From a virus, in the IMG/VR virus record IMGVR_UViG_3300047494_000104, positions 4,343 through 68,342 of that record: a DNA stretch of 64,000 bases; one strand, given 5' to 3'. The notes under the pieces were generated by a model, which saw nothing but the letters and a program-made list of their open reading frames with translations, did no database searches and had not been told where the DNA came from. A program made the translations under genes and the position numbers. This document shows positions 1 to 64,000 of the stretch, in pieces (within the stretch, counting starts at the first letter, position 1; every line of letters starts with the position of its first letter).

Positions 1-139
1 ACTCGGAATATGCCAATTATAGCTACAACGGGCAGGAAAGAACGCCTGATGAGGTAGACGACACTGGGAGCGTAGGATTTTGGCATTACGGTCCTCACCG
101 CTACGAGATCCACCACGGAACGGACCGCGACATCATCCA

Positions 140-2023
140 ATGACGCTTAGCGATCTCCAATGGCGGTTGTTGTATCACAGCAATTTGCTGGTGCAGGAGT
201 CGCTTCGCCAGAGCAACGCCGCGCTGACGAGCATCCTTGAGCCCAGGGCGACCGGAGACGTCTGGCGATGGCTCGAGGCCAACACCTACCTCGACGAGAA
301 GGAGACGGCCAACCCCGGCCAGTATTCCACCAAGCTGACGCCCTACGTGCGCGAGCCGATGGACTGCTTCGGGGATAGGTCGGTCACCGATCTGACGCTC
401 TGCTGGGGCACGCAGACGAGCAAAAGTCTCACCCTTCGGGGCGGGATGGCTTACCGCATCGTCAACGATCCGTGCGCGATGCTCTGGGTGATGCCGAATA
501 CGGACTTGGCCAAGTCCTTTGCGCAAAACCGATGGATGCCCTTCGTGGACTACTGCGCGCCGCTGAAGGCCCAGAAGCCCACCGGCACCGGCGCCCGGAC
601 GCTCTACAAGCGCACGGAGCAGTCGTTTACCAAGGCTACGGTGCATTGGGCCGGGTCTAATTCGCCGGCCAACATTGCGAGCTGGCCCGCCGGTTTCCTC
701 GTGATGGATGAGGTCGACAAGTTCGCGGTGGAGACCGATGACGAGGCCGGCGCGCTTGAAAACGCCGAGGAGCGCACAAAGACGTTCCCGTACCCGCTCC
801 GGGTAAAGGCCAGCACGCCGACGACGAAGGACGGCATGATCTGGATTGAGTTCCTCATGGGGGACCAGCGCTACTACCACATGCCGTGCCCGCATTGCGC
901 GAAGGAGATCACCTTCAAACACGCGCAGTTGAAATGGTTCGACGTCGAGGAAGGCGAATCCCAGACGGATGGGGAGTGGGACATGCGGAAGGTAAAGCGG
1001 AATGCTTTCTATCGATGCCAAGAGTGCCAGGGCAAGATCCTCGATCGGCACAAGGCCGAGATGCTGGACAAGGGCCGGTGGATCGCGATGAACCCGCTAG
1101 CGGAACAGGGCCGTCGCAGCTACCACCTCAATTCCCTCTATGCCCCGTGGCGCGATTGTATGTTCGGCGCGATCGCGGTGAAGTGGATCCAGTCGATGGG
1201 CAAGCGGTCCAAGCGGCACAACTTCATCAACTCGATGCTGGCCGAGCCGTGGGACGAGTCGCGCATGTTCGACGATGCCGAGATCCCGGTGTTTCCGTAC
1301 GACGCGGATCAGATCGCGGTCGCCGGCGGCCGCGTGCCGACCATGTTTATCGACATCCAAGAGAAGGAATACTGGACGGTCATTCGGTCATGGGACCGGA
1401 CCGGGGAGAGCTATATGCTCTATGCGGGCCGGGTAGAAGACGAGGCGGACCTTGTCGCGCTGCAGGCAAAGTACCGCGTGGATGGCCGATGCGTCGCCGC
1501 GGACATGGCGCACTGGCCGAACAGGGCAGCGCAGATGATTGTGCGCAACGGGTGGCGCGGGCTATGGGGCTCCGACAAGGTGCACTTCCAGCACACGATG
1601 GAGAACGGGGACAAGGTCTACATGTACTATGGCAGGACCGAGCGGCGCGATCCGTACTTGGGCACCGTGCGCCAGTCCGAGACGAACCCGCGCGCGATCT
1701 GGAAATATTGGAGCAATCCGTCATTCAAGGACATGCTCAAGGAGCTGATGGACGAGGAGACGTCTCGGTTCCACGTTCTCTCAACGGTATGCCCGGAGTA
1801 CCCGAAGCACATGAACGCCGAGATCAAACTGTTCAAGGAAGATCGCTATGGCCGGATGGTCGGTTACTGGAAACAGATCCGCAAAGCGAATCACCTGCGC
1901 GATGGCGAGCTGGGATGCCTGGCGATCGCAATCATCAACAAGATCATTGAGGACGTGGAGATTCCGTCGCCGACGGTTCGGCCGGTTCAAGGTCGACCGG
2001 CGCAGATGCAGGCAGCGGCATAA
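140..2023 (+). CDS. terL: Terminase large subunit, lambda GpA family
   Basis: TPYVREPMD, Walker A-like WGTQTSKS, Walker B LVMDEVD, STPT, GDQRYYHMPCPHC, CxxC, SYHLNSLY, C-terminal NHLRDG. ATG at 140 preferred to the ORF-track start at 80. Confidence 0.95.
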   Translation: MTLSDLQWRLLYHSNLLVQESLRQSNAALTSILEPRATGDVWRWLEANTYLDEKETANPGQYSTKLTPYVREPMDCFGDRSVTDLTLCWGTQTSKSLTLRGGMAYRIVNDPCAMLWVMPNTDLAKSFAQNRWMPFVDYCAPLKAQKPTGTGARTLYKRTEQSFTKATVHWAGSNSPANIASWPAGFLVMDEVDKFAVETDDEAGALENAEERTKTFPYPLRVKASTPTTKDGMIWIEFLMGDQRYYHMPCPHCAKEITFKHAQLKWFDVEEGESQTDGEWDMRKVKRNAFYRCQECQGKILDRHKAEMLDKGRWIAMNPLAEQGRRSYHLNSLYAPWRDCMFGAIAVKWIQSMGKRSKRHNFINSMLAEPWDESRMFDDAEIPVFPYDADQIAVAGGRVPTMFIDIQEKEYWTVIRSWDRTGESYMLYAGRVEDEADLVALQAKYRVDGRCVAADMAHWPNRAAQMIVRNGWRGLWGSDKVHFQHTMENGDKVYMYYGRTERRDPYLGTVRQSETNPRAIWKYWSNPSFKDMLKELMDEETSRFHVLSTVCPEYPKHMNAEIKLFKEDRYGRMVGYWKQIRKANHLRDGELGCLAIAIINKIIEDVEIPSPTVRPVQGRPAQMQAAA

Positions 2024-2299
2024 TACCGATCCGTTTAAAATCCCCACGCAGCCGGCATGTTTGAAACTGGCAGAACTGTCGGAAGGAAAAGGTGTTTTTT
2101 AGGATGTCACCCGTCGTAAGATTTTGGACAAAGTAAAAATCAAAGGAGATTTGTCCACGATGGATTTCCCCTTCCGTCTCGCCTCCTTTCGGAAGACGAC
2201 CGACTAGGAAGTGAGGCTTTGCGTTTTCGGGAACGTGAACCACATAAAGCAGCTCTCCGCTGGCGTAGCCCGCTATAGTGTTGGCGATAAAAGCATCGA

Positions 2300-2686
2300 T
2301 CATAACCCCATCGCTCGCTTGAGTTTTTTCGCCTTGTCGCGCTCGGATACCGCCTGCAGCATCTTCTCTTTGAGCGGCCAAGCCCTCTTGTTCATCATCT
2401 CCAGCTCTCGAAACGTCATAGTGGAATGGATGACCTTGCCCTCTATGACGTCGAGAACGTATTTGATCTTTGGGTTGCCCTCGCTAAAATCCTGATGCCT
2501 GATTGATCGCTTCGAGAACTCGGTCCACTTCATCCAAGGCTGGTGGAAAGCAGTCTCCTCCTCGTACATGAGCAACCAGTATCGCGGAGTCTTGAGAGTG
2601 ATCTCCTTGATGTCGCCCTTGCTCGGGTTCGTGAACATCGTTTTCATGGAGCCGCATTCGTGGCCGGTTCGATTGGCTGATTCCAC
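2300..2686 (-). CDS. Hypothetical protein
   Basis: Last ORF of the tightly packed minus-strand operon; start uncertain. Confidence 0.55.
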   Translation of the reverse strand: MESANRTGHECGSMKTMFTNPSKGDIKEITLKTPRYWLLMYEEETAFHQPWMKWTEFSKRSIRHQDFSEGNPKIKYVLDVIEGKVIHSTMTFRELEMMNKRAWPLKEKMLQAVSERDKAKKLKRAMGL

Positions 2687-2825
2687 TCAAAACGAGTGCC
2701 TTCTCCGTGCGCGGCGTGGTGGTCGATTGCCGACTGGCGCATGCCGTCCAGGCTGATTCCGAATCCGAAAAAAAAGCTGACCATAGCGATGATGACGCAA
2801 AGCAAGACTGTCTCTGTTGTTGTTT

Positions 2826-3071
2826 TCATATTTTTCCTTGTAGCCTCAAAAAAACAAATTGATGGCGGGCATAGCGCTTGGCGCACCGACGTCCGCAAAG
2901 CTTGGCGAAAAATTCATCGTTTGTTTTGCAGGTTATTTTGACCGAATCGCTCGCGCCCTCGATGCGTTCCAAGAGGTAGCAATGGCAGACGCGCAGATGT
3001 CGGCAGTTGTCACAAACGTACTCCTGTCCGCCAGTCATCTTGCGCACTCTGTACCCGAAATGCAGGCTCAC
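2826..3071 (-). CDS. Small Cys-rich (Zn-binding) protein
   Basis: CDNC ... LCGRRCAKRY; 4-nt overlap with the upstream ORF. Confidence 0.6.
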   Translation of the reverse strand: MSLHFGYRVRKMTGGQEYVCDNCRHLRVCHCYLLERIEGASDSVKITCKTNDEFFAKLCGRRCAKRYARHQFVFLRLQGKI

Positions 3072-3315
3072 TTTTCCTTTCGAGTCCCGCGCAGCCGGCG
3101 GATGCCCTTCACGCGCACTTTGGAGTCAGGAGCAAGTTCAGCCGACAGCGCATTGCCCCACAACTTCACGCGAAGGAATTTCGTGTTTAGCAGCTTCCGC
3201 ATGGCGATGACGATGACGTTTTCTTGGTCGAGGGCGATGTCCAGCTCAAGCTCGCCGTATTCCTTGTGGTCGAGTTTGAATCGGCCCTCGATGTACTTTT
3301 TGCCGGGCGCGTTTT

Positions 3316-3319
<4 letters not shown>
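3068..3319 (-). CDS. Hypothetical protein
   Basis: ATGA overlaps with both neighbours. Confidence 0.6.
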
Positions 3320-3677
<358 letters not shown>

Positions 3678-3681
<4 letters not shown>

Positions 3682-4043
3682 TGGCCGTCCTCGATGAATT
3701 TCAGAAACGTTTTTTCCGAGGCCGGCGTCGTGGGAATTAACTCGATCGCGGAAGTCAGATAAACCTCGCCGGTGCGGTTGAGGCGGCCGCCCTTGATCCC
3801 TTGGCTTGCGACGACGGAAAGCGAAAGTCCGCCGCCTTCCCACTTCCATAAGCGGAGCGCATTCTTCAGGTAGATCTCGTCGCCCTCGATCATCTCGACG
3901 TCGCCAATGTGGACGCCGGCGCCATAGCAGCGCACGAGGCAGCGGCGACCGAGCATGGGATGCTTCTTGTTACCGCGTTCCGAGATGCGAAGGTCGGCCA
4001 GCAATGACCGGACTTCTTTGATGGTTAATTGGTCGATGTTCAT
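3678..4043 (-). CDS. DUF6948-like protein (possible Sm-like fold)
   Basis: GRRCLVRCYGAGVHIG...LKNALRLWKW..GLSLS.VA..G...AIELIP pattern; start MNIDQLT at 4043. Confidence 0.7.
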
Positions 4044-4197
4044 AATTCTCCATCCGTATCGCGTTCCTGCGCGATTCCTACCTGAAAGCCGCTGTCCCAT
4101 TGGAGGTGATCCGTGGTGCCGTCAGGGTAGGGATTGCGATCGGATTCCGCGGCGTAACTGGCGATCAGGCCCGCTTCGTAGCCTTCTTGGTAGGGGC

Positions 4198-4938
4198 TCA
4201 CGATTTGTTAACCTCGAGCGTGATCGTGTTGACCATCGTGCCGGAGGATTTGAACGAGCCGGCCGGGTTTTCGTGGATGAACCAGACGTAGCAGCCGGCG
4301 GCGCGCATCTTATCGGTGAACTTCTGGAAAGCGGCGCTCGTGGTATTGCCCGCCATGATGGAAACGAGCTTACCTCCATCGTGCAGCCATTCCAGCGCCC
4401 GGAGGACGTGCTTGATGTCGTGGCCCTTGGTAAAAGGCGGGTTCATCACCACGCGCTCGACCTTGGACCGAGGCATCTCGAGGAAGTCCATCTCGCAGTA
4501 GAGAAGCCCTTTGCTCTCCAGAACCTTGCACGCGACGGGATCCTTCTCGACGCACTTCACCCAGCGCGCGCCAGCTTGCACGCAGAGCATCGCCAGCGCC
4601 CCGTGACCGGCCGACGGCTCGAGCACCGTGCGTTCTTCCACGTTCGCCAGCTCGACGACGTAGGCTGCCAATTCCGGCGGGGTGTAGAACGCCTGGTTCG
4701 CTTGCTGGATGCTGGTGGACTCGCCGGTCTCGAGGACCATGCCGAGCAGCGGCCGCGGATCGGAAACGAAAACGTGCGCCTTCGCGCCGCGATTCCATTT
4801 GCCGCCGGCGTTGGTCAGCACCTTGTTGACGCGCTCGTAAAGGCCGCGGTCGAGTTGTTGAGGGAGAACGACGCTATTTGCGCCGATGGTGGAGCGCTCG
4901 AGGACTGAGCGCACGTCGGGTGTCAGTGTGGTTGGCAT
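4198..4938 (-). CDS. DNA N6-adenine (amino) methyltransferase
   Basis: AFYTP, motif I VLEPSAGHG, motif IV VMNPPF, GSFKSSGTMV. Confidence 0.9.
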   Translation of the reverse strand: MPTTLTPDVRSVLERSTIGANSVVLPQQLDRGLYERVNKVLTNAGGKWNRGAKAHVFVSDPRPLLGMVLETGESTSIQQANQAFYTPPELAAYVVELANVEERTVLEPSAGHGALAMLCVQAGARWVKCVEKDPVACKVLESKGLLYCEMDFLEMPRSKVERVVMNPPFTKGHDIKHVLRALEWLHDGGKLVSIMAGNTTSAAFQKFTDKMRAAGCYVWFIHENPAGSFKSSGTMVNTITLEVNKS

Positions 4939-5028
4939 AAGTTGATGTTCTGAATCTGGCGGGTTCGTGCCATGTCTCGCCGATCGCGAGTTTGGCGAAT
5001 TTTTCGCGGCGTTCCTTGGCTGTGAGTT

Positions 5029-5247
5029 TCACGACTCAACCCGGATGGCGCCGACGACATCGCGATCAGCTTTGATGAGTGACTTGGCGCGGTCGATGTC
5101 CTCGTCGGTGTGATGAGGCTCGCGCAAAATTAGGAAGCCGGCGCCGTCACAGTTTGCCAGCCACCACTCGAAGGCGACTCCGTTATTCGTGACGTCGTGA
5201 TGCTTACGCGCATGGGCAACGCGCTCTTGGATTGTGGGTTCGTTCAT
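5029..5247 (-). CDS. Hypothetical protein
   Basis: Packed 1 nt behind the vWA gene. Confidence 0.55.
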   Translation of the reverse strand: MNEPTIQERVAHARKHHDVTNNGVAFEWWLANCDGAGFLILREPHHTDEDIDRAKSLIKADRDVVGAIRVES

Positions 5248-5248
5248 T

Positions 5249-6430
5249 TCAGTTCACGTCGATGTAGATCATCTCGCCCCACGGGATGATGCCGAATTTG
5301 TTGATCGATCCCCAGAGCACGGGATAGCCGGCAGGCTCGTCATGGGGAAATTGGCCCGCGAGGTCGGTGAGGTAGATAAGAGCGATAGGGTTGATGTCGC
5401 TCGTCTCCACGTAATCGAACACGGGCCGGAAGTCAGTGCCACCACCGCCAACCGCCTTCAGCTCGATCACGTCGCCGGCCTCGTACTCCTTCACCTTGTT
5501 GACCTCGGCGTCGCAGTATATGACGACGAGCTTTTCGGGCAAGCAATCGTCGATAATCCCCTGCATCTCGGAAGCGAAGGCTTGGAGCACCGTATCCGTG
5601 ATGGATCCCGACGTATCGATCGCGACGACGATGGGCCCCATACGCGTCCCGGTCCTGGTCGGCAAGTGAAGGCCGAGATGGATCAGTGACCGCTTGGACT
5701 TGGCAAACGAGTAGTCGTCACCGGCCGCCACGACGTTGAAGAAGTGACGGAGCTGCTCACGCCACGGCACGCGCGGGTCGACGACCTCTTCGATGAGGCG
5801 CTGGAGCATCTGCGGCAGTTTGCCGGCTTGGTTCGCGACGTTGGCCGCCTGGACGACTTTTACCTGCCAGTCGGCTTTCTCTTCCTCGATTTCTTCCGGG
5901 GTGCCTTGAGCCGGCATTACCTCGCCGGGTGACTTGAGTTCTCCCGGCTCATCACCCCCACCGTCGCCCTTACCTGGCGGCTCGACGGGCAGGAGGTTGT
6001 AAATCTCCTCGACACTGAGATTGTCGAAGGCTGGATTAGGCGGGCACCACTTGTCGAGATCGGCCAGCTCGAAGTAATCGCGAAGCTGGGCGTCGCCGTT
6101 GGCAATAGCATGAGCATTCGAGGCCCGCATGACGTTCGCCACCGCGTAGTCGCACGCCTTGTTGTACCGCTTCGGCTCCCTTCCCTCCATGCGGAAGGTG
6201 TGCTGCAGCGCGCCGTGAAGGATGCACTCGCAAATTACCGTCCGCATTTGCTTCTTGGACAGCTTGGCCGCGTGGTCCGGGTTGTACTCGATCTTCTCCC
6301 CGTCCATGCGGAAGGTGGGGATCGCCTTGTTCTCGACCGTCTTCAACGACACCAGCAACGAGCCGAAGAACGGCAGGTCGATGATGATCGTCGCGCGGGC
6401 GAATTCAATGGCTTCGTCGATTGATTTCAT
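5249..6430 (-). CDS. DUF2201-type metallopeptidase-like + vWA domain protein
   Basis: PFFGSL, YNKACDYAVA, MIDAS DTSGSI, GGGGTDFRPVF, YLTD; adjacent to MoxR. Confidence 0.88.
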   Translation of the reverse strand: MKSIDEAIEFARATIIIDLPFFGSLLVSLKTVENKAIPTFRMDGEKIEYNPDHAAKLSKKQMRTVICECILHGALQHTFRMEGREPKRYNKACDYAVANVMRASNAHAIANGDAQLRDYFELADLDKWCPPNPAFDNLSVEEIYNLLPVEPPGKGDGGGDEPGELKSPGEVMPAQGTPEEIEEEKADWQVKVVQAANVANQAGKLPQMLQRLIEEVVDPRVPWREQLRHFFNVVAAGDDYSFAKSKRSLIHLGLHLPTRTGTRMGPIVVAIDTSGSITDTVLQAFASEMQGIIDDCLPEKLVVIYCDAEVNKVKEYEAGDVIELKAVGGGGTDFRPVFDYVETSDINPIALIYLTDLAGQFPHDEPAGYPVLWGSINKFGIIPWGEMIYIDVN

Positions 6431-6590
6431 AGTTTAGCCTGTTGTTCGATTCCAATTTCGGTGAGTTCTGCGATGTCGTTTATCTCGTCGCCGAGAGGCC
6501 CAAATTTAACGAGCTCCAGACAATCCCACTCGCCTTTAATTCGAGCGCGGATTGCCTTGAGGGCTTCGATGGCCGTGAGTTGAGGTCGGT

Positions 6591-7583
6591 TCATGCGAAG
6601 AGGTGGCCGTGCTTAATCAGCCATTGGTTGAACGCCTTGCAGTTGGTCATGTCCAAGTTGCGCACCGCCATGTCCTTCACCGAGCACATCTCGAACTCGT
6701 TGGGCATCCGGCTCAGGTATTGGAACACGTTGTCCGCGTTCTTCGGCGTGACGTGCCGGGCGAGCGCCGTGGCGATGGCATACAAGGGCGCTGGATCCGT
6801 CGGCACCTTGGCCGTCATCGGCTTGGCGAGGATCTCGTCCATCGAGGGCAATTCTTGGTAGACCTTGAGGAAGCCATAGAACTCCGGCGCCGCATGAGGC
6901 CCAACGAACCCGTTCACGATCTGAAGGGACGTCTCGTTGTTGTTCTCCTTCATGTCGTGCGACAAAAACTCCCAGGTCCGAGGGCACGCAAACGGCGTGT
7001 TGTCCTTCCACTTCGCAGGATCGAAGTTCATCAGCATGCCCGGCTTGAAGCGCAGGAACGCGACGATCTCCGGAATGATGCGCCCGGTGTTGGCGCCGTA
7101 TTCCTCGAAGTCCTTCTGGCTGACCTCGAGCGTTTGCATGTTGAGGCGACTGACCAATGCGCTCGGCATTTTGTAGCTCACCGCCCGGTCGGACTGACTA
7201 TTGCCGGCCGCCATGACGCTCCATCCCGGAGGGAGCTCGTACTCGCCCAGCTTCCTGTCCAAGGTAATTTGGTACGCGGCCGCCTGCACCGCTGTCGTTG
7301 CGGCCGTGATTTCGTCGAATAAAACGATTCCCGATCCTTCCGTCGGGAAAAAGTCCGGCGTCATCCAGCGCGTCTTGCCCGTCTTCAGGTCCGGCATCGG
7401 AATGCCGCGGAGGTCGACCGGATCGAACATGTTCAGTCTCACATCTCGAAACTGAATGCCGAGCTCATCCGCGGCTTGCCGGATGATTGATGATTTGCCG
7501 ACGCCGGGCGGCGACATCACCATGAACGGCTGTTTCGATCGGTAAAAACGCTTTGCTGCTTTCTTGAGGTCTTTCGGTCCCAT
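6591..7583 (-). CDS. MoxR-like AAA+ ATPase
   Basis: SPPGVGKS, DPVDLRGIP, VLFDE, AAGN, PRTWE. Confidence 0.92.
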   Translation of the reverse strand: MGPKDLKKAAKRFYRSKQPFMVMSPPGVGKSSIIRQAADELGIQFRDVRLNMFDPVDLRGIPMPDLKTGKTRWMTPDFFPTEGSGIVLFDEITAATTAVQAAAYQITLDRKLGEYELPPGWSVMAAGNSQSDRAVSYKMPSALVSRLNMQTLEVSQKDFEEYGANTGRIIPEIVAFLRFKPGMLMNFDPAKWKDNTPFACPRTWEFLSHDMKENNNETSLQIVNGFVGPHAAPEFYGFLKVYQELPSMDEILAKPMTAKVPTDPAPLYAIATALARHVTPKNADNVFQYLSRMPNEFEMCSVKDMAVRNLDMTNCKAFNQWLIKHGHLFA

Positions 7584-7604
7584 ATGCTTCCTTTGGTTTG
7601 TTGT

Positions 7605-8048
7605 TTACTGCCTGATCACTTTGACGATGGCGGCGAGTTCCTCGAGCGCCTCGTACTTGTCTGCCCAGTCCTGGGCCTCCTGCTTCGCGCGGGTTAAAAT
7701 CTGTTTGCGGAGATTCTTATCCGCCAAGGCTCGCGTTGTACTGACGTAGGCGCGTTCCTGTGCATCATCCTCGCCGCCCAACGTCCTCGAACTGACGAAC
7801 ACGACGCTTTGAAAAGCCCTCACCGGCGCGCCTTCCTCGCGAACGATCATCACCGTTCGTATGAGTTGCCGCGCCTGCCATAGGCGATACTCGCTAGCTG
7901 CCTTGCTGTCGTCCCACTGAAAAAACCTGTGAAGCGGCGAATCGACCGGCTTCGCCTCTTTCACCACCGCTTGCGGCGTTAGGGTGCCGTCCCGTTTTTC
8001 TATCTTATCGAAATAGTTTTTGATGATTTCGTCTTTTGTTTTGCTCAT
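7605..8048 (-). CDS. Small protein directly downstream of the pentamer array (candidate accessory subunit)
   Basis: GTLTPQAVVKEAK...SPLHRFFQWDDSKAA..YRLWQARQLIR; start ATG at 8048 after AAAGGA. Confidence 0.8.
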   Translation of the reverse strand: MSKTKDEIIKNYFDKIEKRDGTLTPQAVVKEAKPVDSPLHRFFQWDDSKAASEYRLWQARQLIRTVMIVREEGAPVRAFQSVVFVSSRTLGGEDDAQERAYVSTTRALADKNLRKQILTRAKQEAQDWADKYEALEELAAIVKVIRQ

Positions 8049-8062
8049 ATTTTTGTCCTTTG

Positions 8063-8580
8063 CTGCCATTCCGTTACACTCCATTCCAACGCGGTCCTGT
8101 CCCGGAGCTTCCTTTCCTATCCAATTCTGCCCATGCGCTACAATGCTCTACGGTTCTCGACGTTACTTGCCGTTCCCTTGCTGCCCATGTTCGCCGGTCC
8201 TGTCCGTCCTGTCCCAGGCTCGACCCTCCAGTCCTATGCTGGCTTGCCGTGCCACGGCTCTCCTCGTCATTGCTCTCGCGTCCTGACCGTTCCGGTACTG
8301 CCCGTGCGTGCGATGCCATGCCTTTCCCTAGCTCTGCTCTCCAGTCCTTTACTGCCACTTCCCGACATTGCCCTCCACCCTCTCGATTCCAAGACGGTCG
8401 ATTCCAGTGCTGGCTTTCCGGGCCTTACCTTGCCGCTCACAGCGATTTCCCGCCCCGCCTCTGCTGGCATTCCTTTCCACTGATTCCGGTCCACTTCCCG
8501 CCGGTGCTGTGCTTTCCTTTACTGCCTATCCACTACACGGGTGGCCAATTCATTGCCCACCCATCCCTTTCCCGCCTTTT
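8063..8580 (-). ncRNA. Array of 9 candidate guide RNAs (5-nt period GNA/GNC-NN, each unit ending GGCAG/GCCAG); VIPR-like
   Basis: Unit ends at + strand 8063, 8127, 8181, 8239, 8298, 8352, 8410, 8464, 8522; by hand count 76 of 85 full pentamers start with G and 31 start with GGA. Confidence 0.88.
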
Positions 8581-9290
8581 CAAATTACGCGAAACATGCC
8601 CCACGAGCCGTTGCACTCGGGGCGATATTCAAAGATGCCAACGCCGAAGCCAGCGACGTTGAAGAGGTTGGTGATCTGGCCGGGCGTGATCACCCGCGAG
8701 TTGTACTCGACGAGGAACTTCACCCGCCAGGTCGGGAATTGAGCGCGAAACCGAATGTCGGACGTGCCCATGCCGACGCGGACCATGTCCGAACGCATCG
8801 AAGCGCCGTGCTTGCGCTCGAATTCGATCTCGTTCCAATACTTGGAATCTTCTTCGGTGATCGGCGTTTTGATCTCCGGCACTTCGATCTTGAGCATGTC
8901 GCCCTTGATGTGGAACGCCCGGCGCATCGCCGTCTTCTGGAGTTCGACGTCGTTCGCCGCGGTTACCGCCGCGTTCTTGAGCGACACGGCCGGAATTCCG
9001 AATCCCGATCCGTCCGGAAGACGATAGAGCGACGCCTTAAAGTCCTCCACCGGATTCCGCTTTTCGCGGCCCTTGCTGGCCTCGCCGAGCTGCTTGTCGA
9101 GCATCATCTTCTTGGCCTTTTCGCTCCAGGCGTGTACGACGAGTTGAGACGTTCCCTCGATCGTGACCTGAAAGGTAATCAGGTCAAGGCGGACGTCTTG
9201 GATTTGCAGCATCTCCGCAACGAGCTTTCCGCCTTTCGGCGTCGATCCGTTACGGGTTGCTTTGAGTTTGGGTGCTGATTTGACTGGCAT
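8580..9290 (-). CDS. Stand-alone Cas7/RAMP-like protein (Vipr-like)
   Basis: N-terminal strand VTIEGTSQLVVH, IPAVSLKNA (cf. RAMP IPGSSLKG), C-terminal G-rich loop AGFGVGIFEYRPECNGSWGMF; abuts the array. Confidence 0.8.
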   Translation of the reverse strand: MPVKSAPKLKATRNGSTPKGGKLVAEMLQIQDVRLDLITFQVTIEGTSQLVVHAWSEKAKKMMLDKQLGEASKGREKRNPVEDFKASLYRLPDGSGFGIPAVSLKNAAVTAANDVELQKTAMRRAFHIKGDMLKIEVPEIKTPITEEDSKYWNEIEFERKHGASMRSDMVRVGMGTSDIRFRAQFPTWRVKFLVEYNSRVITPGQITNLFNVAGFGVGIFEYRPECNGSWGMFRVI

Positions 9291-9792
9291 GTTGTTCCTT
9301 TGGTTCTTTGTTAATCACGAATTCGACGAACATCGTCAGCGTCGTGAGCGCGAAGGCGATGCCTAAAGTGTAGATAATGGTGGCGACGAAGCGGTCGGCT
9401 CGATCGTGCGCGCAGAGGTTGGGTTTCTTCATAAAAGTTGGAGTTCGCCGCATGCAATCCGCGCGCGCTGGAGAAGTCGATTGCCGATCGAGTCGACGAC
9501 CTTGGGGCAATAGGTCGGAAGCATCGAGGACGTACAGAGCCGCCAATACGCTCCGACGCGGGTGAAGCATTCGTACTCCAGCTTGCCGTCATCGTCTCGG
9601 AAAGCCTCTGCCCTGAACCACACGCTATCGATCTCGAATTCCTCGCTCGAAATGATGCCGAGGTTCATGCCATTGGCATATTGGAGCTTGGCTTTGCTCA
9701 CTCGCGCCCCCTCGACGAGGGCGCGAGTCCGAGCCATTGCAAGCCGCGCGCATCCAAGCGATTCCCTGCCGAGGGATGCCATTGAGCGGACG

Positions 9793-10668
9793 TCATGCAG
9801 CCTCCGGTATTGGACCGAGCATTTCAAGAATATTCGACGCCCTTTGCAGCGCCTCTTTCCTGGTGAAAACGTCGTCGCGGATTTCGTCGGGACGCAGCTT
9901 TCCGATAGATCCCATAATCTCGCGGCGGACCTGCTCGAGGCGTTGGTCCCCGGTGACATTGAGCGAGGGAATCAAATCGCAAATCTCGCGGATGTTCCCA
10001 ACCAGAGAATCTCGAAATACTGCCGGCTTTCCATCGGATCCCTTCTCGTTCAACTTATTAACGAAGTTTGCCAGCTTCTCGCCGAGCCGGGCGTAGAGCT
10101 CGTTCTCGGCCGCCTTTTCGGCTTCGCTGATGCGCTCACTGATCTCGCGCCGCATGGATTCGATCTCCTGGGCCGGCAGGTCGACGCGAATGTCGCCGCC
10201 GTCGGGAACCGGTGCCCGAATGATGCGAAACGAGAAGTGACTCGCGATCGTGGTCTCATCGGGATAGTCCGCTTCGTTGAACGTGCCGTTGAGATCGATG
10301 CGCGCTTGGCGCAGCTTCTCTGGCCACTTGGCGCAAAACCCGGCGGCCGCTACTTCGCCCTTTTCGATCAGGCCGCGGATGTTCTTCATGTAAACGTCGT
10401 GGTGCTTGCCGGGCAGCATGCGGGCTCCGTCGTCACCCCACGGCACGGTATTTTCGCGGTGGAACGTTCGGATCTCGGAGACGATCTTGTTGACCATCTG
10501 GAGGTCGGGATCTTCCTTCGACACCAAACGCTTCACCACGCGCAGGGCATCGCTCTTGGTCCGGTGATTTTCGCTCACCTCCGTGGTGAGCTTCTTGTCC
10601 GTCTTCGTGCCGGAAAACACGCTGATCTTGAGGTTGACCAGCAAACAGCTATCCGAGATTTTGGGCAT
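9793..10668 (-). CDS. DUF3150-like protein, often near phage MoxR-vWA modules
   Basis: LVNLKIS, TVPWGDDGARMLP, FNEADYP, FRDSLVGN, LNVTGD. Confidence 0.65.
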   Translation of the reverse strand: MPKISDSCLLVNLKISVFSGTKTDKKLTTEVSENHRTKSDALRVVKRLVSKEDPDLQMVNKIVSEIRTFHRENTVPWGDDGARMLPGKHHDVYMKNIRGLIEKGEVAAAGFCAKWPEKLRQARIDLNGTFNEADYPDETTIASHFSFRIIRAPVPDGGDIRVDLPAQEIESMRREISERISEAEKAAENELYARLGEKLANFVNKLNEKGSDGKPAVFRDSLVGNIREICDLIPSLNVTGDQRLEQVRREIMGSIGKLRPDEIRDDVFTRKEALQRASNILEMLGPIPEAA

Positions 10669-10688
10669 AATTGATGTTTTGTTAGTGT

Positions 10689-10919
10689 TTAGTTATTCCC
10701 GGAAACGCTTCCTGCATTGCCGGTGAAATTATTGAACCGATCGACCATGACTTGGGACATCCTGGAAATCTCGAGCAATCCTTCCGAAATGCTCGCGACC
10801 GTCTTGGATTGGTCCATGACCGTCTTCCCATCGGCGCTCAGCTTCATTTCGAGCGTGGGCAGTTGGTCAAAAGGCGCAGTGAGTCGGAACTTAAAAACGT
10901 GGGGGGGCGGTTTGGACAT
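10689..10919 (-). CDS. Hypothetical protein
   Basis: Abuts the clamp gene. Confidence 0.55.
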   Translation of the reverse strand: MSKPPPHVFKFRLTAPFDQLPTLEMKLSADGKTVMDQSKTVASISEGLLEISRMSQVMVDRFNNFTGNAGSVSGNN

Positions 10920-12143
10920 TTACGAGACCCTCATCGGCATGATGACGATCTTCTGGTCGTAGTCGTTGGGACTGTCGATCGTGATCGGCGCCATCTCGTT
11001 CTCGAAATTCATCGTGACGCGGCCGCTGGTGAGCGATTCGAGCGCCTCCTGCAGGAACGTCGCGTTGAGCGAGATCTTGAGCCGCTTCGTCATTCGGCCA
11101 TAGAACGTGCAGGCGCCGACGGATTTGCCCTTGTCCGGAATCTTCTGCTCGAGCTCGACGACGTGGTTGAAAAAGTCGAAGCTCATCGTGTCGTTGTTGC
11201 AGCCCTTCATCCGGGTGGATTTGATGGCGGCGATGAACTTCTCGCGGGGAAGCTCGACCCAGTCCTTCAGTGACGTCGGAATCACTTGGCGCCAGTTCGG
11301 GAAGTTTCCCTCGATGAGCTTGGAAGTGATGATCGTGTCGACGAGGTGGAAGCGAATGAAGCCGGGCCAGGTCGCGTAATCCTTGGCGCCCTCCGGCTTT
11401 TCACTACGTTCCGACTGATGGCTGATCAGAAGGTCTGTCGGGATGCGCTTCTTGAGCTTCTCCAGCATGTAGACCGTGGCGTCGGGAATGATCGCGTTGA
11501 TGTCATTCGGAACAGGTCCGCCCAGGCTGATGCTGGAAGTGGCCAAGCGCCGGCCGTCCGTGGCGATCATAGTGGTGGACATCGGCCGTTCCGGAATCTC
11601 TTTGACGAAAGGCTTACCGTCGGAATCTTTGGCCTTCTCCTTGCGGGCCGGCTGATAGGTCAGGTGCTCAAAGCAGATGCCGTTGAGCACATACCGCGAG
11701 GCGTCCTTCGACATGGCGTAGGAGGTGAGCCGGAGTGCGTCTTGAAAGACCTGGCCGGACATGCCGAAGATCGTCGCGTCCTTGAGCTTAATGGACGGCG
11801 GGACGTCGTTCACATCGAACATGAGAGCTTCCATCCGCTGGCCGCCACAGATGACCTCGACGATGTTCTTCGTCTTCACCAAGAATGTGACGGTCTCCTC
11901 ATTGGCGCCGGCGACGAAAGCCCGGAGATCCTTCCACGGCAGAACGATGTTGAGATCGCCCTCGCACTGGAGGAACGTCTCGATCGTGGAGTCGAGGTTG
12001 GTGGTGGCGAGCGTGAGCACACGGCCCAGCGCGTTGATATGGACCGCGTCGAGTATGGGCAGCGTCGATCCCTTACCCTTCTTGTTCACGGCCAGCCCGA
12101 CAATGTCGAGCGCCGCCAGTATCAACTTGCGTGATGTTTGCAT
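10920..12143 (-). CDS. dnaN: DNA polymerase III beta sliding clamp homolog
   Basis: TLPIL, LATTNLD, SRYVLNGI, IATDGRRLA, KLIEGNFPNWRQVIP, C-terminal VIMPMR. Confidence 0.92.
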   Translation of the reverse strand: MQTSRKLILAALDIVGLAVNKKGKGSTLPILDAVHINALGRVLTLATTNLDSTIETFLQCEGDLNIVLPWKDLRAFVAGANEETVTFLVKTKNIVEVICGGQRMEALMFDVNDVPPSIKLKDATIFGMSGQVFQDALRLTSYAMSKDASRYVLNGICFEHLTYQPARKEKAKDSDGKPFVKEIPERPMSTTMIATDGRRLATSSISLGGPVPNDINAIIPDATVYMLEKLKKRIPTDLLISHQSERSEKPEGAKDYATWPGFIRFHLVDTIITSKLIEGNFPNWRQVIPTSLKDWVELPREKFIAAIKSTRMKGCNNDTMSFDFFNHVVELEQKIPDKGKSVGACTFYGRMTKRLKISLNATFLQEALESLTSGRVTMNFENEMAPITIDSPNDYDQKIVIMPMRVS

Positions 12144-12162
12144 CGTTATCCTTTCGTTTACG

Positions 12163-12176
12163 TCATTACGTAATGA
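12163..12176. promoter_or_regulatory. 14-bp palindrome TCATTACGTAATGA (copy 1 of 7)
   Basis: Perfect palindrome about 20 nt upstream of the clamp start. Confidence 0.7.
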
Positions 12177-12181
12177 TTTGG

Positions 12182-12817
12182 TTATTCTTCACCGTTCAAA
12201 ATTTGCTCGGTCCTATACTCGATCGCCGCCTCGTATTCGAGATCGTGGAGACGGTCGAGCTGGCGGTAGATGCCGCGGTTGATCCGGCGCATCCACTCCT
12301 TAATGAGATCCTCGGCATCTAATTGCCAAGCCGTAGTCGCCTCACAAGTCCGGCCGTGAATTTCGCCATAAAATTCTTCTTGGACATCCACTGAGGTGCT
12401 GCATTCGTGAACGTAGCGGAAACCTCGGTCCCTTATAATTCGGAATGTCGTGCCATCGCGAATTTCATCCACGGCCATAAAACCTCGGCGCGGATATTCG
12501 TTGCGCAGTCGAGCGACGGCTTGGTCGTGCGTAATGGCGGCGTCAATCGCCAGCACGTGCTCCATCGACATTGGAAGCGGCCTCCATCCGCAAGTGAAGC
12601 TGGCGCCGTCTCCTTGGCTGCAAAAGCCGGAGAACTGGATATCGACGCCGGGGAATCCGGCACGCTCAAGTCGCTTTTCCCACTTAGCGAGAATCCCCTT
12701 AGCCCAGTCGTCGGGGATGTAGTGGTAAGCATCCTTCTCGGCAATGCGGCGCGCTTCGGCTTCGTCCATTTCGATCGCGAGGTCAGAGTGGCTCATTGTT
12801 CCCACCTCGATAGCCAA
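12182..12817 (-). CDS. Hypothetical phage protein
   Basis: IQFSGFCSQGDGASF and IYRQL..EY motifs; long ORF in operon. Confidence 0.7.
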   Translation of the reverse strand: MAIEVGTMSHSDLAIEMDEAEARRIAEKDAYHYIPDDWAKGILAKWEKRLERAGFPGVDIQFSGFCSQGDGASFTCGWRPLPMSMEHVLAIDAAITHDQAVARLRNEYPRRGFMAVDEIRDGTTFRIIRDRGFRYVHECSTSVDVQEEFYGEIHGRTCEATTAWQLDAEDLIKEWMRRINRGIYRQLDRLHDLEYEAAIEYRTEQILNGEE

Positions 12818-13170
12818 TATGTGTAATTCCCGTATTCGAGATCAATGTCCTCGGTCTCATGGTCTGGTAAAAAATTCTCGAGATCCTCCATCGCGCCGGA
12901 ACCTGATTCGGCCGTGTTTCCGTCATAGACCCGGACTTCATCGGCCGTTAGCGCCTCGTATTCGCGGCGGTCCCATTCGCCGATCGAGTTGCCGGTGATG
13001 ACGAGGTTGAAGAGCTGTTCTCCATCGGGAATCGCGGTCTCGATGTTATGGAAGCCGAGAAAGTTCAGGGCGGCGCGGAATTCAGCGGCGTCTCTGGGGT
13101 CTTTGGCAATCCATGCCTTCTGGATTTCGTCGGGATCGCTTTCGTAGATCGTGGTGGTGAAGCGTGTCAT
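12793..13170 (-). CDS. Acidic hypothetical protein
   Basis: Start MTRFTT at 13170; acidic composition. Confidence 0.6.
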   Translation of the reverse strand: MTRFTTTIYESDPDEIQKAWIAKDPRDAAEFRAALNFLGFHNIETAIPDGEQLFNLVITGNSIGEWDRREYEALTADEVRVYDGNTAESGSGAMEDLENFLPDHETEDIDLEYGNYTYWLSRWEQ

Positions 13171-13174
13171 AATT

Positions 13175-13582
13175 TTATTCAACAATGGGCAAGCAGAGGG
13201 CGCCGCAGTGAGGGCATTCGCCACTCGGAAAAATGTCGCCAGGCGCGATACGACTCCAAATGTCGTGAACCGGCAGAAGATCCAGATCGGGGTACTGACG
13301 GCCGCAATCTTGGCATTCGTTCGTTTTTTCCGGAAGCTTGACGCCAAAGCTCTTCTCAATTTCCGGCGCCACTTCCTCGATCACCTCGGCGTCGTGGTGC
13401 ATGGAGGCTATACGCAGGCAATTATCGAAGGATGGCATCTGCTCGCCCTGATCGCAGGCATGCATGAGGTCGGTCAGGATGTCGGTGACCAAGACGTCAA
13501 ATTCGGCATGCACGTCCCCAAAGAGTCCGCGGGCATGGGCGATGATGATCTCGCCGAGTTCGGCGCGTTCTTTGTTGGTCAT
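13175..13582 (-). CDS. Hypothetical protein with C-terminal Zn ribbon
   Basis: TDILTDLMHACD; CQDC...RIAPGDIFPSGECPHCGALC. Confidence 0.7.
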   Translation of the reverse strand: MTNKERAELGEIIIAHARGLFGDVHAEFDVLVTDILTDLMHACDQGEQMPSFDNCLRIASMHHDAEVIEEVAPEIEKSFGVKLPEKTNECQDCGRQYPDLDLLPVHDIWSRIAPGDIFPSGECPHCGALCLPIVE

Positions 13583-14010
13583 GGGATTTTGGGCTGATGT
13601 TTGGATGCAAGACGAGCGCTGTGCTTCAGGACGCGGGAAAGCATCTGGATGGCCTGACATTCCTTCTCAGGATCAGGGAATAGATCGACGACGGCCTGCG
13701 CTGCTTGCTCGACGGTCGGAACTCTGGCGCCATCAAAAAGGATGTTTTCGCGGCAGTCTTCTCTCCAGCTATCGACGGGCTCTTCATATCCGATTCCGCC
13801 CTTCCCGTCATCGTACCAATAGCCAAGATCCAAAATGTCGAACCCGGCCGGAAGTGAAGCGTGGGCCGGCATGTCCTTCCAGTATGCGAGATACTCCGTG
13901 AAGTTGAATCGGATCACCCTCAGACCATCGGACTTAGATAGCTCTTGGCTAACCCACCCGTCGCTGTCGGCTATAAATTCGCCGTGCGAGCTGCCGATAT
14001 TGTGGTTCAC
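13579..14010 (-). CDS. Hypothetical protein
   Basis: FDILDLGYW motif; ATGA overlap. Confidence 0.6.
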   Translation of the reverse strand: MNHNIGSSHGEFIADSDGWVSQELSKSDGLRVIRFNFTEYLAYWKDMPAHASLPAGFDILDLGYWYDDGKGGIGYEEPVDSWREDCRENILFDGARVPTVEQAAQAVVDLFPDPEKECQAIQMLSRVLKHSARLASKHQPKIP

Positions 14011-15012
14011 GATTTATTTTCTCCGGTAAAGGTTGAGAGCTTTCTGCAGCTCGGCGATGAGACGGATATGTCCCAGGACGATGCGCTCTTCGCGGCGCTG
14101 GCGTTGGTAGGCGTTCATATTTTTGTTGGGATAGTGATAATTTCCAGCTCGGTGACGAGGTCTATGGTCAACGATTCCTCTTTGCTTGGCTCATAGTTAA
14201 GATCCAGTGCCTTGACCACTTGCTTTTCGCTCGGTAAACGACAGCACCGGACGTGATAGACGCTGATTCCGAAACGGTGTTCGTGGGCTACGGAGTATAG
14301 GAGAAGTTTCACTTGCCGCCTTTCTTGCGTCCGTACAGCAGGAAGCCGATGAAGACGCCGATGATGATCCACACGTTAGTAGTCCTCTCCGGGCAAGTCC
14401 TCGAATCCCATGCGGGTGATCTGCTGGCCGCCGGAATTGAACATGCGCTGGCAGCTTTCGCACTGCTCGTCCTTGCCGGGTTGCCAGAAGGTGATCTCGG
14501 CACCGCAAATGCAAGTGGCGACTCCGGGCTTCCAGTCGCCGAGGTCGTTGCGGTGACCGCGTTGGGTGAATTCGAGGCTCATGGGTTTATTTCGATGAGA
14601 TACTGGTGACACTTGGCGCCTTCGTTCTCGGTGCCATCGGCAGGAGCGACATCATAGCCGCCCTCAGTGCCGGCGTTGATATGGGCGACTTCCTTCCGGC
14701 ACTCGGCCCGCGTGGCGAAGATCTCGACCATTCCAGTCTCGCTATCGCGGAGATCGTGGTAATCGGCTTGGACCTTCCATCCATGCGGGTGACGAGTGCT
14801 CACGGCCTTAGTTCTTGATCCACTTGCCGTCGTCGCGCTGGTGCCAGCCGGGGCGATTGCTCGGCGGGCACTGCGACTTGGCGGGCGGCATGATGGGTTT
14901 GTCCAGGCCGTTCGTGGCGGGCGGTTCCGCGTGGAGGAAGCCAGCGGAAACAACGATGATGAGGATGATTTTTTTCATAGGTGCGGATGATAACTGATTC
15001 GACGCCGTCGGC

Positions 15013-15195
15013 CTAGTTCTTGATGTAGGCGTTCAGGCCCACGACGAGCGGCTTGCCGTCGACCTTGACGTCGTTCAGCGTCATGTTGCCGCCGGAGCTG
15101 GCGACGATGCGCGACTTGCCGGACTTGGACGCTTCGGGCGTCGCGTTGACCGGAATTTGGAGTGTGAGGATACCGTCTTTGATGGATGCTTTCAT
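15013..15195 (-). CDS. Small conserved phage protein
   Basis: SKSGKSRIVASSGGN...VGLNAY; RBS AAAGGAA; strong codon bias. Confidence 0.75.
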   Translation of the reverse strand: MKASIKDGILTLQIPVNATPEASKSGKSRIVASSGGNMTLNDVKVDGKPLVVGLNAYIKN

Positions 15196-15224
15196 GCTGT
15201 TCCTTTCGTAGCGTCACGTAAGAA

Positions 15225-15238
15225 TCATTACGTAATGA
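15225..15238. promoter_or_regulatory. 14-bp palindrome TCATTACGTAATGA (copy 2)
   Basis: Intergenic, perfect. Confidence 0.7.
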
Positions 15239-15264
15239 CGCAGTGGTTTATGTGGTGAGAAAAC

Positions 15265-16107
15265 TCAGGCGGCCTTCGCCTTCGAGCGAATCGCGAATTC
15301 CTTTTCGACAACGATGTCGGCCAGGACCATGAAGTCCTTGGCGAGGAGAACGAAGTCGGCTTCCGCCAGCTCGGCAAAGATGTTCTGCAAGCTGTCGATG
15401 AGACCGCGGCCGTCGGCGAGAGTGACTTCCTTGCGGGGCATCTCGACGATGTTGGACACTTCCGGTTCCTTCGCCGGGGCAGGAGTGGCAACAGGCTTCG
15501 TCTCCAGCGTGGTGACGTCCTTGCGCTCCGGCTCGGTCAGGTGGGTGATCTTCTCGCCCTTCTTGGTCACGTCCGGGGCGGGCTCTTCCTTCTTCGGGTC
15601 CGGCTTCTTCTCCGGTTCCTTGGTGGGCTCGGCGGCCTTGGGCTTCTCGGCCAGGCGCTTCGAGGTCTCGTCGGACGTTTCCTTGTGCTCGGCGATGTGT
15701 TCGATCTCGTCGAGGTTCCCGGCGGCCACCAGCGGGCCGACGTTGACGGCGCCCTTGACCTTGATCGCGGCATTGATCTCCACGAAGGTCGCGTAGCTGA
15801 GCTTGTCGAATTGCTGTTCGGTGACGAGCTTGCGCACGACGAGATCGTCCCAGACGCGGACGGCCTGCATGGCGTTGTTGATGGTGGACGTACGGATGCC
15901 CTTCTTTCCGAGCAGACCGTGGATGGTCTGGGACTTGGTCATGGTGCCTCGGATATGCACGATGAGCTTGGCGGATTCTTTGAACATATTGCTCACAGAT
16001 ACGGTTCGGTCGGCGAACAAGTTGACGGCATCGGCCTGATTCAACTTGGAGATGGCTTCCATCGACATGACGGAAGCGGCTGGCACTGCGTTGGCTTTTT
16101 TGGCCAT
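15265..16107 (-). CDS. Hypothetical protein with K/E/P-rich linker
   Basis: RBS AAAGGAACC; strong codon bias. Confidence 0.8.
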   Translation of the reverse strand: MAKKANAVPAASVMSMEAISKLNQADAVNLFADRTVSVSNMFKESAKLIVHIRGTMTKSQTIHGLLGKKGIRTSTINNAMQAVRVWDDLVVRKLVTEQQFDKLSYATFVEINAAIKVKGAVNVGPLVAAGNLDEIEHIAEHKETSDETSKRLAEKPKAAEPTKEPEKKPDPKKEEPAPDVTKKGEKITHLTEPERKDVTTLETKPVATPAPAKEPEVSNIVEMPRKEVTLADGRGLIDSLQNIFAELAEADFVLLAKDFMVLADIVVEKEFAIRSKAKAA

Positions 16108-16328
16108 ATGGTTCCTTTGGTTGGTGGTTACTGAAAATCGGTCGGTACTCGCGGATGTCTCAGTTCGCGGTTATTAGCCGCTTGCATGCTATCGCTTTCC
16201 CGACGGTACGAGTTGGCGTTCTGACGCACTCACCCGTTCGATCCGGTTGCTGTCGGGCAATCCCGGTTCGTCTGGATTCCGCCTCCACCGGGTGACAAGC
16301 CCGGAATATGTGCGTTATCCCAAAGTGG

Positions 16329-16574
16329 TTACTGGCGCCGCTTGTCCGGAAAGCCGTCTGGACGATCGGGCATCGTGACGACCGGACGGTCTTCCTTGGA
16401 CTCGAAGTAATTCTGAATCTCCTGCGAGAGGGAGGTCAAGTCGGCGACTACCAAGCGAAGCGCGGCAGCTTCAGGCGTTGCGTCGAGCTTTTCGGTCGCT
16501 TCGGCTCGCGCCTCCAAAAGATCGGAACGGCGCTTGTACAGCGCGTCCCAAACGGGATCAGTGTCTTGTTTCAT
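16329..16574 (-). CDS. Hypothetical protein
   Basis: Start MKQDTD lies just after a variant palindrome at 16579-16592. Confidence 0.55.
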   Translation of the reverse strand: MKQDTDPVWDALYKRRSDLLEARAEATEKLDATPEAAALRLVVADLTSLSQEIQNYFESKEDRPVVTMPDRPDGFPDKRRQ

Positions 16575-16801
16575 AGGATCATTTCGTAATGATTGACCGA
16601 ATCGGCCAGGCATCCACCACGGGCGGACACCGTCGAGTTTCAAACTCGTGCCGTAATAGGAATTACAGGAAGCTTGCAAGCGTGCTCTATTGCCACGTTT
16701 CCAATCCGCTTCCCGTTTCCATCGTGAAAGTGAAAGACTCACTTCCATACTACCTAATAGTGAGACGCAAACTTATTCAGTTTCCCTCTCCCCATCATCA
16801 C

Positions 16802-16842
16802 AAAAGAAAAACTCTCACCCGCAGTTAAGCGAGTGAGAGTTT
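16802..16842 (-). terminator. Rho-independent terminator
   Basis: AACTCTCAC..GC / GC..GTGAGAGTT stem followed by TTTTCTTTT on the minus strand, downstream of the 16876 ORF. Confidence 0.75.
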
Positions 16843-16875
16843 AATCTCTCTTCTACCTAGTAGTGTCAGGCAAAC

Positions 16876-17991
16876 TTATTCGATGGCATGCATGTTCCAT
16901 GCCTCTGTTAGCTCTGTAGCGATGTTGGCAGGCTCCATCCGCAACAACTCCGCTCCCTTGGCGACATAGGCGCGGAAGTCCGCCACGATGTTACGCACCC
17001 GTTGTTTCGATGCGCCTAGATGCCCGGTAGACTGCCCTAGTGCTATTTGCTCCGCTAGGTCACAAGTGGCAATCATGGTGCGATATTTGGAGTATGCCTT
17101 ATGAGCCTTGCGCGCCTTCTCATGGGCATACATTGCCACTACGCATGCCCGGTAATGCGTCGCCATGGTCTCTACCTCGCTTTGTGCCGCTTGTTCCTCT
17201 AGGGACTCTCCCAGAGAGTCAGAGAGCAATTCAGCATCGATAGAGAGTCTATCGCCGAAAGTAGCGCACCCGTCATCCGATGGGAATGTCAGAGGTGCAT
17301 CATACTCTACAAGCTTAGACTGTATCTTGTGCATTCCGAGTGTGTCGCGCGCACCTTGGTAGAAGGCTTTGAACATGGGCGAACCCTTTTCGATGCGCTC
17401 GCCATGCCATTCCCCTTTCACAAGGGCTATCGCGAGGATTGTGCGCACTACGCTAATAACCTCCTGCCTATCGTGGAACGAAAGCACGATGTCTTTTCGG
17501 GAGACAAAGCGCGAGGGAAAATTACCTCCCGCGCGAGGTGAAGTTTTCATCATTCCCGCAATGGGATTAGGCACAATTTTCGCCACCATAATTTTGCGAT
17601 TACAAGGGCGGATGCGCGTAGGCACGTTTACCTCGAAATGCGGCACTTCGTTCATCCGCTTGGGTGTAGCAATTCTGTTGGCGATTACATTGCCGAGCTT
17701 TCCCGCAGTGCGATCTAGGAGGCGCGTAATGCGTAAATCCCTCGCGAGTTTCGCCCTCACTTCAGGAGAGCCAAGCTTCAGGAATTCCGCTCCCGGTCCG
17801 TGCGTGCGGATGTTACTGCGGGACCCGATGCGCGCTTTGCCCTTGGCTGGCGCAATATCCCTCCGATAACTGGGAGCGTTCTTTACCTTGCGTTCACTGC
17901 CCGGTTGCCAATCTGCCCGGTTTATCGTGCGAATATAGGAGTTGCTTTGTTTGCTGATTACCTCTGAGTTTTCGTTATTTGTCGTTGTCAT
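16876..17991 (-). CDS. Hypothetical protein with atypical codon usage
   Basis: Start MTTTNN after AAAGGA; AT-rich upstream region and own terminator. Confidence 0.7.
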   Translation of the reverse strand: MTTTNNENSEVISKQSNSYIRTINRADWQPGSERKVKNAPSYRRDIAPAKGKARIGSRSNIRTHGPGAEFLKLGSPEVRAKLARDLRITRLLDRTAGKLGNVIANRIATPKRMNEVPHFEVNVPTRIRPCNRKIMVAKIVPNPIAGMMKTSPRAGGNFPSRFVSRKDIVLSFHDRQEVISVVRTILAIALVKGEWHGERIEKGSPMFKAFYQGARDTLGMHKIQSKLVEYDAPLTFPSDDGCATFGDRLSIDAELLSDSLGESLEEQAAQSEVETMATHYRACVVAMYAHEKARKAHKAYSKYRTMIATCDLAEQIALGQSTGHLGASKQRVRNIVADFRAYVAKGAELLRMEPANIATELTEAWNMHAIE

Positions 17992-18364
17992 TTTGTCCTT
18001 TGTTTTGTTTGTATGATTAACTGACTGAGGCACCATCCTATCACATGCCTACCTAGGCAACAAACAAAATCACAAAATAGGGCAAACTTATTCAGTTTTC
18101 AGAGGTGAAACAAGCATAGATAAACCTATCTAAAGCATTGAATGAAATTCCTATGAATAGCCGATGAATGCTTATTTCCGGCGTTTTAGCCACGCCTGGA
18201 CCGTGAGCAAAAATTCCGCGTGAGGAAGCCGGGCCCGATGAATGACTCGGGAAATCTGAATGGCGTTGTCCCGATCTGAATGGCCGTTGTGCTTCCCGAT
18301 GAATGAGATCAGGTCCGCCCTGGCGCCGTCGGGCCGGAGCCTCCTTTCGAGCCGTGCCAGCTCT

Positions 18365-18670
18365 TTATCGAGGAGAGGGGTGTTTGCGAGTCTTGTTCGT
18401 TTGGGTTCGGTCATAAGTAAAAGTGGCCAGATCGCCGGCCAAGCGGTGAGTGCAATAGATGGGCCAGAAATATCTCTCGGCGCAAAGCTTCTGGCAGAAG
18501 TAGCCGATGCCGGTAATGGAGCGGGAGGTTCGCTCATTGAATTCAATCCGGATATTCCATCGCAGAGTTGGGAGTTTGTCCGTCCGGCAAAATAGACAGT
18601 CGCGCGACCAGTCGTAATCCTGGTCCGCGTCGTATCTGGCGCAGTAGGGGAATTCGGTTGGTAGGCTCAT
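18365..18670 (-). CDS. Small Cys-rich paralog (TRASH/FCS-like)
   Basis: PTEFPY...CLFC...FCQKLCAERYF. Confidence 0.65.
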   Translation of the reverse strand: MSLPTEFPYCARYDADQDYDWSRDCLFCRTDKLPTLRWNIRIEFNERTSRSITGIGYFCQKLCAERYFWPIYCTHRLAGDLATFTYDRTQTNKTRKHPSPR

Positions 18671-18921
18671 CGGAAATTCCCGTTCAATCGGCGGACACAA
18701 AATTCTTTCCAGAAATACTCGTAGCAACATTTCCCCTCGCAGAGCAGCGGCTCGTTCCTTGCCCGATCCGTGAGCGTGCAGAGGAATGAGCCGCCAAGGT
18801 TAACGAAGTGCGTGCGCGGAAATTCCACCGTTGACCCGCAATGGGCGCAACTCTTCCGCCAGCCGAGGTATCGCTCGCCCGTCACTACCGCATAGGGATA
18901 TTTCTTCGGGTATTCGTCCAT
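18667..18921 (-). CDS. Small Cys-rich paralog
   Basis: PKKYPY...CAHC...LCEGKCCYEYF. Confidence 0.65.
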   Translation of the reverse strand: MDEYPKKYPYAVVTGERYLGWRKSCAHCGSTVEFPRTHFVNLGGSFLCTLTDRARNEPLLCEGKCCYEYFWKEFCVRRLNGNFR

Positions 18922-18923
18922 GA

Positions 18924-19214
18924 TCAGAAGGGAATGTCGGCGACGTCGAACTCTTTGTTCTTCAGTCGGTGGACCTGATAGCTACGGAGGAAGTATGCCT
19001 CCGCGCACTCAGTCGAACAAAATATAGGCGTGCGGCTTTTTATCCAATCGACGAGTTGGTAGATTCTTCCCTCACCCCACATGTTTTTACGACGCGCATC
19101 CACCGCGTTGTATGGAACGCATCGCTTCGCCGCAAGGCACTCATCACATCGTCTCGGATGGCCGGCACAACTCACTCCCTCGAATGGGGTAAAATCAGAG
19201 AGAGGAAAGCTCAC
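18924..19214 (-). CDS. Small Cys-rich paralog
   Basis: CDEC...FCSTECAEAYF; GTG start inferred. Confidence 0.6.
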   Translation of the reverse strand: MSFPLSDFTPFEGVSCAGHPRRCDECLAAKRCVPYNAVDARRKNMWGEGRIYQLVDWIKSRTPIFCSTECAEAYFLRSYQVHRLKNKEFDVADIPF

Positions 19215-19444
19215 TGGATCACCTCGCCGCGCAATCGTTGAAGGCAGTATCTTTGCCACACTCCGGGCCGTCCGCAATCTGCGCAGAACGCTCCACTGGC
19301 GAGAAGCTTGTTGTCCAGAAAACCGAAGAACAACCAGAGCTTTTTCCTATCGCCCCGGCAGTGGGAACAAGTTTCCGGAAGACCGCCTTGCATTGAAACT
19401 TGGCGACTAACCGTAAACCCATCCGGTATCCCTTCGTCGCTCAC
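19211..19444 (-). CDS. Small Cys-rich paralog
   Basis: CSHC...FCADC; GTGA overlaps on both sides. Confidence 0.55.
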   Translation of the reverse strand: MSDEGIPDGFTVSRQVSMQGGLPETCSHCRGDRKKLWLFFGFLDNKLLASGAFCADCGRPGVWQRYCLQRLRGEVIQ

Positions 19445-19752
19445 CACTTCCCCTTGATGCGCGCGAGCAGGTAGATTTTGTAGTACGCCTTCATCGCGCA
19501 TACGATCGAGCAGAAGCCGCCACCGCTATTCGTCCCAGGTGCAGCAACGTGCGCGCGGTTCGGACCATTCTTGCCGCGCGCCTCCCATTCGAGGAACGAT
19601 TTGTCGTCGGGGAAGCGGATGAAGTAGTAGTCGATCTTCCCTTCCTTCTTGCACCAGACGCACGTCTTGGCGTGGCACATGGCGTTCGTCTCGATCGCGC
19701 AGGTGTAGGGCAATTCGCCCGGCAATTCAAAGTCTTCGATCTCTTCGCTCAT
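19441..19752 (-). CDS. Small Cys-rich paralog
   Basis: PGELPY...CVWC...FCSIVCAMKAYY. Confidence 0.65.
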   Translation of the reverse strand: MSEEIEDFELPGELPYTCAIETNAMCHAKTCVWCKKEGKIDYYFIRFPDDKSFLEWEARGKNGPNRAHVAAPGTNSGGGFCSIVCAMKAYYKIYLLARIKGKW

Positions 19753-19915
19753 TACTGTTAAAGTAACGAGAGGCAAACTTATTTGACCGCCTGGACTTGG
19801 CTGAGAGTGCGCTTGGTCATTATCGCGATCGTCTCGTCCGATCGGCCGCGTTTGCGATGATGCTTCACGTCCGCCTCGAATGTCCTGTCGGCGAAGCCGT
19901 AGCCGAAGCGTTTCT

Positions 19916-19929
19916 TCATTACGTAATGA
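19916..19929. promoter_or_regulatory. 14-bp palindrome TCATTACGTAATGA (copy 4)
   Basis: Perfect, 2 nt past the stop of the LmbU-like gene. Confidence 0.7.
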
Positions 19930-19931
19930 TT

Positions 19932-20660
19932 TTAGAGGCCGCGCGACCGGAAGAACTTTAAGATCGGCTCGTGCCATGCCGCGTGCGCTTGGATCTCGGC
20001 CTCTGTCCATTTTTCCGATTCGACCATGAACTTGCGCACGAACTCGGCATGCTCTTGAGCGAAAAGGTTTGGCCTGGTGGTGAGTGGCGACGGCGCCTCC
20101 GTGCGCAGGCTCTTTCTCAATTCCACGCGGACCTCGCGGGTCGAAAGATTCTCGGTCAGTACCCGATGGGCCCAGAAAGGAAACTGCGCGTCCGGGACCG
20201 CCTGCAGGATCTCTCGCGCCGCGTAGACCGAAAGGTCGGGATGACGCCATCCAATCTCGACGCGCAGGCAAACGCTCTTCACGTCATGGATCACGTTGAC
20301 CGAGTACCCGGTGATCTGCGCGAGCTCGGCCGCGACGCCGTTGCCGAGGCGCTTCAGGTTTCGTTTGTCGCGCGCTCGATCGTCCGGACCGACGGCGAAC
20401 ATGCGATCACCATAAAGGATCCAGTCACCCAGCCACCACAGCACTGCTTTCGCCATCCCCTTCAGATTTACGCCGAGCTGCTTCCATTCTTCCTTGGTCA
20501 GCTCCCGGGTGAACTCGAGCCCGGTCTTGAGAAAGCGAACGCCTTCAGGAAACGCCGGCGGGACATAAGCCTCCACCAACGGCTGGTAGGGCGTAGCTAG
20601 AGAGGCTGGGACCGCGAGCCGCGTCTCCGACGGGGGCGGTGTGGGTGTTGCTTTGGGCAT
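19932..20660 (-). CDS. LmbU-like DNA-binding protein
   Basis: EEWKQLG...WWLGDWILYG, HTH-like ELAQITGYS, RHPDLS, LSTREVR. Confidence 0.65.
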   Translation of the reverse strand: MPKATPTPPPSETRLAVPASLATPYQPLVEAYVPPAFPEGVRFLKTGLEFTRELTKEEWKQLGVNLKGMAKAVLWWLGDWILYGDRMFAVGPDDRARDKRNLKRLGNGVAAELAQITGYSVNVIHDVKSVCLRVEIGWRHPDLSVYAAREILQAVPDAQFPFWAHRVLTENLSTREVRVELRKSLRTEAPSPLTTRPNLFAQEHAEFVRKFMVESEKWTEAEIQAHAAWHEPILKFFRSRGL

Positions 20661-21285
20661 AGGTATCGCTGGCCTCGGGTTTCTTGTTGTAGCGGGACCG
20701 AGGCAAATTCAGTCCTGCTTTCACCGCGTCACAAAGTTTGTGGATCCCCTGCTTGGTGATCCCGTACCGCTTGGCGATTGTATCGAGGGAGACTCCATCC
20801 GATAGCGGGTGACCGGTGGTCTGGACGATGCAGTCCACGACGCTTTTCGGCTCCTGATATTTGGCGACAAAAAGCAGCGCGGTGACCAGGCCGTGCGATG
20901 CGGCGAACAACGGGCCGGAGCGCATTCGGCTGAGATTGTCGATATGGACGTCGCTCAAGCCGAACCGCGTCTGGAATTCTTTCACCCGCGTTCCGACGCT
21001 TTGCTTGGTCACCCCGTTCCAGCCTGCGATCTGGTTGAGGCTGAAACATGCATAAACCGGGTGCTTCAGGCCATAAATTGCCGCATCGATGCATAAATGC
21101 GGCCGGGCGTCCTCTTTGACGATGAGCAATCCGCGGATCAGAAACTCGAGCGCCAGGGCATCCGGGCAAGATATGGTCGTCTTTGTTTCGAGCCGTCTGT
21201 CCACTTCGTCATAATCGAAACTGTAGGAGGCGTTCTCCGTGTTCCGGCTAGGATCCCTTCCAGCAGAGTCGTGCGGGTCGGACAT
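20545..21285 (-). CDS. Protein with two sigma70-region-4-like HTH motifs
   Basis: SLNQIAGWNGVTKQSV and SLDTIAKRYGITKQGI. Confidence 0.65.
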   Translation of the reverse strand: MSDPHDSAGRDPSRNTENASYSFDYDEVDRRLETKTTISCPDALALEFLIRGLLIVKEDARPHLCIDAAIYGLKHPVYACFSLNQIAGWNGVTKQSVGTRVKEFQTRFGLSDVHIDNLSRMRSGPLFAASHGLVTALLFVAKYQEPKSVVDCIVQTTGHPLSDGVSLDTIAKRYGITKQGIHKLCDAVKAGLNLPRSRYNKKPEASDTYAQSNTHTAPVGDAARGPSLSSYALPAVGGGLCPAGVS

Positions 21286-21338
21286 TGACGGGAAGGTATC
21301 GGGAAAGAATTCTTTCGGCAAGATATTCCTCTCGAATG

Positions 21339-21382
21339 AAAGAAAAAGGCCGGCCAAAACTCAGAAAAGTTTTGACCGGCCT
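21339..21382 (-). terminator. Terminator/attenuator-like hairpin
   Basis: AGGCCGGTCAAAACT / AGTTTTGGCCGGCCT plus TTTTCTTT on the minus strand (G.U pair only on that strand). Confidence 0.6.
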
Positions 21383-21466
21383 AGGGGAAACTGCCAATGT
21401 TCCGTTACCAGGCGGCACACTCGACATGAAAAATCTACCAATTTACGGCTCTTCGTCAATGGTAAT

Positions 21467-21735
21467 CGCGTCGACATTTCTCCTGGTCGACGCGGGTGGA
21501 CGCTTAGTGTGTTGCACGCCGTCTTTTAGTAGGAACGCCAGGGGCTAACCCGACCTGGATACGGCGTTCCACCCTTGGAGCGCTGAGCTTTTGTGTGGGA
21601 TTCATCGCGCCGCAAGTCGGGCATAGGGCTTATGAGCAGTTCCCCGAGATGAATCAACTTCAAACCCCGGCCGGCTCCGTTACTCGAAGTTTCACCACCT
21701 CCGGATGGGGGTGGTATGCCCAGCGCTCTCCACCC
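21467..21735 (+). ncRNA. Candidate multi-stem structured RNA
   Basis: Six or more nested complementary pairs of 6-9 bp in ~270 nt with no convincing ORF. Confidence 0.55.
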
Positions 21736-21766
21736 TCGAAATTAACCAACAAACGAAAGGAAACCA

Positions 21767-22168
21767 ATGATCACGATAGAATTCGACGGCGGAACGAGTT
21801 GCAACATCCCGAGCAGGGGATATGGCGACGGATACGGATCCTTCAAGATCGGAGACCGCGAAGTGGAAAGGATCGAGCATCGGCGACCGATGTCCTGCAA
21901 TGTTGCTGAGATAATGACCGCCGTTGTCGCGCTCGATCGGTGCCGCCATTTTTTCGGCAGTTCCGAGATCCTTTTGCGTGGCGACTCCAAAATCGCCCTC
22001 AACTGGGCAAATATTGGCAATGGCCGAAAGCCAATTTTGCCCAACAAAAAAAAGGCCGAATCGTTCCGAAACGCTGTAAGCGAGCTTATCGTCGCCATTC
22101 GGCATCACAAAAATGTGAAAACGGAATGGCGTAACCGGAATCATTCGGTTACTCTCTTTGGACATTAA
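21767..22168 (+). CDS. RNase HI-like protein
   Basis: FDGG, NVAE, RGDSK acidic motifs; RBS AAAGGAAA. Confidence 0.8.
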   Translation: MITIEFDGGTSCNIPSRGYGDGYGSFKIGDREVERIEHRRPMSCNVAEIMTAVVALDRCRHFFGSSEILLRGDSKIALNWANIGNGRKPILPNKKKAESFRNAVSELIVAIRHHKNVKTEWRNRNHSVTLFGH

Positions 22169-22169
22169 C

Positions 22170-22241
22170 GGCGCGAAGGACAAACGGTAAGTCACCGGGC
22201 CCATAACCCGGAAATAGTAGGTTCAACTCCTGCTCCCGCTA
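22170..22241 (+). tRNA. tRNA-Met(CAT), initiator-like, no encoded CCA
   Basis: D arm GAC/GTC, anticodon stem CCGGG/CCCGG around CC-CAT-AA, T arm GTAGG-TTCAACT-CCTGC, acceptor GGCGCGA/TCCCGCT. Confidence 0.85.
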
Positions 22242-22250
22242 TTCTGAAGG

Positions 22251-22256
22251 TTGACA
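22251..22256 (+). promoter_or_regulatory. GTTGACA element 13-15 nt before structural-gene starts (also 29658, 30188, 33039, 33866, 41393)
   Basis: Same motif at near-fixed spacing before six start codons. Confidence 0.65.
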
Positions 22257-22271
22257 CGTCGCGGGAAGAAT

Positions 22272-22676
22272 ATGGCAAACCGCACCATCGTTGCTGCAAA
22301 CGTTCTTCCCTCCGCGTCCGCAACCATCAATCGGCTCACGGCCGGGGTCGCCATTACGGCGGGACAAGTCCTTTATCGCGACGTCAATAACCTGGCGCAG
22401 CTCGCTTCGGCCAATGCATCGACACCGGTGACGCCAATCGGCATCGCCGTCAACAACGCGGCGGCCGGCCAGCCCGTCAACTATGTGGCGGCGGATCCTG
22501 CTTTCGTTCCTGGCTACGCCACTTCGGTCGGCGATGCCTCTTATCTCGCCGAAACAGCGGGCGCGCTTTGCCCGGTCGGCGATCTCGTCACCGGCGATCA
22601 GCCTGTGTTCATGTTGCTCGGCACCGGCTCGGCGTCCGCGAATCTCCAGATCATCCCTGCCGGGGTGAAGAAGTAA
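22272..22676 (+). CDS. Capsid cement/decoration-like protein
   Basis: AGVAITAGQVLY, PIGIAVNNAAAGQPV. Confidence 0.6.
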   Translation: MANRTIVAANVLPSASATINRLTAGVAITAGQVLYRDVNNLAQLASANASTPVTPIGIAVNNAAAGQPVNYVAADPAFVPGYATSVGDASYLAETAGALCPVGDLVTGDQPVFMLLGTGSASANLQIIPAGVKK

Positions 22677-22701
22677 CCCGGCATGATGGTCGTCCTCGAC
22701 C

Positions 22702-23010
22702 ATGAGCGCCGATGCTGTTAACGACTGGCTGATAATTTATCGTGGGTACACGCCCGATCAAATTGCGGCCGAAAGGGCTACACTACAACGGTGGCTCTCT
22801 ACGCCCTACGACGCCCAGACGCAAGGCTCGAAATCGTACCAAAAGAACCTCGAAGGCATAAGGTCCAGGCTCGCGGCGCTCCAGCGCGCGGTCAATGAGA
22901 AGAGTGGCGTTCCTTCCGTCGGCATCATGGACGCAAGCGCCGGCATCTGGGGCGGACAATGTGCTTCCAATATCGGGGCGAACGGCTACCCCAACTCCAC
23001 GAGCTGGTAA
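22702..23010 (+). CDS. Head-completion (gpW-like) protein
   Basis: Position before portal; QTQGSKSYQK then helical segment. Confidence 0.55.
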   Translation: MSADAVNDWLIIYRGYTPDQIAAERATLQRWLSTPYDAQTQGSKSYQKNLEGIRSRLAALQRAVNEKSGVPSVGIMDASAGIWGGQCASNIGANGYPNSTSW

Positions 23011-24822
23011 ATGAACTCCATCGTACCCTATCAAGTTTCCGAAGGCCAGAGACTCAATCTTTTTGAGCGCGGGCTCTCCTACGTCGCGCCGGAATACGCG
23101 CGGGATCGGGCCATCGCTCGCACGCAGCTCCAGCACATCACGCAGTTTTCCTACGACGCGGCTTATCCGGGCACCGCGCGCGGCTGGAGCGGTGGAACAT
23201 CCAAGAACGCACCGTCCGAATCCATCCGGGCCCAGACCGACCGCGTCCGCATGATGTGGGACGCCCGGGACATGGAACGGCAGTTCGGCCTGGTCGTCGG
23301 CGTTCTTGATCGCACGGCCCAGTACGTTTGCCAGCGGGTGAAGTACCAGCCGCAAACCGGCCACCGCGGTGTGGACCAGAAGTACAGCGACTATTTCGAG
23401 GAATGGTCCCTCGGCGCCGACTTCTGCAATAAATTCACTTTTCAAGAGCTGGTGGAGCTCGGGTTCCGGGCCATGCTGCGCGACGGCGACTGCGGGTTCA
23501 TCAAGCGGTACGACAACATGCGGCTCAAGCTTCAGCCGATCGAGGGAGACCGCATCGGTAACCCGCTGCAGATCGGCGATCCCAACGAGCGGTACATTTC
23601 CGGCGTGGGCATCGATGACGACGGATCTCCCGAGTTTTATCGCATCTTCCGCCGCACGCGGACAGCGATGTACGATAAGCCGCAGGACATCCCAGCCTCA
23701 CGGTTCCTTCATCTTTACAAGCCAATTCGCCTCGACCAGTATCGCGGCTTTACCTGGTTCGCGGCCGCACTCCCGCTGGTCCGCGACCTGTACGAGATCT
23801 TTCGTTGCGAGCGAGGCGCCGCCAAATGGGCGAGCGGGTTTGCCGGGTTCAAGAAGGTGCCCGATCCGTTTGCTGGATCCGGCACTACAGCTTGGACTGC
23901 GCGGACGGCAGGCAATCGCGGAGTGGGCGTCGACGCGCTGATCCCGGATAAGATCGTGAACCTCGGCCCAGGCGAGGACATTATCTTTCCTAATATGCCC
24001 GATCGCCCATCGGGAGCCTTCATGCAGCACGTGAAGGCCATTCACCAGCAGATCGCCATCAGCCTCAACCTGCCCTACGGTTTCATCTGCGACATGAGCG
24101 AATTCGGCTCCGCGTCGGCCCGCATCGAGACCATGCAGGCCCAGCGTTCGTTCCAGCGGTTCCAGCAGATCCTCATCGACCGCATGCTGCGTGAGTGCAA
24201 AAACGACGTCATCTCCGGCGGCATCGCCCGGGGCGAGATCCCGGCGCACCCTAATTGGCGCAAGGGCCGGTGGAACTTTGGAGCGCACATCACGGCCGAT
24301 TACGGTCAGTGGACCCAGGCGGATCTCCAGCTACTCGCGGTCGGCGCCACCACGCAGCACGCGATGGCCGATGCGCAGGGATTCGACTTCGAAGCAAACG
24401 TGGAAACGTCTGGGTCCGAGGCCCAAGCCTGGTACGATCAATCGGTAAAGCGCCAGCTCCCGCTCGAGCTGATCAACGCGAAGTATCAGGGCGCCACCCC
24501 GCTCCTCGCCCAGATGAACGGTCCCACCGAGCAGGAAGAAGCCGAACAGCAGGCCGCGCAGCCCCCGCCCACGATTTTCCAGGAAGTCGGCGACAAGGGT
24601 GGAATGGTCATTCTCGGCGCGATGGAAAAGGTCGGCCAGGGCATCATCACGCACGAGGCCGCGGTCGCCTTCATCGCCGGATTCCTTGGCAAATCGAAAG
24701 AACAGGTCGAGGGTATGATTCCGCCCAAGGGCAAGCCCATGCCCACCGCGGCGCCGGCGGCGGGCGGTAAAAAGAAGAGCAAGCCGGCCGGCGGGTTCCG
24801 GACGGACGCGAAACGGAAATAA
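23011..24822 (+). CDS. Portal protein, lambda family
   Basis: YDAA, ARDM, MLRDGDC, LQPIEGDRI, RLDQYRG, SASAR. Confidence 0.92.
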   Translation: MNSIVPYQVSEGQRLNLFERGLSYVAPEYARDRAIARTQLQHITQFSYDAAYPGTARGWSGGTSKNAPSESIRAQTDRVRMMWDARDMERQFGLVVGVLDRTAQYVCQRVKYQPQTGHRGVDQKYSDYFEEWSLGADFCNKFTFQELVELGFRAMLRDGDCGFIKRYDNMRLKLQPIEGDRIGNPLQIGDPNERYISGVGIDDDGSPEFYRIFRRTRTAMYDKPQDIPASRFLHLYKPIRLDQYRGFTWFAAALPLVRDLYEIFRCERGAAKWASGFAGFKKVPDPFAGSGTTAWTARTAGNRGVGVDALIPDKIVNLGPGEDIIFPNMPDRPSGAFMQHVKAIHQQIAISLNLPYGFICDMSEFGSASARIETMQAQRSFQRFQQILIDRMLRECKNDVISGGIARGEIPAHPNWRKGRWNFGAHITADYGQWTQADLQLLAVGATTQHAMADAQGFDFEANVETSGSEAQAWYDQSVKRQLPLELINAKYQGATPLLAQMNGPTEQEEAEQQAAQPPPTIFQEVGDKGGMVILGAMEKVGQGIITHEAAVAFIAGFLGKSKEQVEGMIPPKGKPMPTAAPAAGGKKKSKPAGGFRTDAKRK

Positions 24823-24824
24823 CC

Positions 24825-27479
24825 ATGAAAACACCTTTCAAGTTCAAGCCCAAAGTCGTCCGTCGCCCGGTCAATCCGAAGCATGACGAAGGCATCCATA
24901 GCTGGAAGGACGCGGCCAAAGAGGTCGGCGTCATCGCGGGTGGATCTTTTGTCGGCGGCGCGGCCTACGACGGCATCAAGAAAGCGGCGCCGATCAAGAA
25001 GAAGAACACCGAATCACCGCGCGAATTCGCCGGCATGAGCAAGGCGGCGTGGGTTGGAACCATTGCGGCGGGCGATGTCATTGGCGAGGGAACGCTCGAG
25101 GCGATCAAAAACCGGAAGAAGAAGGTCCGTCACGGAGTCCAGAAGACGACCGCCGTTCCCGGATCCGGGCCGACGTCGCTCAGCGCGCGCATCCCGCTCA
25201 TCACGTTTTTCATCAAGAAGCCGGATCCCTACATCATCCGGCGCGCTACCCTCCGCGGCAAGAAGCCGGTCGGGGTGCCGAAGATCAAGAAATTCGAGGA
25301 CGAGCGGAAGCAGATCCACCTCCAGCCGAAGAAGAATAAGAGCGAAACGTTGAAGAACGTCGCGGTCGGAACCGGTGCCGCAGTAGCCGGGGCGGGCGTC
25401 GGTTATGGTGGGTACAAGATCGGCCGGGCCGCCGACACCGCCGACAAACTCCAGCGCCACGTCGGGCTCATGGCCACTCAAGCGCACCACAAGGCCAGCG
25501 CGCACGTCGATTATATCGGCCACCACGCGGCCGAAGCCGCAAAGGAAGCCACGCGCACGGCCCGAGCGACACGGAAAACTGCCACGGCCTACCATCCGCG
25601 CGCGGTGGCAAAGATGGTCGGCGGCAAGCTGAAGCGCGCCGGCGCCGCGATCAAGGCCATCGGCCGGACTAAGATCTTTTCCGGCAAGGTCAGCACCACC
25701 AATTTCAACGCGATGAAGGAAAAGCATCCGAGCGGCGAAGAGGACAAGGATTCCTTCCTCAAGCGCAACGGCGTCCGGATCGCCGGTACCGCGGCGGGCA
25801 TTGCCGGCACGGCGCTGTTCTACAAGCATTTTAAGCCGGTGAAGACTGCGGCCGTGAAGACGGATGCGACAGCGGTGGCCGCGGCAGTCCACACGAAGCC
25901 GGGCGAAAAAAAGATTCGCCGTAAGCCGTCCGATCCCGGCATTTCCAACATCCGGAAGGTGCGTAAGCCGAAACCCAAAAAGATGAGCGCCATCCGCCGG
26001 CCGACCTATTTCTCTCAGCCGCGCGACACCGACAACAAGTTTGGGCCGCAAGCCGAGCTCGTGCCCAGCTTCAAAAAGGCAAAAAAGATCGTCCAAGTCG
26101 GCAAGCGCGGCGGGGATGTCGCCGAAGATCTCCACAACGTCGTGCGCGGAAAGCCGGGCGACCCAAAGAAAAAGAAGTTTTGGGAAAAAGCCTGGTTCCA
26201 GACCGGCGCCCTATCCCTCGCCGGCGCTCTCGCCATCCGCAAGCATCGCCAGTGGGCAGAAAAGAAAGGCGTCGCACCCTATTTCTCATGGAACGTCACG
26301 CCGACGGAATTTTCCAAGCTGACCGACGCGATCACGCACCACAAGCTGGTAATGGCCACAAAGCGCCGCATCCTTCGCATCGCCTCTCACCCTTTGCTGC
26401 AGCGCAATCCCAAGCTTCGGAAAACGCTTATCACGAATGAGCAGCACAAGTATCGCGCATTGGTTCAGGCCCAGCCCCATATGGCGCTCCTCGAGCAGCA
26501 CGTCACGCCGACGGAACTCGCCTTTCTCATCCATGACGACGCCTTTCCGATCGTGCCGTTGAAGCAGCCCAAGCTCCCCAAAGGCATGAAGCAGCGCGTA
26601 CCGAACGCCGAGACCCGGGCCGAGGTGATCAAGCGCATGCAGGACAAGACCGAGCTTTCCGGCGGCGGCGGTGCTGGCAAAGTAGTCGCCGAAACGATCA
26701 TCGACGGTACTACGATCGGCGCGGACCTGGGCCCGAAGAAAAAGAAGTCCAAGGCCAAGAAGGCGGCCGATGACGCGGATCCAGATCTCACGCCGACGAA
26801 CAACTGGACGGCCGACCCGCAGGCGAACGTGATCAAAACGAGCAACCGCACGCCCCTGCTCTATTTCGCGATGAAGCTTCCCGTCGGCATTCCTCCCGTT
26901 CGCCCGACACCTCGATCGGTGAATCATGTCGCGCCGAAGCAAGATTTTCGCGGCCAGTCGACCAAGAACCACGGCCTGGACAAGTTCAACCGTGAAGCGA
27001 TCGGCACCCGGCTCCACGCGCGCATGCCGCTGCTCGAATTCTACGGCACCAGCGATGGCGTGACCAAGAGCTGGGACACCCGCGGCCGCTCCAAGGACAA
27101 GGCCGCAAATGGCGCGCACTGGTGGACTCACTCGCCGACGAAGAACAGCGTCCGCGTCGTCCGAAGCACTTCCGAGTCCGGCCCGCGCACGCGCCGGGGC
27201 AAGAAATTCCACGAGAAGACCAGCACGCACAAGGCAGCAATCGCGGTCGCATCCGGCGCTGCCTTGGGCTTGGGCGGTATCGCGGCCTACAAGCACGGGA
27301 AACTGAAGGCACTCGAGAAGCAGGTCCACATCCCGGGTCATACGGTCAATGTGGTGAACAGGAAGGGACAGCCTCCGGTCTATGTCTCACAAAAGCACTC
27401 GAAACCCGCAGTTTCCCCCACCGTCGTGAAGGCAAAAACGAGAACCACCAAACCCGGTCGAAAGTCGCCAAAGGGTTGA
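24825..27479 (+). CDS. Large Lys-rich modular protein (candidate internal head polyprotein)
   Basis: 884 aa; repeated Gly/Ala hydrophobic segments, basic runs, T-x-F/L-S motifs. Confidence 0.8.
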   Translation: MKTPFKFKPKVVRRPVNPKHDEGIHSWKDAAKEVGVIAGGSFVGGAAYDGIKKAAPIKKKNTESPREFAGMSKAAWVGTIAAGDVIGEGTLEAIKNRKKKVRHGVQKTTAVPGSGPTSLSARIPLITFFIKKPDPYIIRRATLRGKKPVGVPKIKKFEDERKQIHLQPKKNKSETLKNVAVGTGAAVAGAGVGYGGYKIGRAADTADKLQRHVGLMATQAHHKASAHVDYIGHHAAEAAKEATRTARATRKTATAYHPRAVAKMVGGKLKRAGAAIKAIGRTKIFSGKVSTTNFNAMKEKHPSGEEDKDSFLKRNGVRIAGTAAGIAGTALFYKHFKPVKTAAVKTDATAVAAAVHTKPGEKKIRRKPSDPGISNIRKVRKPKPKKMSAIRRPTYFSQPRDTDNKFGPQAELVPSFKKAKKIVQVGKRGGDVAEDLHNVVRGKPGDPKKKKFWEKAWFQTGALSLAGALAIRKHRQWAEKKGVAPYFSWNVTPTEFSKLTDAITHHKLVMATKRRILRIASHPLLQRNPKLRKTLITNEQHKYRALVQAQPHMALLEQHVTPTELAFLIHDDAFPIVPLKQPKLPKGMKQRVPNAETRAEVIKRMQDKTELSGGGGAGKVVAETIIDGTTIGADLGPKKKKSKAKKAADDADPDLTPTNNWTADPQANVIKTSNRTPLLYFAMKLPVGIPPVRPTPRSVNHVAPKQDFRGQSTKNHGLDKFNREAIGTRLHARMPLLEFYGTSDGVTKSWDTRGRSKDKAANGAHWWTHSPTKNSVRVVRSTSESGPRTRRGKKFHEKTSTHKAAIAVASGAALGLGGIAAYKHGKLKALEKQVHIPGHTVNVVNRKGQPPVYVSQKHSKPAVSPTVVKAKTRTTKPGRKSPKG

Positions 27480-27505
27480 CATACCGGCAAAAATCAACCG
27501 CACCA

Positions 27506-27519
27506 TCATTACGTAATGA
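27506..27519. promoter_or_regulatory. 14-bp palindrome TCATTACGTAATGA (copy 5)
   Basis: Between TTGACA (27476) and ATG 27528. Confidence 0.7.
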
Positions 27520-27527
27520 TCCAAACT

Positions 27528-28253
27528 ATGAAAACCACTTCCTTCTCCGAACGTTTCGACCAGCAGCTCATTGAGCTTTCCGCCTTCGCGGGAGCGACTA
27601 TTCAGCAGGGCGCGCAAATGCTCGGTCGGCATGATTTTGATTCCGACGACAAGAAAAAGGGCTCGAAGCTCCGTACGGCGGCCGACATCGGCGCGGCGGG
27701 CGCGGTTGGCGCGGGTGCCGGGGCGGTTGGAACCTATGTTCACGGCGTTCGCAAGTCGGGCGGTAACGCATCCGGCATGGACGCCATGCGGGTTGGCGCG
27801 CGTGATATTTCCAACAAGGTCGTCGGCGCGACCAAGGCCCCGATCAAGGCCGGCGGTGCAAAGCTCGGCAAGTTCCTCGGTAAGGCCGGGCGCACCGTCG
27901 CCAAGGCCGCGAAGAATCTCAGCGCGCTCGATCGCATCACCGAATTCACCCGCGAGGTCGAGCAGATCGTCAATTTCGAGACGATCGACAACGCCACGGC
28001 CAAGAAGCCCGTCAACAAGCAGCCCGCCAAGAGTCATAAATGGGCAACGGCAGTCGGCATGGGCACTGCCGCCGGCGTTGGCGCCGCCGCCGGTCACTAC
28101 GGCACCAAGCACTCGGCCCAGATCGCCAAGGCTGGAAAGAGCGGGGTGACCATGGCGAAGGCCGGCTACAAGACCGGCAAGAGCAAGATGGCGTCCGTCG
28201 GCAAGGGCGTCATGGGCGAGATGCGCAAGGTTGCCGGCAAGTTCAAGAAATAA
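27528..28253 (+). CDS. Basic Gly/Ala-rich protein (same type as 24825)
   Basis: IELSA, ITEFT, IVNFE motifs; glycine-zipper-like segments. Confidence 0.8.
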   Translation: MKTTSFSERFDQQLIELSAFAGATIQQGAQMLGRHDFDSDDKKKGSKLRTAADIGAAGAVGAGAGAVGTYVHGVRKSGGNASGMDAMRVGARDISNKVVGATKAPIKAGGAKLGKFLGKAGRTVAKAAKNLSALDRITEFTREVEQIVNFETIDNATAKKPVNKQPAKSHKWATAVGMGTAAGVGAAAGHYGTKHSAQIAKAGKSGVTMAKAGYKTGKSKMASVGKGVMGEMRKVAGKFKK

Positions 28254-28258
28254 TCCCC

Positions 28259-29491
28259 ATGGCCAAGGAAGACACCGATTACAACCCGGCGATCCGCAAA
28301 GAGATCAAGGCTGACGCGGAAACCGGGCGCTCGTTCAAGAAGTGGAAGCACCGCGCGCAGGGTGCTGCCGTGGGAACTGCGATCGGAACTGTTGCCGGAG
28401 TTCTCGCGGGCCGCAAACTTCGCCGGGCTCTTTCCGCTGAAGAGGCGTTCGTCAGCTTCACGGTGCGCGACTCTCGATCAGGGAAGATCACGAATTTCGG
28501 CCACCGTGATATGGCCTCGATTTTGGGAGTAACTGAATTCAAGGACAAACAGCTTCGCGCGATTCAAAAAGAGGGATCCGACGATCTAAAGGCCAATGGA
28601 ATTGGCGCTGGAATAGGTGCCGGCGTTGGACTATATGCAAGCCGCGGGCCCGGCAAACAGCACATCAAGGAAAAAAAATTGGTCGCAGGTAAAGATGGAA
28701 TACTTCACCCCAGGGTTCCTATCAAAGATACGCTTAAGGCTTGGGGGCCGCATATTAAGGCCAAAGGTCGAGCCGCGCTGATCGGCGCCTCTATAGGCGG
28801 ACTCACGGGATCGGCGATCAGCGAACATCGGCGCAATAAAGCCGACCAACGCGTAGGAAGAAATATTCGGTACGGTCGAAACATGGCATCGATCCTCGGC
28901 ACCACCAATCTTTCTGTCGGCGCCTTCCGCGAGATGGTCGAATCCGCCGAGAAGCTGAAGAAGCTCCACGTGAAAAAGTGGAAGGAGATGGACCCGAAAA
29001 TGCGCGACGCAGAGCGCAAAGATCTCCGCATACATCGCCAAGCACTAAGCGACGTGGAAAACGCCTCCAGCGATTACCCGACCTACTATAGCTCGACCGA
29101 GCAGACGACCGATATGGACTGCGGAGTCGAGCGCCATCCTGGTGACCTCCCGATGGATCCCGCGACGCTGAAGCGCAAGAAGCTGAATGCCGGCCAAACG
29201 GGCCCGCAATCGCCGCTCATGCCCCAGGATCCGATCAAGAAGATCACGAGCAGCAACGGCAAGATGCACTTCAGCGATCGACGCACGTTCTTCGCGGCCG
29301 ACGCCAATGGTCGCCCGCATAGTTCCGCCGGCACCTTCCAGCCCGAAGTCGATGGTGTGACTTCGCAGCAGGTCCAGCGCGCGTACAATCCGAAGACCAG
29401 GCTGACCGGGATCACGCCCGGCAAGGGACTGGTCAAACGGCAGATCATGCGCCGCGCGCTCGCTCGAGTGGGTGCAACAACCGATCTCTGA
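28259..29491 (+). CDS. Basic modular protein (same type)
   Basis: Start MAKEDTD; internal repeat MASILGVTEF / MASILGTTNL. Confidence 0.75.
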   Translation: MAKEDTDYNPAIRKEIKADAETGRSFKKWKHRAQGAAVGTAIGTVAGVLAGRKLRRALSAEEAFVSFTVRDSRSGKITNFGHRDMASILGVTEFKDKQLRAIQKEGSDDLKANGIGAGIGAGVGLYASRGPGKQHIKEKKLVAGKDGILHPRVPIKDTLKAWGPHIKAKGRAALIGASIGGLTGSAISEHRRNKADQRVGRNIRYGRNMASILGTTNLSVGAFREMVESAEKLKKLHVKKWKEMDPKMRDAERKDLRIHRQALSDVENASSDYPTYYSSTEQTTDMDCGVERHPGDLPMDPATLKRKKLNAGQTGPQSPLMPQDPIKKITSSNGKMHFSDRRTFFAADANGRPHSSAGTFQPEVDGVTSQQVQRAYNPKTRLTGITPGKGLVKRQIMRRALARVGATTDL

Positions 29492-29676
29492 TATGAAAAT
29501 TACGGCGATGCTCGAGGTGAGGGACGAGCAAGGAATGGTTATCGCCGTCCGTTATTTCAGGGAAGACGGCACCTATGCCGACCACGGCGACATGCAGGCG
29601 CTCAAGTCCGCGATCGAGCTGTTCCGCGGCAAGCCTCTCCCCGACGAAGCGTAATCGTTGACATGGCCGAAGGGTC

Positions 29677-30786
29677 ATGTCCACCAAGCTCACTTACTTC
29701 AGCCGCCTCACTCCCGAGCGCGTCGATAAAGAAAAAGGAATCATCACCGGCGTTTCGGTGATCACCGGCGGCGTGCAAGCCAAAGGCCACCCTTTGATTT
29801 GCGACGACCAAACTGTGCAGCAAATGTTCTCGGCGTGCGCCTCGAAGGGCCAGATCAAGACGAAGGCGAACCACAAGTCCGGAGTGAAAGAGGTCAATGG
29901 TTACCTCGCTGACTTCCGGGTTGTTCAAGGTCCCACCGGCGAGAAACTTTTGGCCGATTGGCATTTACTTCACAAGGACCCGAACTACGAGCACACCCTC
30001 GAGATCGCCGAGCGCATGCCGGCCACCGTGGGCCTTTCCGCCTCGTTCACTTCGCCCAAGGGATTCGAAAAAGGTCAGACCACCCGCTTCGGGAAAGCGG
30101 CCCGCGTGAAGGAAGTCCTCTCTGTGGATTTCGTGACGGATCCAGCGGCCAATCCCGACGGCCTATTTGAAATCGGCAACCAAGAAGTTGACACGTCAGA
30201 AAAGAATATGACCACCGAAGAGATGCTTGCTCAACTCCTGAAAAATCAGACTGAACTTTCGGCCGCCGTCGCAGGCATCCAGGAGTTCAACGAAAACCTC
30301 GTCGCCGAGCGCGAAGCCTATGAAGAGCAGGCCGAGCTCGAGCCCGAACAGGAAGAGCAGGAGGAAGAGGAGCAGGCCGAAGAGCAGGAGGAAGAGAATC
30401 CCATGCTCGCAGCCGCCCTCGCCCGCATCGAGCAGCTCGAGGCCCGCGTTGAGGCCGAAGAGCAGGAAGAGGTCGAGAATAAATACGAGATGGCCCTCGG
30501 CGTTCTTCGCGACCAGGTCACTCTCCTCGCCGCCCAGCGCGACGAAGCGATCGCCGAACTCGAGTCCTACAAGACTCCCCGAGTCGCCACCTCTTCGGAC
30601 GGAATGCGCCTGTTCTCCCGCGGCGCATCCGGCCAAACCGAATTTGAGCAACACGTCTCGGAAGCAGTCGCCAGCGGCAAGAAGCGCACCGATGCGATCC
30701 GCGAGTTCATCGCTCAATACCCCGATCTCTACGAGACGCACCTGAACTCCAAAGAGGCCGTCGGTTCCATCTCTCTGACCCGGTAA
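29677..30786 (+). CDS. Prohead protease with C-terminal scaffold
   Basis: GIITGVSVIT.G.QAKGH, GLSASF, SVDFVTDPAANPDGLF; acidic coiled-coil C-terminus. Confidence 0.88.
   Translation: MSTKLTYFSRLTPERVDKEKGIITGVSVITGGVQAKGHPLICDDQTVQQMFSACASKGQIKTKANHKSGVKEVNGYLADFRVVQGPTGEKLLADWHLLHKDPNYEHTLEIAERMPATVGLSASFTSPKGFEKGQTTRFGKAARVKEVLSVDFVTDPAANPDGLFEIGNQEVDTSEKNMTTEEMLAQLLKNQTELSAAVAGIQEFNENLVAEREAYEEQAELEPEQEEQEEEEQAEEQEEENPMLAAALARIEQLEARVEAEEQEEVENKYEMALGVLRDQVTLLAAQRDEAIAELESYKTPRVATSSDGMRLFSRGASGQTEFEQHVSEAVASGKKRTDAIREFIAQYPDLYETHLNSKEAVGSISLTR
30208..30786 (+). CDS. Nested in-frame scaffold protein (Nu3-like)
   Basis: In-frame ATG (MTTEEMLAQ) preceded by GTTGACA at the same spacing as other structural genes. 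Confidence 0.6.
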   Translation: MTTEEMLAQLLKNQTELSAAVAGIQEFNENLVAEREAYEEQAELEPEQEEQEEEEQAEEQEEENPMLAAALARIEQLEARVEAEEQEEVENKYEMALGVLRDQVTLLAAQRDEAIAELESYKTPRVATSSDGMRLFSRGASGQTEFEQHVSEAVASGKKRTDAIREFIAQYPDLYETHLNSKEAVGSISLTR

Positions 30787-30817
30787 TCATCACCATCATC
30801 GAACACCTCCCAAAACC

Positions 30818-31219
30818 ATGAATCCGAATCGCGTTCTTTCCTTTCCCAACGGCTCCACGGCCATGATCCTCGGCACCCGAGTCATCCTGGCCGTTCAGGG
30901 CGGCGTGCTGGTGACCGTTCCTGCCGGTACAGCCGCGGGCGCAATCGGCACGCTCGTTCGGGATGTTGCCGCTGGCGGCGCTCCGGCGGCCGGCACGGTG
31001 GCAAACGGCCTTGGCCAGTATTCGACGTCCGACGTTTTCTGCCCGGGCGCTCTTTCTTGGGGCGTGGCCGATGGCCCGATCACTGCGGGCGCCACGGTCT
31101 ACGGCCAGATCAACGGCCAGATCACGGCAACCGTCACTGGGGCCGCGGTTGGTATTGCGACTCAAACCGCTGGCGCCGCCGGCGATCAAATCGAATTCCT
31201 CCACGGCACCTCGGACTAA
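30818..31219 (+). CDS. Capsid decoration/cement protein
   Basis: Gly/Ala/Thr-rich; ITAGATVY, VGIA..AGAAGDQIE; between scaffold and MCP. Confidence 0.7.
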   Translation: MNPNRVLSFPNGSTAMILGTRVILAVQGGVLVTVPAGTAAGAIGTLVRDVAAGGAPAAGTVANGLGQYSTSDVFCPGALSWGVADGPITAGATVYGQINGQITATVTGAAVGIATQTAGAAGDQIEFLHGTSD

Positions 31220-31253
31220 TCCCAGATTTCCATAACCCCAAAAAAATACATCC

Positions 31254-32225
31254 ATGTACGAAAATTCAGCCGCTATCAGCCGTCCGGAAATCTCCGCATT
31301 TCTGGAAGAGGCATCTGACGACGCAGGACTAATCGCAGGAAAAGTCCTCCCGATCTACACCTCTTCGGCCCGCGCTGGGCGCTACCCGCGCATCCGCATC
31401 GCGGCTGGTGCGTTGATGAAGGCCGGCTCGACCCGCCGCGGCACCTCCGGCACCTATAACGAAACGACTCGCTCGTTCGAGTGGGACACCTTCGACTGCC
31501 AGGACTACGGCCTCACGGAACGCGTCGACGACGTCGTTGCGCGCGAGATGTCCAACTTCTTCGACGCCGAGGTCTACACGGCCAAGTTCGTCAAGGAGAA
31601 CATGGAGCTCGACTACGAGAACCGCGTGGCAGGCTTGGTGTTCAACCCGAACACCTTCACCGTCACGAATTCCGCCGTGCCCTACACGAACGCGAATCTC
31701 GCGACCATCTCCTTCCCGACCGACTTGAACAACGCGATCGCCACGATGCGCTTGCGTCGGTATAAACCGAATTGCATGGTACTCAACAGGCTCGTATTCA
31801 ACAGATTGCGCGCATCCACCCTGCTTCAAAATTACCTTTACGGTAACATCGGAGCGGGCACGCAGTATCGCCTCATCACGCCCGAGGATCTGGGGTCCGC
31901 GTTCGGAATTCCCAACGTCTTTATTGCCGATGCGGCCATCGATCCGACGCCCTTGGGTCGCGGGACTGCCTCTGTTCTCGCCAATCTGCAATTCGTTTGG
32001 TCCAGCGCCTACGTCGGACTGTTCAAAGTTGCGGGCGGTGATTTCAGTGCCGGCGGAATGGGCCGTACCATTTCGTGGGGCGCTGATGTTCCTGGCGGAC
32101 TTTTTGTTTCCGAGACTTTCCGGAACGAGGAACGCCGAGGGAATATTGTTCGCGTCAGGATGAACACAGCGGAGAAGATCATCGACACGAATGCCGGCTA
32201 TCTTATCGGCACTCAGTACAGTTGA
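31254..32225 (+). CDS. Major capsid protein
   Basis: Position, size (323 aa), IAGKVLP, YENRVA, PNCMVL, VRVR pattern. Confidence 0.85.
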   Translation: MYENSAAISRPEISAFLEEASDDAGLIAGKVLPIYTSSARAGRYPRIRIAAGALMKAGSTRRGTSGTYNETTRSFEWDTFDCQDYGLTERVDDVVAREMSNFFDAEVYTAKFVKENMELDYENRVAGLVFNPNTFTVTNSAVPYTNANLATISFPTDLNNAIATMRLRRYKPNCMVLNRLVFNRLRASTLLQNYLYGNIGAGTQYRLITPEDLGSAFGIPNVFIADAAIDPTPLGRGTASVLANLQFVWSSAYVGLFKVAGGDFSAGGMGRTISWGADVPGGLFVSETFRNEERRGNIVRVRMNTAEKIIDTNAGYLIGTQYS

Positions 32226-32253
32226 TCATCATAGGAATTTCTTAGTTGTCGTC

Positions 32254-32283
32254 AGCCCGCTAGGAGGATACTCTTAGCGGGCT
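32254..32283 (+). terminator. 13-bp hairpin after MCP (terminator or translational repressor of the endonuclease)
   Basis: AGCCCGCTAGGAG-GATA-CTCTTAGCGGGCT, ending 5 nt before ATG 32289. Confidence 0.65.
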
Positions 32284-32288
32284 TTCCT

Positions 32289-33077
32289 ATGGACGTTTTT
32301 ATCTATGCTCTCATCGATCCAATAAATGGCGACGTTCGATATATAGGGAAAACGATAGATCTTAAAGTTAGGTTTCGCCTTCACCTCAACCAGACGTGGA
32401 AAAACATCCACAAAAACAACTGGATTAAAGCGCTTCTTGCGCAAGGCAAGGAACCCATCATGGAGGTCATCGAAACGATCCCTAATTCCGACGACACCGA
32501 CTGGCAAATCCGAGAGACTCATTGGATCCAATTTTATAGAGCGCTCGGATCACCTCTTACCAATTTAGATACCGGCGGCATCGGAGGAAAGAAGCGCTCG
32601 GAAGAAACGAAGCTTAAAATCGGGTTGTCTCAAAAAGGCAAAAGACTGTCTGACCGGCACATTCAATTTCTGAAGGAAAGGTCGATATCACCTGAAACGC
32701 GGATGAGGCTTAGCGCCGCAAACAAAGGGCGCTTAGTCTCTCTCGAATTAGCAGCCCTGCGTGGTGCAGCTCAGAAAGGGCTCAAGCGGTCGGATGAGTT
32801 CAAGGAAAAGCAGAGGTTGGCCGGGCTCAACCGTCGGCATTCGGCTGAAACGATCGCCAAAATGAAAGATCTCCACGCCAATCGAGATCCAGCCATTAAT
32901 GCCAAAATTAGCGCGACTAAAACGGGCGTGAAAGACAGCCCGGAAACCCGGGAGAAGAAGCGGTTGATGCGCATCGGCAAGAAGCATTCGCCTGAGACCA
33001 TTCAGAGAATGAGGGAGGCGGCCGCGCGGCGCAAGGCGTTGACAGCCTCCCAAGTGAGTGCAGAACCCGCTATCTGA
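32289..33077 (+). CDS. Free-standing GIY-YIG homing endonuclease with NUMOD3 repeats
   Basis: FIYALIDP...RYIGKT, REtHWI, LTN..GG.G, repeated SEET/SPET+K/R motifs. Confidence 0.88.
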   Translation: MDVFIYALIDPINGDVRYIGKTIDLKVRFRLHLNQTWKNIHKNNWIKALLAQGKEPIMEVIETIPNSDDTDWQIRETHWIQFYRALGSPLTNLDTGGIGGKKRSEETKLKIGLSQKGKRLSDRHIQFLKERSISPETRMRLSAANKGRLVSLELAALRGAAQKGLKRSDEFKEKQRLAGLNRRHSAETIAKMKDLHANRDPAINAKISATKTGVKDSPETREKKRLMRIGKKHSPETIQRMREAAARRKALTASQVSAEPAI

Positions 33078-33423
33078 CTTCGACCAAGGAATTTTAGAAG
33101 CTCAGCTCGACGGCGCCCTAGTGGAGATGCCGGACGAGATCACGATCAAGGGCATAACGGTCCGGGCGGTGATCACGGAGCGGACCAATTCCAAGAGGAA
33201 CATTCGGGGCGGCCAATCTTACGAGGTTAGCGCATCGGTCAACATCTTGCGGACTGATTTTCTTGCGACCGGCGGGGATATTTCGGGCGGCGATCAGGTC
33301 ACCTTTTCCGACGGTCTCGTGGGCAAGATCCGGCTGGTCGACGATTGCGCCGGGCCGGTGTTCACCCTGCGCATCGGTCCCATACTCGAAGGCTCGGCTG
33401 GTCCTGGTGGAGGTGAGTGGTGA
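33058..33423 (+). CDS. Head-tail joining protein
   Basis: Position, size, beta-rich sequence. Confidence 0.6.
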   Translation: MQNPLSDFDQGILEAQLDGALVEMPDEITIKGITVRAVITERTNSKRNIRGGQSYEVSASVNILRTDFLATGGDISGGDQVTFSDGLVGKIRLVDDCAGPVFTLRIGPILEGSAGPGGGEW

Positions 33424-33869
33424 CCGGAGCGCGTCGATCGATCGAGATAGTCCTCGCGGACGTCTTCGGTCAGTTCATCACGGACTTTAAGGTGCTGCCC
33501 GGGCGCAACGACGGGCAAGTCACGATGCCGTATTTTTCCGTGGTGGCGGAAGAGGTGCTGGAGCAGCCGCGCGGGTCCGGGGTTTACTTGGGCGTGATCA
33601 AATTCATCGTGGTGACGGACAGCAATACGCAGATCACCGCCGCCCAGGACGCGCGGATCGGTGAATGCATGGAGCTGGTGCGGTCTCTATCTGATACGCT
33701 CTGCAATGCGAACACCTGCATTGCAGACGAGACGCTCAACCTGATCGTGGAGGGCATGGCGCAAATGTCCCAGTTCGTTGCCGATGAGGAACAGGCTTAC
33801 GAGGATGAAGTGGAGCTGCGGGTCGGGTTTCGGCAGACGAACACGCCTCCTATTATCCCGCCCGGTTGA
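33417..33869 (+). CDS. Putative tail terminator/completion protein
   Basis: Position and size only. Confidence 0.5.
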   Translation: MVTGARRSIEIVLADVFGQFITDFKVLPGRNDGQVTMPYFSVVAEEVLEQPRGSGVYLGVIKFIVVTDSNTQITAAQDARIGECMELVRSLSDTLCNANTCIADETLNLIVEGMAQMSQFVADEEQAYEDEVELRVGFRQTNTPPIIPPG

Positions 33870-33885
33870 CATTCCTTAAAACAAC

Positions 33886-34227
33886 ATGGCAACATTCGTC
33901 CAACGCGGCGTACAGGATGCGGTTTTCGGCATCGTAACAGTCGTCAATTTCCTTTACCTCGAGCAGGTGGATGAAGATCTCTCGCCGGAGTTCATGGCAG
34001 AGATGGCCGACCAGAACGGCATTTGCGTGGGCAAGGTTTACGGGCCCACCAAGCCGACCGCCTCGTTCCAGGGCACGCTCAAGGGTACGCCCGCGGTTGC
34101 CGGATCTGTTTTCACCTTTAACGGGCTCAACTACATCGTCGAGAAAGTTACGCGCGTGCAAAAGAACAAGGATTTTGTTAAGTCTTCGTTCGATGCGACT
34201 GCGTACCCCGGAATTCCGAATCCTTAA
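33886..34227 (+). CDS. Putative tail tube protein
   Basis: Position; preceded by GTTGACA element. Confidence 0.5.
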   Translation: MATFVQRGVQDAVFGIVTVVNFLYLEQVDEDLSPEFMAEMADQNGICVGKVYGPTKPTASFQGTLKGTPAVAGSVFTFNGLNYIVEKVTRVQKNKDFVKSSFDATAYPGIPNP

Positions 34228-34249
34228 CCTATGGAGGCGGTGAGCCTTC

Positions 34250-34918
34250 ATGGAAAATAAGTATCTCAGCGAGGCTTGGGATAATAAGCCCGGTCGCAAG
34301 GTCTACGGCTTTCGCCTGAAGCCGTTTTGCTACTACTACCTGCACCTACTGCAGTCGATCGATAGCCCGCTTTTGCATCCAGATCGGCCATTCAAGGCGT
34401 CGCATTTGCTCATAGGAGCGGAGATCTGTTCATCGCCTTGGAGTGAGGAAGGGTATACGCTGGATCGGATTTTGAGTCCTGGGCAATTTCGCAGGCGTCG
34501 CAATCAGCTTCGAATCGCTACCTGCAATTTCTCAAACCAGATAGACGCGTGGCGCGACTATTACGCGGACTTCTTAGTTGAGGCCAAAAAGTGGGAAGAC
34601 TCGGGAGAGGAATACGACGACGAGGGCAACGTCGTTCGAAAGCACAAGGTCATGGGCAGGCTGGATCTCGACCGGGTCATGGCGTCCGCGACGGCGGTCA
34701 TTGTTCCGTCGGGATGGGACGAGGAAAAGGTAATGATGATGCCGATCGGTCGAGCGTTCGGGTGGGCGGACTACTTCGCCATTCACGCTGGGAACGACAA
34801 GATCAAGTTCGTCACGGCCGTTGAAGAGGCGATCGAGGAAGCTTTCGAAAAGAAGATGGCCGAAGAGGAGCGTAAGCAGAAAGAAAAGGAGGCCAATGGC
34901 AACCCCACGACTAAGTAA
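34250..34918 (+). CDS. Putative tail assembly chaperone
   Basis: Immediately before tape measure. Confidence 0.5.
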   Translation: MENKYLSEAWDNKPGRKVYGFRLKPFCYYYLHLLQSIDSPLLHPDRPFKASHLLIGAEICSSPWSEEGYTLDRILSPGQFRRRRNQLRIATCNFSNQIDAWRDYYADFLVEAKKWEDSGEEYDDEGNVVRKHKVMGRLDLDRVMASATAVIVPSGWDEEKVMMMPIGRAFGWADYFAIHAGNDKIKFVTAVEEAIEEAFEKKMAEEERKQKEKEANGNPTTK

Positions 34919-37900
34919 GCTTGCCAGCGACTATGGCGGGGATCTTCTTTTGCCCGTCGCCACTCTCGTTTCCGGCGGAAGCAAAATCGCCGCCGGGATG
35001 CAGCTCGTGGGCGGCATCATCGTTACCAAGGTTCTCGGTCCTCTGGGGGCCGTCGCCGGCATCATGAGCGGCATCATCGTATCCCTTGTGAAATGGGAAC
35101 AGACGGCTCAGCTCGTGGCACGCGCGATGGACAAGGCGGCGGCCAAGGAAGCGATGACGAAACAGTTTGCCGAGCTCACCAAGAGCGTTGCGACCGCCAA
35201 GGCCCGGCTTCAGGATCTCTTTCAGTTCGCCGAAAAATCGCCCTTCCGCTTCGAAAGCGTGATTGAGGGCGGCAAAGCGCTGCAGCAACTCACGAAGGGC
35301 GCGCTGATTACCCAGGACAACCTCAAGCTGGTTGGAGATGTGGCAGCGGCTTCCGGGCAACAATTTGGCACGGCCGCGGAGAAGGTGGGCGCATTCTACG
35401 GCGACCTTCAGGACGGCCGACCGGTGCGCGCGTCGGCGGAAGAACTGCGCAACATGGGCGTTATCTCCCAAACGACAGTTGAGCGCGTCGTCGCCCTTCA
35501 AGCCGCTGGTGCTGGATTAAGTTCCACATGGAACATTGCGCGCGCGGACCTCGAGAAAGCTCAAGGGGCGATGCAGGGCGTTTCGCAGACGATCGAGGAT
35601 CTTCAGGGGAAGAAGGAAACGACCAAGGCGGGCATCGTGGCGCCGGCAGGGCAGATCTACAACGACGGCATGAAGCGCGGGCTCGAGGCGCAAAATCAGT
35701 TGCTCGAAAAGGCGGCGCCGGTGCTGACTCAGATCTTCCAAATTGTCGCCCGGGTATCGGTCGGGTTCGGCTACCTCCAGAGCGGCATCGTGCGGATGAT
35801 CGGATCGATTCCCGGGCTCACGACGCTTCTCGGAGGTCTTTCGATCGCGTTCGCAACCTTGGCGACGTCGGCGCTGGCACTCTCTGCCCTGAAGCTGGCC
35901 GCGTTCTTTCGGGATTCCGCGCTCGGGCTCAACAGCTACGCGGCGTCCGTGCGGCGCGCCACGGCCGAAACGGAGGATCTCACCAAAGCGACCATTCTGC
36001 AAACTGAGGCCGAAAGAATCGCGGCCAACGCGGCCGGCCCGGCGATCTCGGGAACCTACGCGGCTGAACAGGCGGAAAAAGCGGGCGCTCAGAAGGCGGT
36101 GATCAAGATGAAAACTGGCGCGCGATCCGTTGGCGGCGGCCTGTCGACCATTTTTCAGGGCGCGCAGACGGCTTTCAATGAGGCGCGGCGGCCGGCTGGA
36201 TCCTTCGGTCCCGAGCTTCCGCCCAACTATGTTGCTAACGTTGCGTCCGCTGGCGCCAAAGAGGCGGTGGTGGGCACGGAAGCCGTCGCCATGGGCGCGG
36301 GCGCCAAGCTGGCCACTGGGGCGGTAAAGCTGCTCGGAGAAGGGGTGTCCTATCTCGCCAAGGGGCTCGGGATGCTTTTCACCGGAGCCGGGGCGGTGGT
36401 GAGCGTTTTTGCGGTGCTGGCCGTCGGGGCGACGATTCTCTGGAATAAGTACGAGACGGCGTCGGAAGCCATCAAAACGTTCAATGACGCGACGGCGGAA
36501 TCGGTAAAGCAGCTCAAGCAACAGAGCGACAACATTCAGACGGCGACCGATCAGGCGGCGGCGTACCAAAAAGCGATCGAACTGGTAAAGACGGGCCAGG
36601 ATGAACTCAACGCCGCGATGGCCGAAAAGAGCTCCGCGCCCGTCATTGGCGGATTGCTGGACTATTTCAACCAGGTCGACGGCAAGATCAAAGCAGCCAA
36701 GGACGCCATCGCCCAGGGAACAGGTCTCCAGACTCAGATCAAGGGCAAGCAGGGCCTCGCACTGTCCGACGACCAGAACAAGCAAGTGCTCGATTTCCAA
36801 CTCGGGGCGCAGCAGGCGGCGCAACAGCGGGAGCTTGTCGGGGTATCTCCGGAGCGGCAGGCAGCAATTCTTCAGCAGCGCGCAGATGCGGCGGCCAAAG
36901 AGCAGGCGGCTCAAATCGATGTTCAGAAGCGGCTTGCGCAACAGCAGCTCAATCTCACTCCAGAGCAGCAGACTGCGATGGGATCCGAGCAGACGGATCA
37001 AAAGGCCGTCGACGAGGCCAAGGCCAAAGAAGACGCGGAAAAAGCGCGTTTAGTGAACGCGAACAAGGCGGGGCGCCGGGTCAACACTGATTCCATTCGA
37101 TCTGACATCGCTAAAGCGACCGCCGATCGCGAGAAAGCCGAAGCGTCAGCGGCCCAGAACGCATCATTACGTAATGGCGTGAACGCGGCCCAGACAGGCA
37201 TCATGGCCACCTACGGCGGTGAGCAGGGCAAAATCAATGCGCAGCTCGCCCAGCCTGATTTGACGCAGGAGAAGCGCCAAGAACTCGGGCGGCAGCTCGT
37301 TGTGACTCAAGCGCGGCTGGCAAATCCTGCCGAACAAGAGGCTCAGGCGGCATCCGCGACCCAGCAGCTCGGTATCTCCAAGGCGCAGTCGGCCGCGGAA
37401 GCCCCCATTCTCGCCGAACAGGCCAAGGCCGTCCAGGGCGCTCCATTTACGCCGGAAGAAGAGCTCGAGTCGCAACAGAAGATCACCGATGCAAAGAAGG
37501 ATCAGTTGGACCAGACGGGCAAGCTTAACGGCATGACTCAGGACCAGATTGATCAGGCCAAACAGGCGCTCGACACAGAACAGGCCGGCCGGAAACAGGC
37601 GCTCGAGTACCGCACGAAACAGGCCGAGGCAGCGAAAAAGCTCCAAGACATCGATCAAGCCGTCGCGGAGATCAACGCAGAAGCGCTCGGCACCGCCAAG
37701 GACCAGTGGGGCACTCTACAGGATCAAGTGCGAGCCATTCAGGCGCGCAAAGATCTCACCAAAGAGGAGCAGGCCAATGCCATCCAGCTTCTCAAGATCT
37801 CGCAGGAACAGGCGGCGCTCGAAGCATACCGGAGCCAAGAGGCGACGAAACTTGCTGGCAACCAACTTCGTAGCCAAGCGCTTTTAATGACCGGGCACCT

Positions 37901-38792
37901 CGCCGAATCACGGCAGCTCGAAAATCAATCATCGATCGAGGCGGCCAACAATCGGCAGAAGGAGCGCGAAGCGCAATACACCGCCCAAAACATTGCTGGC
38001 GGAAAATATGCCAGCAATGATGCGGCCAAGGCGTCCGCGATTCAGCAGGCGGCGGACGATCGCAAAAACGACGCGCTGGATAGCTTCCTTGCCAAGAATA
38101 AGGAAATAGCGGACATGACCAAGCAGACGGCCGTTGGGCCCATTGCTCCTAATTCGGTCAATAAATTCACTCCGGAAGAAGCAGAGGCAGGACGGCAGGC
38201 GGGATTTGGCGTCTCCGATAATGACGTCGATCAAGATCAGAAGTCTCCAGCCCGCACCGATGAATATCCCGCTCAGCCTCGGCCCGCGCAACAGCCGGAA
38301 TCTCCTCAAGACGAAAGCATGCGAGAACAAGACAGGCTCCATGGAGCGGCGGAAGCGTCGACCGGTACTCAGCGAGACGAGATCTTGAAGAAAATGCTCA
38401 CCTTCGGAGGTTCGGACAGCCTGCCGTCGGCTAATCGTCCGCAGAACTGGATCTACGACAAAATGGGCCCTGGCGCTTCTCAACAGGCGGCCGCAAGCAA
38501 AGGAAACATTCCTCAGCTTGGTGGGCCGAGCCCGCTCGATGCGCCGGAAGGCGGCGGCCATCACGGAATGGGTAGTCTGGGCCATGAAGGACTTGGCGCG
38601 CAAAAGGGCGGCGGCAGACATTTTGGCATGGACGCCGTTTTAGGGGCGGTGGCGAAGCCGGCGTCTTCGCAGGTCAAGCCGACCGATCCTCTTTTGACAG
38701 AAAACCAGAAGCAGACGGGGCTGTTGACGGTCATCGCGACGAACTCGGCTAAATGGGCTGCGAGTAGTTCTGAAAAGAAGGAAGCGATATAG
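34896..38792 (+). CDS. Tape measure protein
   Basis: ~1300 aa, A/Q-rich helical; FAEKSPFRF, VGDVAAASG tape-measure N-domain pattern. Confidence 0.9.
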   Translation: MATPRLSKLASDYGGDLLLPVATLVSGGSKIAAGMQLVGGIIVTKVLGPLGAVAGIMSGIIVSLVKWEQTAQLVARAMDKAAAKEAMTKQFAELTKSVATAKARLQDLFQFAEKSPFRFESVIEGGKALQQLTKGALITQDNLKLVGDVAAASGQQFGTAAEKVGAFYGDLQDGRPVRASAEELRNMGVISQTTVERVVALQAAGAGLSSTWNIARADLEKAQGAMQGVSQTIEDLQGKKETTKAGIVAPAGQIYNDGMKRGLEAQNQLLEKAAPVLTQIFQIVARVSVGFGYLQSGIVRMIGSIPGLTTLLGGLSIAFATLATSALALSALKLAAFFRDSALGLNSYAASVRRATAETEDLTKATILQTEAERIAANAAGPAISGTYAAEQAEKAGAQKAVIKMKTGARSVGGGLSTIFQGAQTAFNEARRPAGSFGPELPPNYVANVASAGAKEAVVGTEAVAMGAGAKLATGAVKLLGEGVSYLAKGLGMLFTGAGAVVSVFAVLAVGATILWNKYETASEAIKTFNDATAESVKQLKQQSDNIQTATDQAAAYQKAIELVKTGQDELNAAMAEKSSAPVIGGLLDYFNQVDGKIKAAKDAIAQGTGLQTQIKGKQGLALSDDQNKQVLDFQLGAQQAAQQRELVGVSPERQAAILQQRADAAAKEQAAQIDVQKRLAQQQLNLTPEQQTAMGSEQTDQKAVDEAKAKEDAEKARLVNANKAGRRVNTDSIRSDIAKATADREKAEASAAQNASLRNGVNAAQTGIMATYGGEQGKINAQLAQPDLTQEKRQELGRQLVVTQARLANPAEQEAQAASATQQLGISKAQSAAEAPILAEQAKAVQGAPFTPEEELESQQKITDAKKDQLDQTGKLNGMTQDQIDQAKQALDTEQAGRKQALEYRTKQAEAAKKLQDIDQAVAEINAEALGTAKDQWGTLQDQVRAIQARKDLTKEEQANAIQLLKISQEQAALEAYRSQEATKLAGNQLRSQALLMTGHLAESRQLENQSSIEAANNRQKEREAQYTAQNIAGGKYASNDAAKASAIQQAADDRKNDALDSFLAKNKEIADMTKQTAVGPIAPNSVNKFTPEEAEAGRQAGFGVSDNDVDQDQKSPARTDEYPAQPRPAQQPESPQDESMREQDRLHGAAEASTGTQRDEILKKMLTFGGSDSLPSANRPQNWIYDKMGPGASQQAAASKGNIPQLGGPSPLDAPEGGGHHGMGSLGHEGLGAQKGGGRHFGMDAVLGAVAKPASSQVKPTDPLLTENQKQTGLLTVIATNSAKWAASSSEKKEAI

Positions 38793-38794
38793 CC

Positions 38795-39493
38795 ATGCCT
38801 ACCTCAAACCCTCCATCGCTGACCATCGTCAAAAATGGTATTGTCGAGCTAACCTACCGCGGGTCGATCGCGCTCACCATTCAAGCCGTGGGCCGTGTTT
38901 CAGTCAGCAGATATGGCTTGGCTGAAGGCGATGTGACCTGGAAAGCGCCCACGTCGCTCATTTCCGACTTGGCTCCCGCATTCGGCAGCGTGCATCCTGT
39001 TTTTGCGTGGCTCAATCTTGAAACGGTCACCTTCGATTACGATAAAGCCTACAGCACCATCACCGGCCACTACGCCGGCGCCTTTCCTGGCGCGATCTCG
39101 GTTTACGATTACCAGCCCAGCACGGCTACGGTGCCAATTCAGGCCAGTCCGAATCTTTCTTCTATTCTCAGTGCAGCCGGCGCGGCGGGCACGGACTATA
39201 TCGCCAATCCGGACGGTTCCTATAGCTTCAAGGCATCAGCCGGGGACAATCTCGGCGGTTACACGGAATATATGATCTCGAAAGGGTTCTATGTCGAGAG
39301 CTCGGTTTCCTCGAGCCCACCGGATTGCAGCGCGGACTGCACGCAAACATCTCCCGACGGATCTCCACCTTCGACCAGCGGCAACTGGCTTCAGATGCCC
39401 ACGTTCTTTCAACAGCGCGCCCTCGTTTACGACATCCGCCGGTCTTGGCAAAACTCCGGACCGCGTGAACTTCCGTCTTCCGTCTACGGCTAA
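38795..39493 (+). CDS. Tail tip protein
   Basis: Position after TMP. Confidence 0.6.
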   Translation: MPTSNPPSLTIVKNGIVELTYRGSIALTIQAVGRVSVSRYGLAEGDVTWKAPTSLISDLAPAFGSVHPVFAWLNLETVTFDYDKAYSTITGHYAGAFPGAISVYDYQPSTATVPIQASPNLSSILSAAGAAGTDYIANPDGSYSFKASAGDNLGGYTEYMISKGFYVESSVSSSPPDCSADCTQTSPDGSPPSTSGNWLQMPTFFQQRALVYDIRRSWQNSGPRELPSSVYG

Positions 39494-40164
39494 TGGACTC
39501 GCTCATTTCACTCCTCAATCAGAAGACGGCTACGCCGGGGAAAAGGTACGACCTTTCCGGGGATACCTTCAATCTGCTCAAGAGGCTGATCATCGCGCTC
39601 TGGCGGCTCGAGAACGTCGGAGACACGAGCACGGTGAGGGTTTTGCACAACGGTCTTGCGGGAGCACTTTTAAATGGAAGCGCGCCCTCTGTGACGCAGA
39701 GCGTCGCAACGCCCAAGTCTTTCCAAGAGATCGGCCTCGTTCCAGTCGATGGCGACACCACCGGCGATTCCGGTTATACCCTGACCCTTCAGCCAGGCGT
39801 GGTGAATGCGAATGTTAGCCCCACTGTCGGGGGGACTTATATGTGGCAGCTTATCAGCAATGGGGCCATGCCTCCGGTTTACGCGCTCCCCACGCTAACG
39901 GTGTATAAAGGCGATTATGTTTACCTCGGAGGCACGGTGGCTGGCGGTTACCTGACCGACTGCATCGTCACCGCCGGATCGACCGATCCCAGCACGCTCG
40001 AAACCGATGGCTACACCACCAAGCTCATCGGCACCGTGGACCCTTCTACCGGCGCGTGGGTCCAAGCTTTTACCGGCAACTTGCTCTACACCGCTTCGGC
40101 CGCCTACTGGGCGGCGGGCTCGCGTCTTGTCATCCATACCTGGCAGGGAACGGGGGGCGGGTGA
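39493..40164 (+). CDS. Tail protein
   Basis: Translationally coupled; T/G-rich. Confidence 0.6.
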   Translation: MDSLISLLNQKTATPGKRYDLSGDTFNLLKRLIIALWRLENVGDTSTVRVLHNGLAGALLNGSAPSVTQSVATPKSFQEIGLVPVDGDTTGDSGYTLTLQPGVVNANVSPTVGGTYMWQLISNGAMPPVYALPTLTVYKGDYVYLGGTVAGGYLTDCIVTAGSTDPSTLETDGYTTKLIGTVDPSTGAWVQAFTGNLLYTASAAYWAAGSRLVIHTWQGTGGG

Positions 40165-41381
40165 GTCACCTAACCATCACCGGAAATTTTCCGCAATTCC
40201 GGCCTCCTAACTTCGCCGGCCTGGGCCTCTATGTGAAACAGGGCGACGGTTCGATCTTTGAACTTAGTTCGTCGGGAAACACCTATTCTACTTCAGGTTT
40301 CGCCGGTTTTGATGCCTTCATCGGTTGGTCTGTGGACCCATCCATAACGTATTTCATACCGAACGGCGACGCCGTCATCCCTTACGGCTATCTCAAGACA
40401 ACTAACACGCTTTACGGCTACTCGGATGACGGCAGCCCCGCCACCGCAGCGGACTATACCACCTCGTTAACGGGTCCGACATTCTTATCCGTATCGCAGA
40501 CGATTGAGCACGATTCCGTCAACGACATTGATTATATCTCCCTCGCATCTCTCACCCTTCCCGGCGACGACACCCCGCTGGCCGGGTGGGTGGGAGGCGA
40601 CCCGCCGGCCACCGCGTCCGCCGCCATCTTCGGTGGTGTGCAGGATTACCTCCCCTCGCTTTTCGGTGTTCCGGTTGGAGCCTTTCTTGCAGATTCGTCG
40701 GGGTTCCCTAATGCAAACGGGCAGATCGTCTACGTTTTTGCAAACAGCCTTTTCCCTGCCTTCGATATGAGCGATGGCTGGTACGCCACCATCACGACCA
40801 CGTCGATCATTGGCGGAGTCACAACCACGACCTCGCGGAGCAGCCCCACCTTGTTTATTGATGGTGCGGGCAATTACCCTTCCAACGAGTACACTCCGAA
40901 GCCCGGTTACACGCTCACCTCGCAAACCTCCTCTACCCGCGTATGGACCAAGGGCAGCGACACCATCACCATTGCCCTGAGCGCGCCAGCCACGAGACTC
41001 ACGCCTTCGGACTGGGCCGCCGACGGCGATCCCGTCATTAACGTTCGCGCCGGTCAGGCGCTGATCTACGGAACATCGACCGTGACGGTTTATAATGGCC
41101 TCGGCAGTCTTACCGCGCTTTCCAATAGCTGGAATCCTACCACCCACATGCTGGATCAAACCTTTACCACCACCGTTCCCGTCAGCAATGGCTATTTGTT
41201 CGGCGTCGATCTGTCGAACCCCGACTCGCCCGTAACCGCAATTGAGCCCGTCGCTACCACTGGCACGCTCACGCCCGACGGAAACACGGTCAGCGAGCCG
41301 CGCAAACTCTTTTATCAATCCGGCATCGCATGGGATTTCTACATCGGCGACGGAAGATTTACCCTTATGGCATCGGTGTAA
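40161..41381 (+). CDS. Tail protein (Thr/Ser-rich)
   Basis: GTG start overlapping upstream TGA; beta-rich composition. Confidence 0.6.
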   Translation: MSHLTITGNFPQFRPPNFAGLGLYVKQGDGSIFELSSSGNTYSTSGFAGFDAFIGWSVDPSITYFIPNGDAVIPYGYLKTTNTLYGYSDDGSPATAADYTTSLTGPTFLSVSQTIEHDSVNDIDYISLASLTLPGDDTPLAGWVGGDPPATASAAIFGGVQDYLPSLFGVPVGAFLADSSGFPNANGQIVYVFANSLFPAFDMSDGWYATITTTSIIGGVTTTTSRSSPTLFIDGAGNYPSNEYTPKPGYTLTSQTSSTRVWTKGSDTITIALSAPATRLTPSDWAADGDPVINVRAGQALIYGTSTVTVYNGLGSLTALSNSWNPTTHMLDQTFTTTVPVSNGYLFGVDLSNPDSPVTAIEPVATTGTLTPDGNTVSEPRKLFYQSGIAWDFYIGDGRFTLMASV

Positions 41382-41412
41382 CCATTCGGGCGTTGACAGC
41401 GAAACGACAGAT

Positions 41413-41613
41413 ATGATCGAACCACTCACTCCGGTAACCCTCGAAGCTTCAGAAGTTATCGCCGTTGCTGACGCGCCCGCCATCTTAACCGCGTTGACGA
41501 CAGCGCCCTTTCCGGCTCTTCCTGCCGGCAAGACAATCGACGAAATCAGCATTCTTCAGATCGTCAAACAGGCAAACGGCTCGTACAAGTGGGACGTTCG
41601 CTTCAGCAAATAA
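41413..41613 (+). CDS. Small hypothetical protein
   Basis: ATG 14 nt after TTGACA. Confidence 0.6.
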   Translation: MIEPLTPVTLEASEVIAVADAPAILTALTTAPFPALPAGKTIDEISILQIVKQANGSYKWDVRFSK

Positions 41614-41618
41614 TCCCC

Positions 41619-41957
41619 ATGAAAACCTACCTTTCAATCCTTCTTTGCGCCCTGCTGTCGACCGGACCGCTTTTGGCGGCCATTAACGTCAATCAGGTCA
41701 GCATTCCCACGACAGCCGGAGGCACGCTAATCTGGCAACCGTCTGTCCAGACTCCGAATACGTCCAAAATGGGCATTACGATTCTGAACACGGACGCCAC
41801 GAACACCGTCTACGTCGGCAATCAAGGCGTCACTGCGAGCACCGGGTTTCCGCTCAAAGCTGGCGCGGCGGTCACCTTTCGAACTCAAGGGCCTGTTTAC
41901 GGCCTGGGCGTTGGAGGCACCGTTGTTGTAGCCTACGTCGCGGACGACAACCAATAA
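41619..41957 (+). CDS. Small beta-rich protein with signal-peptide-like N-terminus
   Basis: [20 protein letters not shown]; VYVG..GVT.STGFPL. Confidence 0.7.
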
Positions 41958-41961
41958 CGCC

Positions 41962-44445
41962 ATGATAAAAACCATCTTCGCGCTGGTCCTTCTTTCGACG
42001 GGCCTTGCGATCGGGCAATATACGCCTCCTTCTGGCGGCGGGGGCGGCGGTGGCTCATATACGGCAGGCACCGGGCTAACGCTTTCCGGCACACAATTCA
42101 GCGTCACTCCTTCAACTTACGCGCCGTGGATCGGCTCTACGTCGATCACCACGCTCGGCCCGATCACGACTGGCACTTGGAACGGCACGGCCATCGGGAA
42201 CGCCTATCTCGCCAACAGCGCCATCACGCTCAACACCCATTCCGTTTCCCTCGGCGGGTCGCTATCGCTGACGGTTGTCGATCTTGGCGCGCCTTCCGCC
42301 AACATCGCGATCCAAAACTCCTCGGCGCTTGTCGTCATTGGTGCATCGATCTCGCAAGGCTACCGCAACACCAATCCCTTCGCTCAAGATTGGGCTTACC
42401 TCATTTCCCAGAGCGCGCAGTTTGCCGGAAAGCTGAAGACCTACACGACTAACGGCACAGTCTCAAGCGCGGCGGGCGGGGCTGGCGCATGGACTGCCTC
42501 GCTTGCGGTCTCCAGCGCCACCGGCATTACGGTTGGCCAGCAGGTCACCGGCAGCGGAGGCACGGGCGTTATTCCTGCGGGCACCATCGTCGGCTTCGTG
42601 ACCGGCACGACCGTCACGCTTTCCTGCCAAAACACGACGGGCTCGAATCCCTTCACCAACGGCACGATCACGACCGTCACCTGCACCGACCTGATCCAAG
42701 GCGCGGTCGGCTCGGCTCAAAGTCCTGCCGGAACTGTGGGCGGTCAAACGGTCACAACAAGTGGAACGGCCTCATCGGGCGCAACGACAATCACGCTCAC
42801 GACGTCGCCTACCGCGCCCTCGGGTGCGATGGCGGTCGATCCCGCGAATCTGGTTACTGGCATTCCCCTCGGCACAACAGGAACGCTTTCGGGCACGACG
42901 CTGACGCTATCCGCGCCGCTGACCGCATCAGTCGCGTCCGGAACCTCGATCACGCTCGGAGGAAACAACATCACCGACCGGCTTGAGGCGGACCTTTACC
43001 CGCATCGATCAACCGCCAACGGCGGCGATGGCGGAACGAATCCCATCGTAATTCTTGGTGATGATAACGCCTTAAACGACATCGGTAATGGTGGCGCTTC
43101 TGCGAGCACGATTGAGACTGCGATAAGCGCTGCGATTACCCAAGCCAAGGCATGGGGCTATACGGTTATGGCTTTAACGCCGACTCAGGTTTCTTACGGA
43201 AGCAACGGTTTCACGAATGTATGGACGGCCACTCCCAACACCACGCGATTCACAATTTGCAACTGGCTTCGCAGCAGTTCCTCGGGCGCAAATCTAGTCA
43301 TCGACGCGGGAGGCCAAGCGGTGACCGATCCTTCCAACGCCTACGCCACTTACTACTATTCCGATGGCATTCATTTGGTCGCGGCAGGTCATGTTGCCAT
43401 CGCCAATCTGATTACCGGCCAGCTTGTCAGCGCCAGCCCGAACTACTTTCAGCAAGGACCGATCACCTCTGATTTTAATGTGTTTCCGAATGGCATCAGC
43501 CTCGGCTCCGGCACGCCTGCCGCCTACAACCCGTCTAACGTCATTCAAAGTTCGGCGGGTACATTCGCGCTAAGCGCGGCGGGCGCGTGGAATGCGGGGA
43601 GTTACACGGCAGGTGGAGTTTTCCAGTGCAATTCCAGCACGACCGGTTTTTTCGACCAATCACTGACCGGCCAGTTTTACTGGAATGATGCCGCCTTGGG
43701 TCGCACGGCTACGGGGATGGTTTCTTCCATCGCCTCCGCGCAGACCAGTCATGCCAATCAGCCCACCACCTTGGGTGGACTACAAGCGGGGATATTGCTG
43801 GCTTCCGTCACGCCGCCGATTAACTCGTTGGTGCTCAGTACGCATGGCACACCAAACACAACGACCTACACCTACGTTCTTGCGGGTTACGATGTGCTTG
43901 GAAACTTCGTTAACGCCTATCCCCAAACCATCACCACGGGTCCTACGACGCTCTCGAGTTCTAATTATATTGGCCTCAATGGCACTGCTTCCACGGATCG
44001 ATGCTACTCGGTCAAACTCTACCGCACTGCGGGAGGAGCCACGCAGGGGCTCATCGGCAACTATGTCGGATACTCTGCCAGCGCGATCAACATCAACGAT
44101 CAGGGCTTGGTCGGAGATGGCTCGACCGCGCCGAGCACGACCGCCGCGAATACGACCGGCTTCGTGCAGATGGATCACGCCAACATTAACGCAGCGCAAA
44201 CGACCGTCAGCGGCTCAACCTCGGGAAGCGCGGTATTCTCTCAGCCGTTTCAGGGTTCGAGTTATAAAAACGTTATTATTCACACAACAGCTCTCCTCGG
44301 TACGGCGTCTTACACTTTTCCAGTTGCCTTCACTAATACGCCGGTTGTGGTGAATTCCGATGGAGTTGCCACAAACGTTTCGACAACAGCCGTTACGGTC
44401 ACAGGAACAACAACGACGGATACGATTATTTTGGAAGGCAATTAA
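41962..44445 (+). CDS. Tail fibre/spike-like protein with SGNH hydrolase domain
   Basis: [15 protein letters not shown] fibre motif; VIGASIS, NDI, DGIHL SGNH blocks; signal-peptide-like N-terminus. Confidence 0.75.
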
Positions 44446-44804
44446 TGGGCGATCTTCAATACAGAAACGCCGTTTGCAGTAAAAAGATCATCGATGTTGC
44501 CGACAAGATGGAAGCAAACATTGAAAAGGCGAAACTCTGCTATGAAGTCGAACAATCCTTTATCGCCGAGCATGCGACCAAGTGGCGAGAGCACTGCCGG
44601 GCAACCAAAGCCGAAGTGGCTCGCTTCATGCGCGTTAGTCACGCCAGCGTCAGCTTTCTCGAGCAAAACAAAATGCGCTGGACCAAATCTCTCGTCGTCA
44701 GCTACGTCAGAGCGTGTAACCTTAAGCATTCCAAGCCAAGCGTGATACCTCGCCGAGGCGTGCAAAGAACCCCACGAATTTTCAACATCCGAAAGGGAAA
44801 ATAA
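44445..44804 (+). CDS. Small HTH (XRE-like) protein
   Basis: TKAEVARFMRVSHASVSFLE. Confidence 0.5.
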   Translation: MGDLQYRNAVCSKKIIDVADKMEANIEKAKLCYEVEQSFIAEHATKWREHCRATKAEVARFMRVSHASVSFLEQNKMRWTKSLVVSYVRACNLKHSKPSVIPRRGVQRTPRIFNIRKGK

Positions 44805-44805
44805 T

Positions 44806-45879
44806 ATGCCCGGCAAAATTCAATTCGGCGTTTGCTTTCACCCCGCGTGGCCCGAGTACGCTTTCTGGACGCCCGCCAACGCGGCGGCGGCCATGGGCCT
44901 GGCCAAGCAACTCGGCTGCGCTTACGTGCGCTGCTCGCTCGACATGGCGCAACCGCCCTACTCGCCGCAAAACCTCGATATGTTCTGCCCCGCGGCGGCG
45001 GCCGCAGGCCTGACCGCTTTGCCCGTGATGCATCCGACCGTGACGCCGGGCCTGTCGTACATGGACAGCTACAAGGCCGAGTACCCGAAAGCGAAAGCCT
45101 TCGTCGCCGCCGTCGTGGCCAAGGGCTACAAAATCCCGGCATGGGAAATCGGCAACGAAATGGAGGACGCCTATTACCACATCATCTCGGATGGCACCAT
45201 CCCGGCGCACTACACCGAGAAAACGCCCGGTAACGAAGTCGCGCTGATCGGTGCGATCTATGCCTGGTACGATGCGCTGCACGCGGGTTACAAGGCCGCC
45301 GGGTTGCCCGCTCCGATCGTGATGATCGGCGGCACCTACTACCACTGGGGCTTCCTTCAGCGCATCTACGATTACCAGGCCGCCGAGCACTTCGCCGGCA
45401 TGCCCTGCGACGCCATCGCATGGCACTGGTACCAGCCGCAATGCCAATCCTTCAACGCGCCGCTTTCGTGGATCGACAGCCCGATGCATGGCAAGGTGCC
45501 CGCCGAATGCCTCGCCGCCTTCCCCGCGCGCGGTTGGACCCAACTGCAGAAAGGCGCGCCCTCCATGCTCGTGTGGATCACCGAGACCAATCGCATGGTC
45601 GCCGGTACGCCGGCGCAGAACGGTTCCTACAGCAATACCGCGCCCGGCAACCAAGACCAGGCCGCGCAAGGCGCCCAGATCACCGCCACCATCGCCGACT
45701 TGAGCAAGGCGCCCAACGTCCAAGCCATCTTTGTTTTCGAGCTCTACGACGAGCCCAAAGCCTATGCCGGCAAGACCGGCGCCGCTCAATCCGAGTTCTT
45801 CGGCCTTGTCGCCAACGGCGTCCCGAAGCTCGCCTTCACGGCGTATCAGACCGCCATCAAAAACAGCCAAGCAACATGA
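44806..45879 (+). CDS. Glycoside hydrolase, clan GH-A TIM barrel
   Basis: WEIGNE, AWHWY, VWITE, FELYDE, FGL...PK. Confidence 0.8.
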   Translation: MPGKIQFGVCFHPAWPEYAFWTPANAAAAMGLAKQLGCAYVRCSLDMAQPPYSPQNLDMFCPAAAAAGLTALPVMHPTVTPGLSYMDSYKAEYPKAKAFVAAVVAKGYKIPAWEIGNEMEDAYYHIISDGTIPAHYTEKTPGNEVALIGAIYAWYDALHAGYKAAGLPAPIVMIGGTYYHWGFLQRIYDYQAAEHFAGMPCDAIAWHWYQPQCQSFNAPLSWIDSPMHGKVPAECLAAFPARGWTQLQKGAPSMLVWITETNRMVAGTPAQNGSYSNTAPGNQDQAAQGAQITATIADLSKAPNVQAIFVFELYDEPKAYAGKTGAAQSEFFGLVANGVPKLAFTAYQTAIKNSQAT

Positions 45880-46277
45880 CGCAAGCACTCGAAAAAATCA
45901 CGGCGAACATTTACGTTCTTTGGAGCGGCATCATTTTTGCCGCGGCGGGCGCATGGGCAACCTGCGCTGTCCTAGGTGGCATCTCCGCTCAAATCGTCGA
46001 GGTCTCGCACAAAGTCGATACCAAGAACGACGAGGTCTCGGCGCAGATTTCCGAGGTGGCGCATAAGGTGGACATGACCAACGCCAAGGTGCAAAGCCTG
46101 GGCGACACGACGGATCGCAATCAGGAATGGATCAAGGCCGTGTCGGCCAAGGTGGATGGCGCGACCTCGGCGTTGAATGCGCACGATCTCGTGCTGCAAA
46201 AGCAGGCGGATCAGTTGGACGAAATGCAGCGGGCAATCAATAAAGACGCGGCGGCGAATCGAGCAAGCCAGAAATAA
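45876..46277 (+). CDS. Membrane-anchored coiled-coil protein (lysis region)
   Basis: One TM helix then heptads. Confidence 0.6.
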   Translation: MTQALEKITANIYVLWSGIIFAAAGAWATCAVLGGISAQIVEVSHKVDTKNDEVSAQISEVAHKVDMTNAKVQSLGDTTDRNQEWIKAVSAKVDGATSALNAHDLVLQKQADQLDEMQRAINKDAAANRASQK

Positions 46278-46314
46278 ACTTGAAGCGGAAAAAATTAAGG
46301 AGTAGAAGCAACCC

Positions 46315-46674
46315 ATGTCCTGGACATCATACCTGCCAACGGTTTTCCAGTTACCGCAGCTTTATTTCGCGATGGCAGTATGCGTCGCGATCGTCCGCAT
46401 GTTCAAGGCGTTCCCGGCAAAGTACGCGCAGCCGTGGATGGTTCAGCTTTCCTCGATCGGCGCCGGATGCTTGATTATGCTCGGCCAGATGGGAACTCTT
46501 TCAATCGTTTACGCGCTGGGCTCCGGCGTTATTTGCGGAGCGCTCGCCACAAGTTTCTATGATCTCATCGTCGCCCAAGTCGAGTTAAAGGTCCGGGCTT
46601 GGCTTGGCGCACCTCAACCTCCGAACCTCGTCAGCACTCCTCCAACACCCACCCCACCCAAAACCACAATATGA
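46315..46674 (+). CDS. Putative holin
   Basis: Three hydrophobic segments, GALATSFYD. Confidence 0.6.
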   Translation: MSWTSYLPTVFQLPQLYFAMAVCVAIVRMFKAFPAKYAQPWMVQLSSIGAGCLIMLGQMGTLSIVYALGSGVICGALATSFYDLIVAQVELKVRAWLGAPQPPNLVSTPPTPTPPKTTI

Positions 46675-47297
46675 AATTCCTCCGAAATCTCCCCCAAGCC
46701 GCCCGTACGGCACTCGCCGCATTCTCCTGCCTATGTCTTGCCGCGTGCTCCGCCGCCCAAGAGGCCGCCTTTCTTTCCAACGCTCCCGCCGTTATCAGCG
46801 GCGCCTTGGCCACTGGTCAGGAGCTTGCCGCCGCCTATTCCGCCGCGCAACAGTCTGTCGGTAGCAATGGCGGAAAGCTCAACGCCACGACGGGCCTCGC
46901 AGCCGCGCAAGCCGCATTCGGTTCGGCCGCCAGCGCAAATCTGGGCACCACGGTTAAAAATGTGTTCGCGGCCGCTAACCAGCTCGGCGCCGACATCAAG
47001 GCCGCCAATCCGAGCGCGACGACCGCCCAGATTGCCGCCGCTCAGTCCTCGGCCATCACGTCGGCGCAGATCGCCATTCAGGCAGCCGCCCCTGCTGGAT
47101 CTCCTGCAGCTACAACTGCGGTGTTCCAAGTCCATTGCGATCACGGCAAACTCTACGTCACGAATGAACGCCCGTTGTCGTCTTCGAAGCAACTGACCTA
47201 CGTGTCGCCGCTGATGCGGCTTCACGCGGATCTCCGGGCGCCATACGGCTGCGTGCGGCCGGAAAGCGCCTACGATCTCCACGTTGCCTCGAACTAA
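46671..47297 (+). CDS. Ala-rich lipoprotein
   Basis: Lipobox LAAC. Confidence 0.6.
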   Translation: MKFLRNLPQAARTALAAFSCLCLAACSAAQEAAFLSNAPAVISGALATGQELAAAYSAAQQSVGSNGGKLNATTGLAAAQAAFGSAASANLGTTVKNVFAAANQLGADIKAANPSATTAQIAAAQSSAITSAQIAIQAAAPAGSPAATTAVFQVHCDHGKLYVTNERPLSSSKQLTYVSPLMRLHADLRAPYGCVRPESAYDLHVASN

Positions 47298-47304
47298 CGT
47301 GATC

Positions 47305-47448
47305 ATGGGCATTATCGTTCTCATCGTTGTGCTCCTGCTGCTGTTTGGCGGCGGGGGCTATCAGTACGCCGGGCCGATCGGCGGCGGCGGCGGTCTCGGC
47401 CTGGTCTTGGTCGTCCTGCTGGTGGCCTATCTTCTCGGCTATCTTTAA
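47305..47448 (+). CDS. DUF3309-like small membrane protein (below ORF-track cutoff)
   Basis: MGIIVLIVVLLLLFGGGGYQYAGPIGGGGGLGLVLVVLLVAYLLGYL. Confidence 0.7.
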   Translation: MGIIVLIVVLLLLFGGGGYQYAGPIGGGGGLGLVLVVLLVAYLLGYL

Positions 47449-47449
47449 A

Positions 47450-47728
47450 ATGGCAAAGATCGTTGCCTTCATTTTGCGCGCGATCGCCAATCGACTCGAT
47501 ATGGCAAACCCTCTCACTCTCGGCATCACCACAGACGTTGGCGCGGTGGCTAACATGGTCACCGAATGCTTCAAGGCCGGAATGAGCGTCGTCGATTTCT
47601 TCGATCAACCGTCCATGGTGGCAGCTCGAGCTTCCGCTGAAGAGCAGAAGCAGAAGGCTCTCGACGCCAAGGCGGTCACCGATGCGATTGCGGGCAATCC
47701 GACAACTCTCGAGGAGCGGAGTTCGTAA
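47450..47728 (+). CDS. Hypothetical (possible i-spanin-like)
   Basis: Position in lysis cluster, coupled to a lipoprotein. Confidence 0.4.
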   Translation: MAKIVAFILRAIANRLDMANPLTLGITTDVGAVANMVTECFKAGMSVVDFFDQPSMVAARASAEEQKQKALDAKAVTDAIAGNPTTLEERSS

Positions 47729-48102
47729 TGAACGCCCTTTCCTCATTTCGCTGCACACTAGCCGCGTTGTGTATCGCGACCTGCACACTAATCGGCTGCG
47801 GCACACCAACGCAACCGACCGGCGCATCCGATCCGTCTGGTATCGCCTACGTCGGCAACGTCCAGTCCGCCGGCTTCGTTCACGATGCCAATGGGCGCGA
47901 GATCTGGCTTTATGACGAGAACCATGCGCTGATTGGAGGCGAAGTCTATCCGGGGTACGTCGACAAATACGTCGCGCTCTGGGCTAAAGTTGGCGTCAAG
48001 GAGATGGCTCCGAAATACCCATTCACTCCGCATGGCGATCTCTTTCTCGTTACCGCCGAGGGAGCGCAGGCGTTTGAAAGCATGAACCGAGCGGCAAAAT
48101 GA
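47728..48102 (+). CDS. Lipoprotein (possible o-spanin-like)
   Basis: Lipobox LIGC. Confidence 0.55.
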   Translation: MNALSSFRCTLAALCIATCTLIGCGTPTQPTGASDPSGIAYVGNVQSAGFVHDANGREIWLYDENHALIGGEVYPGYVDKYVALWAKVGVKEMAPKYPFTPHGDLFLVTAEGAQAFESMNRAAK

Positions 48103-48575
48103 TCACTTGGAAGCCCATCGTCGACGGCGAGGATCTGCTCATCGGCACGTTCGATGAGCCGGTGATCGCCAGTTGGTTCGGAGGGCCCGCAGATAGCCTT
48201 GACGACGGCCAAACCGCATCTGGCGTCGACAACACCAAGATGGGCGTCCGCGGCTGCTCCCTGCCCATGTGGAAGACGGCCAACGGCCACGAGGTTCCGC
48301 ACTGCGCTGACAGCCCGCTGGGCCCTATCCCGTGGAAGACGCTCATCACCGTGAACTCCATCACGCGCGGGCCGGGCGGGATCCATCTCGGCACTCAGGC
48401 CATCCTTGAACTGATCGATGTAGGGCCCGAGACCATTCCCCGAGATGGCGTCTCTTTGAATCGTCCCATCGATCTTTGCCCGCAATCGTTCATAAATCTT
48501 GGCGGAAACATTAAACAAGGCCTTTTGCCCGTCTTCTTTCGCATTCCCGGCGGCGCGCAATATCTACGAACATGA
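48099..48575 (+). CDS. RlpA-like double-psi beta-barrel protein, candidate endolysin
   Basis: ASWFG..D...TASG, LIDVGP, IDL. Confidence 0.65.
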   Translation: MITWKPIVDGEDLLIGTFDEPVIASWFGGPADSLDDGQTASGVDNTKMGVRGCSLPMWKTANGHEVPHCADSPLGPIPWKTLITVNSITRGPGGIHLGTQAILELIDVGPETIPRDGVSLNRPIDLCPQSFINLGGNIKQGLLPVFFRIPGGAQYLRT

Positions 48576-48790
48576 CAAAGCCCGCGCACGAAGAGATCCA
48601 GGTGAGGGCCTATTTCATTTGGCTCAAACGAGGCATGCGCCCAAACAACGCCCTCTCCGACTGGCTAGACGCGGAAATGGAATGCGAATATGAGCATCAT
48701 AGGATCAACGTTGCGCGTCGCTTGCCAAGCTCTTCGCGATCACAAGTGGCGCCGCCAATAAAGATTTCCAAATGGCCGCAAGTGTCCTAG
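48572..48790 (+). CDS. DUF2934-like protein
   Basis: EEIQVRAYFIW..RG......DWLDAE. Confidence 0.7.
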   Translation: MTKPAHEEIQVRAYFIWLKRGMRPNNALSDWLDAEMECEYEHHRINVARRLPSSSRSQVAPPIKISKWPQVS

Positions 48791-48800
48791 CTTTATCCGC

Positions 48801-49832
48801 ATGCACCAGCTCAAGTTCTTGGAGGAGCTGCGGGCGGTCAACATCACCTTGGAGAAGGACGTCCCCTACGTCGTCGAGACGCAAATGGTGGGACCATTTG
48901 CGATGGCGGTCAGCGGCAATATCGAGACGGAGCCGATGAAGATGGGGCGCCGCTACTACGACAACCCGAATAGCATCCTCATCATGCGCGCGGGCGGCGT
49001 CGGCGATATCCTCTTTCTCACGCCGGCATTGAAGGCGCTCCGCGAAAAATACCCGTCCGCGCATCTGGCCCTTGCGGCGAATCAAGATAATCACTGGATC
49101 CTGGAGGGGTCCGGCCTAGTCGATTCTCAAGTCGCGTTCCCCATCCGCGTGAGGGATCTCGCCCGATGGGATTGGCTCGTCCCCCTCGAGCACACGATCG
49201 AGCAGAATAACGGCGCCCATATCGTCGACATCTTTGCGACCGAACTGGGCGTGAAAGCCGATAGTCACAAAACGACTTACAAGCCATCGACGGATCTCGC
49301 CGAGTTTGATCGCGAACTGCCGAAACAGAGGAAACGCATCGCGGTCCAGTTCAAGGCGTCCACGCCGGTGCGAACCTATCCGCTGGTGTGGGCACTGAAG
49401 GATGCCTTGCTCGCCGCCGGATGGGAAGTGGTGATCTGTTGTGCGCCTGGCGGCCTGAAGATTATCACGCCGATTCCACATCTCCACAGCACCGGCATGA
49501 TGAACTGGAGCTTTCGAAAATCGATGGACTTCCTGCAGACGTGCGATTTCGTCATCGGGCCGGACTCGAGCATGATCCATTTTGCGGCCGCGCTGGGCAT
49601 TCCAGGCATAGGACTATACGGCTCATTCGATGCCAAGTTGAGACTGGAAGAAGCCGGATCGATCAAAGCCATCCAATCGCGAAGGGAATGCGATCTTGCT
49701 CCCTGCTTTTATCACAGTGGAATCGGCCTCCTTCCGTCCGACGGCCCATGCGATAAAGCTCGGATGTGTACTGCGCTGGCCGCGATTTCGATCGACGAGA
49801 TCATGGCGAAGATGTCGCTCATGGGTTTCTAG
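48801..49832 (+). CDS. Glycosyltransferase family 9 (heptosyltransferase-like)
   Basis: GGVGDILFLTPALKALREKYP, IGPDSSMIHFAAALGIP.IGLYG, C-terminal Cys cluster. Confidence 0.88.
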   Translation: MHQLKFLEELRAVNITLEKDVPYVVETQMVGPFAMAVSGNIETEPMKMGRRYYDNPNSILIMRAGGVGDILFLTPALKALREKYPSAHLALAANQDNHWILEGSGLVDSQVAFPIRVRDLARWDWLVPLEHTIEQNNGAHIVDIFATELGVKADSHKTTYKPSTDLAEFDRELPKQRKRIAVQFKASTPVRTYPLVWALKDALLAAGWEVVICCAPGGLKIITPIPHLHSTGMMNWSFRKSMDFLQTCDFVIGPDSSMIHFAAALGIPGIGLYGSFDAKLRLEEAGSIKAIQSRRECDLAPCFYHSGIGLLPSDGPCDKARMCTALAAISIDEIMAKMSLMGF

Positions 49833-49910
49833 AACTTTTTTACAGAGGAGAAATGCTCCTCATATGAAGAAAGTTCTTGGCATCGCGTGGAATTAGTTTA
49901 TTGGTAGCGC

Positions 49911-50099
49911 ATGGCCCAAAAGCTTCCTATGAAAAAGGTTCCGGCGAAAAAGAAGTTCACCGGATTCATGCTCCCTCTCACATTGACCGCCAAGATTCGC
50001 GCGCTCGCCAAAGGGCGCAATCGTTCCGAAAAGAAAGCGGGCTCTCGCCTCACGACCCAGAGCGACATCGTTGTCGAAGCTCTTCGCGCCCATCTCTAA
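49911..50099 (+). CDS. Small basic regulator (RHH-like)
   Basis: TQSDIVVEALRAHL; first gene of the replication arm. Confidence 0.5.
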   Translation: MAQKLPMKKVPAKKKFTGFMLPLTLTAKIRALAKGRNRSEKKAGSRLTTQSDIVVEALRAHL

Positions 50100-50157
50100 A
50101 AACAAAACCCGGTCGAGCGGACAAACGCTCGACCGGGTAAACAAAGGACCAATCCAC

Positions 50158-50601
50158 ATGAAGAAAACCACATCCGCCAAATCCCGTCAAGAAACAGATC
50201 GTGTCAAAGAACCTTCGCTACAGGAGCAGCTCGACCAAGCCAACGAATGGCTCGAAGAGTGTCGGGTAGCCATCAACAACGAGCGCCAGAAGTTCGAGTC
50301 CGATCTCGCCACCGCCAGGCAGGAGCGCATGTTCTGGTTCTGGATGTGCTACAATTACAAATTCCACCACACTGCGCTGAATGTCGCCGCTTCCGGCGCG
50401 ACGGCGGAACTTCTCCAGAATCTCGAGACGGCCACAATGGACATGCTTATGGCCCCGTCCGAGCCCGATAGCCGACCAACGCGCTCATTCCACCAAGACC
50501 AGATTCGTCACCGCGTGATTTTTGGAGCGCCCCAGCACCCGATGGCCGTCGAGGCTTGGTACGCGGATGCGGTAGGAACGCAAATCGTGGGAAAGAAATA
50601 A
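50158..50601 (+). CDS. Hypothetical protein
   Basis: RBS AAAGGA. Confidence 0.6.
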   Translation: MKKTTSAKSRQETDRVKEPSLQEQLDQANEWLEECRVAINNERQKFESDLATARQERMFWFWMCYNYKFHHTALNVAASGATAELLQNLETATMDMLMAPSEPDSRPTRSFHQDQIRHRVIFGAPQHPMAVEAWYADAVGTQIVGKK

Positions 50602-50602
50602 C

Positions 50603-51526
50603 GTGGACGACGTTATCCAGCTACGGCCGGTGGACCGCGCCTTGGCCAAGTTCGTAATCGTGCTCGCCTCCCGCACCGGAGACGGCAAAACCTACTCTGC
50701 GTTGCAGCTCGCTCTCGGGCTGGCCGACGGCAATCCGGAGAAGATCGCGCTGCTCGATGCTGAGAACCGGCGCGGTTCTCTTTACGCGAACGTCTTCGCG
50801 CCGAAGAAGTTTCTCATCGGCGACTTGGTGCCGCCCTTTTCGCCTGACCGCTACTGCCGCGCGCTGCGCCAGGTCGGTGAAAGCGGCTGCGAGGTCGCGA
50901 TCGTCGATTCCTACACGCACTCGTGGAATGGCGAGGGTGGCTGTGAGGACATCGCTAATCGTCCCAAGGCGGACGGTTCTCCGCGGAAGATCGCCGATTG
51001 GATCACGGCCAAGCGCGAGAACAAGAAGCTGGTGAACACCGTTCTTTTCATGCCGATGCACGTCATTCTGTGCGTGCGGGCTCAGGAAAAGATGGACTTC
51101 AAAGATCCTCAGCATCCGGTATCGCTTGGCGTTCAGCCCATCTGCGAAAAAAACCTCATGTTCGAGGCCACGATCAGCTACATGCTGCACGATGGTGGCC
51201 GGCGGCGGGAGAACCTGAAGCCGAACCGCGAGTTCGATGCCATCATGGCGCCTGGAGAATACATTTCGGCTGACCATGGCAAAGCGTTGCGCGATTGGAG
51301 CGGCGGATTCGATCCTCTCGAGCAGGCGCGGGCCGCGCTTCGACTCGGCGCCAGCCAGGGCATCGAAGGACTAAAATCCGCATGGGCCATGGTTTCGGCC
51401 GAGCGGAAAAAGCTGCTGACCGGATTCAAAGATTCGCTAAAGGAGACGGCCGAATACGCCGACAACGAATCTCGCCTCGCGTCCCTGCAACAGGAGAAAG
51501 AGCAGCAGGAAGAACCGCTCACATAA
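50603..51526 (+). CDS. Sak4-like AAA ATPase/recombinase
   Basis: TGDGKTYSAL, LDAENRRGSLYA, PPFSPDRY, IVDSYTHSWNGEGG. Confidence 0.85.
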   Translation: MDDVIQLRPVDRALAKFVIVLASRTGDGKTYSALQLALGLADGNPEKIALLDAENRRGSLYANVFAPKKFLIGDLVPPFSPDRYCRALRQVGESGCEVAIVDSYTHSWNGEGGCEDIANRPKADGSPRKIADWITAKRENKKLVNTVLFMPMHVILCVRAQEKMDFKDPQHPVSLGVQPICEKNLMFEATISYMLHDGGRRRENLKPNREFDAIMAPGEYISADHGKALRDWSGGFDPLEQARAALRLGASQGIEGLKSAWAMVSAERKKLLTGFKDSLKETAEYADNESRLASLQQEKEQQEEPLT

Positions 51527-51615
51527 ATGCACGTACTGGTCTGTTTAATTACGGGCTGGTTTATCGGGTTGCTCTCAAATCACCTAGAACGCCAAGTTCT
51601 TTTTAGCATCTACCT

Positions 51616-52899
51616 ATGAAAATCGTTTCCCTCAAAGCCGACAACATCCTTCGAATCAAAGCTATTTTTGTGGAGGCCAACGGCAAGTCCGTCACGCTCT
51701 CCGGCAAGAATGGATCCGGAAAAACGTCCGTCATGCGGGCGATCACCATGGCGCTCGCCGGCGCCGACTCGATCGCGGAGCAGCCGATTCACGGCGACGA
51801 GGAGTTTGCTCGCGTCATCCTCGACTTGGGCGACCTGATCGTCACCCGCACGTTTGAGAAGGACGGCAACAAGACGACGCTCAAGGTCACGTCGAAGGAA
51901 GGCGCCGTCTTCCCGACGCCGCAATCCGTGCTCAACAAACTGTGCGGGAAACTCAGCTTCGACCCGCTCGAGTTCGCCCGCATGGGACAATCCGATCCGG
52001 GCAAGCAGCTCAAGACGCTGAAGTCGCTCGTCGGGCTGGACTTTTCCGAGTTGGACATGAAGCGCCAGGGTCTCTTCGACGAGCGCACGATGGTCGGCCG
52101 AGATGTGAAGGCGGCGGAAGCCAAGGTCGCCGGCAAATCGATGATGCCTGGAATCCCCGATGAACCTGTGAGCGTTTCGGACCTGATGAAGGAACTGCAG
52201 GAAGCGGAGGCGCGCAATCGCCAAGTAGACGAGGCGGCCTCGTCATTACGTAATGACGAGGCCAGCCTTCAGGCGGATCGGCAGGCGCTTGCTGCCACAA
52301 AGGCCGAGATCGCTGCCACCGAGGCGAAGCTGGCCGAATTGAAGAGCAAGCTGGAGGCCCAAGTGACGGCCGGCAAGTCGAAGGTAGCGGCAATTCAAGC
52401 TCGGGCCGAGACGGTTGCCGGCATGAAGCGTGTGGACGTTTCACCTATTAGGCAAAAAATCACCAACTCCGAGGCGACCAACGCCGACATTCGGGCGAAT
52501 ATTCAGCTCAAGGCAGATCAGGCAAATCTCGAAAAGTATATCGCGAAGTACGACTCGCTGACTGATCAGATCACGGCCATCGACGCGGACAAGCAGGCGC
52601 AACTGAAGGCGGCAAAGTTCCCGCTCAAGGGCCTCGGCTTTACCGATACCGGCGTCACGCTCGACAACATTCCGTTCGATCAATGCTCCACCGGCGATCA
52701 GATACGGGCGTCCGCGGCGATCGGCATGGCTTTGAATCCCAAATTGCGCGTGCTGCTCATCCGCGACGCCTCCCTGCTCGATAAGGCCGGGCTGGAGATC
52801 CTCGCGAAGATGTCGCACGAGAAAGACGTACAATTGTGGTTGGAGTCGGTTTCTGATTCCGATGAGGTCGCGGTTACCATTGAGGGAGATGGAAAATGA
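51616..52899 (+). CDS. SMC/Rad50-like ATPase
   Basis: SGKNGSGKTS, long coiled coil, STGD signature, LLIRDASLLD. Confidence 0.85.
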   Translation: MKIVSLKADNILRIKAIFVEANGKSVTLSGKNGSGKTSVMRAITMALAGADSIAEQPIHGDEEFARVILDLGDLIVTRTFEKDGNKTTLKVTSKEGAVFPTPQSVLNKLCGKLSFDPLEFARMGQSDPGKQLKTLKSLVGLDFSELDMKRQGLFDERTMVGRDVKAAEAKVAGKSMMPGIPDEPVSVSDLMKELQEAEARNRQVDEAASSLRNDEASLQADRQALAATKAEIAATEAKLAELKSKLEAQVTAGKSKVAAIQARAETVAGMKRVDVSPIRQKITNSEATNADIRANIQLKADQANLEKYIAKYDSLTDQITAIDADKQAQLKAAKFPLKGLGFTDTGVTLDNIPFDQCSTGDQIRASAAIGMALNPKLRVLLIRDASLLDKAGLEILAKMSHEKDVQLWLESVSDSDEVAVTIEGDGK

Positions 52900-53466
52900 C
52901 CATCGAACTGAATAACAGTACTCGCGCCGAAGTCATGCCAAGCGTGAGAAATAGCCTACTGATCACGCAGGTCCGGGACCTTATCAGCTACAAACCTGGT
53001 TCCGAGCCTCAAGCGCATCCTCACTCGGTAATCCTTGAAAAAGAAGCGGCCCACAAACTGATGACCTTCCTTCAGCAGGTATTTTCCGAGGAAGTTGCCG
53101 TCACGATCGAGGGAGAGGGCAAATGAGCAAATCCAAAAGGCTGGCGGAAAAGAAAGCTCGAGCGGAAATTAAAAAGGAATTCCTTGAGAAAATCATGATC
53201 ACTGCCTCGAATGCCGTCGACGATTTCGACATATTGGGCTTAGAACGTCCTTACGCTTGCGTGAGCCATTCCTGCGGCAAAAGAGCAATCGTGTTTAGTA
53301 TATCGCGCGGAGGCGACGAGTGCGGGTACCACGAATTTACTGCGGGAGACTTCCTGAAAGATGTGGGCCAATTCGTAGATAGTGAAGACAAGATATTAGC
53401 AAAAAGGTGGGCCTCCTTCGCAAAACAACTAAGAAAATCGGCCGCTGAAATTGAATCTTTCCTTCC

Positions 53467-54285
53467 GTGAACCAGATCATCAAAGGCATGTCCGAAGAGA
53501 CATACTCGAGCCGCAACGATTACGTGCGCTCCTCGCTGCTGAAGAAGGTGCTGACCGAGCCTCTTTCCACGGTGAAGTGCATCATCGATGGCACGATCAA
53601 GTTTCAGTCCGACGCGATGAAGATGGGAACCGCTTTTCACGCCTTGATGCTCGAGGGCAAGAGGGATTACGTCGTCAAGCCGGAAGAATATGGCTACGGC
53701 CACAAGTGGACCCGGCGCGCGAAATATTGCGCCGACTGGGAGGACAAACAAACGCTTCCAGTCGTCAGCGCGCGAGAAGTGGAAAGTCTCGAGGGAATGG
53801 TTAAAGCGGTCCACGCCCATCCTGACCTGAAGCCCTACCTCAACGGCCAGTGCGAGCTGTCCATTTTCGTCGACAAGATCGCCAAGCTGAAGTGCCGAAT
53901 CGATCTGCTGCCCCGGGATCCAGATGCGCCCGTGATCGACTTCAAAAAGACTCGGAGCGCCGACCCCGTCGAGTTTACGAAGCAGCTCTTCGACATGAAA
54001 TACTACCTCTCGGCGGCCATGTATTTGGACATCTTGCGGGCCGTGGACATCGTGCGCCGCGAGTTCTGGTTCGTCGCGATCGAGGAACATTTCCCCTACA
54101 ACATTTGGATCTGCAAGATGGTTGACCGCCCGATCGGCTTTCTCGATGCCGGTCGGCGTGAGTACAAAGCCGCCTATCACACGCTGATGCGCGCGATGCA
54201 GACCAACGAATGGCCAACTTACAGGACGTCAGAACCCGAAGAGCACATGACGGCCTGGATGCAAAGTGCTCTCGAAAACCAATAA
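53467..54285 (+). CDS. RecE/Exo VIII-like PD-(D/E)XK exonuclease
   Basis: SSLLK, MGTAFHALMLE, KCRID, IDFKKT, FVAIE. Confidence 0.88.
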   Translation: MNQIIKGMSEETYSSRNDYVRSSLLKKVLTEPLSTVKCIIDGTIKFQSDAMKMGTAFHALMLEGKRDYVVKPEEYGYGHKWTRRAKYCADWEDKQTLPVVSAREVESLEGMVKAVHAHPDLKPYLNGQCELSIFVDKIAKLKCRIDLLPRDPDAPVIDFKKTRSADPVEFTKQLFDMKYYLSAAMYLDILRAVDIVRREFWFVAIEEHFPYNIWICKMVDRPIGFLDAGRREYKAAYHTLMRAMQTNEWPTYRTSEPEEHMTAWMQSALENQ

Positions 54286-54796
54286 ATAACCTATGAACGA
54301 AACCCTACTCCCAACCAACGAAAAAGAGCGCAAAGAACTATCATTCCTGCTCACCCTAGTTTTCACCGGCATTTACATCTTCAAGCGCGGCGGCGATATG
54401 ACTCCGATCGATGTGGTGCGTAACGCCCGCTCGTGCGCCGTTGAAGTTACCGCTTTCTCTAAGGATCTCGACCTGAATTAATATGAACATCCCAACCGAA
54501 ATCACCAAACACATCGAAGAACAAGCCGAAGTAAAGGCCAAGAAACGTGCGCTCGAGGCAACCAAGATCCTGGCCGAAGAGGTCACGGCCCGCGGCGACC
54601 TCAACGTGCCGGCGCCCAACGGTGGCGTAATCACGATTAACGGCGTGTGGCTCGAGCAGCTTCAAGCCTCGATCATCAATTCTTCCCGCGACCACTTTCA
54701 GAAGATCGAGCTCGATGCGTTTCTGGAGCAGGCTGACGCCGCCCTCGCCGGGCTGAAGCCGAAGAAGTAAGTATCACTATCAACAAAGGAACCAAC

Positions 54797-55417
54797 ATGC
54801 CCACTATCCCCGAAAACTATAAGCCCACCACGAAGCCCTGCTCGCAACAACTCCGGTATCAATTCAACGACGCCGAGCTGCTGGAGCGCGGCAAGAAACT
54901 TGCCGAGACCAACCACAAGCTGGCCGAGATCAAGAACGACAAAGCCCGCGTCGTGAAGGACTACTCCGCTAAGGAATCGGCCGTCACCGCCGAGGCCGTC
55001 AGCCTTTCCGGCATGGTCAGCACCGGCTACGAGGTCCGCGAGATCGCCTGCACCGCGACCATGGACACGCCGAAGATCGGCCAGAAGCGCATCACGCGCG
55101 ACGATACCGGCGAGGAAGTCGAGATCCAGCCGATGACGCCGTCGGAGAACAACGAAGCTCAGGACGCGCGCGCCAAGGCCGAGTACGACCTGAAGAACCC
55201 GGTGCTGGATCTCGAAGAGCCGAAGAGCGACGAGCAGCACACCGCCGAGGCCAACGAGAAGCACGATCCGGAGAACACGTTGCCGGAGAAGGACGACGAG
55301 CCCAAGGAAGGCGAGGGCGAAACCCTTTCCGAAGAAGAGCAGGCTGAGCTCACGGGCGCCAAGCCGGACAAAAAGAAGAAGGGCAAGAAGTCCACGTCTC
55401 CTGGCGACGATTTCTAA
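54797..55417 (+). CDS. Hypothetical acidic protein
   Basis: RBS AAAGGAACC; RDDTGE motif; strong codon bias. Confidence 0.7.
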   Translation: MPTIPENYKPTTKPCSQQLRYQFNDAELLERGKKLAETNHKLAEIKNDKARVVKDYSAKESAVTAEAVSLSGMVSTGYEVREIACTATMDTPKIGQKRITRDDTGEEVEIQPMTPSENNEAQDARAKAEYDLKNPVLDLEEPKSDEQHTAEANEKHDPENTLPEKDDEPKEGEGETLSEEEQAELTGAKPDKKKKGKKSTSPGDDF

Positions 55418-55675
55418 TCAACCGTGAGACTCTTCCTCGTAATCCTGGCCGCGATTGTTGGAGTGGAGGGGATCGTCCATCTGGCGCTCGATCTCTGGTT
55501 CCTCTTCAATCACGTCTCGATAACCATCAAATAATTTGCGGCTCCGCTGGCTAAAACGTCCGGCCTCTTGTGAGGCATGGTCGGTTCCGAATATCAAATA
55601 AGGAACTTGGCGGATCAACCGTAAACGTAGTCGGTCGGATTGGTGTTTGGCCGACTACGAATCACTTTCAAAAAT

Positions 55676-56134
55676 ATGAGCGTAATGATCAAATTCACGC
55701 TTCCCATCACCCCTCAGACGATGCAGAGCGAAAACCGCATTCGTCACATTCCGGCAAAGGGAGGTAAACCTGCGATCAGCCTCATATTCTCCACGGCGAA
55801 GAAGAAACAATATCTGATGGATATTGCCATGCTGGCTAAGCCCCACGCGCCCCGCGAACCATGGCTTGGCCCAATCCATCTCGAGATCCTATTCGTGCTG
55901 CCCAGGCCCAAGTACGCGATGGCAAAGAGCTATGACGACGGGCTCATCTGGGCCCCGGTCAATCCGGATGAGGATAATCTGTCAAAATCATCGGTCGACG
56001 GTCTATCGAAGGCCGGGTTTTGGAAAAACGACGCGCAGATCGTGCGCAAAAAGATCCGCAAATGCTTCGCCGAAAAGACCGGAATGGCGCGCTTCGAGAT
56101 CGCGATCGAGGAATTGGGAGGGCCGCTGTTGTGA
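55676..56134 (+). CDS. rusA: RusA-like Holliday junction resolvase
   Basis: PRPK, PDEDNLSKSSVDGL, WKNDAQIV. Confidence 0.85.
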   Translation: MSVMIKFTLPITPQTMQSENRIRHIPAKGGKPAISLIFSTAKKKQYLMDIAMLAKPHAPREPWLGPIHLEILFVLPRPKYAMAKSYDDGLIWAPVNPDEDNLSKSSVDGLSKAGFWKNDAQIVRKKIRKCFAEKTGMARFEIAIEELGGPLL

Positions 56135-56803
56135 AAGTGCGCCTCATCAAAAAGCTTCCCGGTCTCAGCCAGCACGTCAAAGAAGGCGAAGAGCTGACTG
56201 CAACCAAATGTACGCACGTTAAGGGCTGCTTCAATCTTTTTAGGGACCACGTTCCCGTCGAATGGTGCGTGCCGGCCGAATACCTCGAGGAGATCAAGTG
56301 ACGCCAGCGCAACGGCAAACCAACAGCGCGCTCAAATGGCTGAAGGAATCCGTGAAAGATGCCTCGTCGATTGCGAAGTTGATCGAGGAATTCTTGGCTT
56401 CTCCAGCCTCGGCTGATATGCCTGCGAGCTCAGCTGCCGCAATCGAAGGATTCGCTGTCGCTCTTCGCAAATCAGCGAAACGCTGCGCCTACCACGGCTT
56501 AGGCATGAGCGTCCAAGAACTTTTACCACTCAAACCAAAGGAATAATATGAAACTCACTCCCACTGAGGTCGTCGCCTTAATAAATGAAATTGAATCAAT
56601 GCGGGACGATCTGACGCAGGCCGAGGAAAAACTTCTGAGGTCGCAGGGCTGGGAGTATAAGACATCTCCTATCGATTGCTGCTGGTATTGGTACAAAGCG
56701 ATCGACGGCGTTCTTCATGCCGCCGACTCACACATCGCTCTTCGCTGGGCAATACGGGAATTTCAGGACTCGCACCAAGAACTGTACGACGAGGTAAATT
56801 GAG

Positions 56804-57310
56804 ATGACTCTCCTGCTCACATTTAAGACGTCGGTCGTCTGCTGCGCGCGCTGCCAGCAGGATCATCTTGATCTGGAATTCCGAGAGCTCAATAACCCTG
56901 GGGAGATCAAGGCATCGCACTGGGCATTGTGTCCAACGAATGGCCAGCCGATCTTGCTGCGCATTTCCAAGGATGGAGCCAGGCGCGTGAATATACCCAA
57001 ATCTGATCCGCGTATCGGCGCCGCGTTCGATCGCTTCTGGAATGCCTATCCCCGAAAGATAGCCAAGCCTCACGCATTCAGTTCGTTCACCTCGGATATG
57101 GTGGACAAGATCGAAGACATCCTCGAAGCGATTCGGATCCAGCGCACATTGCCGGCTTGGACTAAAGACGGCGGCCAGTTCATTCCACATCCCGCTACGT
57201 GGTTGCGCGCCCGCCGATGGGAAGATCAAATGCATGTTGCCAATCCGCCGTCCCGCCAACTTCGCACCGCTCCAGGCCAATCCGTGGCCGACATCAGGAA
57301 CCGCAAATGA
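56804..57310 (+). CDS. Replication initiator-like protein (C-terminal domain)
   Basis: FDRFWNAYPRKIAK, FIPHPATWLRARRWED. Confidence 0.75.
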   Translation: MTLLLTFKTSVVCCARCQQDHLDLEFRELNNPGEIKASHWALCPTNGQPILLRISKDGARRVNIPKSDPRIGAAFDRFWNAYPRKIAKPHAFSSFTSDMVDKIEDILEAIRIQRTLPAWTKDGGQFIPHPATWLRARRWEDQMHVANPPSRQLRTAPGQSVADIRNRK

Positions 57311-58608
57311 GCGAAGAAGAGCTCATGCCCCAGGCGCTTTACAGCGCCGAAGCCGAAAGGGCCGTGCTCGGCTGTATGTTGGCGCAACCTGGAGAAGTAA
57401 TCGTAGAAGTGGTGGAGCATCTCATTAAGGACGACTTTTTCGTACCGGCCCATCAAGAGGTTTATGCCGTGCTTCGCGACATGGATTCGGCGAAACAGCC
57501 CATCGATGTTATGACCGTGCATCAGTTGCTCACGGATCGAAAGCTCGAAAAAGAGGTCGGATCCCCGGGTATTCTGGCGGAATTGCTCACCGGCTTCGCC
57601 ACGCATCTCAATGTCGGCTCCTACATCAAGATCGTTAAGGACAAGAGCGTTCTTCGGGAGCTGCAACGCGTCTGCACCTTAATCGTTCGGGATATTGTCG
57701 ACATGCCCGATTCAGTTGCATCGGTGCTCGATCGCGCGGAGAGCCGGATCATGGCGATTACCAATCCGCGCGGTGACTCACAGATCATGGACGCGCGGGC
57801 CGCGTGCCAAGATTTCAGACGCTATCTCGAGGAAGTAGAGAAGGGCGAAACCGTTCCTTTGCTGCCCACCAAAATCAAACCGATCGATGATCTGATAGGA
57901 GGATTACCATGTCCCGCTTACTTCGTAATTGCCGGCCCCCCTGGTGGTGGAAAATCCGCCATGATGATGACCCTACAGGAGAACTGGTCAAGCGACGGAA
58001 TCGGAGTTGGAATCTTCAGCCTCGAGATGACGATGCGAAAGCTAATGCAGCGCCGGGTTGCTCGCGTCGCCCGCATGAACAGCCGGCTCATGAATTGGCC
58101 TTTGGACGAGATCGCAAAGCTCGAGGTCGAGAACGCTTTGGGCCACATTGAATCAACACCCTTTTGGATAGATCCCACCAGCAACCTCGCGCCGTCTGAT
58201 CTACGATCGCGCACTCTGAAGATGGTTCAGATGGGCGCCAAGGTGATCATTCTCGATTACGTGCAACTGCTTCGCGGATCCAGCGACCGCGACCGTCGTG
58301 TCGACCAGCTCACCGAAGCATCGCGCATGATCTCCGTCATTCAAAAAGAGCTTGGTGTGCTCTTTATTGGATTAGCCCAAATCACGCGCGATGCCCAAAA
58401 AAAGGGCGATTACAAAACATTCGATCTCGCCGATTGCGCCGCGATTGCCAACGACGCGCGCGGGATTCTATTTCTTGAGCAGGACGACAGCGTTTCCGGA
58501 GCCCAAGACCATGACATTCCTCTTATCGGCCGCTTTGCCAAGATGTCGGACGGCCCGGCCGGAGACGTTCGCCTTTCATTCAACAAACTCACTCAACAAA
58601 TATCGTGA
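57307..58608 (+). CDS. dnaB: DnaB-like replicative helicase (divergent)
   Basis: EAERAVLG, DFFVPAHQ, AGPPGGGKS, FSLEM, ILDYVQL, LAQITR. Confidence 0.88.
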   Translation: MSEEELMPQALYSAEAERAVLGCMLAQPGEVIVEVVEHLIKDDFFVPAHQEVYAVLRDMDSAKQPIDVMTVHQLLTDRKLEKEVGSPGILAELLTGFATHLNVGSYIKIVKDKSVLRELQRVCTLIVRDIVDMPDSVASVLDRAESRIMAITNPRGDSQIMDARAACQDFRRYLEEVEKGETVPLLPTKIKPIDDLIGGLPCPAYFVIAGPPGGGKSAMMMTLQENWSSDGIGVGIFSLEMTMRKLMQRRVARVARMNSRLMNWPLDEIAKLEVENALGHIESTPFWIDPTSNLAPSDLRSRTLKMVQMGAKVIILDYVQLLRGSSDRDRRVDQLTEASRMISVIQKELGVLFIGLAQITRDAQKKGDYKTFDLADCAAIANDARGILFLEQDDSVSGAQDHDIPLIGRFAKMSDGPAGDVRLSFNKLTQQIS

Positions 58609-59252
58609 TTATCTGGGACAAAATTATGAGCTACATCAACGAATACGCCTACGGGCAGGTCGGCAACAGCACGGCGCGCAAAAAGCTTCTCACAGGCAAG
58701 GTAGAGATCCACATAGAAGGCAGATGGGTTCCTGTGACCAAAGCGGCCGCTAAAACCTTTATCGATGCCGCTCCCCCCGAAGATCCAGGCGAACCGCCGC
58801 CCCTGGCTGAAACTCCGTCCGTAAACAAGAAGCGAAAGAAGGTCAATGCTGCCGAGTTTGATAACGGTGGCGACATTCCTCCGGCCGATGAAGAGGCGCC
58901 CAAAATCGATATGGCGGCTGTTCGCCGGCGCCAACAGGCTGACGTGGAGCGCGCCATGCAGGAGCAGTTGAAGGGCAAAAAACTTCAGCCGCCAGCGCCC
59001 GCGAAGAAGGGAAAGGGGAAAAAGGCCAAGGTTGAGCCTGAGCACGAAGAGGAGCCGGAACAAATCGCGCCTACTTATGCCGGCGATCCAGAATTCTTCC
59101 TGTCGCAAATGGAGGAACTGCTTCAGCGGCTCGACCAAGTCCAATTCTCCAGCGCCAGCGGGTATCGTGACCTGCAACAGATTCGCGGCGATATGCGTGA
59201 CTGTATTGCTGCGTTCCGAGGGGACGACCAGCCTGATGGGGCCGTGGAATAA
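58605..59252 (+). CDS. Hypothetical protein
   Basis: Coupled to DnaB ORF. Confidence 0.55.
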   Translation: MIIWDKIMSYINEYAYGQVGNSTARKKLLTGKVEIHIEGRWVPVTKAAAKTFIDAAPPEDPGEPPPLAETPSVNKKRKKVNAAEFDNGGDIPPADEEAPKIDMAAVRRRQQADVERAMQEQLKGKKLQPPAPAKKGKGKKAKVEPEHEEEPEQIAPTYAGDPEFFLSQMEELLQRLDQVQFSSASGYRDLQQIRGDMRDCIAAFRGDDQPDGAVE

Positions 59253-59670
59253 ATGGCCACACTTCACCATGGGGATCCTTTCGCGAGCGATAGGAAGGAT
59301 TATTACATCGAGTTCGACGACACTGGAGCAAATAGGCGCAAGCCTCACTCGACGCGCGTCGTGAGCGAATATCCCTTGGTCACAATCGATATCGACGAAT
59401 CCGGAGAACCTATCGGCGTATCTGTTCGACAACCCATTTGCAAGCCTGAACCCATGACAGAGATCTCCCAAATCACGAGGGTAGAATGAAGAGAGGCGCT
59501 CCCTGCAAAGACAGCCTTCACGCACGGCTCGCCAAGTTGAAGGTGAAGGGCGAGCTGACGCTAACCAACGAGAACCAGCGTAATCGTGCGCTCAAATATG
59601 CTAGGCATAACAGAATGCTTCTCGTGACTCGAACCTTGGCTAACGGCAAAATACTCGTCTGGAGGCAATC

Positions 59671-60162
59671 TTGAGGCATTTCCCCGGCAATTACACTGAG
59701 GACTGGAAAGAGGTCCAGGCGCGCGCTGTGGAGGCCGTTGGCCATCGCTGCATTCGATGTCATCATCCCTATCGCAAGGGAATGCATGGCAATGGGGAAT
59801 GGTCTCCGTGTGATGATCAATGCTTCCATGGTCCTCCTATTCGAATAGTTGGATCATCTGACGCTGCCGGTAGATTCCTGCCGAACCACACGGAAGCTCA
59901 ATGGCGCATCCTGACGACCCATCATTTCGACGGTCACAAGTCGAACAATGCATGGTGGAATCTCCTCGTGCTCTGCCAACGCTGCCATCTTCAAATCCAA
60001 GGCAAGGTCGATCCGAACACGCCGTACTTCCTAGAGCATTCGACATGGATCAAGCCTTACGTGGCGGGATTCTATGCCTCAAAATATTTGAAGGAAGATC
60101 TGACACGCGAACAGGTAATGGCTCGCCTCGAAGAGCTTTTAAAATTGGAGCAACTCGTATGA
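59671..60162 (+). CDS. HNH endonuclease-like protein
   Basis: CIRC, LTTHHFDG.KSN....NLLVLCQRCH. Confidence 0.8.
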   Translation: MRHFPGNYTEDWKEVQARAVEAVGHRCIRCHHPYRKGMHGNGEWSPCDDQCFHGPPIRIVGSSDAAGRFLPNHTEAQWRILTTHHFDGHKSNNAWWNLLVLCQRCHLQIQGKVDPNTPYFLEHSTWIKPYVAGFYASKYLKEDLTREQVMARLEELLKLEQLV

Positions 60163-60489
60163 ATCAACTCAACTGGCAACCATCGGACGGAGGAGAGAGG
60201 GCTGAGGCGAATGGGTTTGAGTATGAGATATACCCCTACGGCGGCGGAATGTATCGCTGTGATGTGAAGTTCGCCAAGCACCACGATCCCCTGCATCATA
60301 GTGATTATAGTTTGGAGCTGCTTAAGGGTTATTGCCAGCACCACGCCAACGCGATCACCGCCGCCATTGAATCCGATCCAGTGCGGAAGAAGTTAGTCTT
60401 CGCGATTGAGCATTCGTTTCAAACGTCCCACGAAAATAAACTGGCTGCACAAGAAGCGCTGGCTCTCGCCGCCGCCATAGGAGATTACG

Positions 60490-61107
60490 ATGACCCCCAA
60501 CGATAAGCCTTTGCCTTGTCCGTTCTGCGGAAGTGAAAAGCTGATATCACACCGTCAGCCCAGCACTGTTTACGAAGGGATGGGTGCGGCTTGGATTCGC
60601 TGTGATAGCTGCCACTGCCAACTTTTCGCGCCAGAATACGATAAGCTTGTCGTTCAATGGAACACCCGCGCCCTCTCCTCAAAAGCGTCCACTATCGACG
60701 TTGAGGCGTGCGCGAAGGACATTTACGAGAACGTCATTATGGGTGAATGCGGTGGCGAGGATGACGCAACAACCGCGTTTATTGCGGAAATCAAAGTCGC
60801 TATTGCACGCCACCTCAAGCCCGCCAGCGAAAGCGCGTGGATTAGCGTGGAGAAGAGATTAAGGAGTGCTCTCAATTCTGCGGCAGAAGCACTTTCTAAT
60901 TCAGGGCGCGATTTGGAAGCATCATCTTGTTACGCTGCCCTTAGAGAAACCGAAAGAGAGCAAATCGACGAAAAGCACATCGCTGATAACCTCGAATATG
61001 CGCTAACTGGCGCGGGATATTGCAACCCAAGGGACAAAGACGAGGAAAGGGCTATTCGCCAAATTATCCAGACTGAGTTGATTAAGTTTACCAGAAAGGA
61101 AGGATAG
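60490..61107 (+). CDS. Lar-like Zn-ribbon protein
   Basis: PCPFCG...IRCDSC...WNTR. Confidence 0.7.
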   Translation: MTPNDKPLPCPFCGSEKLISHRQPSTVYEGMGAAWIRCDSCHCQLFAPEYDKLVVQWNTRALSSKASTIDVEACAKDIYENVIMGECGGEDDATTAFIAEIKVAIARHLKPASESAWISVEKRLRSALNSAAEALSNSGRDLEASSCYAALRETEREQIDEKHIADNLEYALTGAGYCNPRDKDEERAIRQIIQTELIKFTRKEG

Positions 61108-61445
61108 GTATGAAGACCGACTTTGAAATATTCGATCAAGCCTACGCCAATAGCCCTATAGGACCACACGAGGAACGGGAAACATTTGCACTTAAAGCCG
61201 TCCGCGCCCACATCCTTGCCAACGATCCGGAGGTTGTGAAGATCAGGGAGGCGTTGCTGCAAGCCAAGGATGCTTTGAAATCTGCGAGTCATCAATTTAC
61301 GGCCATGCGCGAAGAGCTTCACGCCGAACATAAGCACGCCGCCTATTGTTCTTTTGTGAATAGAATTAATCCCACAGAGCTTAAGGTTTCGTCCTCTCTC
61401 GATCTCATCGACGCCGCGCTCCAAAACAAAACGGAGAGCGAATAA

Positions 61446-61817
61446 ATGGACCAGCAAGGCGTCGACCAATGGGCCGCAGTCAGGGCAATGGAAGCAGCGG
61501 CCGCGCGGCTAGGCTTCAGCATGATCGAAGTGCAATACTGCATCGGCCGATTCCGATCCAAGACATGGACCACCCAGGCTATTGCCAACAAATTTGGAGT
61601 ATCCTGCGACACGATCGATCATTACGAAATGATCATTCGCCAGCAGGCATTACTCGCCAATCCCTTTATGAACGCGCAGATCGAGCACCACAGAGACGAG
61701 GTTGAGCTGAAGGTGGCCGAGGCTATCGTAGAAGAAGGCAAACGTCGCGTGGCGCTGGTGGAGAAGCTCGAGAAGGATTACATCGACCCAACCCAATACC
61801 CAAGGATCAAAAAATGA
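61446..61817 (+). CDS. HTH protein
   Basis: WTTQAIANKFGVSCDTI. Confidence 0.5.
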   Translation: MDQQGVDQWAAVRAMEAAAARLGFSMIEVQYCIGRFRSKTWTTQAIANKFGVSCDTIDHYEMIIRQQALLANPFMNAQIEHHRDEVELKVAEAIVEEGKRRVALVEKLEKDYIDPTQYPRIKK

Positions 61818-62714
61818 CGGCAGAACTCATCGGTCAAATAATGGCGGCACTATTCCTCATCTCTTGGCCCATTTTGGCAGTAACGGCCTTTACTCTCTGG
61901 CAGATGAACACGAAACTGAAGCGCGATCTCGCCAAGCCCCGGTACGTTTATCGCGGCTATAGCTCTTACGAGCCGTCAATTCACGTGCTGTTAGCTGAAA
62001 CGATGGCGATCCAATCGCGCTTAGAAAAGGAGAACGACATCCTCAAGCGCACGCTGGCCCGGGTGAGCAGGGATCAGATGGCCGAGGTCAATGCGCAAGA
62101 CGAAGGGTTTGATTGGGACGCAGTGCATTTCCAGGATCTTCAGGAGCAACGCCGATGCGGATACGCATGGAGACTCCCCACGGGCAAATTTGTTCGATGC
62201 ATTCGTGAGATCCCGCACACCGGCGGCCACATCAGCGCCAATAACGATCACGCGCCCGAAGAATAGCCATGCGCCAACACTCCATTCCTCTGGTGACTTG
62301 GTGCACCCCATTGCCTTTTTGCCTTCAATGCGACGAGATGCTGGATCTGGTGCCGGCAACATTTGAAACGGAGTGGCAAGCTCTTACGCGCCAAACGGCA
62401 TATCGCTTTGTCCTTTCCTGCCGTCACCACCAAGAGATGAAGCCCTTCAGCATTAAGGTCGACGATGTATCGGCCGCAGCACAGCAATCCAATCAGGTCG
62501 TATTCGAGAACATCCTCAAGGATCTGCCGGACCAATTTGCTCCTGAGACGGCCCGCGATTGGCTGCGCTATCACCATACCAGGGCGAAGAAATCTGAATT
62601 CCTCCGGTACATGAAGTTGATCAACAACAGCACGCCGATAACCGCCGAGGATAAACAGTCCTTAAACGATCTATACCGCTGTCAGTAAACCACAAACAAA
62701 CGAAAGGATAGTAT

Positions 62715-63140
62715 ATGGCACACAGTCAGAACAACAAACAGCTCCGCGTCGGTCACCGGGTCTACATCCCGGCCACAATCACCAAGATCACCAGTGACCA
62801 CGTCGGCACCGACAATATCGAGGCCGCGCGCGAGGACGGTAAGGTCTTGGCGACCAACTCGAGCGACGTCGTACTCCACCCCGACGAGCGCGCCGCGGAT
62901 GAGAGCTTCACTCCGCCCATCCCCAACATCATGAAGTCCTCCATCCCAGGCAAGACGCCGACGGAAGAGGAAGCCAAGGCCGCCAATCGCCAAGTCCATA
63001 ATGCCGAGAAGGTGCGCCCGGTTGATCCCGTCGCCAAGACCGATCTGCCGCCGGCTGATAAACCCGATGCAGCAAACGAGCGCCCATCGGTCGATCAGAG
63101 CGCCGACGAGAAGGCCGATGACGACAAGCTGAGCGAATAG
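62715..63140 (+). CDS. Hypothetical protein
   Basis: RBS AAAGGA; codon bias. Confidence 0.6.
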   Translation: MAHSQNNKQLRVGHRVYIPATITKITSDHVGTDNIEAAREDGKVLATNSSDVVLHPDERAADESFTPPIPNIMKSSIPGKTPTEEEAKAANRQVHNAEKVRPVDPVAKTDLPPADKPDAANERPSVDQSADEKADDDKLSE

Positions 63141-63418
63141 TTCTACGTGGAACGTCCCACCCGTCCATCAACGCCATCGCCAAATGACATGAGCAAAGAC
63201 ACCAAAATCAAATCACTATACGACGCTGAAGAGATGCTTGAGGACTGCACCTCGTTCGTCAGTTTCGAGCATGGTCCCGACGGCCAAGTAAAGCTCGACG
63301 GCGACTTCACCCCAACTCACCTGCGCGCGCTGATCTACATAATCGAGCATCCCAAGAAGCCTTGGGATGAGAAAGAACGGTTGAGCCGAGCCATGAGACG
63401 CGTGGAAAAGGAAGGCCC

Positions 63419-63751
63419 ATGACACGCTTCCTCGACGGCCCAGCCCAAGGCCAAACCACAATGCTCAAGCGTGCTCCGCTCTACCTGCGCGTCGTGATAG
63501 ATCCCGAAGGCAAGGTAGACGCCCTGGACCAGCCCGAGGACACGCCGCATGCAGCCGAGCGCCTATACGCCTACAAGCACAATGGTGAGGTAAGCAGCGT
63601 GCATCTCAACTGTAGAGGCAAGCGTGGCAGCGGCTTCTATACCGTGGCCGACTATAGCCTCATCGCAGACCAGCCCAGCGACGAGACGATGCGCGATACC
63701 AGCCTATGGCACGCGTGGGTTGTGCAGCATAATGCGAGGACAACAATATGA
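63419..63751 (+). CDS. Hypothetical phage protein
   Basis: FLDGPA.G...LKRAP.YLRVV...DALDQ.EDTP. Confidence 0.65.
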   Translation: MTRFLDGPAQGQTTMLKRAPLYLRVVIDPEGKVDALDQPEDTPHAAERLYAYKHNGEVSSVHLNCRGKRGSGFYTVADYSLIADQPSDETMRDTSLWHAWVVQHNARTTI

Positions 63752-64000
63752 GCCATCGCCCTGTCGTGACTCGCGTTGAGGATTGCCCATTCACAGTGAG
63801 CTGAGATGGCGCAATAGAGCTACGCAGCTATCAGCGTTGTGCGCTTGAGGACGTACTTGTACCGTTGCCTCCCTCTGGTCGGATTGTACTCTCGCGCTTC
63901 AACAGCTCGTCAAGCTCAAAGCGACCCTCCAAACGAACCACCTCCAGTGATAAGTAAGGAATCTCTTTGACTATCAACAACTTAAGTCCGAAGGACGCAT

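Follow-up and report, generated by a model that had tools for sequence, protein, structure and literature searches.

VIPR systems were first described in 2026, in a preprint that distinguishes seven types (bioRxiv 10.64898/2026.04.26.720920). As described there, VIPR steps along its guide RNA by 5 nt, reads its targets with a 1-nt-skip code, and includes guides directed against other VIPR systems; the third base of the constant triplet is a pyrimidine, and the text also admits "a related consensus" and NNNGG repeats. One of the published forms, staggered VIPR, is a phage-borne two-gene locus (vipr and vap) whose abutting vrRNAs overlap by 1 nt, each one beginning where its neighbour ends (fig. 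S18 legend of 10.64898/2026.04.26.720920). The sRNA-seq reported in the preprint confirmed only the ribozyme-type and single-vrRNA architectures, so processing of staggered arrays is unproven there too. The field is months old, and bench tests so far cover only the clade of SUSP1 and P. fulva.

In Escherichia phage SUSP1 (NC_028808.2), whose VIPR is of type II (AVU07_agp039 and agp038), the constant triplet is GGY and the vrRNAs stand apart from one another, each about 100 nt long and ending in an invariant structured 3' tail. A cryo-EM study of SUSP1 Vipr reports guanine contacts by H17, R138, D177, W178, and R179 (section 5) and a position-3 pocket that sterically excludes purines (bioRxiv 10.64898/2026.04.26.720927). 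Non-canonical VIPR arrays of the forms GAC/NN, CAC/NN, WGT/NN, and TGH/NN have been described in a further preprint (bioRxiv 10.64898/2026.10.21.760802), the main text of which does not contain GGA, GGM, GGH, or GGN.

The locus described here occupies 7605-9290 on the minus strand of the window, the whole 64,000-nt stretch of DNA that was analysed, which belongs to a 68,342-base virus record in IMG/VR (77% complete according to CheckV). Among listed sequencing runs, one DNA run contains the stretch and may be its source, and no RNA run is listed. It is very probably a phage VIPR system, that is, a CRISPR-like RNA-guided DNA silencer, and, like published staggered VIPR, it consists of vipr and vap with an array (Table 1). 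We call it VIPR because period-5 arrays and homologs of the 147-aa gene co-occur at related loci. The array, the protein fold, the homology to SUSP1 Vipr, this co-occurrence, and the match to the target code were all computed in this analysis; transcription, processing, RNP assembly, and silencing at 7605-9290 would proceed by analogy with published SUSP1 work. The kind of system is known, and the departure is the constant triplet, which is mostly GGA here versus GGC or GGT in relatives. The preliminary description, made from the DNA alone, had proposed a lone Cas7/RAMP-like gene accompanied by guides in an array of 5-nt period and by a small partner, had likened the whole to VIPR, possibly as a GGA variant, and had suggested DNA binding or repression as its output; each testable part of that proposal held, and VIPR is present in print (bioRxiv 10.64898/2026.04.26.720920).

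Table 1. Features of the VIPR locus and its predicted guides, in window coordinates.
Feature	Position	Strand	Description
vipr	8580..9290	-	236-aa Vipr, stand-alone Cas7/Csm3-like RAMP
vrRNA array	8063..8581	-	nine guide units, period-5 signal
vap	7605..8048	-	147-aa accessory gene
upstream intergenic region	9291..9792	-	presumed promoter location for the operon
guide 1	8522..8581	-	NN string AA-GG-AG-TG-GG-AT-TT-CA-GT-GT-TA; predicted anti-vipr
guide 2	8464..8522	-	12 periods, one of 4 nt
guide 3	8410..8464	-	11 pentamers
guide 4	8352..8410	-	12 periods, one of 4 nt
guide 5	8298..8352	-	11 pentamers
guide 6	8239..8298	-	12 pentamers
guide 7	8181..8239	-	12 periods, one of 4 nt
guide 8	8127..8181	-	11 pentamers
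guide 9	8063..8127	-	13 pentamers

The gap between vipr and vap (8049-8579, 531 nt) lacks a credible ORF, as the preliminary description had stated for a tract of about 530 nt: the frames that cross the array (208 and 116 aa on the plus strand, 94 and 75 aa on the minus strand) are only mechanical, none matches Pfam, and the period is 5 rather than 3. Identity at lag 5 within the gap was 0.422 (z = 6.9 relative to 2000 mononucleotide shuffles, which gave 0.295 +/- 0.019), and the strongest Fourier peaks for G and A fell at a period of 4.87. When the whole 64 kb was scanned in 200-nt sliding windows, all 16 of the minus-strand windows in the top 0.5% lay within 8001-8600; period-5 power reached a maximum of 6.2 in the array windows (median 0.36; plus-strand maximum 2.1). 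The autocorrelation that had been anticipated is thus strong and unique within the 64 kb, and the signal in the upstream region (9291..9792) was not above background. The predicted RNA fold of the array was not significant (z -1.44; 9 of 100 shuffles fold equally well). No Rfam family matched in 7000-10000, the promoter scan of 7400-9900 found no sigma-70-like site, and the terminator scan found no minus-strand terminator inside the locus.

An independent dynamic-programming parse, which maximised G at positions 1-2 and left positions 3-5 outside its objective, recovered the nine units of 54-64 nt ending in GGCAG or GCCAG that had been proposed. Their G[GC]CAG ends lie at 8522, 8464, 8410, 8352, 8298, 8239, 8181, 8127, and 8063, and the unit lengths are 58, 58, 54, 58, 54, 59, 58, 54, and 64 nt. 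The units contain 94 pentamers and three 4-nt periods, one each in units 2, 4, and 7, in agreement with the single short period noticed earlier in three units. Among the 85 non-terminal pentamers, G occupies position 1 in 76 and position 2 in 53, counts that lean upward because the parse maximised G at these positions. Position 3 is A in 56, C in 24, T in 4, and G in 1, and the information content is 0.09 bits at position 4 and 0.03 bits at position 5. With 31 pentamers starting with GGA, the parse equals the earlier hand counts (76/85 starting with G, 31 GGA, A or C as third base, free NN).

One element of the preliminary description had to be revised: what it took for a "4-nt linker" at the start of a unit is four bases of the first pentamer, whose opening G also closes the preceding GGCAG. 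Once that G is counted, the pentamer is regular, so neighbouring units have 1 nt in common and the spacing between them is 5n+4 (54, 59, or 64 nt, and 58 nt where a unit holds one 4-nt period), and the shared G keeps the pentamer register unbroken across units. The units comprise 11-13 pentamers each and abut one another, and the G in the stop codon of vipr is the first base of the array. Between abutting units there is only G[GC]CAG; the structured 3' tail of the SUSP1 vrRNAs is absent here. With its 1-nt overlaps, the array looks like the "staggered array" of the discovery preprint.

The array differs from those of its relatives in the third base of the constant triplet. The 53 pentamers starting with GG comprise 31 GGA, 19 GGC, 3 GGT, and no GGG, so that position 3 is 58% A and 36% C, whereas 10,600 pentamers from 227 relatives' arrays have 66% C, 25% T, 7% A, and 2% G at this position. 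The A fraction is the highest among the 228 arrays, and the earlier guess of a GGA variant proved to reflect a real deviation (31/53 vs 7%). The constant triplet is therefore GGM instead of the GGY of SUSP1, with A or C where published VIPR has a pyrimidine (10.64898/2026.04.26.720920). This departure does not exclude VIPR membership, because the discovery preprint admits a related consensus. The locus shares with the non-canonical systems a Vipr-like fold beside 5-nt arrays that depart from GGY (10.64898/2026.10.21.760802); unlike in those arrays, the departure here arises inside an otherwise GGY-using family.

Vipr has a RAMP fold with Csm3 and Cmr4 as best structural matches, bearing out the Cas7/RAMP identity suggested earlier. 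The structure models of Vipr and Vap are confident, and both genes are intact. Vipr has about 12% sequence identity to Csm3/Cas7 of type III CRISPR-Cas (6IFN chain E, 9G9F chain E), and a search of its sequence against PDB chains returned only a chance ribosomal match (E 0.54). Type III systems have Cas10, Cas5, and Cas6 as partners, none of which is among the six neighbours scanned here, and VIPR targets are double-stranded DNA read discontinuously, unlike those of type III Csm3/Cas7. Cas7 filaments step by 6 nt.

Searching the SUSP1 genome (NC_028808.2) with the family profile (A1) identified exactly one place, AVU07_agp039 (E 5.2e-11), after which come a gene for 146 aa and an array region of 530 nt. 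Direct comparison of Vipr with SUSP1 Vipr gave an hhalign probability of 97% (E 9.7e-11, over 62 C-terminal columns only) and a BLASTP E of 8e-5; the homology lies in the C-terminal half, and the two systems have the pentamer code in common. Of the SUSP1 residues reported to contact guanines (10.64898/2026.04.26.720927, section 5), R138, D177, W178, and R179 align with R182, E221, Y222, and R223 here (hhalign); two of these, R182 and R223, do not vary among 43 family members. The N-terminal H17 falls outside the aligned part; the family-invariant H53 is a tentative candidate for its counterpart. The G-loop reads VGIFEYRP here and CGVGDWRP in SUSP1.

We found 592 homologs of Vipr. A same-strand period-5 array is present in 73 of 80 IMG/VR loci, always on the vipr strand, and 199 of 237 distinct related loci have a period-5 array; 24 of the 38 array-less loci have <1200 nt of room. 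The 147-aa gene has a homolog at 276 of the 317 loci fetched, so array and partner gene recur with vipr, as the preliminary description had suggested checking. The array lies between vipr and vap, as here, in 34/237 loci and after vap in 139/237, and the arrays of relatives likewise have units bounded by GGCAG and spaced by 5n+4. The proteins P0002-P0036 are 57-74% identical to Vipr. Among relatives with DNA, none exceeded 51% identity in IMG/VR, searched with the protein, the clade alignment, and P0012, or in the metagenome scan; a first scan of genome contigs found no relative.

The vap gene can also be read from a start at 8084, which gives a longer protein of 159 aa. Its ribosome site (AGGA) falls within 8049-8062, directly 3' of the last GGCAG. 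Vap is probably winged-helix-like and a putative DNA binder; Foldseek found no match for it in the PDB at E <= 0.001, and in the ESM Atlas it matched only viral hypothetical clusters. The SUSP1 partner gene is of almost the same length (146 vs 147 aa), but its product, the type II vap1 protein AVU07_agp038, is unrelated to Vap (BLASTP E 16, hhalign probability 0.1%).

When guide 1 is read with the published skip of 1 nt, 21 of 22 positions agree with the final 11 codons of a rival vipr (locus L104); the guide includes pentamers with degenerate constant bases. Thirteen sites match at least 18/22, all at the same vipr position, and these are homologous to one another and hence not independent; no site reaches this level under skips of 0, 2, or 3. 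The match arises only with positions 4-5 (register control), and none of 200 order-shuffles of guide 1 reaches 21. The proposal that NN reads the target is in this way upheld in silico, with one base skipped as the published rule has it. Against the vipr of the phage itself, guide 1 scores only 17/22, and the five mismatches would let that gene escape. The same pattern extends to the family: 406 relatives' guides gave 442 matches of at least 90% under a 1-nt skip and none under a skip of 0 or 2, and none of the 442 lies in the guide's own locus. In this family, many guides target conserved codons in the vipr and vap genes of rivals and spare their own locus. This locus and about 240 related loci thus give in-silico support for the 1-nt-skip code in abutting "staggered" arrays. 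In the opposite direction, one guide from another locus (L239) matches the window vipr at 19/22, and 547 relatives' guides showed no excess of matches on the window genome over skips of 0 and 2.

No convincing target was found for eight of the nine guides (2-9), and no self-target of at least 80% occurs anywhere in the 68-kb genome. Guides 2, 4, and 7 had no target in their own genome or in VIPR loci (3.6 Mb of loci, threshold at least 80%); in the same 3.6 Mb, guides 3 and 8 had two sites each at 16/20, no better than under other skip rules. Exact 9-NN seeds of guides 6 and 9 had 0 matches in IMG/VR. With exact 8-NN seeds, guide 5 had 16 matches there, with extensions of 0-2 of 4 bases (chance level), guide 1 had 11, none in vipr genes, and guide 6 had 41. 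Ten guide-6 matches, the best group, lie in the N-terminal codons of a phrog_27714 protein (19/22 plus the terminal AG). As a guide-6 target, this protein is not significant (unbiased extension 3/6) and is a lead only; the window phage has no phrog_27714 homolog.

In the mechanism that we propose, vipr, the array, and vap would be expressed as a single transcript from upstream of vipr, and the array transcript of about 520 nt would be cut at or beside the G of each G[GC]CAG, yielding nine vrRNAs of 55-65 nt with 11-13 pentamers each. One Vipr protomer would bind per pentamer, using its RRM face, its G-loop (E221-Y222-R223), and the arginine of its thumb (R182) to clamp G1-G2-(A/C)3 while leaving N4N5 exposed. 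The filament could then read double-stranded DNA as NN-x-NN-x, skipping one base, and would block transcription on its target, where the winged-helix-like Vap may assist. The target of guide 1 would be the final 11 codons of vipr in rival phages (NGS[W/F]GMFHVV-stop).

Some of these features could also be expected of a VIPR locus in decay, in which the array would be an eroding relic, the A-rich position 3 a product of drift, and most guides dead. Three of the nine units carry a 1-nt deletion, G2 is kept in only 53/85 pentamers, eight guides are without target, and no other array among the 228 is as rich in A at position 3. We nevertheless regard decay as unlikely, given that vipr and vap are intact with confident models and that the G[GC]CAG boundaries are kept in 9/9 units. 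Nor is position 3 random, since the scarcity of G (1/85) and T (4/85) indicates selection for A/C. Guide 1 still fits rival vipr at 21/22, including pentamers with degenerate constant bases, and the unusual IFEY G-loop is common to the four nearest proteins, which suggests a fixed co-variant.

It is highly improbable that the tract works at the DNA level, for instance as a centromere or a set of phased sites bound by the winged-helix protein, rather than as guide RNA. Vap does look winged-helix-like and the tract lies directly upstream of vap, but the array comes after vap, not before it, in 139/237 loci, and the signal is confined to one strand, which is always that of vipr. Moreover, the NN fit rival vipr codons only under the published RNA-guide rule, and the homologous SUSP1 tracts are Vipr-bound RNAs (10.64898/2026.04.26.720920). 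We give almost no credence to the idea that the locus is what remains of a class 1 CRISPR-Cas system, whether type III or another, with a stray Cas7 beside unrelated simple sequence: Csm3 and Cmr4 are indeed the best structural matches, but no other cas family occurs in the six neighbouring genes scanned, the tract has a period of 5 nt without repeat-spacer organisation, and the source is a virus record. The protein also has sequence homology to SUSP1 Vipr and 592 homologs, and the examined related loci have the same two-gene-plus-array layout.

For a VIPR system, the mostly A position 3, together with the purine exclusion reported for the SUSP1 pocket (10.64898/2026.04.26.720927), means that binding identical to that of SUSP1 cannot be assumed. 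Just before the conserved acidic residue of the G-loop, 152 loci have Gly together with 5-6% A at position 3, and 7 loci have Cys together with 21-23% A. This Vipr has Phe there, position-3 A is 58%, and W is replaced by Y at the guanine-stacking position. A position-3 specificity switch may be located in the G-loop, and we tentatively suggest, as a possibility that we consider less likely than not, that this Vipr is a natural specificity variant preferring A, or C, at pentamer position 3. If so, constant-triplet recognition would co-evolve with the G-loop, and rival VIPR proteins would be unable to load each other's guides, giving phages private guide sets and engineers orthogonal VIPR pairs. 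A natural case of a purine at position 3 is a direct test of the structural purine-exclusion claim. Mycobacterium phage Saal and Gordonia phage ODay are cultured relatives in which the biology could be tested.

The locus in the window is a further example of a published kind of phage RNA-guided system, VIPR, whose guide RNAs (vrRNAs) are built of pentamers with constant positions 1-3 and variable bases (NN) at positions 4 and 5. The preliminary description had pointed to this likeness; VIPR is in print, as the available parts of a discovery preprint (10.64898/2026.04.26.720920), a cryo-EM companion (10.64898/2026.04.26.720927) and a study of phage-satellite competition (10.64898/2026.10.15.759431) attest, and of its defining features the window lacks one, a strict GGY triplet. 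The locus is not type II VIPR: its vrRNAs have no tail, and its accessory protein shows no relationship to vap1. By analogy with the bench-characterised VIPR of Escherichia phage SUSP1, the array would be transcribed, processed, loaded and used for silencing.

Coordinates of the VIPR locus and of other features in the window
Feature	Position	Strand	Remark
vipr, 236-aa gene	8580-9290	-	followed by 531 non-coding bases, then the 147-aa gene
vrRNA array	8063-8581	-	guides 1-9, guide 1 nearest vipr
vap, 147-aa gene	7605-8048	-	downstream of the 531-base non-coding stretch
MoxR-like ATPase and DUF2201 genes	5249-7583	-	directly downstream of vap
DUF3150-like and sliding clamp genes	within 9793-12143	-	upstream neighbours
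Small ORF	9250-9432	-	just upstream of vipr, overlapping its start
Match to relatives' guides	8760-8792	-	SDMVRVGMGT codons of vipr
Period-5 G signal	21160-21440	+	top plus-strand signal

The 236-aa protein (Vipr) has no Pfam match and falls in phrog_4652; 592 homologs of it reach E <= 0.001. Its AlphaFold model is confident (pLDDT 87.9, 43 sequences), and the top Foldseek rows for it are without exception Csm3, Cmr4 or Cas7-11 chains (best E 1.7e-6), as expected from the Cas7/RAMP fold claimed for it earlier. The family profile matches a single gene in the SUSP1 genome, AVU07_agp039 (E 5.2e-11). This gene belongs to the published SUSP1 VIPR locus, in which a 146-aa gene and a 530-nt tract come next, the latter made of GGY pentamers and carrying structured tails. 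With hhalign, 62 C-terminal columns aligned to SUSP1 Vipr at 97% probability, the N-terminal halves staying unaligned; the alignment paired SUSP1 R138, D177, W178 and R179 with R182, E221, Y222 and R223 of the window protein; the available cryo-EM text (10.64898/2026.04.26.720927) gives these four residues of SUSP1 roles at the two guanines and in the position-3 pocket. The 147-aa protein belongs to phrog_15946, likewise without a Pfam match, and its structure model is confident (pLDDT 91.2).

The claimed 5-nt periodicity of the non-coding stretch is pronounced, with a lag-5 identity of 0.422 vs 0.295 +/- 0.019 in 2000 shuffles (z 6.9) and a Fourier peak at period 4.87 for both G and A. When the whole 64 kb was scanned on both strands with a sliding period-5 window, all 16 top minus-strand windows lay within 8001-8600. 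The top plus-strand signal reaches a power of 2.1, where the array has 6.2 and the median is 0.37, and probably reflects composition only. Mechanical ORFs crossing the array gave no Pfam matches, and the array RNA matched no Rfam family and had no significant fold (z -1.44). A dynamic-programming parse, which scored G at pentamer positions 1 and 2 and whose counts are therefore unbiased for positions 3-5 only, reproduced the earlier hand counts: 76 of 85 non-terminal pentamers begin with G, 31 with GGA, and three units each hold one 4-nt period. Position 3 is A in 56, C in 24, T in 4 and G in 1 of the 85, and there is almost no constraint on positions 4 and 5 (0.09 and 0.03 bits).

Nine copies of G[GC]CAG divide the array into units of 54-64 nt, each ended by this motif as first described; the separate 4-nt linker of that description did not stand, because these 4 nt make a regular first pentamer (GTAAA, GCAGA, GCACT and so on) once joined to the final G of the G[GC]CAG before them. 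With the G shared, unit spacing is 5n+4 (54, 59 or 64 nt; 58 in units holding a 4-nt period), and unit 1 begins in the vipr stop codon, at its G. This register agrees with a figure legend in the discovery preprint (10.64898/2026.04.26.720920), and the relatives' arrays have the same GGCAG boundary, with unit lengths of 44, 49, 54, 59 and 64 nt.

Array and vap recur with vipr: among 80 IMG/VR loci with a vipr homolog, 73 have a same-strand period-5 G-array and 76 carry a vap homolog immediately downstream. In all, 317 loci were fetched (80 each from a first IMG/VR, a metagenome and a second IMG/VR scan, 76 from genome_contigs, and the window's own), which collapse to 237 distinct loci. The array is present in 199 of these, absent in 24 with <1200 bases downstream and absent in 14 despite room; it lies after vap in 139, between vipr and vap in 34, as in the window, and upstream of vipr in 24, and more than one array occurs in some loci. 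The named hosts of prophage copies come from many phyla. Two cultured actinophages carry vipr homologs of 34% identity: Mycobacterium phage Saal (gene 51; L349 1574-1823; array upstream of the gene) and Gordonia phage ODay (gene 19; L350 2622-2834; array between genes 19 and 20). Both arrays consist of GGY pentamers delimited by GGCAG, and each of the genes concerned has a hypothetical annotation.

That NN reads the target, as had been proposed, is supported by guide 1. Its NN pairs (positions 4-5) were joined with one free base, in keeping with the 1-nt-skip rule given in the available part of the discovery preprint (10.64898/2026.04.26.720920), and matched 21 of 22 bases over the last 11 codons of the vipr homolog in a related locus, L104 (NGSFGMFHVV-stop). 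Across 3.6 Mb of related loci, both strands, 13 sites reached 18/22 or better, all at that vipr end, vs none at 18/22 under skips of 0, 2 or 3. The other four registers gave 0-2 sites (maximum 17-18), and 200 shuffles of NN order gave a maximum of 19 (once) and at most two sites at 18. The skipped bases occupy third codon positions, a pattern also described for SUSP1. At its own vipr end the phage matches only 17/22, the differences being a serine codon written TCG, Arg in place of His, Ile in place of Val and TGA instead of TAx. Across the whole 68-kb phage genome, none of the window's guides has a site at >=80%. Guide 1 is predicted to target the vipr genes of rivals and to leave its own untouched, which makes the locus of interest, and the result lends support to the 1-nt-skip code for the branch of VIPR with abutting arrays.

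Relatives' guides follow the same rule: 12 of 406 parsed guides give 442 matches at >=90% with a 1-nt skip, vs none under skip 0 or 2 and none in a guide's own locus. Across L001-L317, the fetched loci, these lie mainly at conserved codons, both in vipr (EDMVRVGMGT, 260 loci; KQMKKAK, 80 loci) and in vap (GLIRAVVAVY, 33 and 31 loci). The window phage may itself be targeted by relatives' VIPR systems, to judge from sequence matches: a guide from L239 matches its vipr at 19/22 bases and one from L209 matches the same place at 14/16. In the reverse search of relatives' guides against the window, the overall 1-nt-skip yield was not above that of other skip rules. Guides 2-9 had no convincing target in the 3.6 Mb of related loci or, for guides 5, 6 and 9, in IMG/VR seed scans. 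The 8-NN seed of guide 6 matched in 41 IMG/VR contigs (L351-L391; for example L391 292-326), and 10 of the matches lie in a phrog_27714 protein of unknown function, at its N-terminal codons (QLPAYLKNREMDDVTKSLMGG; 19/22 plus terminal AG); the match to this gene is not significant (unbiased extension 3/6).

The suggested GGA-type variant is real. Position 3 of GG-starting pentamers is A in 31, C in 19, T in 3 and G in none. Over the 10,600 GG-pentamers of 227 distinct arrays next to homologs, the shares are C 66%, T 25%, A 7% and G 2%. The 58% A share is the highest of all arrays compared (next 43% and 42%; binomial p 5e-22 against 7.3%). Non-canonical triplets are listed in the available part of a language-model survey (10.64898/2026.10.21.760802), and the SUSP1 position-3 pocket excludes purines according to the available cryo-EM text (10.64898/2026.04.26.720927). 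The residue before the acidic residue of the G-loop is Gly in 152 loci (position-3 A 5-6%), Cys in 7 loci that are few and mutually related (21-23%), and Phe in the window, whose IFEY G-loop is common to its four nearest protein relatives. This residue is a possible correlate of the A share, a lead from sequence comparison, and the purine-rich triplet with an altered G-loop is a further point of interest.

The neighbouring genes include a MoxR-like AAA ATPase (phrog_1297) and a DUF2201 metallopeptidase/VWA protein (phrog_1314 is labelled 'HNH endonuclease' in PHROGs; Pfam instead gives DUF2201_N and a VWA-like domain), a weak DUF3150-like gene (E 0.0043, which falls short of Pfam's cut-off) and a DnaN-type sliding clamp in which the three beta-clamp domains are all present. 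Beside vipr in the 317 loci, the ATPase and DUF3150-like genes recur twice each and the DUF2201 and clamp genes never; all four were placed outside the VIPR system. The small ORF, ~60 aa long if read from an internal ATG, includes a hydrophobic stretch of membrane-like character and has no Pfam match.

What the first reader, a model, noticed from the sequence alone, without database searches (positions are those of the whole stretch)
8181..8238. Guide 7 spells the JAB/MPN motif YLGEWHTHPE when NN is read as codon positions 1-2
SEEN: CATA GGACT GGAGG GTCGA GCCTG GGACA GGAC GGACA GGACC GGCGA ACATG GGCAG gives NN = TA CT GG GA TG CA AC CA CC GA TG. As NNx codons this is Y L G D/E C/W H/Q T H/Q P D/E C/W. 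KNOWLEDGE: (Y)LGEWHTHP is the catalytic motif of prokaryotic JAB peptidases such as CBASS Cap3. INFERENCE: the guide recognises a gapped DNA target (2 matched, 1 skipped) in register with codons, so synonymous wobble changes cannot escape. The target would be a host ubiquitin-like defence gene.
Basis: partly seen in the sequence, partly recalled or inferred. Interest (0 to 1): 0.95.

Follow-up and report, generated by a model that had tools for sequence, protein, structure and literature searches.

The report
Phage VIPR guide aimed at CBASS Cap3
One guide RNA in this phage's VIPR array (a CRISPR-like DNA silencer described in 2026) spells the catalytic motif of Cap3, a gene of the bacterial CBASS anti-phage system, so the phage may switch off host immunity by RNA guidance, though nobody has tested this.

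Summary
Window 8181-8238 (minus strand) is one unit of a 517-nt array with a 5-nt rhythm (8063-8579). The array lies between a Vipr (minimal RAMP) gene and its accessory gene. This is a VIPR system, published in 2026 preprints.

Read by that rule, guide 7 gives Y-L-G-[DE]-[CW]-H-T-H-P-[DE]-[CW].
- The 10-dinucleotide pattern has at least 120 exact matches in species genomes, against about 1 expected. All 120 are in frame in YLG[ED]WHTHP[ED] genes.
- 106 of 106 examined upstream neighbours are CBASS Cap2 (E1-E2).
- The full 11-dinucleotide pattern matches 4 metagenome contigs, all Cap3 (YLGEWHTHPEC, 22/22).
- Two controls with the dinucleotide order changed gave 1 and 0 viral hits, none in a gene. 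The true order gave 5 of 5 in Cap3.

Guide 3 of the same array matches the CapV patatin motif DGGxxANNP in the same operon type.

The mechanism is known. The target class, a host or mobile-element CBASS operon, does not occur in the four VIPR texts I searched. This scan has already noted anti-CBASS VIPR guides on other DNA, in at least 13 genomes, mostly against CapV. Cap3 as a followed-up target is new here. There is no expression or binding data, and the host is unknown.

The parts
8580..9290 (-). vipr: 236-aa minimal RAMP (Cas7-like) protein, P0001
   Evidence: No Pfam hit; PHROG phrog_4652. A profile of 53 homologues hits PDB 36pp_D 'SUSP1 Vipr protein' at E 1.3e-8 over profile positions 15-193 of 203. 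AlphaFold model pLDDT 81. Best Foldseek PDB matches are subunit chains of type III-A Csm complexes, which I read as Csm3/Cas7 backbone subunits (E 9e-6, prob 1.00, TM 0.44-0.51).
8063..8579 (-). vrRNA array: nine back-to-back units (g1-g9) of 54-64 nt. Each is built of GGxNN pentamers and ends in GGCAG or GCCAG.
   Evidence: 5-nt autocorrelation; pentamer phases and unit sequences. 73 of 80 related loci have a like 5-nt-periodic stretch downstream of their vipr homologue (eight read by eye). Five of the eight reader-delimited units (g2-g9) are 54, 59 or 64 nt = 5n-1, which fits the 'staggered, 1-nt overlapping' arrays of the preprint (fig. S18 legend). That fit is my inference. g2, g4 and g7 are 58 nt (two 4-nt steps).
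8181..8238 (-). guide 7 (the finding): NN = TA CT GG GA TG CA AC CA CC GA TG, which decodes to YLG[DE][CW]HTHP[DE][CW]
   Evidence: sequence. (natural targets are the Cap3 JAB motif, 20/22 to 22/22). (controls).
8410..8463 (-). guide 3: NN = GA GG GG AT TG GC AA AA CC AA, which decodes to DGG[IM][CW]A[NK][NK]P[NK] (CapV patatin motif)
   Evidence: 8 of 8 exact 9-NN viral hits encode DGGIWANNP. In the 120 loci chosen only by guide 7, 16 sites reach 16/20 or more, against a shuffle mean of 0.67 (maximum 3 in 100 shuffles). 15 of those 16 are DGG..[AS]NNP.
8522..8579 (-). guide 1: resembles the last 11 codons of the phage's own vipr (17/22) and of a relative's vipr (18/22)
   Evidence: the best hit in the whole window is the vipr 3' end, below the 80% criterion. 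The L026 vipr 3' end reaches 18/22, while 0 of 100 shuffles reached 18.
7605..8048 (-). vap-like accessory gene, 147 aa (P0002 read from its Met13)
   Evidence: PHROG phrog_15946, no Pfam hit. A homologue lies just downstream of vipr, on the same strand, in 76 of 80 related loci. Model pLDDT 90. No PDB fold match at E<=1e-3; the weak rows are winged-helix DNA binders.

Best explanation
Window 7605-9290 is a phage VIPR system: a vipr gene, a staggered vrRNA array and a vap-like gene. Guide 7 is one vrRNA.

By the published mechanism, Vipr protomers polymerise on the RNA, one per pentamer. They bury the GGx bases and present each NN pair. The complex then binds double-stranded DNA in which NN pairs are separated by one skipped base, and it blocks transcription.

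Guide 7's eleven NN pairs equal codon positions 1-2 of the JAMM catalytic motif YLGEWHTHPEC of Cap3, the JAB isopeptidase of type II CBASS operons. The guide has the sense of the coding strand. It would therefore pair with the template DNA strand and not with the mRNA.

Most likely the phage uses this guide, together with guide 3 against the CapV phospholipase gene, to silence a CBASS operon in the infected cell. The skipped base falls on the wobble position and the site is a catalytic motif. One guide therefore fits Cap3 genes of many bacterial lineages, and synonymous changes cannot escape it.

Shown here: the system's identity, the match, and its specificity for Cap3.
Inferred: expression, processing, binding, silencing and benefit to the phage.
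For: System identity:
- Vipr profile hit to SUSP1 Vipr, E 1.3e-8.
- RAMP/Cas7 fold.
- 5-nt periodic array, conserved next to vipr in 73 of 80 relatives.
- vap homologue in 76 of 80 relatives.
- The rule and mechanism come from the preprints.

Target:
- 5 of 5 viral, 120 of 120 genomic and 4 of 4 metagenomic exact pattern matches are in frame in the YLG[ED]WHTHP[ED] motif.
- 4 contigs match 22/22. This is above the preprint's 80% NN criterion.
- 106 of 106 scanned upstream ORFs are PADLOC CBASS E1-E2.
- L084 is CapV-cyclase-Cap2-Cap3. L082 is Cap2-Cap3-SAVED/HNH. L215 is cyclase-Cap2-Cap3.

Controls:
- Reordered dinucleotides gave 1 and 0 viral hits, none in a gene.
- Backward-pattern controls gave 0 in 4 genomes that each hold a forward match.

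Second guide on the same operon type:
- Guide 3 against CapV DGGxxANNP is enriched in loci that were picked only by guide 7.
- A related phage array (L020) carries a unit decoding to DGGLWANNP: 17/18 to guide 3 in guide space, against a shuffle maximum of 15.

No self-target:
- No match within 3 mismatches in the 68-kb virus record.
- No guide reaches 80% in the window.

Rationale:
- Cap3 is needed for defence against some phages (Jenson 2023, PMC10097602, passages read).
- In at least 18 of the 40 loci that have a same-strand ORF after cap3 (120 loci examined), that ORF is a CBASS effector. A block in cap3 would be polar on it there.
Against: - There is no RNA or binding evidence, and no RNA run is listed for this stretch.
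- The host is unknown. I could not show that any cell this phage infects carries such a Cap3.
- cap3 is often the last gene of the operon. A roadblock there leaves cyclase, Cap2 and an upstream effector transcribed. Cap3 inactivation increases cyclase conjugation, so silencing cap3 alone could even strengthen CBASS against some phages.
- In a random sample of 401 Pseudomonadota genomes, only 5 (including the chosen centre genome) had a match within 1 mismatch. At up to 2 mismatches the counts were 8 forward-pattern genomes against 5 backward-control genomes, so loose matching is no better than noise.
- The unit contains a 4-nt step (GGAC) that the published one-protomer-per-pentamer model does not explain.
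- The third repeat base is often A. The SUSP1 Vipr pocket excludes purines.
- Seven of the nine guides (g1, g2, g4, g5, g6, g8, g9) show no enrichment in the CBASS loci, so the array is not purely anti-CBASS.
Confidence: 0.72

Rival explanations
1. Guide 7 is a weapon against rival mobile elements and not against the host as such. CBASS operons ride on prophages, satellites and islands. The guide would silence cargo of a competitor, or mark that competitor, as published for VIPR.
For: All published natural targets are competing phages, prophages, satellites or other VIPR systems. 5 matches lie on IMG/VR viral contigs, two of them 60 and 75 kb long with a CBASS operon. Guide 1 resembles vipr genes, a known inter-phage target class.
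Against: The matched site is a pan-bacterial catalytic motif and not an element-specific sequence. The 120 genomic matches spread over many phyla. I did not test whether those loci are in mobile elements. Functionally this rival overlaps the main reading, because either way CBASS is silenced.
Confidence: 0.2
2. The 58-nt unit is two short vrRNAs that meet at the 4-nt step (a staggered boundary), not one 11-pair guide. Only part of the motif would be read by each.
For: Staggered arrays cut at 1-nt overlaps where the pentamer phase slips by one (fig. S18 legend). The unit boundaries in this array show the same slip. Units g2 and g4 also carry an inner 4-nt step.
Against: Read as one guide, all 11 pairs fit natural Cap3 genes with 22 of 22 letters in one unbroken register. 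Read as two overlapping guides, my count is 20 of 24, and each half has only 5-7 repeats. The preprint reports 9-16 repeats.
Confidence: 0.1
3. The match is a coincidence of a G-rich, low-complexity array with a Gly/Trp/His-rich motif.
For: Two other guides tried here (g6, g9) gave only chance-like hits.
Against: 20 to 22 specified letters match. There are at least 120 genomic matches against about 1 expected, all in one gene family and one frame. Reordered controls gave 1 and 0. A second guide hits another gene of the same operon type.
Confidence: 0.01

Closest known systems
VIPR systems (Vipr + vap + vrRNA), reference type II system of Escherichia phage SUSP1 and a Pseudomonas fulva prophage (bioRxiv 10.64898/2026.04.26.720920; structures 10.64898/2026.04.26.720927)
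   Same: Phage-borne minimal RAMP protein with detectable sequence-profile similarity to SUSP1 Vipr. Adjacent small accessory gene. Guide RNAs made of 5-nt repeats with a GG anchor and two variable bases. Targets fit the 1-nt-skip rule with the skip on the wobble base. No self-target.
   Different: The third repeat base is mostly A or C, not a pyrimidine. There is no separate structured 3' tail: units abut and end in GGCAG or GCCAG. The array lies between vipr and vap, whereas in 76 of 80 relatives vap directly follows vipr. The target is a CBASS immune gene, not a phage or satellite gene.
VIPR 'staggered' vrRNA arrays with 1-nt overlapping units (fig. S18 of the same preprint; legend only read, figure not held)
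   Same: Back-to-back units, with a one-base slip of the pentamer phase at each boundary (unit lengths 5n-1).
   Different: I could not see the figure or the supplementary data, so the type (I-VII) of this locus is not assigned. Three units here also carry an inner 4-nt step.
Class 1 CRISPR backbone (Cas7/Csm3 filaments on crRNA)
   Same: Same fold. One protomer per RNA repeat, and a thumb that breaks the guide-target duplex periodically.
   Different: No CRISPR repeats or spacers, no other cas genes, and a 5-nt rather than 6-nt period. The RNA pairs 2 of every 5 of its bases with 2 of every 3 target bases.
Protein anti-CBASS factors of phages such as Acb1 and Acb2, and the phage-encoded CRISPR-Cas of Vibrio phage ICP1 against the PLE island (both recalled, not read here)
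   Same: A phage-borne countermeasure against a host anti-phage system. ICP1 is a precedent for a phage using RNA guidance against a host defence element.
   Different: Here the proposed action is transcriptional silencing of the CBASS genes themselves by a gapped guide that reads a protein motif. It is not signal degradation or sequestration, nor cleavage of an element-specific sequence.

Membership tests
VIPR system | Vipr protein: a minimal RAMP (RRM core, G-loop, thumb) related to SUSP1 Vipr | tested here: met
   Profile of 53 homologues against PDB: 36pp_D 'SUSP1 Vipr protein', E 1.3e-8, 37.8 bits. Foldseek top hits are subunit chains of type III-A Csm complexes, read here as Csm3/Cas7, E 9e-6. 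A single-sequence search found nothing.
VIPR system | vrRNA of tandem 5-nt repeats, with a conserved GG(Y) anchor alternating with a variable NN (YNNGG or the related consensus NNNGG) | tested here: met
   Lag-5 autocorrelation 0.42. Units of 10-13 repeats read. The third base is often A, so the repeat is of the 'related consensus' kind that the preprint allows.
VIPR system | Accessory vap gene next to vipr, predicted to act on DNA | tested here: inconclusive
   A conserved neighbour is present in 76 of 80 related loci. Its fold (pLDDT 90) has no PDB match at E<=1e-3. The weak rows are winged-helix proteins, E 0.5-3.
VIPR system | Natural targets obey the 1-nt-skip rule at 80% NN match or better, gapless, with the skip base mostly on the wobble position | tested here: met
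   Guide 7: 22/22 in 4 metagenome contigs and 20-21/22 in 125 further loci, all in frame. Guide 3: 18-19/20 in 8 viral contigs.
VIPR system | No self-target at 80% or better on the source contig | tested here: met
   The best self hit of any guide is 17/22 (77%): guide 1 on the vipr 3' end. Guide 7 has no match within 3 mismatches in the 68-kb record.
VIPR system | vrRNAs are expressed, processed, bound by Vipr, and bind or silence dsDNA | not testable with these tools
   No RNA run is listed. No promoter-like site was found in 7400-9800 and no terminator-like site on the minus strand (the 2 found are on the + strand), which would fit one transcript with vipr and vap.
Type II CBASS Cap3 (the target gene family) | JAB/MPN isopeptidase with the JAMM motif HxH...S..D, encoded directly after a Cap2 E1-E2 gene in an operon with a CD-NTase and an effector | tested here: met
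   Pfam Prok-JAB and PADLOC JAB for L084, L082, L215 and L216. 106 of 106 upstream ORFs are PADLOC E1-E2. The other 14 of the 120 loci had no upstream ORF of 150 aa or more inside the fetched stretch. Cyclase and patatin or SAVED effectors are seen in L084, L082 and L215.

The most novel reading that the evidence does not exclude
Phage VIPR arrays carry broad-spectrum anti-immunity guides that read protein motifs and not particular genes. Because only codon positions 1-2 are paired, one guide recognises the catalytic-site codons of Cap3 (and another those of CapV) in CBASS operons across bacterial phyla. The phage would then shut down the host's immune operon by RNA-guided transcriptional silencing, an RNA-programmed counter-defence that synonymous mutation cannot escape.
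Probability: 0.45. Interest if true: 0.85.

Novelty: new variant of a known kind. Interest (0 to 1): 0.7.

Why it matters
The published VIPR work presents these systems as weapons between phages, satellites and prophages. The word CBASS occurs in none of the four VIPR-bearing texts held in the library (counts in the listing), and 'anti-defense' does not occur in the two I searched for it.

A guide that fits the Cap3 catalytic motif perfectly, beside one that fits the CapV catalytic motif, suggests a new class of phage counter-defence: RNA-guided silencing of a host immune operon. It also shows what the gapped code buys. A single guide can follow a conserved protein motif through very different genomes.

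The idea is directly testable with a reporter or a CBASS-bearing laboratory strain.

This scan has already noted anti-CBASS VIPR guides in other genomes. The pattern may therefore be general. Cap3 is a new target in that list.

Tried and rejected
- Rfam at gathering thresholds found only a tRNA in the window. Tandem Repeats Finder saw no array here, only a 9-nt doublet.
- A single-sequence PDB search with Vipr or Vap found nothing.
- The full 11-NN pattern had 0 matches in viral contigs.
- Guides 1, 2, 4, 5, 6, 8 and 9 are not enriched in the 120 CBASS loci.
- Eight-NN scans for guides 9 and 6 gave 8 and 16 viral hits. Their flanks match no better than chance and often lie outside ORFs, so their targets stay unknown.
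- No unit resembling guide 7 (JAB motif) was found in the arrays of the 80 related loci. The top strict-period score, 16/20, equals the shuffle maximum. A flexible regex gave 1 hit, which lies upstream of that locus's vipr homologue, so outside an array.
- The AAA ATPase gene next to vap (6591-7583) is not a conserved partner: 1 of 80 loci.
- The promoter and terminator scan gave no promoter-like site and only 2 terminator-like sites, both on the + strand.
- No RNA holder is listed for 7600-9300. The one DNA holder may be the source sample.
- I could not assign the VIPR type (I-VII). Figures and supplementary data S3/S4 of the preprint were not available to me, and they may list defence-gene targets that I could not see.
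- The sample of 401 Pseudomonadota genomes at up to 2 mismatches is no better than its backward control (8 against 5 genomes). Only the matches with 0-1 mismatch are informative.

Full report
WHAT IS THERE

The window is part of a 68,342-base virus record that CheckV rates 77% complete. Three things lie in a row on the minus strand:
- a 236-aa gene (8580-9290);
- a 517-nt stretch with no credible ORF (8063-8579);
- a 147-aa gene (7605-8048).

The middle stretch has a strict 5-nt rhythm. Autocorrelation is 0.425, 0.414 and 0.422 at lags 5, 10 and 15, against 0.18-0.34 at lags 1-15 that are not multiples of 5. No other part of the window comes close: 0.33 here against 0.12 for the next best. Read on the minus strand, it is a chain of GGxNN pentamers, grouped into nine units of 54-64 nt that end in GGCAG or GCCAG.

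WHAT KIND OF SYSTEM IT IS

The 236-aa protein has no Pfam family and belongs to PHROG 4652, function unknown. IMG/VR holds 252 relatives, of which I fetched 80 (39-51% identity over the best tblastn segment).
- In 73 of the 80, a 200-nt window with a strong 5-nt rhythm lies a few hundred bases downstream of the homologue. Eight that I read by eye are long GG(C/T)NN arrays that follow a second small gene; in four of them (L008, L013, L016, L036) I noted by eye a hairpin followed by a T-run after the array.
- That second gene is the homologue of the window's 147-aa gene. It follows the first gene in 76 of 80 loci.

A literature search for these features led to the 2026 preprint on VIPR systems. 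There, a minimal RAMP protein (Vipr), an accessory gene (vap) and vrRNAs of 9-16 YNNGG repeats recognise double-stranded DNA. The NN pairs bind the target, and one target base is skipped between pairs. That base is usually the codon wobble position (10.64898/2026.04.26.720920; Results and two Methods sections read). The structural preprint shows one protomer per repeat and a gapped R-loop triplex (10.64898/2026.04.26.720927; Results part 1 of 2 read).

Membership was tested directly.
- A profile of 53 homologues hits PDB chain 36pp_D, 'SUSP1 Vipr protein', at E 1.3e-8.
- The AlphaFold model (pLDDT 81) finds, as its best PDB folds, subunit chains of type III-A Csm complexes, which I read as Csm3/Cas7 backbone subunits (E 9e-6).

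Local peculiarities:
- The third repeat base is mostly A or C and not a pyrimidine.
- The array sits between vipr and vap, not after vap.
- Units abut with a one-base phase slip, like the 'staggered' arrays in the fig. S18 legend.
- Three units (g2, g4, g7) contain an inner 4-nt step.

GUIDE 7 AND ITS TARGET

Taking the last two letters of each repeat gives TA CT GG GA TG CA AC CA CC GA TG. As codon positions 1-2 this reads Y L G D/E C/W H/Q T H/Q P D/E C/W.

I searched the gapped pattern in three public collections.
- Viral contigs. The 9-pair core gave 5 exact matches. All 5 are in frame in genes encoding YLG[ED]WHTHPE followed by ..PS..D. All 5 also carry the Tyr codon, which was not part of the pattern.
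- One genome per species. All 120 are in frame: YLGEWHTHPE 98, YLGDWHTHPD 16, YLGDWHTHPE 5, YLGEWHTHPD 1. By their record titles they come from many phyla.
- Metagenome contigs. The full 11-pair pattern (22 specified letters) gave 4 matches, all YLGEWHTHPEC (22/22). The terminal GGCAG pair never matches, so it does not seem to be part of the guide.

Controls:
- The same nine dinucleotides in reversed order gave 1 viral match, with stops in all three frames. A permuted order gave 0 matches.
- The backward control built into the genome search gave 0 in four genomes that each hold a forward match.
- In a random sample of 401 Pseudomonadota genomes, only matches with 0-1 mismatch (5 genomes, including the centre genome I chose) stand above the backward control. 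At up to 2 mismatches the counts were 8 against 5 genomes.

The inner 4-nt unit GGAC must be read as GG+AC. Every natural target has ACN (Thr) at that step, and the register runs unbroken across it.

WHAT THE TARGET GENE IS
- L084 is a complete type II CBASS operon: patatin CapV, CD-NTase, Cap2 E1-E2 and Cap3 JAB.
- L082 has Cap2, Cap3 and a SAVED-HNH effector.
- L215, a 22/22 match, has cyclase, Cap2 and Cap3 (Pfam and PADLOC).
- Of the 120 genomic loci, 106 had an ORF of 150 aa or more ending at the JAB gene inside the fetched stretch. All 106 match PADLOC's CBASS E1-E2 models.

The target is therefore Cap3, at its JAMM metal-binding motif.

A SECOND GUIDE ON THE SAME OPERON TYPE

Guide 3 (8410-8463) decodes to DGG[IM][CW]A[NK][NK]P[NK].
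- Its 9-pair core has 8 exact viral matches, all DGGIWANNP.
- In the 120 loci that were picked only by guide 7, it has 16 sites at 16/20 or better, against a shuffle mean of 0.67 (maximum 3 in 100 shuffles). 15 of the 16 are the patatin DGG..[AS]NNP motif of CapV-like genes.
- One related phage array (L020) carries a unit that decodes to DGGLWANNP and also resembles guide 3 in its anchor letters. This guide therefore seems to be inherited and kept.
- The other seven guides show no enrichment in CBASS loci.
- Guide 1 resembles the 3' end of vipr genes: its own at 17/22, a relative's at 18/22. That is a target class described in the third VIPR preprint (abstract read).

HOW IT MOST LIKELY WORKS

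The array is probably transcribed with vipr and vap: no promoter-like site was found in 7400-9800, and the only two terminator-like sites are on the + strand. It would then be cut into units and coated by Vipr. Guide 7 has the sense of the cap3 coding strand, so it would pair with the template DNA strand and cannot pair with the mRNA. This fits the DNA targeting shown for VIPR. Binding would block RNA polymerase in cap3.

The consequence is the weakest step of the argument.
[quoted passage not shown] 2023, PMC10097602, passages read).
- In at least 18 of the 40 loci that have a same-strand ORF after cap3 (out of 120 loci), that ORF is a CBASS effector. A block there would be polar on the effector.
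- In CapV-first operons, guide 3 would be the polar one.

I give 0.72 to the statement as a whole: high for 'VIPR guide matched to Cap3', about even for 'benefits the phage by disabling CBASS'. The main rival is that the CBASS operon belongs to a competing mobile element. It overlaps the main reading in mechanism.

NOVELTY

The system and its code are already known from 2026 preprints. A CBASS target is not in print in the library searched.
- The four texts that mention VIPR contain 'CBASS' zero times (listing).
- 'Anti-defense' is absent from the two I searched for it.
- The fourth text only reports arrays.

Within this scan, follow-up agents have already reported anti-CBASS VIPR guides in other genomes. 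21 findings in at least 13 genomes hold the search words 'VIPR guide CBASS'; the eight listed are mostly against the CapV GTSTGG motif. Two first-reader notes in other genomes mention JAB-motif guides that have not been followed up. This case adds three things: Cap3 as a verified target, perfect 22/22 natural targets, and two guides against two genes of one operon type.

LIMITS
- The host is unknown.
- No RNA data exist for this stretch.
- The wider contigs of the perfect targets could not be read.

Noticed in passing
window 8522-8612 (minus strand): Guide 1's dinucleotides match codon positions 1-2 of the last 11 codons of the phage's own vipr at 17/22. This is the best hit for guide 1 in the whole window, yet below the 80% criterion. 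They match a relative's vipr (L026:3559) at 18/22, and no shuffle reached 18. This looks like a guide against rival VIPR systems that spares its own gene.
   Followed up: partly
window 8410-8463; L020:1933-1981: Guide 3 spells the CapV patatin motif DGG[IM]WANNP. A related phage array carries a look-alike unit spelling DGGLWANNP, with similar anchor letters, so the anti-CapV guide seems to be conserved across diverged VIPR loci.
   Followed up: yes
window 8464-8521, 8352-8409, 8181-8238: Units g2, g4 and g7 are 58 nt long and each holds one inner 4-nt step (CAGT, GGGT, GGAC). In g7 the natural targets run straight through this step. The published one-protomer-per-pentamer model does not say how a 4-nt repeat is accommodated.
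   Followed up: partly
window 8063-8579 versus L001-L080: Here the array lies between vipr and vap. In 76 of 80 relatives vap follows vipr directly and the array comes after vap; in four of the eight loci read by eye (L008, L013, L016, L036) a hairpin followed by a T-run comes after the array. The repeat anchor here is GGA/GGC, whereas in the relatives it is GGC/GGT.
   Followed up: partly
window 6591-7583 (minus strand): A MoxR-like AAA ATPase gene (PHROG 1297) starts 22 nt after vap. A homologue occurs near vipr in only 1 of 80 related loci, so it is probably not part of the system.
   Followed up: yes
window 8063-8180, 8239-8351: Guides 5, 6, 8 and 9 have no identified target. Eight-pair scans for g6 and g9 in viral contigs gave only chance-like hits.
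   Followed up: partly
L087 (genome contigs), downstream of cap3: In one Cap3-bearing locus the next gene is a type I restriction enzyme (PADLOC REase_I, E reported as 0; 1165 bits). These CBASS operons therefore sit in defence islands at least sometimes.
   Followed up: no

What the first reader, a model, noticed from the sequence alone, without database searches (positions are those of the whole stretch)
8410..8463. Guide 3 spells the patatin motif DGGIWANNP
SEEN: CAGA GGCGG GGCGG GAAAT CGCTG TGAGC GGCAA GGTAA GGCCC GGAAA GCCAG gives GA GG GG AT TG GC AA AA CC AA = D/E G G I/M C/W A K/N K/N P K/N. KNOWLEDGE: DGGxxANNP holds the catalytic Asp of patatin phospholipases, including the CBASS effector CapV. 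INFERENCE: the guide targets the most conserved part of a defence effector gene.
Basis: partly seen in the sequence, partly recalled or inferred. Interest (0 to 1): 0.92.

Follow-up and report, generated by a model that had tools for sequence, protein, structure and literature searches.

The report
Phage VIPR guide aimed at CapV
One guide RNA in this phage's VIPR array (a CRISPR-like DNA silencer described in 2026) spells the codons of the catalytic aspartate motif of CapV, the killer phospholipase of bacterial CBASS immunity, so the phage may use RNA guidance to switch off a defence gene, though this is untested.

Summary
Window 8410-8463 (minus strand) is one roughly 54-nt unit of a noncoding array of pentamers. 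The array lies between a Vipr RAMP gene (8580-9290) and a small conserved partner gene (7605-8084).

The system is already known as VIPR (bioRxiv 10.64898/2026.04.26.720920). In VIPR, the two variable bases of each pentamer pair with DNA and skip every third base, which is the codon wobble position.

Read that way, guide 3 gives GAnGGnGGnATnTGnGCnAAnAAnCC.
- At least 126 of the 128 are in-frame DGG[IM]WANNP in patatin genes.
- Control patterns found nothing: 0 hits in IMG/VR and 0 of 401 genomes.
- All 10 sampled targets match PADLOC CBASS phospholipase models, and 8 of 10 pass the NCBIfam CBASS-lipase cutoff.
- 48 of 71 loci have a CD-NTase gene next to the target.

The tenth dinucleotide matches in none of the 128 hits, so the best match is 9 of 10.

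Guide 7 of the same array spells the Cap3 JAB motif. Both guides hit one type II CBASS operon in two loci. Guide 4 found no support.

The VIPR preprints I searched do not mention CBASS. This scan earlier flagged a capV-directed VIPR guide in another phage. Expression, binding and the host remain untested.

The parts
8580..9290 (-). vipr gene (236 aa), the RAMP protein of the VIPR system
   Evidence: A profile of 46 family members matches PDB 36pp_D 'SUSP1 Vipr protein' at E=1.3e-8, covering profile 14-193 and chain 3-181. The AF2 model has pLDDT 80.3. Its best Foldseek PDB matches are Csm3/Cas7-type RAMPs at E about 1e-5. It also matches phrog_4652.
8063..8576 (-). vrRNA array of about 100 pentamers (scaffold triplet plus NN), punctuated by 4-nt units every 54-64 nt (staggered-array architecture)
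   Evidence: Anchors lie at minus coordinates 8526, 8468, 8414, 8356, 8302, 8243, 8185, 8131 and 8067. A comparable array lies downstream of the vipr homologue in 70 of 80 related loci.
8410..8468 (-). guide 3 with its two flanking 4-nt junctions: 11 scaffold triplets and 10 NN dinucleotides
8420..8461 (-). NN1-NN9 of guide 3 (GA GG GG AT TG GC AA AA CC), the stretch that matches capV codons for D-G-G-I/M-W-A-N-N-P
8415..8416 (-). NN10 (AA), unmatched in every capV hit
   Evidence: Matched in 0 of 128 hits. The 10/10 pattern found only 2 identical non-patatin metagenome hits.
8181..8238 (-). guide 7, which spells the Cap3 JAB motif YLG[DE]WHxHP when its internal 4-nt unit is read as one codon
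   Evidence: 31 IMG/VR hits, 27 of them in-frame JAB. All 10 of 10 sampled match PADLOC CBASS JAB models.
7605..8084 (-). small conserved partner gene (159 aa, or 147 aa from the ATG at 8048); candidate vap
   Evidence: It matches phrog_15946. It is 35% identical (E=2e-25) to the small gene that follows vipr in L055. It has no Pfam hit and no significant PDB sequence hit.

Best explanation
Window 8410-8468 (minus strand) encodes one vrRNA of a phage VIPR system. The array between vipr and the small partner gene is transcribed and cut at the 4-nt junctions. About eleven Vipr protomers coat the RNA, each holding one scaffold triplet, and they display the ten variable dinucleotides. The filament pairs those dinucleotides with double-stranded DNA while skipping every third base. 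For guide 3 the complementary site is the stretch of capV that encodes DGG(I/M)WANNP, the aspartate half of the patatin catalytic dyad. The skipped bases fall on the wobble positions, so synonymous changes cannot help the target escape and non-synonymous escape would damage the enzyme. Binding blocks transcription of capV, and also of the genes behind it where capV comes first in the operon. Together with guide 7, which matches cap3, the phage would lower expression of a type II CBASS operon in its host or in a resident mobile element.

Shown here: the locus is a VIPR system, the guide has this anatomy, and it matches CBASS capV genes specifically and in frame. Taken from the preprints for other VIPR types: filament assembly, the skip rule and transcriptional silencing. 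Inferred: this vrRNA is made, it binds capV, and that helps the phage.
For: VIPR membership:
- The Vipr family profile matches the solved SUSP1 Vipr at E=1.3e-8, and the model has a RAMP fold.
- A pentamer array lies downstream of the vipr homologue in 70 of 80 related loci. Family positions 1-3 are G 95%, G 87% and C/T 89%, and positions 4-5 carry about 0.05 bits.
- The partner gene is conserved.

Published rule: the 1-nt skip rule, wobble alignment and a threshold of at least 80% NN match come from 10.64898/2026.04.26.720920. Staggered arrays that overlap by 1 nt are described in the fig. S18 legend.

Target:
- 8 of 8 IMG/VR hits and at least 118 of 120 genome hits are in-frame DGG[IM]WANNP patatin genes.
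- Control patterns gave 0 hits in IMG/VR and 0 of 401 genomes.
- A mis-spaced 16-base pattern gave 15 hits in no coherent family.
- CapV identity rests. A CD-NTase neighbour is present in 48 of 71 loci.
- The skipped positions vary among the hits, with all four bases seen at fourfold sites.
- No self-target exists in the 68-kb record at up to 2 mismatches.

Second guide: guide 7 matches Cap3 JAB. Both guides hit one operon in L102 and in L248.

Precedent: a SUSP1 guide covers active-site codons of a satellite recombinase (10.64898/2026.10.15.759431, passages seen).
Against: - The best match is 9 of 10 NN. The tenth is unmatched in 0 of 128 hits, and no capV gene matches 10/10 in the metagenome collection.
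- Three consecutive scaffold triplets inside guide 3 lack GG, and the preprint reports that perturbing GGY abolished silencing.
- The window's scaffold differs from GGY: G 90%, G 53%, A/C 93%. The skip rule was tested only for other VIPR types.
- The host is unknown. The nearest named TerL relatives are about 50% identical.
- No integrase or serine recombinase was found in the record, which is 77% complete. A lysogenic route to long-term silencing is therefore unsupported. Repressing transcription would not remove CapV protein already present at the start of a lytic infection.
- Among 339 unique guides from the window's array and 70 related arrays, only this one hits the CBASS loci above the shuffle level: 5 guides with a hit against 3 shuffled guides. 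Aiming at CBASS is not a family-wide habit in this sample.
- Guides 3 and 7 fall in the same operon in only 2 of the loci examined.
- Guide 4 finds no CBASS target.
Confidence: 0.6

Rival explanations
1. The molecular target is the same but the purpose differs. The capV genes being hit sit on rival prophages, satellites or other mobile elements, and the guide belongs to the inter-element warfare already described for VIPR rather than to an attack on host immunity.
For: The preprints report natural targets on satellites, prophage regulators and other VIPR systems. Eight IMG/VR viral contigs carry a capV gene with the site. L248, a viral contig, holds a whole type II CBASS operon.
Against: Silencing a cargo defence gene would not stop a rival from replicating. 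Most hits (120 or more) are in species genomes, and I did not test whether those sites lie in mobile elements. The two readings are not exclusive.
Confidence: 0.22
2. Guide 3 is a decaying or inactive relic. It once matched capV, but its eroded scaffold and mismatched end mean it no longer forms a working filament.
For: Three central scaffold triplets lack GG. NN10 is unmatched in all 128 hits. The window's array is less regular than its relatives, with position-2 G at 53% against 87%.
Against: Nine consecutive NN remain perfect, including those flanked by the odd triplets. Neutral decay would not spare them. The preprint notes frequent internal degeneracy in vrRNAs. The whole array shares the altered scaffold, which suggests a clade-specific scaffold preference.
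Confidence: 0.1
3. The resemblance is chance. With nine guides, two orientations and ambiguous amino-acid readings, some motif was bound to turn up.
For: Guide 4's proposed motif found no support.
Against: - The 18 specified bases are fixed, and the pattern returns one gene family in frame in at least 126 of 128 hits.
- The reversed control returns 0 hits.
- Shifting to NN2-NN10 returns 0 hits.
- A second guide independently spells another CBASS gene.
Confidence: 0.02

Closest known systems
VIPR systems (Vipr + vap + vrRNA); reference type II systems of Escherichia phage SUSP1 and a Pseudomonas fulva prophage (bioRxiv 10.64898/2026.04.26.720920; structure paper 10.64898/2026.04.26.720927)
   Same: A RAMP protein homologous to SUSP1 Vipr. 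Pentamer repeats with a fixed triplet and two variable bases. About 10 repeats per guide. Targets read with a 1-nt skip aligned to the wobble position. Phage-borne. A small accessory gene alongside.
   Different: The scaffold is G-(G/C/T)-(A/C) rather than GGY. No separate structured 3' tail is visible, and guides abut at 4-nt junctions. The gene order is vipr-array-partner. The inferred target is a CBASS immune gene. That target class appears 0 times in the main texts of the four preprints I searched, and no held paper contains both 'vrRNA' and 'CBASS'.
Staggered vrRNA arrays (fig. S18 of 10.64898/2026.04.26.720920; legend only seen)
   Same: A continuous pentamer array in which neighbouring vrRNAs share one nucleotide. 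Here this appears as a 4-nt unit, G(G/C)C-A, every 54-64 nt.
   Different: The figure itself and the VIPR type it belongs to could not be seen. Two of the window's units (guides 4 and 7) hold an extra internal 4-nt unit.
Active-site-directed, wobble-aligned vrRNA guides against a satellite recombinase (10.64898/2026.10.15.759431; passages seen)
   Same: The guide footprint covers codons of a catalytic core, so escape mutations would cost the enzyme its function.
   Different: That target is a rival satellite's recombinase, not a defence effector.
Protein inhibitors of CBASS such as Acb1 and Acb2 (recalled, no call)
   Same: The outcome would be the same: a phage counter-measure against CBASS.
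   Different: Those proteins degrade or sequester the cyclic-nucleotide signal. Here the proposed mechanism is RNA-guided repression of the effector gene.
CapV-directed VIPR guide noted earlier by this scan on another phage (e1-5853734, e1-5853715)
   Same: A VIPR guide whose NN string spells a catalytic motif of the CBASS patatin lipase.
   Different: That guide spells the serine motif (GTSTGGIIA) on other DNA. I did not re-test it.

Membership tests
VIPR system | A Vipr protein (minimal RAMP) encoded beside the array | tested here: met
   The family profile matches PDB 36pp_D SUSP1 Vipr at E=1.3e-8 over nearly the full length. The Foldseek top matches are Csm3/Cas7 RAMPs.
VIPR system | vrRNA made of tandem pentamers with a conserved GGY triplet and hypervariable NN | tested here: met
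   Related arrays show G 95%, G 87%, C/T 89% and NN at about 0.05 bits. The window shows a variant scaffold of G 90%, G 53% and A/C 93%. The preprints allow related consensus motifs.
VIPR system | 9-16 repeats per vrRNA | tested here: met
   Guide 3 has 10 NN between 11 scaffold triplets. Related guides hold mostly 8-13 NN.
VIPR system | Targets follow the 1-nt skip rule, with the skipped base at the codon wobble position | tested here: met
   At least 126 of 128 exact matches are in frame, and the skipped base falls on codon position 3. The same holds for guide 7, with 27 of 31 in frame.
VIPR system | An accessory vap gene | tested here: inconclusive
   A small conserved neighbour gene exists (35% identity to the L055 gene; phrog_15946). 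It has no Pfam hit and no significant PDB sequence hit. I could not compare it with vap1-6.
VIPR system | The vrRNA is expressed, processed and bound by Vipr, and silences its target | not testable with these tools
   No RNA run holds the locus.
CBASS CapV phospholipase (the target gene family) | Matches the curated CBASS lipase model | tested here: met
   I sampled 10 of the 88 hits fetched by then. Of those, 8 of 10 exceed the NF041079 cutoff of 200 bits; the other two scored 186 and 135 bits, one of them on a short ORF call. All 10 of 10 match PADLOC PDLC00757/758.
CBASS CapV phospholipase (the target gene family) | Encoded next to a CD-NTase | tested here: met
   45 of 100 neighbouring ORFs match PADLOC cyclase models. 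48 of 71 loci have a cyclase neighbour by local jackhmmer, 26 upstream and 22 downstream. Full type II operons are present in L102 and L248.

The most novel reading that the evidence does not exclude
Some phages load their VIPR arrays with guides against host immune operons. This array would carry at least two such guides, against capV and cap3 of type II CBASS. Each is aimed at catalytic-site codons with the wobble base skipped. VIPR would then work as a programmable, RNA-guided anti-defence system and not only as a weapon between mobile elements. Together with the capV serine-motif guide that this scan noted in an unrelated phage, CBASS silencing would be a recurrent use of VIPR.
Probability: 0.45. 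Interest if true: 0.85.

Novelty: new variant of a known kind. Interest (0 to 1): 0.7.

Why it matters
VIPR was described in 2026 as a phage tool for silencing rival elements. A guide that matches the catalytic codons of the CBASS effector, beside another that matches Cap3, points to a different use: RNA-guided repression of a bacterial immune operon. Known anti-CBASS factors are proteins that act on the signal molecule (recalled). A guide-based route would be reprogrammable and hard to escape, because the skipped bases are the only freely mutable ones. The idea can be tested directly with a reporter carrying a 27-30-bp site and with a laboratory CBASS defence assay. It also suggests mining all VIPR arrays for guides against defence genes. 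That could help in reading phage-host relations from sequence, although motif-level guides are too widely matched to name a host.

Tried and rejected
Early ideas, before the literature search: an array binding a TRAP-like 11-mer ring RNA protein, DNA iterons or a centromere, G-quadruplex repeats, and a CsrA sponge. I dropped these once the Vipr homology and the VIPR preprints explained the 5-nt period and the 4-nt junctions.

Rfam at gathering threshold found nothing in the array. blastn against the phage collection found no match.

Guide 4 as a Cap2/E1 motif: the 16-base pattern gave 5 IMG/VR hits, none E1-like. The best match inside the Cap2 genes of L102 and L248 was 13-14 of 22 bases, which is background.

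Other guides (2, 5, 6, 8, 9) against 119 CBASS loci gave nothing above shuffles.

A perfect 10/10 target: the metagenome scan gave 2 hits with the same sequence, reading DGGICAKNPN, not patatin. NN2-NN10 in IMG/VR gave 0 hits.

My first guide 7 pattern was mis-spaced by one N. Its 15 incoherent hits serve only as a chance control.

Host: the genome search draws no relatives for a virus record (error). TerL homologues name only Verrucomicrobiota and Chthoniobacter MAGs at about 50% identity, which is too weak to call a host.

Expression: no RNA holder was listed for window 7600-9300.

I scanned 339 guides from the window and 70 related arrays for CBASS targets. Only the window's guide 3 stood out.

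Supplementary tables of the VIPR preprints (natural target lists, the 664 loci) were closed and may bear on whether a capV target or this clade is already listed there.

Full report
**What is there.** It lies in a gap of about 520 nt without a credible gene, between two minus-strand genes: 8580-9290 (236 aa) and 7605-8084 (159 aa).

On the minus strand the gap is purine-rich. It is built from pentamers with G at a fixed position, and a short anchor recurs every 54-64 nt at 8526, 8468, 8414, 8356, 8302, 8243, 8185, 8131 and 8067. A dynamic-programming parse shows runs of 5-nt units broken almost only by 4-nt units.

The window is a phage. It has a gpA-type large terminase, a MoxR-like ATPase, a DUF2201 protein, a DUF3150-like protein and a sliding clamp. 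The record is an IMG/VR virus contig of 68,342 bases, estimated 77% complete.

**The array is a family feature.** The 236-aa protein has 252 confirmed relatives in IMG/VR. I kept the best 80 loci. In nearly all of them the strongest period-5 G signal lies just downstream of the homologue. In 70 of the 80, the parse finds an array of about 100 to 1126 nt.

Across those arrays the pentamer is G (95%), G (87%), C/T (89%), then two positions with about 0.05 bits of information. The window's own scaffold differs. In its three plain 54-nt units it is G 90%, G 53%, A/C 93%, and the last two positions are again nearly uninformative.

[quoted passage not shown] I read its Results, its Discussion and two Methods sections. 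It reports the following:
- VIPR consists of a minimal RAMP protein (Vipr), an accessory vap gene and vrRNAs of 9-16 YNNGG repeats.
- The NN dinucleotides pair with double-stranded DNA while one target base is skipped per repeat.
- The skipped base usually falls on the codon wobble position, and either strand can be targeted.
- Binding represses transcription.
- Natural targets were satellites, prophage regulators and other VIPR systems. A match of at least 80% of NN was used as the criterion.
- A figure legend describes staggered arrays whose vrRNAs overlap by one nucleotide. That fits the 4-nt junctions seen here.

The abstract of the companion structure preprint (10.64898/2026.04.26.720927) describes Vipr protomers forming a helical filament on the vrRNA. 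The filament sequesters each GGY and presents the NN.

**Membership tested here.**
- A profile of 46 family members matches the solved 'SUSP1 Vipr protein' (PDB 36pp_D) at E=1.3e-8 over nearly its whole length.
- An AlphaFold2 model (pLDDT 80.3) finds Csm3/Cas7-type RAMPs as its best PDB matches.
- The small neighbouring gene is conserved. It is 35% identical (E=2e-25) to the gene that follows vipr in L055. It has no Pfam hit and no significant PDB sequence hit, so calling it a vap is provisional.

**The guide and its target.** In scaffold/NN register, guide 3 has 11 scaffold triplets and 10 dinucleotides: GA GG GG AT TG GC AA AA CC AA.

It gave 8 exact matches in IMG/VR, all in-frame DGGIWANNP within patatin genes that also carry the upstream A-T-S-A-A-P-T-Y-F block.

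Over all 128 matches:
- 123 pass a crude patatin-context filter.
- Three more (L124, L189, L203) are patatin by their flanks.
- Two (L116, L155) are out-of-frame chance hits.
- The peptides are DGGIWANNP in 111 hits (73 + 38) and DGGMWANNP in 11, with a few C or TGA variants.
- The skipped bases vary freely among hits, with all four bases at fourfold sites.

**Controls.**
- The pattern read backwards gave 0 IMG/VR hits.
- NN2-NN10 gave 0 hits.
- A mis-spaced 16-base pattern gave 15 hits in no coherent family.
- In an even sample of one phylum, 4 of 401 genomes have the site, against 0 of 401 for the reversed control. One of the four is the centre genome, which I chose because it has the site.

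**The targets are CBASS effectors.** I sampled 10 of the 88 hits fetched by then.
- All ten match PADLOC's CBASS phospholipase effector models.
- Eight exceed the NCBIfam cutoff for 'CBASS cGAMP-activated phospholipase'.
- Of 100 same-strand neighbouring ORFs, 45 match PADLOC oligonucleotide-cyclase models.
- A local iterative search places a cyclase next to capV in 48 of the 71 loci that had a neighbour to test, 26 upstream and 22 downstream.

**Limits of the match.**
- The tenth dinucleotide is matched in none of the 128 hits. The residue after the motif is V, S, I, A or T.
- A 10/10 pattern found only two copies of one non-patatin sequence in the metagenome collection. The best natural match is therefore 9 of 10 NN. 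That is above the preprint's 80% criterion but not perfect.
- Three central scaffold triplets of the guide lack GG.

**Convergence with other guides.** Guide 7 holds an internal 4-nt unit. Read as one codon at that point, its pattern gave 31 IMG/VR hits, and 27 of them are in-frame YLG[DE]WH[TSY]HP. All ten sampled proteins match PADLOC CBASS JAB (Cap3) models.

In L102, PADLOC identifies capV, cyclase, E1-E2 and JAB in one operon. There guide 3 matches 18 of 20 bases and guide 7 matches 17 of 20. In L248 the figures are 16 of 20 and 19 of 20. All other guides stay at background.

I searched 50 whole genomes that hold a guide 3 site, chosen from the 80 listed loci. Ten have a guide 7 match at up to one mismatch. 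That makes 12 matches, against 3 for the control pattern. Only L102 shows both guides in one fetched operon at high match.

Guide 4 gave 5 incoherent hits. Among 339 unique guides parsed from the window's array and 70 related arrays, only this window's guide 3 hits the CBASS loci beyond shuffle level.

**How it most likely works, and what is inferred.** By analogy with the characterised systems, the array is transcribed with its flanking minus-strand genes and cut at the junctions. Each guide is then coated by about eleven Vipr protomers. Guide 3 has the sense of the capV coding strand, so it would pair with the template strand. It would block transcription in the middle of capV, and of downstream genes where capV comes first. 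None of this was tested here.

Points that count against a simple anti-defence story:
- No RNA run holds the locus.
- The host is unknown.
- No integrase or serine recombinase was found in the incomplete record.
- Repressing transcription would not remove CapV made before infection.

The same evidence fits capV genes carried by rival mobile elements, since eight hits are on viral contigs.

**Novelty.** The system itself is already described. The target class is what appears new. 'CBASS' and 'patatin' occur 0 times in the main texts of the four preprints I searched. No held paper contains both 'vrRNA' and 'CBASS'.

This scan had already noted related findings:
- On another phage, a VIPR guide spells the capV serine motif (e1-5853734, e1-5853715). 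I did not re-test that.
- On this window, guide 7 matches Cap3 (e1-6179139). I confirmed that independently.

A precedent for guides aimed at active-site codons exists for a satellite recombinase (10.64898/2026.10.15.759431, passages seen).

**Verdict.** This is a new member of the VIPR kind with a variant scaffold, and it carries a guide for a target class not reported in print. The functional claim remains a prediction.

Noticed in passing
window 22170-22241 (+): Rfam calls a tRNA here (49.1 bits), but ARAGORN found no tRNA anywhere in the window.
   Followed up: no
window 3439-3651: A tandem array with a 6-nt/36-nt period (GCCGGA-like, about 35 copies) lies inside overlapping ORFs. It is probably a Gly/Ala/Pro-rich coding repeat.
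   Followed up: no
window 5249-7583 (-): A MoxR-like AAA ATPase (phrog_1297) and a DUF2201 metallopeptidase/VWA protein sit directly downstream of the VIPR locus on the same strand. Any link to VIPR is unknown.
   Followed up: no
L004 4570-5600, L055 4585-5345, against window 7605-9290: In the relatives the order is vipr, small gene, array. In the window it is vipr, array, small gene. Array length across the family ranges from about 100 nt to 1126 nt in L070.
   Followed up: partly
window 8063-8576 (-): The window's scaffold triplet is mostly GGA, GCA or GTA (third base A or C in 93%), whereas 70 related arrays use GGY. This may reflect a clade-specific scaffold preference of this Vipr.
   Followed up: partly
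window 8352-8409 (-): Guide 4's proposed E1 motif pattern gave only 5 incoherent IMG/VR hits and no match in Cap2 genes. Its target remains unknown.
   Followed up: partly
L248 6753-11550: This viral contig carries a full type II CBASS. The capV (PADLOC PDLC00755 type, motif DGGYCANNPA) is divergently oriented from cyclase-E1E2-JAB.
   Followed up: partly
window 80-2023 (+): The nearest named TerL relatives (about 50% identity) are in Verrucomicrobiota and Chthoniobacter MAG contigs of 129 and 205 kb. One unnamed metagenome contig of 70.7 kb holds an 89% identical TerL.
   Followed up: no

What the first reader, a model, noticed from the sequence alone, without database searches (positions are those of the whole stretch)
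8522..8612. Guide 1 matches the 3' end of the RAMP gene itself, with mismatches that look like self-avoidance
SEEN: unit 1 NN = AA GG AG TG GG AT TT CA GT GT TA, readable as N G S W G M F Q V V stop. The adjacent gene ends AAC GGC TCG TGG GGC ATG TTT CGC GTA ATT TGA (NGSWGMFRVI*), positions 1-2 = AA GG TC TG GG AT TT CG GT AT TG. Seven of 11 dinucleotides (17/22 nt) are identical. The one full mismatch is Ser AGY versus TCN, a rare kind of synonymous swap that changes both read positions. This is an in-window check of the skip-one code that needs no database. INFERENCE: the guide targets the homologous system of a competing phage while this copy escapes; alternatively it gives weak autoregulation.
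Basis: partly seen in the sequence, partly recalled or inferred. Interest (0 to 1): 0.93.

Follow-up and report, generated by a model that had tools for sequence, protein, structure and literature searches.

The report
VIPR guide matching its own gene
This phage carries a recently described RNA-guided silencing system (VIPR), and its first guide really does mirror the conserved end of the system's own protein gene, most likely to hit rival phages' copies, a behaviour already reported for related systems.

Summary
On the minus strand, the 11 variable dinucleotides of unit 1 (8581-8527) match codon positions 1-2 of the gene's last 11 codons (8612-8581) at 17/22. That is the single best hit in the whole window.

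The locus is a VIPR system. It has a lone Cas7-like RAMP, a small partner gene and a 5-nt-periodic array.

With permuted guides, 17/22 on the own gene is reached in 7 of 20,000 trials. The best non-self vipr gene gives 19/22, reached in 1 of 20,000. Only the skip-1 rule gives the match.

All 11 guide dinucleotides are states seen at the homologous codons of the family. Six of 96 other alleles score 18-19/22, above the published 80% cut-off. Self scores 77%.

No perfect rival allele was found. Self still outscores 81 of 96 other alleles, so "self-avoidance" is plausible but not shown.

Guides aimed at relatives' vipr genes, with lower self-scores, are already reported (10.64898/2026.10.15.759431). 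This is a new instance of a known kind and of modest interest.

The parts
8580..9290 (-). vipr gene: a lone Cas7-like RAMP of 236 aa (P0001)
   Evidence: There is no Pfam hit; the protein matches phrog_4652 at E 2.6e-26. The AF2 model has pLDDT 87.9, and its top PDB matches are Csm3/Cas7 subunits of type III-A complexes (E 1.3e-6, TM 0.43-0.50). A glycine-rich loop with an E-Y-R motif lies near the C-terminus.
8581..8612 (-). Putative sub-threshold self site: the last 11 codons of vipr, read at codon positions 1-2
   Evidence: It matches guide 1 at 17/22, in frame, with the skipped base on the wobble position. Dinucleotides 2, 5, 7 and 9 are invariant in 97 of 97 aligned family alleles.
8522..8581 (-). 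vrRNA unit 1 (guide 1): 11 pentamers (8581-8527) plus the GGCA(G) punctuation
   Evidence: The parse is. Ten of the 11 pentamers start with G. Its NN string is the top outlier (z 5.8) among 339 guides tested against vipr genes.
8063..8581 (-). Staggered vrRNA array: about nine units of 54-64 nt, 93 pentamers, each unit ended by a 4-mer GGCA or GCCA that shifts the phase by one
   Evidence: G autocorrelation is 0.36, 0.26 and 0.28 at lags 5, 10 and 15. Scaffold composition is G 91% at position 1, G 59% at position 2, and A 66% / C 26% at position 3. No Rfam family matches at E up to 1. The minus strand is purine-rich.
7605..8048 (-). vap-like accessory gene, 147 aa from the ATG at 8048. The ORF list starts it at 8084, which lies inside unit 9.
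   Evidence: It matches phrog_15946 at E 4.6e-29. Homologues lie on the same strand in 106 of 122 vipr loci, and in 86 of those 106 they start within 150 nt of the vipr stop.

Best explanation
The locus is a phage-encoded VIPR system with three parts: vipr (a lone Cas7-like RAMP), a staggered array of vrRNAs built from 5-nt units (3-nt scaffold plus 2 variable letters), and a vap-like partner gene.

By the published mechanism, one Vipr protomer binds each repeat and hides the scaffold triplet. The NN pairs then read double-stranded DNA while skipping every third base, and the bound filament represses transcription.

Guide 1 is a genuine guide directed at the conserved 3' end of vipr genes of this subfamily (the NGSWGMF-type C-terminus). 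Its most likely role is to silence the VIPR operon of a closely related competing phage. The carrier's own allele differs at 5 of 22 read letters (77%, below the 80% used in print to call targets), so it is probably spared.

Status of each step:
- Shown here: the anatomy, the RAMP fold, the conservation of the module, and the statistical and comparative link between guide 1 and vipr 3' ends.
- Taken from the literature: the binding mode and the repression.
- Inferred: that guide 1 is expressed and processed, that a matching rival exists, and that 77% identity means escape.
For: The system:
- Top fold matches are Csm3/Cas7.
- A 5-nt G-periodic array lies on the gene strand in 78 of 84 homologue loci. 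This includes annotated Mycobacterium, Gordonia and cyanophage genomes.
- The partner gene is present in 106 of 122 vipr loci.
- 438 unique guides from 98 loci have a GGC/GGT-dominated scaffold.
- This matches the VIPR description read in 10.64898/2026.04.26.720920 (Results and four Methods sections).

Guide 1:
- 17/22 on the own gene is the unique best hit in the window.
- Permuted-guide null: 17 or more on own vipr in 7 of 20,000 trials; 19 or more on 106 non-self unique vipr CDS in 1 of 20,000.
- Only skip-1 works: 17 own / 19 other, against 11-12 / 14-16 for skip 0, 2, 3 and for the guide read backwards.
- The hit is in frame, with the skipped base on the wobble position, and it ends on the stop codon in self, L100 and L116.
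- Every one of the 11 guide dinucleotides occurs at the homologous codon somewhere in 97 aligned alleles. Where self mismatches, the guide carries the family-majority state CA (76/97, against self's CG at 2/97), the minority serine codon family AGY (8/97), GT (9/97) and TA (6/97).
- Six of 96 non-self alleles reach 18-19/22, which is at least 80%.

Precedent:
- Vipr-directed guides near the gene end, with self-scores lower than non-self scores, are reported in 10.64898/2026.10.15.759431 (section 8 read).
Against: - No allele matching more than 19/22 was found. The exact gapped pattern gave 0 hits in IMG/VR. Two relaxed patterns gave 1 and 4 hits, none of them a vipr gene.
- Among 121 proteins (self and its near-identical copy included), the ceiling under the most favourable codon choice is 21/22 for one protein and 20/22 for three other non-self proteins.
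- The better scores of relatives are not independent of the self match, because the C-terminus is conserved. Family alleles score 12-19 at this site.
- Self outscores 81 of 96 other alleles.
- Window-wide, 17/22 is reached by 2-5% of random guides, so with nine units and no prior target class it would not be significant.
- Vipr-targeting is not general in this clade. Guides reaching 85% identity were as many with shuffled as with real guides (22 against 22 of 401). None of 13 other gene-proximal guides is significant.
- Unit 1 has no upstream punctuation to define its 5' end, its first pentamer may be linker, and its scaffold is weak.
- Expression is unknown.
Confidence: 0.6

Rival explanations
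1. Coincidence. Unit 1 is an ordinary guide, or a degenerate leader, with another or no target. Its resemblance to the vipr 3' end is a chance hit that was picked out after the fact.
For: - Window-wide, 18 of 800 shuffled and 44 of 800 pool-drawn guides reach 17/22.
- There are nine units and many possible readings. The same reader also proposed protein motifs for other guides.
- Two of 339 guides reach 0/100 in the vipr-class test, which is about what chance allows.
- No perfect target was found.
Against: - Against the vipr class, the null is exceeded only 7 of 20,000 times (self) and 1 of 20,000 times (others).
- The z score is 5.8, the largest of 339 guides.
- The match is specific to skip-1 and to the forward direction.
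- It is in frame with the skipped base on the wobble position.
- All four self-mismatched dinucleotides are real family states.
Confidence: 0.17
2. Autoregulation in cis. The imperfect 77% match lets the guide-1 filament bind its own vipr 3' end weakly. That would throttle read-through from vipr into the array and the vap gene, giving negative feedback on the system.
For: - The site sits exactly at the vipr/array junction, and no promoter-like or terminator-like site on the minus strand separates vipr, array and partner gene.
- VIPR represses transcription when bound on either strand.
- Self scores higher than 81 of 96 other alleles.
- Print notes that guides near the end of vipr may affect both vipr and vap1 expression.
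Against: - 77% is under the 80% used for natural targets, and the published self-contig controls found no self-hit at 80% or more.
- Perturbing NN pairing abolished silencing in the published reporter, though the dose was not seen here.
- No comparable own-gene match appears in 334 guides of other loci. The one exception is 17/22 in L084, which by my own frame arithmetic does not have the skipped base on the wobble position.
Confidence: 0.13
3. Relic. Unit 1 once targeted a relative's vipr allele but is now a decaying or unprocessed first unit with no present function.
For: - Unit 1 has the weakest scaffold. By my own hand count from the parse, G at position 2 occurs in 5 of 11 pentamers, against 59% array-wide.
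- It lacks an upstream GGCA(G) boundary and overlaps the stop codon.
- No extant perfect target was found.
Against: - The register is intact: 10 of 11 pentamers start with G.
- The NN string still matches all four invariant family dinucleotides. Decay would blur the NN letters as fast as the scaffold.
Confidence: 0.1

Closest known systems
VIPR systems (Viral Interference Programmable Repeat): Vipr RAMP + vap + vrRNAs. bioRxiv 10.64898/2026.04.26.720920; structures in 10.64898/2026.04.26.720927.
   Same: - A phage-borne lone RAMP with a Cas7-like fold and a G-loop.
- A small accessory gene next to it.
- Tandem 5-nt units with a fixed triplet and two variable letters, 9-14 units per guide.
- A 'staggered' array whose units overlap by one letter, an architecture named in the preprint's legend to fig. 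S18.
- The guide matches a coding target with the skipped base on the wobble position.
   Different: - The scaffold here is G-G-A rather than GGY: position 3 is A in 66% of pentamers. In the other 97 loci parsed, A never exceeds 24%. The preprint does list relaxed NNNGG-type repeats.
- There is no conserved 3' tail or pseudoknot between units.
- Sequence homology to the published SUSP1 or P. fulva Vipr proteins was not tested, and the VIPR type was not assigned, because figures and supplements were not visible.
vrRNAs that target relatives' VIPR systems (bioRxiv 10.64898/2026.10.15.759431, section 8; also one sentence in 10.64898/2026.04.26.720920)
   Same: - A guide directed at the vipr coding sequence near its end.
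- Non-self score (0.86) higher than self score (0.77).
- Calibrated with the same kind of shuffled-guide null.
   Different: - The published vipr-directed cases are solo vrRNAs on phages of the SUSP1 family that have lost vipr and vap1. Here the carrier keeps a full system, and the guide is the first unit of its own array, abutting the gene it resembles.
- This is a different, non-enterobacterial clade.
- No matched rival was identified here.
Class 1 CRISPR-Cas backbone subunits (Cas7/Csm3) with crRNA
   Same: - An RRM/RAMP fold. The top structural matches are Csm3 chains.
- The guide is held along a protein filament with periodic base flipping.
   Different: - Tandem Repeats Finder on 7500-9000 returned only two short rows and no repeat-spacer array next to the gene.
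- The ORFs screened around the locus showed no other cas-like gene.
- The period is 5 with 3 letters hidden in the guide and 1 skipped in the target, not 6 with 1 flipped.
- By the literature, it binds DNA for silencing rather than cleaving.

Membership tests
VIPR system | A lone RAMP (RRM core, G-loop, thumb) outside a CRISPR context | tested here: met
   The AF2 model has pLDDT 87.9. The Foldseek top hits are Csm3/Cas7 chains, including 6ifn_F at E 1.6e-5. A glycine-rich loop with an E-Y-R motif is present. The thumb was not inspected residue by residue. No CRISPR-type repeats are found in 7500-9000.
VIPR system | Adjacent tandem 5-nt repeats with a fixed GGY-type triplet and variable NN, at least 4 units | tested here: met
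   There are 93 pentamers. G is 91% at position 1 and 59% at position 2, and positions 4-5 are near-even. Position 3 is A/C rather than Y, a relaxed consensus of the kind the preprint lists.
VIPR system | A small accessory (vap) gene in the same operon | tested here: met
   The 147-aa partner matches phrog_15946. It is conserved on the same strand in 106 of 122 vipr loci. Its fold and its identity with a named vap1-6 class were not tested.
VIPR system | Carried by a phage or provirus | tested here: met
   The window lies in a 68,342-base virus record. Phage families surround the locus. Homologues occur in Mycobacterium, Gordonia and cyanophage genomes.
VIPR system | Sequence homology to the published Vipr proteins | not tested
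tblastn of P0001 against the phage collection listed 34 records and none was an Escherichia phage.
VIPR system | vrRNAs are expressed, co-purify with Vipr, and repress matched DNA | not testable with these tools
   No RNA run was listed as holding the stretch. This needs small-RNA sequencing and reporter assays.
vipr-directed vrRNA (inter-phage targeting) | Identity of at least 0.8 to a non-self vipr CDS under the 1-nt skip rule, above a shuffled-guide null | tested here: met
   L100 and L116 score 19/22 and four further alleles score 18/22. The null reaches 19 in 1 of 20,000 permutations. Skip 0, 2 and 3 fail.
vipr-directed vrRNA (inter-phage targeting) | Self score lower than non-self score and below the target threshold | tested here: inconclusive
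   Self is 17/22 (0.77), below 0.80 and below six other alleles, but above 81 of 96. A search of the own record with up to 3 mismatches gave 0 hits. Whether 0.77 escapes binding is unknown.
vipr-directed vrRNA (inter-phage targeting) | A co-occurring rival element that carries the matched site | tested here: not met
   The exact pattern gave 0 hits in IMG/VR. Relaxed patterns returned only non-vipr hits. Contigs of three runs from the same study showed no variant allele. The metagenome and genome collections could only be scanned with a family-level pattern.
CRISPR-Cas class 1 | A CRISPR repeat-spacer array and a multi-gene cas operon | tested here: not met
   Tandem Repeats Finder gave only two short rows in 7500-9000. 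The neighbours are a clamp-like protein, a MoxR-type ATPase and a DUF2201 protein.

The most novel reading that the evidence does not exclude
A VIPR-positive phage uses the first unit of its own array, placed directly against the gene it mirrors, for two jobs. It acts as an allele-specific weapon against close relatives' vipr genes. It also acts as a sub-threshold brake on its own operon. Self/non-self discrimination would rest on only five read letters, including a switch between the two serine codon families (TCN and AGY) that no single synonymous step can bridge. That would give a natural calibration point (77% against at least 86% NN identity) for how much mismatch a VIPR filament tolerates.
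Probability: 0.12. Interest if true: 0.6.

Novelty: new member of a known kind. Interest (0 to 1): 0.35.

Why it matters
- It independently recovers the VIPR module (RAMP, partner gene and 5-nt array) in a clade that spans environmental phages, mycobacteriophages, Gordonia phages and a cyanophage.
- It shows the published skip-one code at work inside a single contig.
- It offers a concrete natural pair for measuring mismatch tolerance and self/non-self discrimination in VIPR: the own allele at 77% and relatives at 82-86%.
- It does not open a new kind of system. The system, the code and the idea of guides aimed at rivals' vipr genes are all in 2026 preprints.

Tried and rejected
- Rfam search of 7000-10000 at E up to 1: no family.
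- Early ideas dropped once the literature and the fold search settled the matter: a CsrA-type sponge, a TRAP-like ring binder, a replication origin with iterons, a pentapeptide-repeat ORF. None was tested as such.
- All-against-all target search of 401 guides on 1.6 Mb of VIPR loci: no enrichment of skip-1 hits over shuffled guides or other skip rules (22 against 22 guides at 85% or more). These neighbourhoods are therefore not the usual targets.
- Searches for a perfectly matched rival allele:
  - the exact reader pattern in IMG/VR gave 0 hits;
  - two relaxed patterns gave 1 and 4 hits, all non-vipr;
  - a family-level 3'-end pattern in the metagenome, genome and viral collections gave 97, 81 and 10 stretches; only 27 sites plus the window's own had the G-loop motif upstream, and none came from the genome collection.
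- A second protein search restricted to residues 190-236 returned only 4 proteins.
- Sequencing runs: no RNA holder was listed. One DNA run holds the stretch and may be its source. Laying contigs of three runs of one study at 80% likeness gave only the source contig and short unrelated pieces, with no variant allele.
- Promoter/terminator scan: nothing on the minus strand.
- The vap-like partner was not folded, and the other eight guides' targets were not pursued.
Data S3 and fig. S15 of the first preprint and Supplementary Tables 13-18 of the third may list comparable vipr-directed guides or this clade. Figures could not be seen.

Full report
**What is there**

On the minus strand, a 236-aa gene (9290..8580) is followed by about 520 nt with no credible ORF, and then by a small gene. 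This stretch is strongly purine-rich on the minus strand. It also has a clear 5-nt periodicity of G, with autocorrelation 0.36, 0.26 and 0.28 at lags 5, 10 and 15.

A phase parse gives 93 pentamers. Every 54-64 nt they are interrupted by a 4-mer, GGCA or GCCA, which shifts the phase by one. Position 1 is G in 91% of pentamers and position 2 is G in 59%. Position 3 is A (66%) or C (26%). Positions 4-5 are close to even.

Rfam has no match in the region. The protein has no Pfam family and belongs to phrog_4652. The downstream partner belongs to phrog_15946.

**The module is conserved**

- tblastn finds homologues in 34 phage records from Mycobacterium, Gordonia and one cyanophage.
- In all four annotated loci examined, a pentamer array of the NNGGC kind lies beside the gene. 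It is downstream in ODay and Cy-LDV1, upstream in Saal, and annotated as an ORF in UmaThurman.
- Of 84 loci (80 of them from IMG/VR), 78 have a G-periodic array on the gene strand, mostly just after the partner gene.
- Parsing gives 438 unique guides from 98 loci, with a scaffold dominated by GGC and GGT.
- The partner gene is present on the same strand in 106 of 122 vipr loci.
- An AF2 model built from a 44-sequence alignment (pLDDT 87.9) matches Csm3/Cas7 subunits best (E 1.3e-6).

**It is a published kind**

A full-text search led to bioRxiv 10.64898/2026.04.26.720920. I read its Results and four Methods sections. The preprint describes VIPR systems as follows:
- a phage-encoded lone RAMP (Vipr), a vap gene, and vrRNAs of 9-16 GGY/NN repeats;
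- the NN letters read double-stranded DNA with one skipped base per unit, usually the codon wobble position;
- natural targets are called at 80% or more NN match;
- no self-contig hit reaches that level;
- staggered arrays with 1-nt overlaps are a listed architecture, as are relaxed NNNGG-type repeats.

The structural preprint 10.64898/2026.04.26.720927 (Results read) shows one protomer per repeat, the scaffold triplet sequestered, a pocket that excludes purines at position 3, and R-loop growth from 3' to 5'.

A third preprint, 10.64898/2026.10.15.759431 (abstract and sections 8, 17, 25, 26 read), reports solo vrRNAs that target relatives' vipr genes at the early codons and near the gene end. 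For guides that target other phages' vrRNAs, it reports self-match scores consistently lower than non-self scores.

**The observation**

Unit 1 is 11 pentamers at 8581-8527. It agrees with codon positions 1-2 of the last 11 codons (8612-8581) at 17 of 22 letters and 7 of 11 dinucleotides. The only double mismatch is at the serine codon.

**Is it chance?**

Window-wide:
- The hit is the unique maximum. No position scores 16, and the next scores are 15 at two positions.
- However, 18 of 800 order-shuffled and 44 of 800 pool-drawn guides also reach 17 somewhere in the window. With nine units that alone proves little.

Against the vipr coding sequence as a target class, using the published style of null (permuted informative bases):
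- 17 or more on the own gene occurs in 7 of 20,000 permutations.
- 19 or more on 106 non-self unique vipr CDS occurs in 1 of 20,000.
- The five other long guides of the window show nothing.

Controls and context:
- The match exists only under the skip-1 rule and in the forward direction. Guide 1 scores 17 own / 19 other, against 11-12 / 14-16 for the controls.
- Among 339 guides from 98 loci, guide 1 is the strongest vipr-class outlier, with z 5.8.
- In the all-against-all scan it is the only guide that lands in frame on a vipr 3' end.

**Comparative reading**

I aligned 97 unique vipr alleles on the conserved C-terminal motif.
- Four guide dinucleotides (units 2, 5, 7 and 9) are invariant family states, present in 97 of 97 alleles.
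- At the four places where self mismatches, the guide carries states that exist in relatives:

| Guide state | Where it occurs in the family | Self state |
|---|---|---|
| CA | 76/97 (family majority) | CG (2/97) |
| AG (serine AGY) | 8/97, against 34 TCN | TC |
| GT | 9/97 | AT |
| TA (stop) | 6/97 | TG |

- Six of 96 non-self alleles score 18-19/22 and so pass the printed 80% threshold. These are L100, L116, L139, L030, L130 and L179.
- Self scores 17/22 (77%) and does not pass. A search of the own record allowing 3 mismatches finds nothing.

**What weakens the interpretation**

- Because the C-terminus is conserved, the relatives' scores are not independent of the self match.
- Self outscores 81 of 96 alleles, so it is not visibly avoided.
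- No allele above 19/22 was found. At protein level, under the most favourable codon choice, the ceiling is 21/22 for one homologue and 20/22 for three other non-self homologues.
- Vipr-directed guides are not a general feature here.
- Unit 1 has no defined 5' boundary, and its expression is unknown.

**Verdict**

- The locus is a VIPR system with near certainty.
- The most likely reading (about 0.6) is that guide 1 is directed at the conserved 3' end of close relatives' vipr genes and spares its own allele through five mismatches.
- The rival readings are chance (about 0.17), weak cis autoregulation (about 0.13) and a relic unit (about 0.10).
- This is a new instance, in a different clade and on a VIPR-positive phage, of a behaviour already reported in 2026 preprints. 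Interest is modest.

Noticed in passing
window 8063-8581 (-): The scaffold triplet of this array is G-G-A: position 3 is A in 66% and C in 26% of pentamers. All 97 other parsed loci have at most 24% A there and mostly C/T. This Vipr's G-loop reads GIFEYRPE where most relatives have GVGEWRPE. The structural preprint says the position-3 pocket excludes purines, so protein and scaffold may have co-varied.
   Followed up: partly
window 8048-8084 (-): The longest ORF of the partner gene starts at the ATG at 8084, which lies inside array unit 9. The ATG at 8048, preceded by an AAGGA, is the likelier start and gives 147 aa.
   Followed up: partly
L003 3643-3966 (Gordonia phage UmaThurman gp40); L001 about 2551-2871 (Mycobacterium phage Saal, between gp50 and gp51); L002 3622-3834 (ODay); L004 3661-3901 and 4441-4681 (Cy-LDV1): Published phage genomes carry the same pentamer arrays next to the vipr homologue. 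In UmaThurman the array is annotated as a hypothetical protein gene, probably a false ORF. Saal has the array upstream of the gene, and Cy-LDV1 has two arrays.
   Followed up: partly
L015, guide starting at 4369 of the locus (13 units), against the vipr CDS of L075 at offset 327: This is the second-strongest vipr-class outlier. It scores 20/26 with z 5.1 and 0 of 100 permutations reaching it, making it a possible further vipr-directed guide.
   Followed up: no
L070 guide (8 units) against L065, minus strand, 2295-2318: This is the only perfect skip-1 match (16/16) in the all-against-all scan. The target lies outside the vipr gene. A guide this short can match by chance.
   Followed up: no
L084 guide (11 units) against its own vipr CDS at offset 71: This is the only other guide of 334 with own-gene identity of 0.77. 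It lies near the gene start, but by my own frame arithmetic the skipped base does not fall on the wobble position.
   Followed up: no
window 5249-7583 and 9793-12143 (-): The VIPR module sits among early/replication-type genes: a DUF2201 metallopeptidase/VWA-like protein, a MoxR-type AAA ATPase, a weak DUF3150 match, and a DnaN-like sliding clamp.
   Followed up: no
L027, L058, L064: Some homologue loci carry two or three separate pentamer arrays, upstream and downstream of the gene pair.
   Followed up: no
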